From the NCBI GenBank assembly GCA_003171035.1, contig PMXR01000027.1:41040-74056 (forward strand): a stretch of 33,017 bases of DNA. The letters are read 5' to 3'. This DNA comes from Chloroflexota bacterium. GTDB lineage: Bacteria; Chloroflexota; Limnocylindria; Limnocylindrales; CSP1-4. Below are positions 1 through 33,017 of the stretch, piece by piece; the stretch's first letter is position 1, and each line of letters starts with the position of its first letter. The notes under the pieces were generated by a model. That model made no database searches. It worked only from the letters and a program-made list of their open reading frames with translations, and was not told the origin of the DNA. Made by a program: the position numbers and the translations under genes.

Positions 1-1
1 C

Positions 2-1390
2 TTCCTGCAGCTGTACAAGGAGGGCCGGGTCGAGGATGCGTTCCTGTCGGTGATCCTCGACAACCCGCTGCCGGCCTCGACCGGACGCGTCTGCCAGCAC
101 CCGTGCGACAACCGCTGCCGCCGCGCCGCCATCGATGAGCCCGTGAACATGCGCGACGTCCATCGCCGCATCGCTGATGAGGTGTTCCTCTCGCCCAAGT
201 TCGAGCCCATGGTCGCTCGCGTCCTGGAGCGCAAATTTGAGCCGACCGGGCATCAGGTCGCGATCGTCGGAGCAGGCCCAACGGGCCTCACCTGCGCCTA
301 CTACCTGGCGCTGCTCGGCCACGACGTGACCATCTACGATTCGCGGCCCGCCGCGGGCGGCATGTTGCGGTACGCGCTGCCTGAATACAGGCTCCCGAAG
401 GCCGTGCTCGACAAGGAGATCGAGCTCATCGAGCGCCTGGGCGTCAAGTTCGAGTTCAACGTCAACGTCGGTGAGGATATGAGCCTCAACGATCTGGGCC
501 AAAAGTACGACGCTGTGTTCATGGCGATCGGCACCTGGAAGGAGGCCTGGGTCTACCTGGCCGGAACCGAGCTAACGGGCGTGATCCCGGCGCTGCCGTT
601 CCTGGAAGCCGTGTCGCGCGATGAGAAGGTCCCGGTTGGAAAGAACGTCGTAGTGATCGGTGGCGGCAATGCCGCCGTCGACTCCGCACGCACCGCCCGC
701 CGGCTCGGAGCGGACGTGACGATCGTCTACCGCCGCGAGCGCAAGGACATGCCGGCCATCCCGGAGGAGATCGAGGCGGCCGAGCACGAAGGCGTGAAGT
801 TTGCCTATCTGGCGGCACCGCATCGAATCGTGGGCGACAAGGATGGTCGGGTCTGTGCCATCGAGGCAGTCCGGACCAAGCTCGGCGAGTTCGACACCTC
901 GGGCCGCCGCCGGCCGGTGCCGACGGACGAAGTGATCCGCATCAAGTGCGACAGCGTGGTTCTCGCCGTCGGCGAGAAGGTCGACCCCGACTTCTGCAAA
1001 GCCTCGGGGCTCGCAGTCAAGGAGAACGGCACGCTGGAGGTTGAGCGGTACTCGCTCGAGACCAGCCGCGAGCGCTTCTACGCCGGTGGCGACCTCATCA
1101 CCGGGGCCTCGAACGTGTCGAACGCCATGGGCATTGGCAAGAAGGCCGCACGAAACATCCACAGGCGATTGATGGATCTGACGAAGTTCCCGAACCTGCT
1201 GCCGGCCTTCACCTACGGGATGAAGCCGCCGGAGACGCCGAGCGAGTTCAGCCGGCACGTTCCCGGTGAGATGCCGGCCGCCGAGCGAGTCAAGTCATAC
1301 GCTGAGGTCTCGCTCGGACTTACGGCCGTCGCCGCGATGGAAGAGACGACCCGTTGCCTTCGCTGCGACATCCGCAGCGTCGAGAGATAG
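2..1390 (+). CDS. FAD/NAD(P)-dependent Fe-S oxidoreductase of the GltD/NfnB/SudA family, 5'-truncated by the window; probably the C-terminal part of the hydrogenase diaphorase (HoxF-like) subunit
   Basis: Frame is open from base 2 (FLQLYKEGRVEDAF...). Motifs: GRVCQHPCDNRC Fe-S, VAIVGAGPTG FAD-binding, VVVIGGGNAAVD plus YRR NAD(P)H-binding, GGD, and C-terminal RCLRCD. Lies directly upstream of hoxU. Confidence 0.85.
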   Translation, partial: FLQLYKEGRVEDAFLSVILDNPLPASTGRVCQHPCDNRCRRAAIDEPVNMRDVHRRIADEVFLSPKFEPMVARVLERKFEPTGHQVAIVGAGPTGLTCAYYLALLGHDVTIYDSRPAAGGMLRYALPEYRLPKAVLDKEIELIERLGVKFEFNVNVGEDMSLNDLGQKYDAVFMAIGTWKEAWVYLAGTELTGVIPALPFLEAVSRDEKVPVGKNVVVIGGGNAAVDSARTARRLGADVTIVYRRERKDMPAIPEEIEAAEHEGVKFAYLAAPHRIVGDKDGRVCAIEAVRTKLGEFDTSGRRRPVPTDEVIRIKCDSVVLAVGEKVDPDFCKASGLAVKENGTLEVERYSLETSRERFYAGGDLITGASNVSNAMGIGKKAARNIHRRLMDLTKFPNLLPAFTYGMKPPETPSEFSRHVPGEMPAAERVKSYAEVSLGLTAVAAMEETTRCLRCDIRSVER

Positions 1391-1401
1391 GGAGTATCGC
1401 C

Positions 1402-2109
1402 TTGACCGAGAAGGTGAAGGTCCGCATCGACGGCGAGGTGATTGCGGCCACCCCGGGCCAGACGATCCTCGAGGTCGCGCGGGCCAACGACAAGTACATC
1501 CCGGCCCTCTGCTACATGGAAGGGCTGAGCGCGGTCGGCGCTTGCCGGCTGTGCATGGTCGAGGTCGCCGGCGTCGCCCGCCTGCTGCCTGCCTGCACCA
1601 CACCGGTGCAAGAAGGTCTGGCGGTCAACACCAGCTCGCCGCAACTCCAGTCATATCGGAAGATCGCGCTCGAACTGTTGTTTGCCGAGCGCAACCATGT
1701 CTGCGCCGTCTGCGTCTCCTCCGGCCACTGCGAACTGCAGTCCCTGGCGCAGGAGCACGGCATCACCTACATCCGCTACCCGTACAACTTCCCAAAGCTC
1801 GCGGTGGACACTACGCACCCGCGCTTCGTGCTGGACCAAAACCGCTGCATCCTGTGCTCGCGTTGCGTGCGAACTTGCGACGAGATTGAGGGCGCGCACG
1901 TTTGGGACGTGTCCGGCCGCGGTATCCAATCCCGACTCGTCTCCGAACTGAAGCGGCCTTGGGGCGAAGCCACCACCTGCACGAGTTGCGGCAAGTGCGT
2001 GCAGGCCTGCCCGACCGGCGCGATGGCCGAGAAGGGTTGGGGGGTCGAGGAAATGACCAAACGGCCGGCCGTGGTAAGCCGCCTGACCTCGATGCGTGAG
2101 GGCCAGTGA
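1402..2109 (+). CDS. hoxU: Bidirectional [NiFe]-hydrogenase diaphorase small Fe-S subunit HoxU
   Basis: TTG start after GGAG (1391-1394). [2Fe-2S] motif ALC...GACRLC...PAC, NHVCAVCVSSGHCELQ, and two [4Fe-4S] motifs CILCSRCVRTC and CTSCGKCVQACP. Confidence 0.92.
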   Translation: MTEKVKVRIDGEVIAATPGQTILEVARANDKYIPALCYMEGLSAVGACRLCMVEVAGVARLLPACTTPVQEGLAVNTSSPQLQSYRKIALELLFAERNHVCAVCVSSGHCELQSLAQEHGITYIRYPYNFPKLAVDTTHPRFVLDQNRCILCSRCVRTCDEIEGAHVWDVSGRGIQSRLVSELKRPWGEATTCTSCGKCVQACPTGAMAEKGWGVEEMTKRPAVVSRLTSMREGQ

Positions 2110-2639
2110 TGGACAAGGTGAAGATCGGCACGTGCTGGCTCGACGGCTGCTCGGGCTGCCACATGTCGCTGCTAGATATGGACGAAGCCATCGTGGCAGT
2201 GCTCGGGAAGGCCGACATCGTGTTCGGCCCGCTGGTCGACGCTCAGGAATGGCCCGAAGGCGTCGACGTGGCTGTGATCGAGGGCGCGATCAGCAGCCAG
2301 GACGACCTGGAGCTGGCGCAAACAGCGCGAGCGCGCAGCAAGATCGTCGTGGCCCTGGGCGACTGCGCAGTGACCGGCAACGTGCCGTCGATGCGCAACG
2401 GCATCCCCACGGCCAAGCTGATCGAGCGCGTCTACGTCGAGGGCGCGACCGCCGATCCCCAGGTACCCACGGACGGCGTGCCGGCGTTACTCAAGCAGGC
2501 CGGGCCGCTGCAATCAGCGATCAAGGTCGACATCCACGTCCCCGGCTGCCCACCGAAGCCCGAAGGAATCCTGTTCGTGCTGGGCGAGCTGCTGGAAGGC
2601 CGCGTGCCGGACCTCGGCTCCAAGCTGCGGTTCGGGTAG
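2109..2639 (+). CDS. hoxY: [NiFe]-hydrogenase small subunit HoxY
   Basis: WLDGCSGCHMS, GDCA and PGCPP motifs; short single-cluster form of about 177 aa; TGATG overlap with the hoxU stop. Confidence 0.92.
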   Translation: MDKVKIGTCWLDGCSGCHMSLLDMDEAIVAVLGKADIVFGPLVDAQEWPEGVDVAVIEGAISSQDDLELAQTARARSKIVVALGDCAVTGNVPSMRNGIPTAKLIERVYVEGATADPQVPTDGVPALLKQAGPLQSAIKVDIHVPGCPPKPEGILFVLGELLEGRVPDLGSKLRFG

Positions 2640-2645
2640 GACGGC

Positions 2646-4172
2646 ATGGCTACGAAGAAGACGACGTCGGGTCAGGCGCCCGAAGCCGACGCGCCGAAGG
2701 CTCACTCGGCAGCCAACGCGTCCGCCGCGCTGCCGGCAGAGGCCAGGAGACCAGCCATGAACAAGGTCATGATCGAGCACGTGTCGCGGATCGAGGGTCA
2801 CGCCAAGATCACGATCACGCTCGACGACGCGGGCCAGGTCAGCGACGCGCAGTTCCACGTGACCCAGATCCGTGGCTTCGAGAAGTTCGTCGAGGGCCGG
2901 CCGTACTACGAGATGCCGTCGATCACGGCGCGTATCTGCGGCATCTGCCCGGTCAGCCACCTGCTGGCCTCGTCGAAGGCCTGCGACGCGATTATGGCTG
3001 TGCAAGTTCCGGAGGCGGCCCGAAAGCTGCGGGAACTGCTCCACATGGCGCAATTCGTGCAGTCGCACGCACTCTCCTTCTTCTATCTCTCGGCGCCGGA
3101 CCTTCTGCTCGGCATGGACTCCGATCCGGCCAAGCGCAACGTCGCGGGGCTGCTGGAGAAGCATCCGGACCTGCTGCGCGAAGGGATCGCGCTGCGCAAG
3201 TTCGGCCAGCAGGTCATCGAGCGGCTCGCCAAGGAGCGGATCCACCCCTCGTGGACCGTGCCCGGCGGCGTCAACGCCGAGTTCGACCCGGACCTGCGCG
3301 AGAAGACCCTCGCCGAGTTGCCTGCGGCCATGGCTATCGTGAAGCGCACGATCGCCCTCTGGAAGAAGACGCTCGACAGCTTTCCGGACGAGATCGAGTC
3401 CTTCTCGAACTTCCCGACGATGTATTGCGGACTCGTCGGTCCCGACGGCTCGCTGCGGCTTTACGACGGCAACCTGCGGTTCATTGGCGCCGACGGCAGC
3501 ATCGTCGCCGACCAGGTCAAGCCCGCCGACTACGCGACCTACATCGGTGAGGCGTCACTCTCCGATTCCTACCTCAAGGCGCCGTACTTCAAGCCCGTGG
3601 GCTACGACGAGGGCATCTACCGCGTCGGGCCGCTCGCGCGCCTCAACATCGCCGACCGCTGCGGCACGCCGGCCGCGGATGAAGAGCTGGCGGAGTATCG
3701 CCAGCGGCTCGGACGTATCGTCCAGAGCGGCTTCCACTACCACTACGCCCGGCTGATCGAGGTCGTGTACGCCCTCGAGCGGATGCAGGAACTCCTCGAC
3801 GACCCGGCCCTCCTCGGGACCAAGGTTCGCGCCCACGCTGACGTGAACAACCTCGAGGGCGTCGGCATCATCGAGGCTCCGCGCGGCACGCTGATCCATC
3901 ACTACAAGGTCAACGACGACGGCGCGATGACCTGGGCCAACCTGATCGTCGCCACCGGCCACAACAACCTGGCCATGGGCCGCGGCGTCCTGCAGGTGGC
4001 CAAGCGCTTCGTCGATGGCAACAAGATTCAGGAGGGGGCGCTCAACCGCGTCTCCGCCCTGATCCGTGCCTACGACCCGTGTCTCAGCTGTTCCACTCAC
4101 GCCGTGGGCGTTGTGCCGATGGTCCTCCAGCTGCGCGGGTCAAACGGCGAGTTGCTGGACGAGCTGGGCTAG
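2646..4172 (+). CDS. hoxH: [NiFe]-hydrogenase large subunit HoxH (group 3d-like); alternative start at 2757
   Basis: SRIEGH, L1 RICGICPVSH, EAPRG and L2 DPCLSCSTH, followed by a 23-aa cleavable C-terminal extension. AGGAGA precedes the ATG at 2757. Confidence 0.93.
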   Translation: MATKKTTSGQAPEADAPKAHSAANASAALPAEARRPAMNKVMIEHVSRIEGHAKITITLDDAGQVSDAQFHVTQIRGFEKFVEGRPYYEMPSITARICGICPVSHLLASSKACDAIMAVQVPEAARKLRELLHMAQFVQSHALSFFYLSAPDLLLGMDSDPAKRNVAGLLEKHPDLLREGIALRKFGQQVIERLAKERIHPSWTVPGGVNAEFDPDLREKTLAELPAAMAIVKRTIALWKKTLDSFPDEIESFSNFPTMYCGLVGPDGSLRLYDGNLRFIGADGSIVADQVKPADYATYIGEASLSDSYLKAPYFKPVGYDEGIYRVGPLARLNIADRCGTPAADEELAEYRQRLGRIVQSGFHYHYARLIEVVYALERMQELLDDPALLGTKVRAHADVNNLEGVGIIEAPRGTLIHHYKVNDDGAMTWANLIVATGHNNLAMGRGVLQVAKRFVDGNKIQEGALNRVSALIRAYDPCLSCSTHAVGVVPMVLQLRGSNGELLDELG

Positions 4173-4235
4173 CTGTAGTCCCCGGGCAGCGACGCGGCCG
4201 GCGGCCGGCGAGCTGAAGATCACGCGAAGGAGTCA

Positions 4236-4886
4236 TCAGCCGACCGGGCTACCCACGCCGCCGCTGCAGGGGGCGCCGGGCTCGCCGCCCTGGCCTCCGC
4301 CGGCGTAGTGGTGGATGAATGCAAGCAGCCGCGAGTCGGACGGATCGGAGATCTTGAGTTGCGCGCCCCAGGCGCTGGCCACGACTTGCGTGGGCAGGCC
4401 GCTGAAGGGGCTCAGAACGACGTACTTCTCGGTTCCGACGTAGTTCGACGAGACCAGCTGGCGCAGGGCCGTCACCTGGTCGGCCGGAAGCCCCGGGTCG
4501 TAGGTGATCCAGACGGCCCCGTGTTCGAGAGAGTGGACGGCGTTCTCATTCGGGACGGGCTGTGCATAGATGCCACAGTTCAGCGGGGTGGCATTGTGTG
4601 CACCGCCGGCTGGAGGCAAACGATCGTAGATGACCGTTCCCAAGACGTGGGAATGGTTGGTCTCGGCAAACGTCTCCGTGCCCGCGGGTGGCCCGCCCTT
4701 GCTCACGGTCCCGAACCCCGCAACCACGGCGACTGCCGTCACAGCCAGGCCCACTACCAGAACGGCAACGACACCGGCGATGACCCAGAGCCTGACGCGC
4801 CGCTCGGGCTCGGCAGGCCGATATTGGGCCTCCAACTGTGCCGCGAACTTCCGGTTCTTCTGGCCCCTTCGGCCCTGCTTTGCCAC
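4236..4886 (-). CDS. DUF3105-family membrane-anchored protein
   Basis: Basic N-terminus, one TM helix, PPAGGAH...CGIY...VHSLEHGAVWITY and ASAWG motifs, and C-terminal EPGAPC. Confidence 0.8.
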   Translation of the reverse strand: MAKQGRRGQKNRKFAAQLEAQYRPAEPERRVRLWVIAGVVAVLVVGLAVTAVAVVAGFGTVSKGGPPAGTETFAETNHSHVLGTVIYDRLPPAGGAHNATPLNCGIYAQPVPNENAVHSLEHGAVWITYDPGLPADQVTALRQLVSSNYVGTEKYVVLSPFSGLPTQVVASAWGAQLKISDPSDSRLLAFIHHYAGGGQGGEPGAPCSGGVGSPVG

Positions 4887-5001
4887 AGTGAGTTTCTCCG
4901 ACTGACTTCGATAGTTGCCTCATGAATCAGTCTATTGGAGGAATTCGTGAGCGCCGGCTCGTCCCGCCTGTTGCCCCACGCGATGTCACGGCGCGGGACG
5001 A

Positions 5002-5175
5002 TCAGGCCGCGCGCCAGGCATCGAAGTCGTCCAGTGCGGCCATTCCCGTCGCTCCGACGATGACACCGGCCAGATTCGCGACCAGCTCCGTTTCAGGGTC
5101 CCTGAGGCGCACTTGCGCCAGAGATGCGTCGCTGGGATCGACCGACGTATGTTCGCGCGCGCCAGGGAAGCGCAT
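5002..5175 (-). CDS. Possible 57-aa small protein or gene remnant (MRFPGAREHTSVDPSDASLAQVRLRDPETELVANLAGVIVGATGMAALDDFDAWRAA)
   Basis: Translated by hand (below the ORF-track cut-off). Protein-like C-terminus, followed by a 9-bp inverted repeat TCGTCCCGC/GCGGGACGA at 4959-5001. Confidence 0.3.
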   Translation of the reverse strand: MRFPGAREHTSVDPSDASLAQVRLRDPETELVANLAGVIVGATGMAALDDFDAWRAA

Positions 5176-5205
5176 ACTTTTTTAGTGGCTTGGTTGTTGG
5201 CCGCC

Positions 5206-6138
5206 ATGAAGGCAGCCGAGATGAAGATCTCGCCCGCGACAGCGTCGGGCTTGCCGCAAGAGCCGTCGCCGGGCGACGGGGTACCGGCGCGCGCCGAAAC
5301 GGTGCCGGCCGCGGCGACATCGGGCACCCTCGGCCAGGTTTGCTCATCCTGCGGGGCACTTCTCCCGGCCGGCGCCTACTGGTGCGGGGAGTGCGGCCAG
5401 TCTCTTATCGCCTTCACGGCCGCCCCGCCGGCCGGCGCTGCGGCGGCCGGTGCCGTGGCTCGCCTGCGAAAGGGCGCGACTCGGCGGTCGATCAGATTGT
5501 CGTATTCGGCCGTAGCCGGTATCGGCGCATCACTTGCCGCCAGCGTGCTGGTTCTCGCCACGATCAGCGGCAGTTTCGGCATGGCCGGCACCGGCGTCTC
5601 TCCCAGCGGCCCGTCCACTCCGGGGGTCGTCGCGGCAGCCCGCAATTCCCAGTCTGCGACCACGCCCGGCTCGACCTCCAACGGAGTCGCTTCCGCAAGC
5701 GCCCCCGTTTCCGTAAGTCCGCTCGCATCGGGCGCGCACGCGGCACCAACGCCGCCGCCAACCACCGCCCCGACATCCGTGGCAGCGACCAATGCCCCGA
5801 CCGCGGCAGCCCCGACGCCGCCAGCGTCGACCCCGGCCCCGGCCGGGCTCGCCCTCGACATCGCGAGTCTGCCGGCAGCCGTCGCGGCCACCACGACTGC
5901 GACCGTGGTCGCAACCACTTCCCCCGGCGCCATGTGCAAGATCAAGGTGAAGTACCACTCCGGTAAATCGTCGACGGCTCCGGGGCTCCTCAAGAAGAAG
6001 GTTGCCGACGCCACGGGCAGGGTTTCGTGGACCTGGACAGTGGAAGCCGGCACGCTGCCCGGGAATGCCACTGCGACGGTCACGTGCTCGTTGAAGGGCA
6101 AGTCCGCCACCAAGGACAAGGTCTTCGTAACCACCTGA
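5206..6138 (+). CDS. Zinc-ribbon / TM / Pro-Thr-Ala stalk / 2-Cys beta-rich C-terminal domain membrane protein
   Basis: CSSC...CGEC zinc ribbon, hydrophobic helix AVAGIGASLAASVLVLATI, low-complexity P/T/A/S linker, and C-terminal PGAMC...VSWTWTV...TVTC. Start uncertain (5206 or 5221). Confidence 0.72.
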   Translation: MKAAEMKISPATASGLPQEPSPGDGVPARAETVPAAATSGTLGQVCSSCGALLPAGAYWCGECGQSLIAFTAAPPAGAAAAGAVARLRKGATRRSIRLSYSAVAGIGASLAASVLVLATISGSFGMAGTGVSPSGPSTPGVVAAARNSQSATTPGSTSNGVASASAPVSVSPLASGAHAAPTPPPTTAPTSVAATNAPTAAAPTPPASTPAPAGLALDIASLPAAVAATTTATVVATTSPGAMCKIKVKYHSGKSSTAPGLLKKKVADATGRVSWTWTVEAGTLPGNATATVTCSLKGKSATKDKVFVTT

Positions 6139-6143
6139 CGGGC

Positions 6144-6314
6144 GAGTTTGGGCAATTGCCCGATCCGTTGACCCCGTTCAGCTCGGCCGGTTCCGTGGCG
6201 GTGCACATCCACGACGCGACCGCCACGCGGCTCCCCGACCGCCGGGTGCCGTACGCCGGTGGCCGCGGTTCCGGATACCAAATCTTCGCCACAGCCGAGC
6301 TTCATCAGCCTTAG
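6144..6314 (+). pseudogene. Degenerate 3' remnant of a Kelch-repeat gene (last blade only)
   Basis: FSSAGSVAVHIHDATATRLPDRRVPYAGG...FATAELHQP* aligns with the end of 7686..8873 (FTATGTMTASRQSATATRLSDGRVLITGG...SSAELYQP*). No start or upstream blades. Confidence 0.75.
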
Positions 6315-6349
6315 TCCCCACGGCCGTTGGGGCTAATCGGTCGCCGGTC

Positions 6350-7474
6350 TCATTCCTGAAACAAGTAAGCCTGGCTGGCATCGGAGCCATAGCCGCCACC
6401 GGTCAACAGAACGCGGCCGTCTCTCAGGAGGGTCATGGTCGAGAACTTGGTGTGGCAGGGCATAACGGGAGCCGCGCTGAAACCGTTGGAGTGAGGGTCG
6501 AATAGCTGCGGGTAGTTGCAGAATTCCGCGACGCAGCTTCCGTTGCCGATGAGGACCTTGCCGTCGCTAAGCAACACGGCGGGGCCACTAACGGCCTCGT
6601 TGGTCTTCGGGCCGGAAGAGCTGAAGGTGCCGGCGGCGGGATCGTATAACTCGACGTCACGCGCGCCGTCGTCTATCAAGACGCGCCCGTCATGGAGGGT
6701 CAGCACATTCAGGGATGCACCCGACTCCGTGTCGAGCTTGACGGGGGTAACGGTTCCAGAATTCGGATCGTAGAGGGCGGCGAGGTCGGTACCGTTGCCG
6801 CCGCCCGGATGGCCGGCGACCGTCAATACTCGTCCGTCCTGGAGCCTGGCAGCCGCGTTCTCTGCCCTGTTGGTCGGTATCGGCCCTACGGAGCTGAAAG
6901 CCCCTGTCTTCGGGTCGAACAGCTCAGCGACAGCGAACCATGGACTTGCAGATGCGTCTTGAGGGTTGCCTCCGCTGACGAGGACGCGGCCGTCCAGCAA
7001 CAGAATGGCGGCCTGCCCACTTCTCGGCCTTGCCATTCTTCCAGTAGGGCTGAACGTTCCCGTTGCCGGGTCGTAGAGCTCCGCCGAATCGAGGCTTTGT
7101 TCCGCGACTCCGGGCCAGCCTCCGGTGATGAGGACGCGGCCGTCGTTCAGGAGAGTGGCTGTGTGGCGGCTTCTGGGCGTGGTCATCGATCCGGTGATAC
7201 TGAACGTTCCCGTTGACGGGTCGTATAGCTCCGCGGAGGAGTCCGCTACGATAGGGTCGCGGCCGGTCGGGTCGTCGCCATTGCCACCGGCCACGAGCAC
7301 GCGTCCGTCCTTCAGGAGCGTCGCGGACTGACCTTCCCGGGCCACCAACATCGAGCCGGTCGATGTCAGGGAGCCCGTCGTCTTGACGGGTTGTGGCGCG
7401 CATGCGACACCGACGACGCCAGCTGCAACGAGCAGGGCCGCCAACCGCGCCGGCGCCAATCGGATACCCCTCAT
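6350..7474 (-). CDS. Kelch/galactose-oxidase-like beta-propeller lipoprotein
   Basis: Signal peptide with lipobox-like VGVAC; seven LxDG[RK]VL repeats with AELYDP motifs; ATG at 7474 preceded by AGGGGTGAG. Confidence 0.85.
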   Translation of the reverse strand: MRGIRLAPARLAALLVAAGVVGVACAPQPVKTTGSLTSTGSMLVAREGQSATLLKDGRVLVAGGNGDDPTGRDPIVADSSAELYDPSTGTFSITGSMTTPRSRHTATLLNDGRVLITGGWPGVAEQSLDSAELYDPATGTFSPTGRMARPRSGQAAILLLDGRVLVSGGNPQDASASPWFAVAELFDPKTGAFSSVGPIPTNRAENAAARLQDGRVLTVAGHPGGGNGTDLAALYDPNSGTVTPVKLDTESGASLNVLTLHDGRVLIDDGARDVELYDPAAGTFSSSGPKTNEAVSGPAVLLSDGKVLIGNGSCVAEFCNYPQLFDPHSNGFSAAPVMPCHTKFSTMTLLRDGRVLLTGGGYGSDASQAYLFQE

Positions 7475-7685
7475 CTCACCCCTGATCGATGGTGCGCTGC
7501 TCAACTTGAGCCCGATCCCTGGAGATGATTCGTGCGGATGCGTCCGCTGGATCTGCGCCGCCGCAGGATGATGACGCGCCCTCGCCTGACGGCGTCGGGA
7601 GGCTATTGCGCGTGTCCTCGGCGCCTATCGGGCTGCCCGGTCCATGCTAGGCTGCCCACCGCCGTGAGTGGGCCTAGACTTAGGC

Positions 7686-8873
7686 ATGATCGAGAACACG
7701 ACCGCACCGACGCCGGCGACTCGCGGGCTCCGGCGGCGCAGACGAACGCCCGCCTTCCTGGCTGGTCTCGCGACCGCGCTCGTTGTGATCATCGCTCTCG
7801 GTGTGGTTCTCGCGATCGGGCCGGGCAGGCAGTGCCGGCCTTCGGCAGGTCATTTCTGCGCCACTGGATCGATGACGACTGAGCGGAAGGGGCACACCGC
7901 AACGTTGCTGGCCGATGGTCGCGTACTCGTAGCCGGAGGCATCGGCTCCGCTGGAGTCCTTGCTTCGGCCGAGCTGTACGACCCCAGGACCGGCAGCTTC
8001 AGCCGGACCGGTTCCATGACTACGCCGCGGTCCGGCCAGACGGCCACGACGCTTCGCGATGGCCGAGTTCTCATAGCCGGCGGATATGACGGCAACGCCG
8101 GCGGCGACGCTCTCGCGACGGCGGAGATCTACGATCCCAAGACCGGCAGCTTCAGCTCGACCGGCTCGATGGCCACGGCCCGGCAGACGCACACGGCCAC
8201 TCCGCTGCCGGATGGCCGCGTTCTGGTAGTTGGCGGCGAGGTAAGTGTCGAGCCGCTCGCTTCGGCCGAATTGTTCGATCCCGCCACCGGCATATTCTCC
8301 GCGACGGGGTCCATGGCGGCCCGCCGCAGCCGCCACACGGCGACGGCGCTTGCGGATGGCCGAGTTCTCGTCGCGGGCGGGTCCGATGGAAGTTACGTCG
8401 CCTCGGCGGAGCTGTACGACCCAGCGACCGCCACATTCGTGGCGACGGGCTCGATGGCCCAGGCCCGCGGCGGCCAGACTGCGAGTTCGCTGTCAGATGG
8501 CCGCGTCCTGGTCGCCGGAGGCAACGTGATGTCGCACGAAGCGACGATCGCTTCGGCCGAGCTGTACGACCCGGCTACGGGCGCCTTCAGCTCGGCCGGC
8601 TCGATGACCGTTGCCCGTGACAGCCACACGTCTACGCTCCTGACGGACGGCCGAGTCCTCTTGGCGGGAGGCTACAACCGTTCAGGTTACGACCTGGACT
8701 CGGCCGAGCTGTATGACCCCAACACCGGCGTCTTCACCGCTACAGGCACGATGACCGCTTCGCGCCAGTCGGCAACGGCGACGCGCCTGTCCGACGGCCG
8801 CGTCCTGATCACCGGCGGATCCACAGGCAACGGCTCCGAACTCGTGTCGTCAGCTGAGCTCTATCAGCCGTAG
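7686..8873 (+). CDS. Kelch-repeat beta-propeller protein with N-terminal membrane anchor
   Basis: Arg-rich N-terminus and TM helix, then seven well-conserved repeats (M..aR..HTAT.L.DGRVLvaGG...saElYDP). Confidence 0.88.
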   Translation: MIENTTAPTPATRGLRRRRRTPAFLAGLATALVVIIALGVVLAIGPGRQCRPSAGHFCATGSMTTERKGHTATLLADGRVLVAGGIGSAGVLASAELYDPRTGSFSRTGSMTTPRSGQTATTLRDGRVLIAGGYDGNAGGDALATAEIYDPKTGSFSSTGSMATARQTHTATPLPDGRVLVVGGEVSVEPLASAELFDPATGIFSATGSMAARRSRHTATALADGRVLVAGGSDGSYVASAELYDPATATFVATGSMAQARGGQTASSLSDGRVLVAGGNVMSHEATIASAELYDPATGAFSSAGSMTVARDSHTSTLLTDGRVLLAGGYNRSGYDLDSAELYDPNTGVFTATGTMTASRQSATATRLSDGRVLITGGSTGNGSELVSSAELYQP

Positions 8874-9030
8874 CGGTCCCATGCGCACGCCGCGACTGGG
8901 GCGCGCCCGGCTAGTGAACGTCTTCTGAAACGCCGCGAGGACTTCCGGCGACCGCGGCCTCGAGACAGCCCGGGTATCATCCGAAGCGATTCGTCGGCGA
9001 CATCCGAGACGGGTCAAGCTTGGGGGAAAC

Positions 9031-10692
9031 GTGAAGACCCTTCGACCTGGGGCGCTTTGGCCACGCGCGACGGTGGCGGCCCTGTTGGCCCTTGCCGCGA
9101 TCATCGCGATATCGGCAGTGCTGGTCGCGGCCCATCCGGCCGCCGCTCCGTCGGCTTCGGCCACTGCCCCCGGCGCCGGCGCCGAGACCAGCCCAACTAT
9201 CGACCCGAGTCTGATCGGTTTCGACTGCTCGACTACGGCACAGGCTCCCAATCCGACTCCGGACGCGACCGCTGTTCCGAGTCCGCTTGAGCCGGGTTCC
9301 GCTCCGCGGGGGTGGCCGGTCAAGCTCACCAACATGGAGCGCGAGGGCCGTCTGGCACCGGACGGCACCTCATACTTCATCGAGAGCGGTTACCTGGTGG
9401 CCGTCGACGCGTCGGGGCGCGAGCAGACGGGCTGGCCTCAGCCGCTCGGCATTCCGACCGACCTCAACACTCCGATGGCGTTCGGATCGGACGGGGTCGT
9501 ATACGTCTGGTCCGACAGCACGGTCGACGCATTTCGGGCCGACGGCACGAAACCGGCCGGCTGGCCGTACCACACGGCCGCTGTCGAGGACGTTCTGCCG
9601 GTTCCGCAGGGCGTGTTTGTTGAGTCGGCGCCGTCGGGCTGGGCGGGGTGCCGTAATGAAAGCCACCTCATGACCCTGATTGCCGCGGCAGGAGTGGCGC
9701 AGCCCAGCTGGAGAGTTCAGGGAGATATCGCCGCGGTGGGCCCGGATGGGACCATCTACACGAGCCAGGGCGACTCCGTCTTTGCCTACCGCAGCGACGG
9801 GGCGGTCATGTCGGGTTGGCCCGCAACCGGCTGGAGCCGCGTAAGCATCGACTTGAGTGGCCGCGTCTACCTGTCGTCGTGGAAGTTCAGGCCCATCACC
9901 GGGATATCGGCGGAAGGTCCGGGCCTGGCCCTGGAAACCAGAATCGCCGCGGTGGACCAGACCGGCCACCCCACCGCCGGCTGGCCGGTCACGATCGAAG
10001 GCGGCGCCTCGGAGCCGGCTTTCAGCCCCGATGGCGCCGTCTACTTGACCACGGAGATTTACGCTTCGGGCTCTCTCACCCCCACCGAAACCGTCCTGGC
10101 TCTTGATGCGTACGGCAAGCCGCAGCCCGGCTGGCCGATCCGGTTGCCGACCGGGAGCTATCTGCTGGCGAGCCTCCCGAGCATATCGGCGCCTGCGCCG
10201 GATCCGCCTCAAGTCGGCCCCGACGGGACGATCTACTTCGGCGCAGATACCGCCGATCCAAACAACCCGGGCACCATAGAGGAGGTGGACCCGTTCGGGC
10301 GGGTCAGGCCCGGATTCCCGGCCTCAGTAGATTGGTCGACGACCAGCAACATGTTCTCCGGGCCCGGATCGGGCTGGTTCGCGGTCGGCCGCACCGGGCT
10401 CGTCTTCGAGATAGACAACTACAGCATTCTCGCGATCGGTCCGAACGGCAAGAATGCCTCCGGCTGGCCGGTCAAGGCGCCCGCGCACGCGATAATCATG
10501 GCTGCAGCTCCGGAGCCCGACGGTGGGCTCCTTGTGCAGCTGCTCAATAGCAGCCTCGTCATCGCTCCGGGCGCGTCTGTCGGGCATGGGAGTGCGCAGC
10601 GGCTGGGCGATCCCTTGGCCGCCTTGGCACCGGACTTCCCGGGGACCCTCACGGTGATCCGCTATCTCCCCGACGGGAGGGTGGCCGGGTAG
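9031..10692 (+). CDS. Secreted GWP-repeat beta-propeller-like protein
   Basis: Signal peptide and P/T/A linker, then eight G[WF]P motifs interleaved with [AG]PDGTxY-type strands; GGGGGA RBS before GTG. Confidence 0.75.
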   Translation: MKTLRPGALWPRATVAALLALAAIIAISAVLVAAHPAAAPSASATAPGAGAETSPTIDPSLIGFDCSTTAQAPNPTPDATAVPSPLEPGSAPRGWPVKLTNMEREGRLAPDGTSYFIESGYLVAVDASGREQTGWPQPLGIPTDLNTPMAFGSDGVVYVWSDSTVDAFRADGTKPAGWPYHTAAVEDVLPVPQGVFVESAPSGWAGCRNESHLMTLIAAAGVAQPSWRVQGDIAAVGPDGTIYTSQGDSVFAYRSDGAVMSGWPATGWSRVSIDLSGRVYLSSWKFRPITGISAEGPGLALETRIAAVDQTGHPTAGWPVTIEGGASEPAFSPDGAVYLTTEIYASGSLTPTETVLALDAYGKPQPGWPIRLPTGSYLLASLPSISAPAPDPPQVGPDGTIYFGADTADPNNPGTIEEVDPFGRVRPGFPASVDWSTTSNMFSGPGSGWFAVGRTGLVFEIDNYSILAIGPNGKNASGWPVKAPAHAIIMAAAPEPDGGLLVQLLNSSLVIAPGASVGHGSAQRLGDPLAALAPDFPGTLTVIRYLPDGRVAG

Positions 10693-10840
10693 CGGCGTAG
10701 GCGACCACTCGCGCGCCCCCGACCGATTGGGCTGCGATCGCCGGCGCGGAGTCGTTCGTGCACCGTGAGGCTTGCCCCCACCTTCATGATGTGAGCGTCT
10801 GGCGGCCATGGGCCGTCGCTCGGAACGAGAAGGAGCACCG

Positions 10841-12154
10841 ATGACATCGACCGTCGAGCCGGCCGCCGCGACTCGGGCGACGTTCGGGGTGCACTCGGAG
10901 GTGGGCAAACTCCGTCGGGTGATGCTCCATCGGCCGGACCTCGAGCTCAAGCGCCTGACACCCGCGAACCACGACGAACTCCTGTTCGATGACGTGCTCT
11001 GGGTGAAGCGCGCAAGCCAGCAGCACGACGCTTTCGCGGATCTGCTCCGCGGTCGCGGAGTGGAGGTCCTGTACCTCGAGGAACTCCTGACCGAGACGCT
11101 CGCCCTGGCCGACGCCCGGCGGTGGGTCCTCGAGCGTGCGGTCACTCCCTTCACTCTCGGCGCTGGGATGGCCGATGAAGTCCGAGCCTACCTCGACGAG
11201 GTCGAGCCGGTGGTCCTGGCGGACCATCTCATCGGCGGGCTCACCAAGCGCGAGGCCGTCGACGTCCTCGGCGGTCGCGCCGGCCGCGACATCGCGCGCG
11301 GGGTCGTGGGACGTGGGTCGGTCGTCGTCTCGGCCATGACAGACGACGACTTCGTCCTGCGCCCGCTGCCGAACACCTACTTCACCCGGGATTCCTCGGC
11401 CTGGCTCTACGGCGGCGTCGTGGTAAACCCGATGTACTGGCCCGCGCGCCGGCTCGAGGCGCTCAACGTCGAGGCCGTCTACCGCTTCCATCCGCTCTTC
11501 CGCGACGCCGGGTTTCAGTTCTGGTACTCGCGGGAGCAGGAGGGTGATTCGTTCGGCCGCGTCAGCTCCGAGGGCGGCGACATGATGCCGATCGGCAACC
11601 GCACCGTGCTCATCGGGATGAGCGAGCGCACCACCGGGCACATGATCGAGAAGATCTCGCTCTCCCTGTTTGCCGCCGGCGCCGCGGATCGAGTCATCGC
11701 GGCGGGGATGTCGCGGGATCGCGCCCACATGCATCTCGACACGGTTTTCACGTTCCTCGACAGAGACTGCGTAACGCTGTTCCCGTCCGTGGTCGACTCG
11801 ATCACGGCGTACTCCGTCCGTCCGGACGATCGGGCCGGCGAGCTGGACGTACGCCGCGAGGCCTCGTTTCTCGGCGCGGTCGGCGACGCACTCGGGATCA
11901 AGGACCTCCGCGTGATCGGGACCGGCGGCGACAGCTGGCAGGCCGAGCGCGAGCAGTGGGACGACGGCAACAACGTGGTCGCGCTCGAGCCGGGCGTCGT
12001 TGTCGCCTACGAACGCAACGAGTCGACCAACGAACTGATGCGGAAGGCCGGAATCGAGGTCCTCACCCTCGACGGTTCCGAGCTCGGCCGCGGCCGTGGC
12101 GGCGGCCACTGCATGACCTGCCCGCTCCTCCGCGATCCCGCCAGTCATGTCTGA
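10841..12154 (+). CDS. arcA: Arginine deiminase
   Basis: [44 protein letters not shown] and [16 protein letters not shown] catalytic motifs; AGGAG RBS at 10831. Confidence 0.96.
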
Positions 12155-12204
12155 ACTGTCCATGGCGGCGAGCGCGGCCCCAGCCCTGTCACTAAGGGGG
12201 CAAG

Positions 12205-13005
12205 ATGGCCACAGTCATATGGTTCTTCGATCAGCTGTACGTGCCCAACGAACTCAGGTTTGATGACTTCGCCATTCTTCCGGTTCGCGCCGAAGACTGC
12301 GCCATGCACGAGGCCGCGAAGTCGTTCGCGACTCTTTTCGGTTTCGAATTCGCGTTCGCGAGCTGGCAGACGCCCACCGTGGACATGGTGGCCATGGTCA
12401 ACAGGGGAGTCCAGGCGGCGACGATCGAGGAAGCGATGTCGTCGACGGCGCCCAGAGTCATGGCGGCTGCGTCGGCTCTCGTGTACAGCCAGTTCGGGCG
12501 TGGCAGGCCGCTGGGAGCGTTCGTCGACCTGGGAAACGGGGAGTTCGAAGCGAGGTACGTGCGCGCGGACTACCGAAAGGTCACGGATGTGCCCATCGTC
12601 TCGGAGCAAGAGGAGTTGCTCAGAATGATCGGCGCGTTCACCGACCATCCGCAGGCGAAGGTGCTCGCCGATCTGTTCTCCGAAGCCTGCCGCGACCCTA
12701 ACCCGTCCGCCGCTATCGCGCGCCTGTGGGCGATTCTTGAAGCACTCGCGGATCGCTTCCCCGGACGAAAACACCAGAAGGTCGCAAGGGCCTTGTCGCA
12801 TCTCGGAATCGTCAATCCCGTGGCGAGGGGCGGCACGCTGACTCAGCGGGCCTACCGAGTCCGAAGCAAGCTGATGCATGAGGGGAGATTCGGCGCTACC
12901 GGCGTGGCCACGGAACTGAAGGCGGAACTCGCGGACCTGGTGTGGTTGGCGCTACGCCGAGCGGACTTGCGTGAGGTCGATCCGGCTGGAACCTACTTGC
13001 CCTGA
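12205..13005 (+). CDS. HEPN-domain protein (ApeA/MauJ-like), putative RNase
   Basis: Helical C-terminal half with LWAILEAL followed by YRVRSKLMHEG (R-x4-H HEPN motif); AAGGGGG RBS. Confidence 0.62.
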   Translation: MATVIWFFDQLYVPNELRFDDFAILPVRAEDCAMHEAAKSFATLFGFEFAFASWQTPTVDMVAMVNRGVQAATIEEAMSSTAPRVMAAASALVYSQFGRGRPLGAFVDLGNGEFEARYVRADYRKVTDVPIVSEQEELLRMIGAFTDHPQAKVLADLFSEACRDPNPSAAIARLWAILEALADRFPGRKHQKVARALSHLGIVNPVARGGTLTQRAYRVRSKLMHEGRFGATGVATELKAELADLVWLALRRADLREVDPAGTYLP

Positions 13006-13136
13006 GAATGCCGAGGGGGCACGGCCGAGGGCGACCTCCCGAACCGAGGGTTTCCATCCTCGCGGGACCAGCCCGCACCGCCCATCCTGCAACTCAAGTG
13101 TGCCGCCCGGCATCCTTCCTGCGAGGTTCCATTGCT

Positions 13137-14390
13137 GTGGTTGCGCCCCTAAAACCTCAAGAGGCTGCCAGCCCCCCGCTCGCTGCCATGGGCGCGTCCG
13201 CGCCGGCCGGGCCCCAGAACACGAGCCAAGGCTACGTCCGTCCGCCCGGCCGAGAGATCGCCGGCCTCACCCGCGCCCATCGCGACGAGCCCGAGGCCCC
13301 GACTCAGGCGTCGGCCCAGACTCAGGCGTCGGCCCCGACCTCGGTTCCTGCACCTCCGACGCCCCCGGACGTCCCGGGCATCACGCGGGCTCGCCACGAA
13401 GAGGGGGAGATTCCTGCAGTACGACCAAAGCTGGAGCCTCTCTTCTCCAATGAAGGCATGGTGCGCCTTGCCGAAGCGCAAGAGAAGAGTCGCGTCCTCG
13501 GGCCTGCAGCCGGCGTGATCGGTGCGCTGGTCGTTTCCGGAACCGCCCTCGGCCGTGGACTTGGATCACACCTTCCGGGCACGAAGAACGCTGCCCCGAG
13601 CCGCAGCCTCCCACCCGTCGACGACCCGCGCGCACGCGGTGGCAGACGCCGAAGAGCGGCAGGAGCGCTGATACTTGCCGGTCTGTTGGGCGTCATCACC
13701 ATCGGCTTCGGTTCGGCCGCCGTCCTCTCGCTGATGCCGAATAGCACCGGCCTCGCCAGCGGCCCAGGTGACTCATCGAGTATTGCCGTGGGCGTAGCGA
13801 GCATGCAGCCGTACGGCAGTTCAACTCCGGCCCCAAGCGCCGCGCCCACGAGCATCGTGATGGGCGAAGGCCCTCTTGCTCCCGACCCTGTGGGCCAGAT
13901 GGCCGCGCCCGCTGCGACCGGCACGCCAAAGTTACCCACTCCCAAGCCACCCGTGAGCACTCCCAAGCCGCCCACTCCCAAGCCGCCCACGACGCCGCCC
14001 ACGCCTGCGCCCACGCTTGCGCCCACGCTTGCGCCCACGACGCCGCCCACGACGCCGCCCACGCCTGCGCCCGCAGCGAACTCGGTTGCCTTTGAGCCGG
14101 CGGGGTCGACCAACGGCAGCCACACGGCGACCTATTCCGTTCCGCGCGGAACGAACTTCACCTTCATCATCGATGGGTTGGGCGGCGCCCGATGCTCGCT
14201 GTCGTCCATTCCGCACATGGGCGGTGCGCCCCGCAACCAGCTTGTCCCCGGCAATGTGTCCCAGGTGAATTCGATCATCCTGACGACCTGGGGAAGCAAT
14301 TGGCCCGTAGGCACCTATACGGTGACTGCCACCTGCACGCTCGCTGGGCAGCCAACGGCGACGGCGTCCCAGACGGTCCACGTCAACTAA
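13137..14390 (+). CDS. Membrane-anchored Pro/Thr-stalk protein with 2-Cys C-terminal beta domain
   Basis: RRRR plus TM helix, PTPKPP/PTLA repeats, and C-terminal GARC...TVTATC. Start uncertain (ORF open from 13008; GAGGT precedes GTG at 13137). Confidence 0.65.
   Translation: MVAPLKPQEAASPPLAAMGASAPAGPQNTSQGYVRPPGREIAGLTRAHRDEPEAPTQASAQTQASAPTSVPAPPTPPDVPGITRARHEEGEIPAVRPKLEPLFSNEGMVRLAEAQEKSRVLGPAAGVIGALVVSGTALGRGLGSHLPGTKNAAPSRSLPPVDDPRARGGRRRRAAGALILAGLLGVITIGFGSAAVLSLMPNSTGLASGPGDSSSIAVGVASMQPYGSSTPAPSAAPTSIVMGEGPLAPDPVGQMAAPAATGTPKLPTPKPPVSTPKPPTPKPPTTPPTPAPTLAPTLAPTTPPTTPPTPAPAANSVAFEPAGSTNGSHTATYSVPRGTNFTFIIDGLGGARCSLSSIPHMGGAPRNQLVPGNVSQVNSIILTTWGSNWPVGTYTVTATCTLAGQPTATASQTVHVN
13935..14073 (+). 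repeat. Intragenic tandem repeats encoding TPKPP, PTTP, PTLA and PTPA
   Basis: Repeated CACTCCCAAGCC, GCCCACGCTTGC and GCCCACGACGCC units. Confidence 0.85.
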
Positions 14391-14671
14391 TCTTCGGCGC
14401 GGTTTCAGCCGGCCTGTGCCCGCGCGGAGCCATGGATCCCCGAGGGTATGCCAGAAGCGTCGCGCCGGCTGCCCGGCTGGCGGCGAGGTAGCGTAGTCGG
14501 CGACCCGACAGGACTCAAGCCGACACCATACGGGTGAGGGTGCAAGCCGACGCCAACTGCCTTGACCGCCAGCCTCGGCTTGACTAACTTGCGTTCCGGG
14601 ATCGACCATCAGGGCCCGGCGCGCCACCGTTCGAGCTTACCCGGCGTCCGACAGCAGGCTAAGGCCTTCTA

Positions 14672-15778
14672 GTGATTGAGAAGCCACAGTCGGGGCGTTT
14701 ACTGCCGTATCAGCGTAAGGCCCTTGAGCATATTCAGGAGCTCGCGGCTCGTTTGAGCTCAACGGCTCGCGACGACATACGCGCCATCCTGGTAAGAGCA
14801 GGACTGCACGAGAGCGTCTACGACGACGCCATTGAGAGCGTCCGCATCCATGCCCGGGTCGCGCTCCATTTCCATCCCGAGCGTCTGAGTCGCACTGGCA
14901 GGACTGTTGCTGACGGCCTGCGTCGGACCGGGGTCTACATGAGCCAGTTCGAGACCGGGCTATCGGGCGGCAGCCCGTCGGCCTTTCCCGGCGGGGAGCG
15001 CGACCAGTGGGAGAGCCAACTCTTTGGCGGTGCCTACCATGAGCCGGACGCCTCACCTGCCGGTCGTCCCAAGTACGGCGCTCTTGCTGTCATGGATCAT
15101 CCCGACGGACCCGCGCCGCGCTTTGGCTCTTGTTACTTCCTGCTTCACGCGGAGGTCTCCAGCCGTTCGACGTTCACCTTCGGTAGCAGCCACGAACCAC
15201 ACGCGCCCGAGCGCACCGGGACGCTCGATGTATTCGATCCGGTGATGGCTCCGTTGCTGGCCCAGCTCGAACGAGGATCCGGAGCCTTCGGCATAGACGA
15301 CTTGACCGTAGCCGGCTTACTCGACCAATTGACAAGCGGGCTGTCGAAGCCTTCCTTCGATCCGCAGACTCGCCCCTTGGGTCGAGCTCTCGACAGCTTC
15401 ATCGAGGCTCAGATACACGGCGACATCCGCTTGAATCAAGACGTAGAGCGGCTCGTTGCCGATCCGGCCTTCCGAGATCATCCAGTTGGCGAATCTCTAG
15501 CGACAATCTCCATGAAGTACGGGATCCCACTCTACTGGCATCCGGGGTTCACGCTGCCCGTCGGCAAGGTTCCGGACGTCTTTCGAGAGTATCCGGTACG
15601 CCCTTTGGCGGAGCGCATCGCCGGACAGGGTGTCCTGGACGCGGCGAACATCGGCGCAATGGCGAACTCGCTGGAACTCGAACCGGAAGCATGGAAAGCC
15701 TGGGCCTCGCACGAGGACACACTCACGCAGTTCAGGCGGTTGTGGCACGTCCTTGTCGTGAATGGTGTGCCCGACTAG
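14672..15778 (+). CDS. DUF3626-family protein
   Basis: ALHFHPER, YMSQFETGLSGG, RPKYGAL, RFGSCYF, RSTFT and FIEAQIHG motifs recognised as this family. Confidence 0.78.
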   Translation: MIEKPQSGRLLPYQRKALEHIQELAARLSSTARDDIRAILVRAGLHESVYDDAIESVRIHARVALHFHPERLSRTGRTVADGLRRTGVYMSQFETGLSGGSPSAFPGGERDQWESQLFGGAYHEPDASPAGRPKYGALAVMDHPDGPAPRFGSCYFLLHAEVSSRSTFTFGSSHEPHAPERTGTLDVFDPVMAPLLAQLERGSGAFGIDDLTVAGLLDQLTSGLSKPSFDPQTRPLGRALDSFIEAQIHGDIRLNQDVERLVADPAFRDHPVGESLATISMKYGIPLYWHPGFTLPVGKVPDVFREYPVRPLAERIAGQGVLDAANIGAMANSLELEPEAWKAWASHEDTLTQFRRLWHVLVVNGVPD

Positions 15779-16071
15779 GCGCTGCGGTGGCCGTGACCAC
15801 GGACGCTGCGCCTTGAGGTCAAGGCACCGCGATAGGCTTCGGCTCTTCGAGATGGACTCGAGCTGGCGATTCCCACGTGCTGGGCGTCGTTCAGCAGCCC
15901 GGCCGCCTGCCGCCGTGACTTCTCATTGAAAGCCCTGCTCGACTACCGATCATCGTGTCCATGTCATCCGCCGATCGGTCCATCCGGCTGCTCGTGGGTA
16001 TGTATGGGGTTTCAACGTGCCTAGAGCCGTTGTGTCCGTCATTCAGGAAGGGTTCAGTCTGATAACCATTG

Positions 16072-16085
16072 TGGGAGCGCTCCCG
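16072..16085. promoter_or_regulatory. LacI-family operator, CelR/CebR-box-like
   Basis: TGGGAGCGCTCCCG is a 13/14 match to TGGGAGCGCTCCCA with a perfect 12-bp palindromic core; about 80 bp upstream of the sugar permease start. Confidence 0.8.
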
Positions 16086-16162
16086 TAGCCTCGCTGCGAC
16101 ACCGGCGGAGTCATCTGTTCCGTAACGCTATTCTTGCGAGCCCACATCACGACACAGGACGC

Positions 16163-18571
16163 ATGGGAGTTGCGCCAATGACGGCTCGGATCGAGGAGCT
16201 TTCGGCTAAGACGGTACGGCCGGGACCGTCGAGTCGTCCGCCGAAAGCGTCCGTTCGCGAGGCGGCCTGGGGCTTCCTCTTCATCAGCCCCTGGATCGTC
16301 GGTCTGGTGCTGCTGACCGCGATCCCGATCATCGCCTCTCTGCTGCTGTCGTTCACGAACTACGACATCCTCCATCCGGAGCTGATCCGCTGGGTTGGAC
16401 TGGACAACTACGCCTGGGCCGCGTCCGACCCGGCCACGTCGAGTGCGGCGTGGTTCACGCTCAAGTTCGCGTTGGTGAGCGTGCCGTTGGGGATGGCAAC
16501 GGCGCTTGGGATCGCGATCCTCGTCAATCATCGGCTCCTCGTCGGGAAGAGAGTGTTTCGGACGCTCTTCTTCCTGCCCGTCCAGATCCCGGTCGTGGCG
16601 AGCGTCTTCATGTGGCTCGGCTTCGTCACGGGCGCCCGCGGCATGCCGATTACCTGGCTGCAGGACACCTCCACGAGCATCGCCCAGACGCTCAGCAGCC
16701 TTCCGGTGTTCAGCACTTTGGCCACCGTCTATCCGACGGGCTGGTTCACCGACAGGAGCTGGATACTGCCCTGGCTGATCCTGATGAGCGTCTGGGGCAT
16801 CGGCAACATGACGCTGATCTTCCTGGCCGGGTTGCAGGCGATCCCAAGCGTGCTGTATGACGCCGCCGCGGTGGATGGCGCCGGAGCATGGCGAACCTTC
16901 CGCACCGTGACCCTGCCGATGATCTCGCCGATGGTCTTCTACAGCCTCATCCTGAGCATCATCGGGGTTGCGGGGTACTTCACGCAGGCCTACTTGTGGA
17001 GCACAAATTCGCGGGGACGCGGCCGAATCGACGTGTGGAACCTCAACCTCTACACCACCGGTTGGGACTTCAATGCCATGGGCAAGGCATGCGCTCTGGC
17101 CTGGATCTTGTTCGTGGTGGTCATCGCCATCTCGGTGCTTCTCTTTTGGACCGCGAAACACTGGGTCTACTACGCCGGAGCCGATGCAACCAGCTCGAAG
17201 GCGACCACGCTCGAGGCCGAGGCCGCGCCTTCAGAGCCTGGGCCTGCGCCGGCCGGTGTCCCAATCGAGCCGGCGAGTGCGCTCGAGATCGAGGGCGCGC
17301 TTTCCGAGCCTGAGTCTGTGCCGGTGGTCGCAATTCGTCCTGCGACCGCGCTCGAGACCGAGCCTGCGGCCGTGATCGCCGCACTCTCGCCGAGATCGGA
17401 CAGGCCACGTCCCAAACTCATGCGGTTCATCGGCAAGCTGACATCCCGAACCGCGTTCACGGTAGTGACCGCAGTGCTGTGCGTGATGTTCCTGCTGCCA
17501 TTCCTGTACGCGCTTTCCGGGGCGTTCGGCGCGCCGGGCTCGGGGCGCGGCGCACCCGTTTACCCGGCTGTGGCACGCATGTACACGTGTACCGATTCGC
17601 AGCTGTGCACCTACCGGCCCCTCGCACGCGACCGAGTCAGCGGCAAGTTCACTCCGAGTGGAACGCCGGTCGACGTCTCGAAGCAGCCGGACCCCACGCT
17701 GCCGGTATTTGTGGTGCCCGGGTACGGCAACCTTGCGCTGCTGGAGGACCTTTCGGCCTATAACCAGCCCAGCGTCTTCATCGACCCGGCCGCGAACGAG
17801 CAGGTCGACCTCTCCATCAACCCGAGCAGGCTGAGCCGCGTTTGGGACTTCCACATCTCGCTCGACAACTTCGCGACCGCGATCGACTGGGCCGGAGTAA
17901 TCACCAAGACCGGGCCCGGAGGGCTGGCCACCTGGCTGCTCAACTCCATGATCATCGCCGGCTTCTCCACCATCGGAGCGGTTCTATCGTGCGTGCTGAT
18001 CGCGTACGGGTTCGCTCGGTTCAGGTTCCCCGGCCGCGACGTACTGTTCCTGGTCCTCATCGGTTCGGTTCTCATCCCGTATCCGGTGTTGCTGATTCCC
18101 CAGTTCATCCTGTACCGAGCGCTGGGATTAACCTCCGGCTTCCTGCCGCTCATCGTGCCAAACTTCTTCGGCAACGCGCTCTACATCTTCCTGTTGCGGC
18201 AGTTCTTCATGGCCCTTCCACGGGATCTTGACGAGGCGGCCATGGTCGACGGGGCCGGCCCGCTGCGCATACTGAGATCGGTAATCGTTCCGCAGGCGCT
18301 TCCGGCGATCATCGCGGTCGCACTGTTCCAGTTCTTCTTCTCGTGGGGAGACTTCTTCGGTCCTTTGGTCTACTTGAGCGGCAATGCCGACCGATACCCG
18401 GTGTCGCTGGGCGTGAACTACTTCACGTTCGCTCTCCAACAGGGCGGCACGAACGGACCCGGCGTCCTATTGGCGGGTTCGTTCATCGTCCTGATAGTGC
18501 CCGTGGCGATCTTCTTTGTAGCGCAGCGATTCTTCATGCGCGGCATCGTGGTCACGGGTGTCGAGAAGTAG
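16163..18571 (+). CDS. Fused carbohydrate ABC transporter permease (MalF-like plus MalG-like in one ORF)
   Basis: Two EAA-type loops (YDAAAVDGAG..FRTVTLP and LDEAAMVDGAG..LRSVIVP) and two TM blocks joined by a P/A/E-rich linker; single 802-aa frame. Confidence 0.88.
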   Translation: MGVAPMTARIEELSAKTVRPGPSSRPPKASVREAAWGFLFISPWIVGLVLLTAIPIIASLLLSFTNYDILHPELIRWVGLDNYAWAASDPATSSAAWFTLKFALVSVPLGMATALGIAILVNHRLLVGKRVFRTLFFLPVQIPVVASVFMWLGFVTGARGMPITWLQDTSTSIAQTLSSLPVFSTLATVYPTGWFTDRSWILPWLILMSVWGIGNMTLIFLAGLQAIPSVLYDAAAVDGAGAWRTFRTVTLPMISPMVFYSLILSIIGVAGYFTQAYLWSTNSRGRGRIDVWNLNLYTTGWDFNAMGKACALAWILFVVVIAISVLLFWTAKHWVYYAGADATSSKATTLEAEAAPSEPGPAPAGVPIEPASALEIEGALSEPESVPVVAIRPATALETEPAAVIAALSPRSDRPRPKLMRFIGKLTSRTAFTVVTAVLCVMFLLPFLYALSGAFGAPGSGRGAPVYPAVARMYTCTDSQLCTYRPLARDRVSGKFTPSGTPVDVSKQPDPTLPVFVVPGYGNLALLEDLSAYNQPSVFIDPAANEQVDLSINPSRLSRVWDFHISLDNFATAIDWAGVITKTGPGGLATWLLNSMIIAGFSTIGAVLSCVLIAYGFARFRFPGRDVLFLVLIGSVLIPYPVLLIPQFILYRALGLTSGFLPLIVPNFFGNALYIFLLRQFFMALPRDLDEAAMVDGAGPLRILRSVIVPQALPAIIAVALFQFFFSWGDFFGPLVYLSGNADRYPVSLGVNYFTFALQQGGTNGPGVLLAGSFIVLIVPVAIFFVAQRFFMRGIVVTGVEK
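17201..17369 (+). repeat. Degenerate tandem repeat (about 70 nt, about 2.4 copies) forming the permease linker
   Basis: ATTLEAEAAPSEP.., ASALEIEGALSEP.. and ATALETEP; DNA GCGAnnnCGCTCGAGnnCGAG recurs three times. Confidence 0.7.
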
Positions 18572-18769
18572 CTCCTTGGCCGAGTCGTGGGTCATGGCCC
18601 AAGCCGGAGTGGCAATGACCGCTCCCGACCGGGCTCTCCCATGCGCGACGCATTTGTTCGAGCCACTGAGGCCATAACCACCACCAGGGCAGGGTTATGC
18701 CGATCCCTGTCAGGATCCAGAGCCTGTAACCGCCCTGACTTTGATGGAGTCTCAAGCTCCGAGTTGATC

Positions 18770-18778
18770 TGCTACACT
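18770..18778 (+). promoter_or_regulatory. Extended -10 box (TGcTACACT) for a probable leaderless oppC transcript
   Basis: TACACT at 18773-18778 lies 7 nt before the ATG at 18786, with no SD sequence in between. Confidence 0.55.
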
Positions 18779-18785
18779 CCAACCA

Positions 18786-19715
18786 ATGGTCGGCCGAAGC
18801 CTTCGTCAAATCATCTGGGCGCGTCTCCGGCGGGACCGGGTCGCGATGATTTGCCTCATCATCCTGATCGTGTTCTACCTGGTCGGGATCTTCGGCCCCG
18901 TGGTCGCCGGCATGTTCGGCATATCGCCTTACACTTTCGACTCTAACGCGATCAGCGACCTGGGCGGAAAGCCGTACGGCGCCTTCGGCGGGATCAGCCT
19001 GGCGCATCCGCTGGGCGTCGAGTGGGGTACCGGCCGCGACATCTTCGCCCAGCTGCTGTTCGGCCTGCGGATCTCGCTCATCATCTCGACGACCGCGACG
19101 CTGCTGACCGTGACCATCGGGGTGCTGATCGGCATCATCGCCGGCTACGCCGGGGGCATAACGGACAGCCTGCTCGGCCGCCTGATGGACCTGATCCTCG
19201 CATTCCCGTTCCTGCTGATCGTGCTGGCACTGTCCGGTGTCCTCACCCAGCGGCTGACGGATCTGGGGGTGCCGGAGGGCAACGTGTCCCGGGTGCTCTA
19301 CCTTATCCTCGTGATGAGCGTCTTCGGCTGGCCGTATCTCGCCCGCATCGTGCGAGGCCAGGTCCTGAGTCTCCGCGAGCGCGAGTTCGTGGAAGCCGCG
19401 GTGTCCATGGGGGCCAGCCGGCGGCGGATCCTGTTCACTGAGATCCTGCCCAACCTGTGGGCGCCCATCCTGGTCTATGCGACGCTGACGCTGCCGAGCT
19501 ACATTGGGCTGGAGGCGGCCCTCTCGTTCCTCAACGTCGGCGTGCTCCCGCCCGACACGACATTCGGCGCGATGCTCGCCAATTCGGTGACCTACTTCAA
19601 CGTGGTCCCGACGTACCTGTTCATCCCGGGCACGGTGCTCGTCATCCTGGTTGTGTCGTTCAACCTGTTCGGCGACTCGCTCCGGGATGCCCTGGATCCA
19701 AAAGGGGGCCACTAA
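18786..19715 (+). CDS. oppC: Oligopeptide ABC transporter permease, OppC/DppC (BldKA-like)
   Basis: HPLGVEWGTGRD, LMDLILAFPFL, REREFVEAA and FNLFGDSLRDALDPK motifs. Confidence 0.9.
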   Translation: MVGRSLRQIIWARLRRDRVAMICLIILIVFYLVGIFGPVVAGMFGISPYTFDSNAISDLGGKPYGAFGGISLAHPLGVEWGTGRDIFAQLLFGLRISLIISTTATLLTVTIGVLIGIIAGYAGGITDSLLGRLMDLILAFPFLLIVLALSGVLTQRLTDLGVPEGNVSRVLYLILVMSVFGWPYLARIVRGQVLSLREREFVEAAVSMGASRRRILFTEILPNLWAPILVYATLTLPSYIGLEAALSFLNVGVLPPDTTFGAMLANSVTYFNVVPTYLFIPGTVLVILVVSFNLFGDSLRDALDPKGGH

Positions 19716-19833
19716 AGCGGTTGGCCGACATGCCGGTGGGTCGGGATCGCCCCAGGTCCTCCATGACTCCTTCTGCTCGCGCGTGTACTATCGAGTGATG
19801 CCGGGTTATCCGGCGCCCTTGGAGGAACTGAGA

Positions 19834-21648
19834 ATGGAAAGAAGAATGGACAAGGGGTGGTTGCGCGCCTTGGCGCTCGGCGCCGTTGCGGCGCTGGCGC
19901 TCAGCGCCTGCAGCAGTAGCACGCCAACCGCCTCACAAGCCCCGGGGTCCACGACCCAGCCGACCACCGCCCCGACCGCGGGCCCGAAGGCCGGCGGCAC
20001 AGTCTATCTCCTGACCCAGGCCGACCAGTTTGACCAGGTCGACCCACAGCGCTCCTACACCGGAGAGGACCTCGCGTTCTTCTCGTCCACGATCTACCGG
20101 TCGCTCGAGGCGTACACGTACTCGCCGGACAACCCAACGGCATCGAAGCTGACGCCGGACCTGGCGACCGACCTCGGCACGTCCACGGACGGCGCCAAGA
20201 CCTGGAGCTTCACGCTCCGCGATGGCGTCACCTTCCAGGACGGCTCGCCGATCACGTGCGCCGACATCGCCTATGGAGTCTCGCGCACGTTCGCGACCGA
20301 CGTCATCAACCAGGGTCCGACCTACGCGATCCAGGACCTCAACATCCCGCAGGACGCTAAGGGCAACTCGCAATACCCGGGCCCGTACAAGGCCACCGCG
20401 GCCCAGCAGGCCCTGTTCGACGCGGCCGTCACCTGCTCCGCCGACGGCAAGACGATCACGTTCCACCTGAGCAAGCCGGTCGCGGACTTCAACTACACCG
20501 TGACGCTCGGCTTCTCGCCGGTTCCCAAGGCCGCTGACACGGGCGAGTCCTACGGTGTCGCCAAGCCGCCGATGGCCTCCGGCCCGTACGAGGTCCAGAG
20601 CTACACGACCGGCAAGGGCGGCAAGATGATCCTCGTCAGGAACCCCAATTGGAGTCAGGCGAGCGACCCGTACCGCCATCCTTATCCCGATCAGTGGGAG
20701 GTCGACTTCGGCCTCGACCCCCAGGTTATTGACCAGCGGCTGATCCAGAGCACGGGCACCGACCAGACTGCCATCTCGTACGCCGGGATGCAGCCCCAGA
20801 ACCTGGCCACCGTGTTCACCGACCCCACGACGACGCTCCCCGCCTTCGCCGGCCGCGCCGTCAGCGCCTATGACATCTACACCCGGTACCTGTGGATCAA
20901 CGTCCAGAAGGTTCCGAACCTGCTGATCCGCGAGGCCATGGCGGCCGCGCTCGACCGAAGCGCCATGAAGAAGAACCTCGGTGGTGACTTCTACGGCGAC
21001 TATGCCGACGGGGCGGTCAAGCCGAACATCGGCGCGGACTACGCCCCGACGGGGCTGTGGACGACCTTGCTCGGCGAGGCGATCCCGGACACGGGTGACC
21101 CGGCGTACGCAAAGACGCTGATCGCCAAGTCGGGTGTGGCTGCGCCGACGATCACCTACAACTATCCGGACACCCCCGTGCGGGGCAAGGAGGCCGCGAT
21201 CATCCAGGCCTCGCTCCAGGCGGCCGGGTTCAAGGTGACGCTGGCGCCGCTCCCGTCCGGGTCGTACTACAGCACCGTCTTCGATCCCACGAAGGCGGGC
21301 GACCTCGGCTACGGTGGCTGGGGAGCTGACTGGCCGAATGCCTCGACAGTCGTCCCGGATCTGTTCACCCAGGCGGGCGGATGGGACCTGTCGCAGGTCG
21401 ATGACTCAGCCTTCAACGCCGAGGTCCAAGCTGCAGCCGCCGAGACCGACCGCGCGAAGCAGTCGACCGACTGGCAGGCCCTCAACACCGAAACCATGAA
21501 GAACGTCTGGCTCATCCCGACTTTCTTCGGGCTCTCGCAGGACCTGGTAGGAACCAAGCTGGCCACGGTCGCCGGCGCCAACGGCGCCCTGTACCTGTGG
21601 GGACCCTACGGCTCGAAGCCGTACGGCGACTTCTACGTCAAGCAGTAA
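19834..21648 (+). CDS. oppA: Oligopeptide ABC transporter substrate-binding lipoprotein (family 5, BldKB-like)
   Basis: GGAGG RBS; lipobox LSAC; PDLA..WSFTLRDGVTFQDGSPIT, SGPY and WGADWP motifs. Confidence 0.9.
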   Translation: MERRMDKGWLRALALGAVAALALSACSSSTPTASQAPGSTTQPTTAPTAGPKAGGTVYLLTQADQFDQVDPQRSYTGEDLAFFSSTIYRSLEAYTYSPDNPTASKLTPDLATDLGTSTDGAKTWSFTLRDGVTFQDGSPITCADIAYGVSRTFATDVINQGPTYAIQDLNIPQDAKGNSQYPGPYKATAAQQALFDAAVTCSADGKTITFHLSKPVADFNYTVTLGFSPVPKAADTGESYGVAKPPMASGPYEVQSYTTGKGGKMILVRNPNWSQASDPYRHPYPDQWEVDFGLDPQVIDQRLIQSTGTDQTAISYAGMQPQNLATVFTDPTTTLPAFAGRAVSAYDIYTRYLWINVQKVPNLLIREAMAAALDRSAMKKNLGGDFYGDYADGAVKPNIGADYAPTGLWTTLLGEAIPDTGDPAYAKTLIAKSGVAAPTITYNYPDTPVRGKEAAIIQASLQAAGFKVTLAPLPSGSYYSTVFDPTKAGDLGYGGWGADWPNASTVVPDLFTQAGGWDLSQVDDSAFNAEVQAAAAETDRAKQSTDWQALNTETMKNVWLIPTFFGLSQDLVGTKLATVAGANGALYLWGPYGSKPYGDFYVKQ

Positions 21649-21684
21649 CCGCTACGCCTGGTCGTAGCTAGAGCCTCAACCCAA

Positions 21685-21723
21685 GCGCCCCCGGCGAGCG
21701 GCATCGCCTCTCACCGGGGGCGC
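21685..21723 (+). terminator. GC-rich intercistronic stem-loop after the SBP gene (mRNA stabiliser or attenuator)
   Basis: GCGCCCCCGG (21685-21694) pairs with CCGGGGGCGC (21714-21723), with additional inner pairing; no U-tract. Confidence 0.6.
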
Positions 21724-21753
21724 AACTATCCGGACCAAGGAAGGGCAAGCTCC

Positions 21754-22742
21754 GTGGCCGCATACGTGGTTCGTCGGGTGGTCATGATGGTCGGGCTCCT
21801 GTTCGTCCTGACCGTCGCGGTCTTCTTCCTGTTCACGCTCCTGCCGGGCGACCCGGCCCGGCTCACCTGCGGCAAGGCGTGCAGTCCCCAGATCATCGAG
21901 GCCAACCGGCATCGCCTGGGCTACGACCAGCCGATCCTGACCCAGTACGAGGAGTTCCTGTCGGGGCTGGTCGTCGGGCGCACGTACTCCGCCGACTCCC
22001 CTGATCCCATCGTGTGCAACGCCCCGTGCCTCGGTTACTCGTTCACCCGCCACGAGCAGGTGCTGACGCTGATCACGGCGGCCGCCCCGACGACCTTCTG
22101 GCTCGCAACTGGGGCGTTCATCATGTGGATCTCAGCCGGGATCTCGCTGGGCATCTTTGCCGCGCTCAACCACGGTCGCTGGCCAGACCGGCTCGTCATG
22201 GGCATCTCGCTGGTCGGCTACTCGCTGCCGTCGTTCTTCATCGGCCTCGTTCTGATCTTCTTCGTCATCCTCAAGTTAAACTGGCTGCCGTTTCCCGCGT
22301 ACGTTTCGCCGTTCGACAACCCATTCCAGTTCCTGCAGACGATGATCCTCCCCTGGATCGTCCTCGCGGTCCTGAACACGGCCTTTTACATGCGCCTGAC
22401 TCGCAACCAGGTACTCGAGACGTTCAACGAGGATTTCGTGCGGACCGCCCGCGCCAAGGGCCTTCCTGAGAGGACGGTCGTCATCAAGCACGCCCTCCGG
22501 GCGGGCCTGACGCCCCTCGTGACGGCCGCCGGGATGGACCTCGCCGCCCTCCTTGGCGGGGCGATCATCACCGAGAGCATCTTCAGCCTGCCGGGGCTCG
22601 GCGCGCTCGCGGTGAGCTCGGTCCTCGAGTCCGACCTGCCCCTGATCACTGGGATCACGCTCGTCACGTCGGCGATCATCATCGTGGCGAACCTGGTGGT
22701 CGACCTGTTGTACGCGGTGATCGACCCGCGCGTGAGGCTGGC

Positions 22743-22746
<4 letters not shown>
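21754..22746 (+). CDS. oppB: Oligopeptide ABC transporter permease, OppB/DppB (BldKC-like)
   Basis: PGDPA, CGKAC, EDFVRTARAKGL, KHALR and NLVVDLLYAVIDPRVR motifs. Confidence 0.9.
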
Positions 22747-23794
<1,048 letters not shown>

Positions 23795-23798
<4 letters not shown>

Positions 23799-24967
23799 TG
23801 ACGACCGAGACGGGCGAGATCCTTCGCGTCAGCGATCTCCGGACCTATTTTCCGGTCCGGTCCCATGCACTGATCCCGCGTGTCATCGGCCAGGTGAAGG
23901 CCGTTGACGGCGTCAGCTTCCAGGTCGGGTCCGCGGAGACGTTGGGCCTTGTCGGCGAGAGTGGGTCCGGCAAAACGACGGTTGCGAGGTCGGTGCTGAT
24001 GCTGGTCCGCCCCACCAGCGGCCAGATCGTCATCGATGGCCAGGAGATCACCCACCTCTCCCCGAAGGCACTGATGCCGATGCGCCGCAAGGCGCAGATG
24101 ATCTTCCAGGATCCGTACAACGCCCTCAACCCGCGCCATACCGTCGGGGGGATCATCGGCGCGCCGTACCGTATCCAGGGGATCGAACCACCCGGCGGTG
24201 TAAGGGCCGCGGTCCAGGCGCTCATGGAGCGGGTGGGCCTGAACCCGGAGCATTACAACCGGTACCCGAATGAGTTCTCCGGCGGGCAGCGCCAGCGGAT
24301 CGGGATCGCCCGGGCGATCGCGCTGCGGCCCAAGCTGATCGTATGCGACGAGCCGGTCTCCGCCCTCGACGTGTCGATCCAGGCCCAGATCATCAACCTC
24401 CTGCGCGACCTGCAACAGGAGTTCGGTCTCTCCTATCTGTTCGTCGCCCATGATCTCGCGGTGGTCCGCCAGATCTCGCACCGCGTCGCGGTCATGTACC
24501 TGGGCCACCTGATGGAGATGGCGCCTCGAGAGACTATCTACGCCGCGCCGCTCCACCCGTACACCCACTCGCTGCTATCGGCCGTGCCGATCCCGGACCC
24601 CAAGTTGCAGAAGGAGCGGTCCCGGATCATGCTCGAAGGTGACCTGCCGAGCCCGATCAACCCGCCCAGCGGCTGTGTGTTCCGCACTCGCTGCTTCCAG
24701 GCCCAGGAGCGCTGCAGCGTCGAGGTGCCGCCGCTCATCGAGGTGGCACCAGGTCATCAGGTCGCCTGCCACTTCCCGGTCGCGACCCTGCCTGCCGGCA
24801 TCGAGACAGCGCTAGCGACGTTGGAGAATCAGCCCGGCGTTCCGGTTCGTCGGCCCCAACCCGCCGGCGATCAAGTGAGTTCGGCGCAACTAGATCGTCT
24901 TCCGGCCGATGGCCGACCCGACTCCACGCCCGTCCGCCCTAAAGTCAGGGTCGGTCGATCTCGTTGA
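23795..24967 (+). CDS. oppF: Oligopeptide ABC transporter ATP-binding protein OppF
   Basis: GESGSGKT, FSGGQRQR, CDEPVSALDVS and GCVFRTRC...ACHF motifs. Confidence 0.92.
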
Positions 24968-25154
24968 ATCCCTCGACCCGGCGGCTGTCGGCTCCCTGAC
25001 CGCCTCGTCCGGTTTCCGGTTTTCAAGTGGCGGGAACTCGTGCCAGGTCGCCCAGCTGTTCATGAGCAACTCATGTACCGCGGCCCGCGGCTCGTCTCAC
25101 GGCGTGCGCGTCGGCCCGGCGATCCGCCGGAATGGCGGAGAGGAGGTACGGGTC

Positions 25155-26099
25155 GTGACTTACTCCATCGTCGCGCGCGACAGGACGACCGGTGATCTCG
25201 GCGTCGCGGTTCAGTCCAAGTTTCTGGCCGTCGGATCCGTCGTCCCATGGGCGCGCGCCGGCGTCGGGGCTATCGCAACCCAGTCGTATGCCAACGTCGG
25301 GTTCGGCCCCGACGGCCTGGCGCTCCTTGCCGGCGGGGCGACTGCGACGGGCGCGCTCGCGACGCTCGTCGAGGCGGATCGCCTCCCGGAGCAACGCCAG
25401 GTCGGCATCGTGGACGCCCACGGAGCGTCGGCCACCTACACCGGACGCTCATGCTTCGCCTGGGCCGGTGGGCGAACCGGCAGCGACTATGCCGCCCAGG
25501 GCAACATCCTCGCCGGACCGGCGGTTGTGGACGGGCTGGCAGATACGTTCGAGGCCGGGGGTCTCCCGTTCCCGGAGCTGCTGGTCGCCTGCCTGGGGGC
25601 AGCCGATGCCGCGGGCGGCGATCGACGCGGCCGTCAGTCGGCGGCGCTCCTCGTCGTCCGCGAGGGCGGCGGGTACGGCGGTGGCAACGATCGGTGGATC
25701 GACCTCCGGGTGGACGACCACGCCGACCCGGTCGCCGAGCTGGCCCGGCTCCTCGATCTCACGCACCTCTACATGGACCGGCCTACGCCGGCCGAGCTCA
25801 TCGCCCTGGATACCGCGCTTGCCGGCGAGCTCCGCGACCACCTCGGACGCCTTGGATGGGATCCCGCGACCGGCGGCAGCCCGGTCTTCGCCCCGATGTG
25901 GCCCGACGAGGCCGAGTCCGAGCAGGAGAGGCCCTCCGTTGGCGATCCGCAGCCCCTGCCGGACGGCTGGGGCCCCGCCTGGCAGGACCGCTTCCTGGCC
26001 TGGATGGCCGTCGAGAACCTCGAGGAGCGCACCGCTGCCGCGGGGTGGATCGATCCGAAGGTGCTGGCGTACCTCCGCGACGCGGCGTTGAAGCGGTAG
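25155..26099 (+). CDS. DUF1028-family (Ntn-hydrolase-like) protein with a C-terminal putative peptidoglycan-binding domain
   Basis: AGGAGG RBS then GTG-TYSIVARD...GVAVQSKFLAVG; QGNIL, GGDRRGRQSAAL, DLRVDDH; C-terminal ENLEER...IDP.VL. Confidence 0.87.
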   Translation: MTYSIVARDRTTGDLGVAVQSKFLAVGSVVPWARAGVGAIATQSYANVGFGPDGLALLAGGATATGALATLVEADRLPEQRQVGIVDAHGASATYTGRSCFAWAGGRTGSDYAAQGNILAGPAVVDGLADTFEAGGLPFPELLVACLGAADAAGGDRRGRQSAALLVVREGGGYGGGNDRWIDLRVDDHADPVAELARLLDLTHLYMDRPTPAELIALDTALAGELRDHLGRLGWDPATGGSPVFAPMWPDEAESEQERPSVGDPQPLPDGWGPAWQDRFLAWMAVENLEERTAAAGWIDPKVLAYLRDAALKR

Positions 26100-26123
26100 A
26101 CGGCCGGAGCTTGCCGCAGCCGG

Positions 26124-26451
26124 CTACTGCCCCTTGAACATCCCGTCTGCCAGCACCGGGACGAGATCCGTCACGTCGAGCCGGGCGGCGATTGCCACGT
26201 CGTCGCTGAAGCCGCGGTCGACCAGCTCGCGGCCCGACGCCGAGCCCGTCAGCGCGACCGACCCAGTACGGGATCACGGCCGCACCTCGCTCGACCGCCA
26301 CCGATACAGCCGTCGAGAATGACAGCACGTCGACGACGATCACCAGGTTGGCCTCACCGGCCAGGAGCTGGACGCCGGCCCGCCCCCAGTCCATCCGCGC
26401 GCGATAGCCGTGCTGCCGGTGGCTCGGGTCAGGATCCGTGCCGGGATTCAC
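26124..26451 (-). pseudogene. 2-phosphosulfolactate phosphatase (ComB)-family gene with a large internal deletion and frameshift
   Basis: N-terminal MDWG...VIVVDVLSFSTAVSVAVERGA.V.PY is joined out of frame at about 26262 to the family C-terminus SASGRELVDRGFSDDVAIAARLD...VPVL..G.F; only 328 nt remain. Confidence 0.78.
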
Positions 26452-26583
26452 CGGCCCAGCACACTCCGGCGATCGGCGACAACCGGGCGATGCCGAAGCC
26501 GCGGGAGTCGTCGCGCATCGCCTCTGGAAGGCGCCAAAGACGGGCACAAGGATCAGGTCACGCGGGGCGCCGTGCCCCTGCTG

Positions 26584-26608
26584 GTGTCGACCCCCTCGGG
26601 GTCGACAC
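26584..26608. terminator. Perfect 11-bp hairpin just downstream of marR
   Basis: GTGTCGACCCC-CTC-GGGGTCGACAC, 6 nt past the marR stop; no U-tract. Confidence 0.6.
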
Positions 26609-26614
26609 GGTGAA

Positions 26615-27127
26615 CTACGCCGTGTGGCCCTTTTCGGGGAATGCCCGCATCAGGCGGCGCAGGAGGCGGTAGAGCTCCTCGCGCTCGGCCGGGTCGAGGA
26701 CCGCGGCGATCGTCGCCTCCCGCCTCGCCTGGGTCCCGGCCGTCCTGTCCCACGTCGCGTTGCCTTGCTCGGTGGGCTCGATCAGGGTGCCGCGCCGGTC
26801 GTTGGGGTCCGGCAGACGGCGAATCAAGCCTGCGGCCTCAGTGCGGTCGAGGCGGTTGGTCATGGCGCCGCTCGACAGGCGCATATCCGTCGCGAGCTGG
26901 CCCGGCGTCCGCCGGTACGGCGCTCCGTGCTTCCGCAGAAACATGATCACGTGATATGAGTGGCGGTCGAGGCCGTACTGGGCCAGGGTCTCGTCCAGCG
27001 ACCGGTCGAGCGCCTTGGCCAGGATCTGAATTCGCTCGACGATCCCCTCCGTGAGCGGATTGAGTTCCGGGATCTCGCGGGCCCAAACGTGGAGTGAGTC
27101 GTCCAGCTTGTCGTGCTCTTCGTCCAT
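26615..27127 (-). CDS. MarR-family transcriptional regulator
   Basis: TPGQLA...SSGAMTNRLDR.E.AGLIRR.PDPNDRRG winged-helix signature. Confidence 0.92.
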   Translation of the reverse strand: MDEEHDKLDDSLHVWAREIPELNPLTEGIVERIQILAKALDRSLDETLAQYGLDRHSYHVIMFLRKHGAPYRRTPGQLATDMRLSSGAMTNRLDRTEAAGLIRRLPDPNDRRGTLIEPTEQGNATWDRTAGTQARREATIAAVLDPAEREELYRLLRRLMRAFPEKGHTA

Positions 27128-27133
27128 GCGGCC

Positions 27134-27240
27134 AGTATCGCTTCTTCCGACATCATGTCAAGACTCTTATTCTAATACATCTTGACATGAAGACAGTCTC
27201 CTGCTACCGTGACCTAAACACTTCGAGATCAAGACTCTTA
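27134..27240. promoter_or_regulatory. Divergent sigma70-type promoters overlapped by probable MarR operators
   Basis: AT-rich segment. Plus strand: TTGACA(27182)-N17-TACCGT. Minus strand: TTGACA(27161)-N16-GATACT, 6 nt before the marR ATG. Inverted TCATGTCAAGA/TCTTGACATGA and direct TCAAGACTCTTA twice (27158 and 27229). Confidence 0.72.
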
Positions 27241-27276
27241 GGGTCGGATCACTTCACTTGAAGCGGGGCAGTACGG

Positions 27277-27501
27277 ATGATTGACACGAACGCACGCACC
27301 AGGCACGGGATGGCCGTGGTTCGCGGGTCCAGCCTCCGCGAATGGCTCGTCCGGCGCCTGGGGGAGAGTGCGGCTCGGGTCCGCGCAGATGAGCCGGGCG
27401 GCGTCGTATGCGCGGTTCAGACACGCGACGAAGTCAATGGTCTGGAGCCGTGGCACCGCGACCCGGGGGCGACACCCGCTCGGTGGGTCCGCCTCATCTG
27501 A
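27277..27501 (+). CDS. Hypothetical 74-aa protein, first ORF downstream of the MarR-divergent promoter
   Basis: ATG about 65 nt after a canonical promoter, with GCGGGG upstream; no recognisable family. Confidence 0.4.
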   Translation: MIDTNARTRHGMAVVRGSSLREWLVRRLGESAARVRADEPGGVVCAVQTRDEVNGLEPWHRDPGATPARWVRLI

Positions 27502-27560
27502 GATCGCGCCGGCGACGGCGCAGGCGCCGGAAGTGGGCCGGTTTCCGCGACAATGGTCGG

Positions 27561-28673
27561 ATGATGGGACTGCCGCGCTGGAAGCTACGTCGGGCGAGGG
27601 GCGAGGATGCACCCGCCGTCGCCGCCATGCATATCCACTCCCGGCGGTTGGCCTACCGGGGGATGGTCCCGGACGCTCACCTCGACGGCGACGATGTCGC
27701 GACGCGAGCGGCCCGCTACGACTTCGACGCCGCCGCGCCCGGCGCCCCCGAGACGTGGATCGCCGTGGACGGCGACGACGTCGTCGGCTTCGTGACCGTC
27801 GCCCCGAGCCGCGACGAGGATCTCTCCGGACTCGGCGAGGTCCGCAGCCTCTACGTCGCGCCGGACCGCTGGCGATCGGGGGTCGGGTCGGCGCTGCTCG
27901 CGCAGGCCGAGGTACTGCTCCGCGACGCGGGGTTCCACGAGGCGCACCTCTGGGTGCTCGAGGGCAACACCCGGGCACGCCGCTTCTACGAGCGGGCGGG
28001 CTGGGCGCCTGACGGCGCGCTGAAGGTCGTCGAGATCGGCGGCCGACCGCTCGCCGTGGTCAGGTATCGCAAGGCCGCGGCTGGTACCCTCGCCCCCATG
28101 GAGAACCGCCAACCCGTCGTCGCGTCGATCCGCACCGAGCGAGTGGAGCTCGTTTCGATGTCGCTTGCCTTCATGCAGGCCCTCGTCGCGGGCGACCTCG
28201 ACGCGGCTACCCGCGAGATGGGCGCCGACCTGCCGGCGGACCTCGCCGAGGACCTCCGCAACTTCTTGAACTACCGCATCCCCGACCTCGAGGCGGACCC
28301 CTCGATCCGGCCGTGGCTCGGTCGGGGCATCATCTGGAGCCACCCCAACGGGCGCCTGGAGCTCATCGGGTCGATCGGGTTCCACAACGCACCGGACGAG
28401 ACCGGCCGCGTCGAGATCGGCTACCGCATCGTGCCCCCGTTCCGGCGACGGGGGATCGTCACCGAGTGCGTCCGGGCGCTCCTCGCCTGGGCCGAGGCGC
28501 AGGGCGTCCACCGCTTCCGCGCGTCGGTCGCCCCGGGCAATGTAGCCTCGCTGGCGACCATTCGCTCCTTCGGGTTCCACCAGGTCGGCGTCCAGATCGA
28601 CGAGATCGACGGCGAGGAGCTCGTGTTCCACCTGGACCGGCCGTCCGGCGAGGCCAGCGCGGCAGGCGACTGA
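27561..28673 (+). CDS. Tandem GNAT acetyltransferase (generic GNAT plus RimJ/RimL-type GNAT in one frame)
   Basis: Domain 1: LYVAPDRWRSGVGSAL and N.RARRFYE..GW. Domain 2 (from Met at 28098): EIGYRI.PPFRRRGI and N.ASL....FGF. Confidence 0.82.
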   Translation: MMGLPRWKLRRARGEDAPAVAAMHIHSRRLAYRGMVPDAHLDGDDVATRAARYDFDAAAPGAPETWIAVDGDDVVGFVTVAPSRDEDLSGLGEVRSLYVAPDRWRSGVGSALLAQAEVLLRDAGFHEAHLWVLEGNTRARRFYERAGWAPDGALKVVEIGGRPLAVVRYRKAAAGTLAPMENRQPVVASIRTERVELVSMSLAFMQALVAGDLDAATREMGADLPADLAEDLRNFLNYRIPDLEADPSIRPWLGRGIIWSHPNGRLELIGSIGFHNAPDETGRVEIGYRIVPPFRRRGIVTECVRALLAWAEAQGVHRFRASVAPGNVASLATIRSFGFHQVGVQIDEIDGEELVFHLDRPSGEASAAGD

Positions 28674-28685
28674 CCGGGGCCGGGC

Positions 28686-29666
28686 CTACGTGTGCCCGTC
28701 GAGGAACATGCTGAGCCGCGTCCAGGTGAGACCGGGATCGACGCCCGGCGCGTGGGCGTTGACGGCCCGACACACCCAGCCGAGCCGCAGGGCGAGTCCG
28801 AAGGCCTCGCGCAACCCGGACATATCGCAGCCGGCGGCGAACGGCGCCAGGTACGCGTCGCGGTACGGGCCAGTGTCCACGGAGTCCTGGATGTCCTCGC
28901 GACCCCAGGAGATCACGCCCTCGAGGGTGACCGACATCGAGAAGAACGGGTGCGACACGCAGGCGTCGCCCCAGTCGAGGATCGCGTAGCGGCCGTCGCG
29001 CACGTACACGGCGCCGTCGTGGAGGTCGTCGTGCTGGATCGTCTCGGCGATCCCGTAGCCGGCCAGCTCTGCGCATTTCGCCGCCACCCGCGGGACGGCG
29101 TCGCGAAGTCGGCGCATCTCCTCCTCGCGACCCTTGGGGCCGTCGCGGCCGCCGCCGTCGACCGCAGCAAGCTCATCCAGCAGGGCCTCGTACCGCTTCG
29201 GCAGGACCGCGAGCCGCATGTCGGGAACTCCGAGCGCCAGCAGCACCCCCACGTCGTCGGCCGTGCCCAGCTGCATGCCGGCGTATTGCGGCAGCAGGTC
29301 GAGCCAGCGCCTGACGTCGCCCTCCTGCTCGGCCAGCTCACGCAGGCGAGCGCCGGCGTCGGCCATGAGCATCCAGCCGCGTTCGGCGTCGACAGCCAGC
29401 GGTGTCGGCACGACGTCCGGCCGGCGGCGTGCGAGGAACGCGGTGATGGCGGGCTCACGGCCGAGCGCGGGCGAGCTGGCCTTGAAGAACACCGGGCCGC
29501 GATCCGTCTGCACCCGCAGGACCGTCGACCACGGCCGCCGGTGGACCTCCTCGATCGGCCCGGTCATCCGCGCGCCGGCCGCCGCGACCTGCGCGGCGAT
29601 CCAGTAGGCAGGGTCGGTCGCCGCACCCGTCACTTCCGGACGCGCCAAACCGCCTCCGCGGGCCAT
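28686..29666 (-). CDS. Aminoglycoside phosphotransferase (APH/choline kinase-like) family protein
   Basis: PWSTVLRV..VFFKA, WMLMADAG, HDDLHD and ILDWGD..SHPF motifs. Confidence 0.82.
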   Translation of the reverse strand: MARGGGLARPEVTGAATDPAYWIAAQVAAAGARMTGPIEEVHRRPWSTVLRVQTDRGPVFFKASSPALGREPAITAFLARRRPDVVPTPLAVDAERGWMLMADAGARLRELAEQEGDVRRWLDLLPQYAGMQLGTADDVGVLLALGVPDMRLAVLPKRYEALLDELAAVDGGGRDGPKGREEEMRRLRDAVPRVAAKCAELAGYGIAETIQHDDLHDGAVYVRDGRYAILDWGDACVSHPFFSMSVTLEGVISWGREDIQDSVDTGPYRDAYLAPFAAGCDMSGLREAFGLALRLGWVCRAVNAHAPGVDPGLTWTRLSMFLDGHT

Positions 29667-29674
29667 CGGCGGGC

Positions 29675-29740
29675 CTACGCGAGCGCCTCGGCCGAGTTGT
29701 AGGTGCTCGTGGCATCACCGAGGACGTGCAGCTCAACCAT
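29675..29740 (-). CDS. 21-aa leaderless mini-ORF (MVELHVLGDATSTYNSAEALA) upstream of the APH gene; uORF or deletion remnant
   Basis: TACAAT (29752-29747) lies 6 nt before the ATG; GC-rich third codon positions; stop 8 nt before the APH ATG. Confidence 0.45.
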   Translation of the reverse strand: MVELHVLGDATSTYNSAEALA

Positions 29741-29988
29741 CGGCGGATTGTACCCCGCCCCTCCGCGCAAGACCGCCGACCAGGCGGTCGCCCGGCTTCC
29801 GGGCCGACCAGTGGGCGACGGATCGGAAGCCGCCCCATTCGCAGCCCGTATTCAGAAGATCTCACCGGATGCGAGGCCTGCTTCGAATCCGGGGACACAA
29901 GGGATTGACAGATGTGGTGTTGCCCGCAGCATGAAGCGAGCGCACGGCATCCGGCGGGCCAGACGGGCGCTATCGGAGGAGTGGAACC

Positions 29989-30207
29989 ATGAGTTTTAGC
30001 TTCCCCGGAGGGGGAGACCGCCACAATCCCGGCAGCCTCAACCCTGGGACGGGTGGCGACCGGGATCCCATCAAGCCGTACCACGACGAGATCTCGTACC
30101 AGGCCCAACACACAGCGGATCTCGAACGGGAAGACGCTGAAGGCAAGAAGCGTCTCCCCTCGAGACTCATCGGCCGCTTGCTGGGGACCCTTCGCAGCTT
30201 GTTCTGA
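29989..30207 (+). CDS. Hypothetical 72-aa protein
   Basis: GGGAGA RBS and upstream TTGACA (29905); internal PG(G/TG)GDR repeat and amphipathic basic C-terminal helix. Confidence 0.5.
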   Translation: MSFSFPGGGDRHNPGSLNPGTGGDRDPIKPYHDEISYQAQHTADLEREDAEGKKRLPSRLIGRLLGTLRSLF

Positions 30208-30641
30208 GACGGTCGGCCTTCGGAGGGGGACGTCGAGGTCGACCGCCGCGAGTGACTCTTGCAGTGGGTCCCTCTGCACTGACGCCGCGTCTTGACGGCG
30301 GTGATACCCGGCAACACCACGACCCAATTGACCCCAGTTAAGGCCAGTAAGGCGGAACTGCCTCCGTCTACCAGAGAACCGGGTCGTCGCCGTCCGGCCC
30401 GGGCCGTCGGGCGCAGTGAACGAAACGGGGACGCCGGCCATCGTATTGGTCATGGAGCGAGCGATTGGCAGAACGGCCTTGACGTTACGGAGGGAATCGG
30501 TGGCCATCGAGCCGAACGACGAACGGACCCGACGGTCCGGACCGCGCCGACGGCGCAGCTGCTCGCGGAGGCCGTCGGCCGCGCCCCGGCGCGAGTCTCG
30601 GTCAGGGTTGAGGGATCTTGTGGACCACCAAGGCCCGCGCT

Positions 30642-30724
30642 CACGCGTTCGCGGCGGCCGTGCCGGCATAGTTCAAGGCATCTGTTGGATATGGTCGGGG
30701 CGAGAGTGTCGGGGCGAGAGGACT
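30642..30724 (-). repeat. Direct repeat copy 1 ending in a tRNA-Pro 3' fragment (att-like), plus an adjacent second fragment
   Basis: 30642-30706 matches 32339-32403 at 61/65 nt. TGGTCGGGGCGAGAG (30692-30706) is the reverse complement of CTCTCGCCCCGACCA. GTCGGGGCGAGAGGACT is repeated at 30708-30724. Confidence 0.82.
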
Positions 30725-30896
30725 AGAGGCTTCGCTTTCGAACTGACCTATGTGATGGCGCTGGCTGCCGGGCCGGTAGTCGAGGTGGCGTAGTCAACGC
30801 CGACGGGAGTCGAGGCCGAGATAACGAGCTAGCCGCCCCGGGAGGTCGACGTTTCGCCCTGGGCGACTCAACTCTCGGGTTGTTGGTCGGGCGTCC

Positions 30897-32041
30897 CTAC
30901 CCCGCGTTGAAGATTTTCGCGGATATGCCTTCAAGGATCGTCTGTACGGCCGCGCTGTACTGGTTACTCAGGATGATGACCGTGACAGCGTCGACTGGGT
31001 AGCGCGCCTCAATCGATGCGAAGCCCGAGATAGCACCGTCATGCCAGATGATCGGCCGTCCGGAGTCGGTCCCGATCACGAAGCCATAACCGTAGCCGGC
31101 TGCCATCGTCCCATACTGGGGGGCGAACATCTCGGCGCGGGACGCCGCGGGCAGGAGCGCATCCGTCGTGAGCGCCTGCTCCCATCGGTTCATATCCTCG
31201 ACCGTGGAATATAGGCCGCCGGCCGCGAATGGGACCGACGGGTCTATTGGCACGGCCGGCGTCGCAGAATATCCATTCGTATACCCAATCGCCACACCGT
31301 TCGAGTTGTGGTCATAGCCGGTGTCGCTCAGATTCAGAGGCGTGAAGATGTACTTCTGCAGGAATGCCTCGTAGCTCATGCCGGAGACCTGCTCGATGAT
31401 GTAGCCCAGCAGGATGTAGCCGGAGTTGCTGTACGCCCAGGTCGTGCCGGGCGCGAAGTCCAGCGGTAGATCCCGAAAGTGGGCGATGATCTGCAGGGGA
31501 GTCGAGGGCTGGCCTTCGTAATCGACGAAGTCGGGCTGCGCCAGATAGTCGGGGATGCCGGACGTGTGCGTCAGGAGCTCCTTGATCGTGATGACACCCC
31601 AGGCAGTCGGACATTGGGGGATGTAAGTGCAGATGAGGTCGGTGACCTTGAGCTTGCCCTGAACCTGGAGCAGCAGGATGGCCGCAGCCGTGAACTGCTT
31701 GGTGTTGGAGCCGATAAGAAACCTGGTCTGCGGGCCGTTGGGGGTCTTCTGGTCGCGGTCGGCAAAGCCGTAGCCTTGCTCAGGAGCACGTGTCCATGTT
31801 GGGCGATCAGCACCGAGCCGCTGAACAGCGACTGCGAAGTCATGTTGGCGAGCATGGCGTCGACGGCCGAAATGGCGTCCGGCGAGATGGCGGTCGACGA
31901 CGGCGAGCTTCCGATCGAAGGCGCGACGCTGGTGGCTGAGGAGGCCGAACTCGGCGTCACCTTTGGCGGAGCCGCCGGGGAGCAAGCGGAGACGATCAGG
32001 AAGATCCCGCAGATTGCCAGCAGTGCACGTTGATGTCGCAT
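30897..32041 (-). pseudogene. Serine hydrolase (class C beta-lactamase/PBP-like) lipoprotein with a 1-nt frameshift at about 31774
   Basis: GAGGGGAG RBS, lipobox VSAC and FSGSVLIA..G..LLSK in one frame; GYGFAD, SxxK (SNTK), LLTHTSG, YSN and HDG in another. AAG-GC-TAC lacks one G. Confidence 0.85.
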
Positions 32042-32307
32042 TGGGCACTCCCCTCGAGGACGGACGGCGAAGTAAGTTCGCCACGACACGCGACGGGGCT
32101 CGTTGGAGCCCGACTCCAGGTCCGCGCAGCCGGTCCGCGTGGTGTGAGCGGCCTACAAGCACCCTGTCATCATTGCCCCGCCAGGTAGACTCGCGGTTCG
32201 GCGTCGCGGTTCGGTCCGCTCTTCACCGGTCTCCGAATTGACCTGGACCAGGTATTGAGCCGACTGGGACGCGAGCTGGTCGTCCGGAGGGGGCGAGCAT
32301 ATCGATT

Positions 32308-32405
32308 GGCGACCGATAGGCGACCGATAGGCCGCGCACACGCGTTCGCGGCGGCCGTGCCGGCGCAGTTCACGGCATTTGTTGGATATGGTCGGGGCGA
32401 GAGGA
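32308..32405 (-). repeat. Direct repeat copy 2 ending in a tRNA-Pro 3' fragment (att-like), preceded by a tandem 11-mer
   Basis: TGGTCGGGGCGAGAGGA (32389-32405) is the reverse complement of TCCTCTCGCCCCGACCA; GGCGACCGATA occurs twice at 32308-32329. Confidence 0.82.
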
Positions 32406-32665
32406 GCCAAACCGACCGTACGGCCTGAATGTCCCACTCGCGCTTGCGTGCGAGGTTGATGGCATGGTGCGGTGGCTGGACCAGGTCCAGTAAGGCCGGC
32501 GACTCGCGGCGGTCGCTCGGCCAGCGGCCAGCCGAGGAACGCGGTCGCACCGGCCGGGCCATCAGGCGCAAGTGCGCCGCAATCGCTTGACAGGGGCCCT
32601 CGCACCTGCCATGAAAGACAACTAGTTTCCATTGTGAAGAAAGTAGCGGCTAGGGGGAGAGAAGA

Positions 32666-33017
32666 ATGATCCAGCGATCGCTCAGTGGACTCGCCTTGAT
32701 GGGTGGGGCCCTGATCCTCAGCCTGGCCCTGGGTGGATGCCAGGCGTCGACCGCCACCCCAACACCGACCGCCACTCCGGTGCCGACCGACACTCCAACG
32801 CCGGCGCCTACGCCCACGGTGGCGCCAACGCAAACACCAACGCCCACCGCCACGCCGACCGACACTCCAACGCCGGCGCCCACGCTCGCCCCCACGCCGA
32901 CGGCCGCGCCCTCGCTGCCGACCTCGGTCGCGGCGTGCACCGGAAGCAACTCGATCAAACAGACGTTCGCCAATCAGATCGCCAAGCTCAAGTTCGCCCT
33001 GTACTGCCCGGTCCTCC
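32666..33017 (+). CDS. Pro/Thr-repeat lipoprotein, 3'-truncated by the window
   Basis: GGGGGAG RBS; [25 protein letters not shown] lipobox followed by TPTP/ATP/PTD repeats; frame open to the window end. Confidence 0.8.

Follow-up and report, generated by a model that had tools for sequence, protein, structure and literature searches.

Probable remains of two tandem large serine recombinase elements at a tRNA-Pro(CGG) 3' end in a Limnocylindrales genome

Our analysis indicates that the right end of the window (the whole 33,017-nt stretch of DNA examined here) very probably, at a probability of about 0.85, holds the remains of two tandem large serine recombinase (LSR) elements that integrated at the 3' end of tRNA-Pro(CGG) and have since decayed. 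The genome analysed, G000, is a MAG with 79% completeness, spread over 145 contigs; C17 is the contig that holds the window, and other G-numbers denote congener genomes. The features of the region are collected in Table 1.

A repeat search of the window found a 72-nt direct repeat (30635-30706 and 32332-32403) with 67 of 72 positions identical (93%) and a start-to-start distance of 1697 nt. A sequence-only reading of this DNA had reported 61/65 identity at a distance of 1697, and within its own 65-nt limits these figures were reproduced. The same reading had recognised a tRNA-Pro 3' end at the repeats, and this proved to be the true 3' end of the tRNA-Pro(CGG) gene of the same genome (G000:C126 c[6631,6707]). 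Copy 2 terminates in the exact reverse complement of TCCTCTCGCCCCGACCA, and this 17-mer, the core, matches the final 17 nt of the gene on C126 exactly; a direct repeat identical to a tRNA 3' end in the same genome is a signature of tDNA-integrated genomic islands. With up to two mismatches allowed, the 17-mer occurs three times in the window versus 0.03 times expected from 100 shuffles, and every junction type that we encountered has the whole 17-nt core in common. The duplication within core 1 moves the recombinase frame out of phase with the tail that follows. Logan contigs from independent public runs carry the same local structure with zero differences; all 22 of the public runs listed are peat or permafrost metagenomes, searched as Logan contigs.

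Table 1. Features at the right end of the window (positions are those of the window).
Feature	Position	Strand	Remarks
Decayed island DNA, no recognisable gene; interior of left-hand element	29830..30522		ORFs without Pfam match; no Rfam match
RepSA (pSAM2-type replication initiator) pseudogene fragment	30523..30625	+	fused by deletion to LSR stub 1
LSR gene 3' stub, copy 1	30635..30691	+	~19 last codons; in-frame TAG at 30669-30671
tRNA-Pro(CGG) 3'-end core, copy 1	30692..30722	-	disrupted by 14-nt tandem duplication, 30694-30707 / 30708-30721
E-type tail, P arm of hydrolase-bearing element	30722..30793	+	23-codon open frame and stop
Serine hydrolase lipoprotein pseudogene (beta-lactamase fold, SxxK = SNTK)	30897..32041	-	PF00144, E 5e-64
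LSR gene 3' stub, copy 2	32332..32388	+	19 codons, ending ...RAHAFAAAVPAQFTAFVGY
tRNA-Pro(CGG) 3'-end core, copy 2	32389..32405	-	exact 17-mer
A-type tail, P arm of next element rightward	32406..32493	+	broken by 1-nt deletion

ARAGORN detected no tRNA in the window, and its whole-genome run none anywhere on C17. It had been predicted that an intact tRNA-Pro and more repeat copies would lie to the right; both are absent from the remaining 2,052 nt of the contig, and the tRNA is on C126. An intact tDNA at one end, a further island signature, is thus missing from C17 up to its contig end, and is present in congeners. This, like the incomplete and fragmented state of the MAG, weighs against the explanation that we prefer. 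Joining the end of C17 to the start of C126 was considered and rejected because the TetR genes lie on opposite strands relative to the tRNA. Searched against Rfam with E values of up to 1, positions 29000-33017 had no match.

The arm conserved beyond the CCA, about 50 bp of which had been suspected to be element-derived, is confirmed as such: it is the 3' stub of an LSR gene, consisting of the last ~18-24 codons and running antisense through the tRNA core. The description of the cassette as integrase-less therefore held on the surface only, since the conserved arm is itself the end of a recombinase gene. Stub 1 matches residues 497-529 of the intact LSR of G057:C274 at 72.7% identity across 33 aa, counting the stop (tblastn, 6.1-kb contig end, E 3.9e-10), and stub 2 matches residues 501-524 of the intact LSR with 22 of 24 residues identical (tblastn, E 1.2e-9), as well as 14 of 16 in BLASTP (E 3e-5). 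In three of the 16 aligned copies, namely both window stubs and one in G015:C10, the resemblance to intact LSR genes ends within ~3 nt of one point. Independent deletions do not predict such a shared boundary, which therefore counts against our preferred explanation; judged from the alignments, it suggests either the spread of an already truncated arm or gene conversion.

Intact LSRs of ~500 aa with the same 3' end as the stubs are present in congeners. These relatives, like the two LSRs that G000 itself carries on contig C114, contain both PF00239 and PF07508; the catalytic residues R-x-S-x-x-x-Q (R25/S27/Q31) are invariant, and the proteins match serine-recombinase catalytic domains in the PDB (3g13, E 1e-9; PhiC31 integrase, E 3.5e-4). 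Among 68 loci in public Chloroflexota MAGs, an antisense core was found within 200 nt of the expected LSR gene end in 57 of the 58 that could be evaluated, and 24 of those 57 cores were intact tRNA-Pro genes. The core lies likewise at the LSR gene 3' end in five congener genomes and on C114. The order core, LSR, RepSA, cargo, E-type tail, core is seen in two complete elements, one of 6.8 kb (G012:C90) and one of 7.0 kb (G053:C165), and a deleted element in G066:C4 preserves it, such that core, LSR and RepSA at one end and E-type tail and core at the other were seen in all three elements read. RepSA-LSR deletion fusions with differing end points occur in G042, G012 and G066. Arrays headed by an intact tRNA were found in G015:C10, G006:C14 and G010:C23, the first with seven further cores behind its tRNA-Pro within 24 kb, and the cores within one array share one orientation, beginning at the intact tRNA. 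The interpretation of the repeats as att junctions, and of serial integration as the source of a tandem array, is supported by these arrays. The family is common in the genus: 22 of 24 congener genomes have it, and a single genome can contain as many as 21 cores. It is absent from five streamlined genomes of a sister family (1.0-1.4 Mb), in which the core matches only real tRNA genes (9/9).

Within G000 we counted 22 core matches (up to two mismatches) on 10 contigs. Only two of 20 junctions have an intact LSR, both of these elements being on C114, and their LSRs are of other subtypes, with 45-58% identity to the type of the stubs and different 3' arms. Searching with the C114 LSRs (tblastn, E up to 1) revealed no LSR remnants near other G000 cores. 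A conserved, covarying hairpin arm, and no LSR stub, follows 11 of the 20 non-tRNA cores, and because simple decay does not explain these junctions, they too count against the explanation we prefer. PF00239 was found in G000 only at C89, at C81 and in the two C114 LSRs. PF00589 matches lie on C142, C2, C37, C144, C38 and C97 (35.3 kb), with none on C17 and none adjoining a Pro core, and PF01580 matches on C18 (above the cut-off) and C122 (weak), with none in the C114 elements. Of the two kinds of integrase that had been proposed for a search near tRNA-Pro, tyrosine recombinases do not stand by the Pro cores of G000; LSRs do stand at the core, on C114 and in congeners.

The segments that follow the cores away from the LSR genes, which we call tails, fall into families that are conserved between species next to differing cargo. 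If the duplication in core 1 is taken out, the E tail of the window continues the LSR frame, and it belongs to the family reading ...FQLxYxI...EVA with the stop at codon 28-29; an E-type tail closes all three LSR3/RepSA elements with a readable far end. The A tail of the window reads ...SQTDRTA and a stop, then LNVPLALACEVDGMVRWLDQVQ and a stop in another frame, while 13 other A tails maintain a single frame with the stop at codon 35-36. Natural C-termini of the LSR include ..GRGERI and a stop, next to the tRNA, and forms that run into E, A, B or C tails. In a codon-position test the A and B families had a modest excess at the third position, which D and E lacked; on this sequence evidence the tails may be coding.

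Between the two repeat copies the sequence-only reading had placed a serine hydrolase gene and nothing else. There is indeed one Pfam-matching gene there, but it is frameshifted: at 31774-31775 it is one C/G shorter than its orthologues in G022 (intact, 395 aa) and G012, and because of this 1-nt deletion we regard the hydrolase as a pseudogene. Contigs of runs X1, X2 and X3, which contain this strain at 92-96% of sampled words, carry the deleted allele without a single difference. In G012 the hydrolase gene (89% identity) adjoins a RepSA-fragment/LSR-stub/core junction and is therefore cargo of this element type there too, in inverted orientation and without two flanking cores; around the G022 hydrolase no core was found in the 3.1 kb read, with up to three mismatches allowed. 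The 1.7-kb unit of the window has precisely the two cognate ends of the 6.8-7.0 kb LSR/RepSA element. With both cognate ends around a frameshifted hydrolase, it is therefore an internally deleted element and not a designed minimal cassette.

To the left of stub 1, the RepSA fragment has 73-83% DNA identity to many congener loci, where the matching DNA lies within ~500-aa ORFs; one such ORF matches PF20199 RepSA (E 7.6e-135), and the fragment itself is identical at 21 of 25 positions to RepSA residues 313-337 (BLASTP, E 3e-8). Further left, 30307-30433 is 83% identical to G000:C75:10944-11074, which adjoins another core. Synteny with G009 (92-95% identity over 27188-29686 and 29733-29829) stops at 29829, and no far end of the left-hand element, that is, tail plus core, was found down to 29830 even with up to four mismatches, another point against our preferred explanation. 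G009 did not provide an empty site either, having no core within 1.28 kb past the end of synteny and no match to the right flank of the window. A decayed full-length LSR in 29630-30620 was considered and discounted, as tblastn gave only weak, partly colinear matches (E 0.01-0.09).

Taken as a mechanism, our preferred explanation runs as follows. The LSR would integrate its element at the tRNA-Pro(CGG) 3' end, a catalytic role that we infer from the position of the gene. The LSR gene adjoins attL, antisense to the tRNA, and the att core encodes its last codons (..VGYGRGER..), which places attP within the 3' terminus of that gene. Upon integration the element's own tail would go to the far junction, and the LSR would then read into whatever lies upstream. 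Two separate integrations probably built the array. The right-hand element would then have lost LSR and RepSA by internal deletion, leaving a ~55-nt LSR stub, the frameshifted hydrolase and the E tail (1.7 kb), and the left-hand element would have been reduced to a stub with a stop codon fused to the RepSA fragment, its far end lost. Every part bears a lesion (TAG in stub 1, the 14-nt duplication in core 1, frameshifts in the A tail and the hydrolase), and the remnants are presumably immobile today.

A broader view of the recombinase-less, core-bounded units, which we consider unlikely, is that they form a pool of non-autonomous cassettes shuffled in trans at tRNA-Pro cores by resident LSR elements, the variable tail setting the C-terminus of the LSR and so its activity or directionality. 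This view is based on the hairpin arms at 11/20 junctions and on tails whose frame is of fixed length and matches that of the LSR in phase. If true, it would describe a serine-recombinase counterpart of the integron.

Somewhat less likely still is that the 1.7-kb unit is itself a functional minimal cassette, bounded by attL and attR and moved in trans by the LSRs of autonomous elements, with the array growing in an integron-like, accretive manner. Most core-bounded units of G000 do lack a recombinase (2/20 junctions with an intact LSR), two intact LSR elements are present in the same genome, on C114, the 72-nt stub boundary is the same in three copies from two species with differing neighbour DNA, and tail families are conserved across species beside different cargo; the same idea was put forward for integrase-less ssrA islands by McMurdie et al. 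in 2011 (PMC3146451). However, mutations affect the stub-side neighbour, core 1, the A tail and the cargo gene alike, the LSRs available in G000 are of the other subtypes with different 3' arms described above, and the hydrolase is inverted and not two-core-bounded in G012 and has coreless surroundings in G022 (3.1 kb read). Moreover, no excision, circle or empty-site product in the form of a precise core-to-core joint was found in contigs of X1, X2, X3 and X5, contigs being blind to rare circles. The joints that do occur in these four runs fit arrangements of relatives: 30600>32368 and 30548>30828 (opposite strands) reproduce that of G012, and 30616>32319 (one contig, 69 nt on its shorter side) and 32405>30812 (three letters between) are most readily taken as variants present in relatives. 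Mobilisation of the cassette in trans, as first proposed for this DNA, hence gains no support, given lesions throughout, no clean joint and a hydrolase in different contexts in two congeners.

It is very improbable that the core is a dispersed repeat of REP/MITE-like or tRNA-derived regulatory type, such as a terminator or processing signal, and has nothing to do with site-specific integration. Its abundance, with 22 matches on 10 G000 contigs and up to 21 copies per congener genome, would fit such a repeat, as would the solitary copies far apart in long assemblies (G021) and the covarying hairpin after many cores. On the other hand, array copies share their orientation, begin at an intact tRNA and coincide with LSR gene ends, the flanks form discrete arm families such as attL/attR hybrids would give, Rfam has no match, and the sister family has only the real tRNA genes. 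Least probable of all are classical tyrosine-integrase tRNA islands that lost their integrase, with an incidental LSR association: tRNA 3'-end direct repeats of at least 17 nt are typical of these, and the Islander paper describes serine integrases as not known to target tRNA genes (PMC4383910), but PF00589 is missing from C17 and from the vicinity of Pro cores, the core lies inside the gene end at 57/58 LSR loci, and the conserved arm is LSR coding sequence.

The preferred reading, decayed tandem LSR elements, has its closest precedent in the ssrA islands of Dehalococcoides, so the region is not the undescribed system that it had been taken for; the element family is little-described, not unprecedented. 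According to PMC3146451, ssrA-GIs are tandem islands downstream of the tDNA with 20-bp direct repeats of its 3' end; the serine recombinase DsiB lies on the reverse strand at attL, which its 3' end always overlaps, leaving upstream DNA to determine the stop codon; the six-gene integration module includes DsiB, DsiA, RecF-like, ParB and Mom with an embedded tRNA-like gene; and islands without this module, many in an array, were proposed to be cis-mobilisable or fixed. The likeness is one of architecture: both hosts are Chloroflexota, and both have tandem tDNA islands, many of them lacking the integration module, and a ~500-540-aa serine recombinase at attL, on the reverse strand and overlapping it with its 3' end, as found here at 57/58 LSR loci. 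In contrast, the target here is tRNA-Pro(CGG) and not ssrA (tmRNA), the core is 17 nt and not 20, RepSA and not the DsiA/RecF/ParB/Mom module adjoins the LSR, no second small serine recombinase (DsiA-like) lies beside the C114 LSRs, and cores reach 21 per genome at more than one locus.

RepSA brings the elements close to another group. AICEs of the pSAM2 type are small elements (~7-13 kb) at a tRNA 3' end, and the target of pSAM2 is a tRNA-Pro. Small size, a tRNA 3' end and a RepSA-family initiator (PF20199) are shared with the elements described here, which differ in having an LSR rather than a tyrosine integrase with Xis, a Chloroflexota host, and no FtsK/SpoIIIE-type transfer gene in the two intact elements of G000. 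SSV-type integrases of archaeal viruses and plasmids are tyrosine recombinases with attP in the integrase gene, and integration splits that gene into two large, inactive parts. Here too the recombinase gene contains the recombination site, which matches a tRNA gene, and integration detaches part of the recombinase gene, but just the last 6 to 46 LSR codons are swapped, leaving the catalytic body whole. From the integron the region differs in having no tyrosine recombinase on C17, and boundaries that are tRNA-derived cores and recombinase-gene stubs rather than attC hairpins. Repeated partial tRNA sequences that delimit successive islands at one tDNA are common to Islander/TIGER tandem arrays and tycheposons as well. 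The Islander paper, which deals with tyrosine integrases only, counts 125 tandems of two or more, and only four of three or more, among 3919 islands (PMC4383910); compared with these figures, the arrays here have up to eight cores, and the recombinase they are linked with is a serine one.

Literature searches (LSR with tRNA-Pro; Limnocylindria with mobile elements) returned no paper pairing an LSR with tRNA-Pro and no description of the family, and the ESM Atlas returned generic recombinase clusters only. Given also that serine integrases have long been said not to target tRNA genes (PMC4383910), the ssrA precedent is therefore extended to a true tRNA. Assemblies break at the cores of this LSR family.

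What lies at the right end of the window is a genomic fossil, which accounts for a repeat, for a pseudogene and for ~1 kb of DNA that had looked empty. At the level of the group, one LSR family at tRNA-Pro(CGG) is apparently among the main contributors of accessory DNA to Limnocylindrales of peat and soil. Its natural LSR/att pairs, with attP inside the recombinase gene, would make the old question of regulation by a swapped C-terminus testable.

The direct repeat that the sequence-only reading had recognised is present, 61/65 identical within the limits first drawn, although its true extent is slightly greater at 72 nt (Table). The exact reverse complement of TCCTCTCGCCCCGACCA closes copy 2, and copy 1 has the same core interrupted by a 14-nt tandem duplication. 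At two mismatches or fewer, this 17-nt core occurs three times in the window, against 0.03 occurrences expected by chance. ARAGORN found no tRNA gene in the window (G000:C17:41040-74056) or elsewhere on its contig, C17; in the same genome (G000) it called a tRNA-Pro(CGG) on contig C126, c[6631,6707], whose final 17 nt are the core, so the earlier attribution to a tRNA-Pro end holds for G000. The tRNA gene and additional copies predicted to lie just to the right are absent from the remaining 2,052 nt of C17, in an assembly of 145 contigs that is 79% complete.

Across G000 the core has 22 matches (two mismatches or fewer): the tRNA itself and 20 junctions, one of them doubled, spread over 11 contigs, with three contigs breaking at the core. 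It was found in 22 of 24 other genomes of the genus, at up to 21 copies per genome, and the reversed control pattern gave 0 matches in every genome scanned. The copies are grouped in arrays with shared orientation; on contig C10 of the congener G015, for example, seven further cores come after an intact tRNA-Pro(CGG) inside 24 kb.

Read antisense, both repeat copies give ...RAHAFAAAVPAQFTAFVGY-GRGER, and open frames of 496-519 codons in congeners, which contain resolvase and recombinase domains, enter the core in the same phase. Copy 2 matches the C-terminus of one such congener large serine recombinase (LSR) at 22/24 residues and copy 1 at 24/33, an in-frame TAG included (matches cross-checked by BLASTP). 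This makes the conserved "50 bp beyond the CCA" the 3' stub of an LSR gene. Independently of the window, a profile from six LSRs was run against public MAGs and found 68 loci, in MAGs titled Ca. Limnocylindrales, Chloroflexota or Chloroflexia, with three labelled otherwise. Fifty-eight of these continue beyond the gene end, which allowed evaluation (10 could not be evaluated); an antisense core lay within 200 nt of the expected gene end in 57, of which 24 were intact tRNA-Pro genes, and was missing in one (L132). Because the LSR loci are mutually related, this count reflects a family trait and not independent events.

G000 itself has two intact LSRs, of subtypes other than the stub's, on contig C114; each gene end crosses a Pro core, and the two stand at the head of tandem elements measuring 13.2 and 9.1 kb. 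This stretch (C114:38600-61000; locus L014 is 35000-54999) has cores at 38709, 51892 and 60946, with holB adjacent. Its first element encodes the LSR, a RepSA-like protein, three DNA methylases, a BglII-type nuclease and an SMC-like ATPase, and its second the LSR and an AAA_25 protein; at the array head lies a tRNA-Pro-like sequence, uncalled by ARAGORN, with T arm and acceptor 3' strand intact and the 5' half degenerate. In G015, two identical tRNA-Pro(CGG) genes (C9:24562-24638 and C10:234602-234678; L022, L025) head an LSR pseudogene in one case and, in the other, the 8-core array, which lacks an intact LSR within 26 kb.

Two related genomes each have a complete element, of the same LSR subtype as the stub, that could be followed over its whole length (G012:C90, 6.8 kb; G053:C165, 7.0 kb), both in the order core, LSR, RepSA (a pSAM2-type replication initiator), cargo, "E-type" tail, core, and in G066:C4 a deleted element of 2.7 kb combines an LSR-RepSA fusion with this E-type tail. 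In the window, the LSR stub adjoins core 2 and an E-type tail (ending in GFAFELTYVMALAAGPVVEVA and a stop) adjoins core 1. Possession of exactly both ends of a complete element indicates that the 1.7-kb cassette between the repeats is a single element minus its LSR and RepSA. Its sole gene, for a beta-lactamase-fold lipoprotein hydrolase (PF00144), is one base short at 31774-31775 compared with orthologues in G022 and G012; the deleted allele recurs with 0 differences in contigs of three public peat/permafrost metagenome runs, which rules out an assembly slip.

The sequence-only reading had instead taken the cassette for a mobile unit, minimal and mobilised in trans. Contigs from four such runs span both junctions in the window arrangement, and some joints reproduce that of G012, where the hydrolase gene (89% identity) is inverted and directly adjoins a RepSA-fragment/stub/core junction, with no second core to bound it. 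In G022 (88% identity) it is flanked by DNA resembling C17:74722-75004 and by a kelch/sigma pair resembling that of contig C104, and the core is absent from the 3.1 kb read, at up to three mismatches. Homology in both genomes is confined to the gene itself, and no precise core-to-core deletion or circle was seen in contigs of the four runs, from which rare forms could escape. The evidence is thus against that proposal: att sites and serial integration survive from the earlier interpretation, while the minimal trans-mobilised cassette and the undescribed system do not.

The cassette also has a neighbour of the same kind. The RepSA piece beside core 1 shares 21 of 25 residues with a congener RepSA (PF20199 match, E 7.6e-135), and fusions of RepSA to an LSR end occur in G042, G012 and G066 as well, with end points that differ each time. 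Together with the end of backbone synteny with G009 at 29829, this fusion of RepSA piece and stub marks 29830-30634 as the ruin of another element of the cassette's type, which accounts for the seemingly empty kilobase left of core 1. Positions 30307-30433, 83% identical to G000:C75:10944-11074 (minus strand) within a unit that lies downstream of a different Pro core, are another island-associated module; a contig from runs X1 and X2 joins a core and the start of a B-type tail directly to 30346. At the other end of the window, a lipoprotein gene (32666-33017, on to C17:74382) without a Pfam match has a Pro/Thr-rich linker of imperfect 18-nt periodic repeats (32738-32917).

Table. Positions of the repeat, the RepSA piece, tail stop codons and mini-units
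Feature	Position	Remark
Direct repeat, 72 nt	30635-30706 and 32332-32403	67/72 identical, spacing 1697
RepSA piece, 103 nt	30523-30625	abuts second stub, left of core 1
Tail stop codon	A 35-36; B 34; C 47; D 29-30; E 28-29	
Mini-unit	G000:C100:6283-6477; C75:5301-5901; L015:2139-2330; L030	

Among 16 aligned copies, three (the two window stubs and one in G015:C10) cease to resemble intact LSR genes within about 3 nt of one position, which fits better with an already truncated arm having spread or been converted than with independent deletions. After 11 of the 20 core junctions in G000, TTCRGGTAGG-loop-CCTACC stands where an LSR stub would otherwise be. It forms a hairpin whose compensatory changes (GTAGC/GCTAC, GGCAGG/CCTGCC) are seen in G000, G007 and G006, and it could be either what natively lies downstream of the tRNA or an arm belonging to a family of elements that have no recombinase. 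Its loop is N5-7 (G000 contigs C15, C55, C75, C100, C114 and C126), and its units carry no recombinase and ordinary accessory genes (ABC transporters, PadR, toxin-antitoxin pairs, two-component systems, kelch/ECF sigma). Sequences upstream of cores form five tail families, A-E, each an open frame in LSR phase whose conservation collapses immediately past a fixed stop. Families A and B show a modest codon-position signal and D and E show none, so that we can only infer that, in the excised circle, the recombinase would be completed by these tails. At least three genomes share a mini-unit (degenerate core, then about 175 nt or, in C75, 584 nt, C-type tail, core) that looks like an element cut down to its two ends.

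The closest precedent is the ssrA-specific islands of Dehalococcoides, likewise Chloroflexota, which are tandem, delimited by a 20-bp repeat derived from the 3' end of tmRNA and in many cases missing the integration module (PMC3146451). The tRNA-Pro LSR family differs in targeting a true tRNA, in its RepSA accessory module and in its higher copy number. RepSA is shared with pSAM2-type AICEs, but the tyrosine integrase and FtsK-like gene are not. According to the Islander paper (PMC4383910), serine integrases that target tRNA genes were not known, and our literature search turned up no paper that treats LSRs at tRNA-Pro or the mobile elements of Limnocylindria.

In five genomes (1.0-1.4 Mb) of a sister family, all nine core matches are intact tRNA-Pro(CGG) or tRNA-Pro(TGG) genes. 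The corresponding loci (L151-L159; G025-G028, G032) contain no tRNA-Pro fragments, and tRNA-Arg(TCG) follows tRNA-Pro(CGG) in 5/5; these streamlined relatives appear free of tRNA-Pro islands. Elsewhere in G000, the open frame of a more distant LSR (C89:24017-26233, 25-31% identity) runs antisense through a whole tRNA-Leu(TAG) gene (24437-24522), and in G006:C18 another (39% identity) adjoins tRNA-Arg(CCG). In this lineage, LSRs may generally target tRNA genes.
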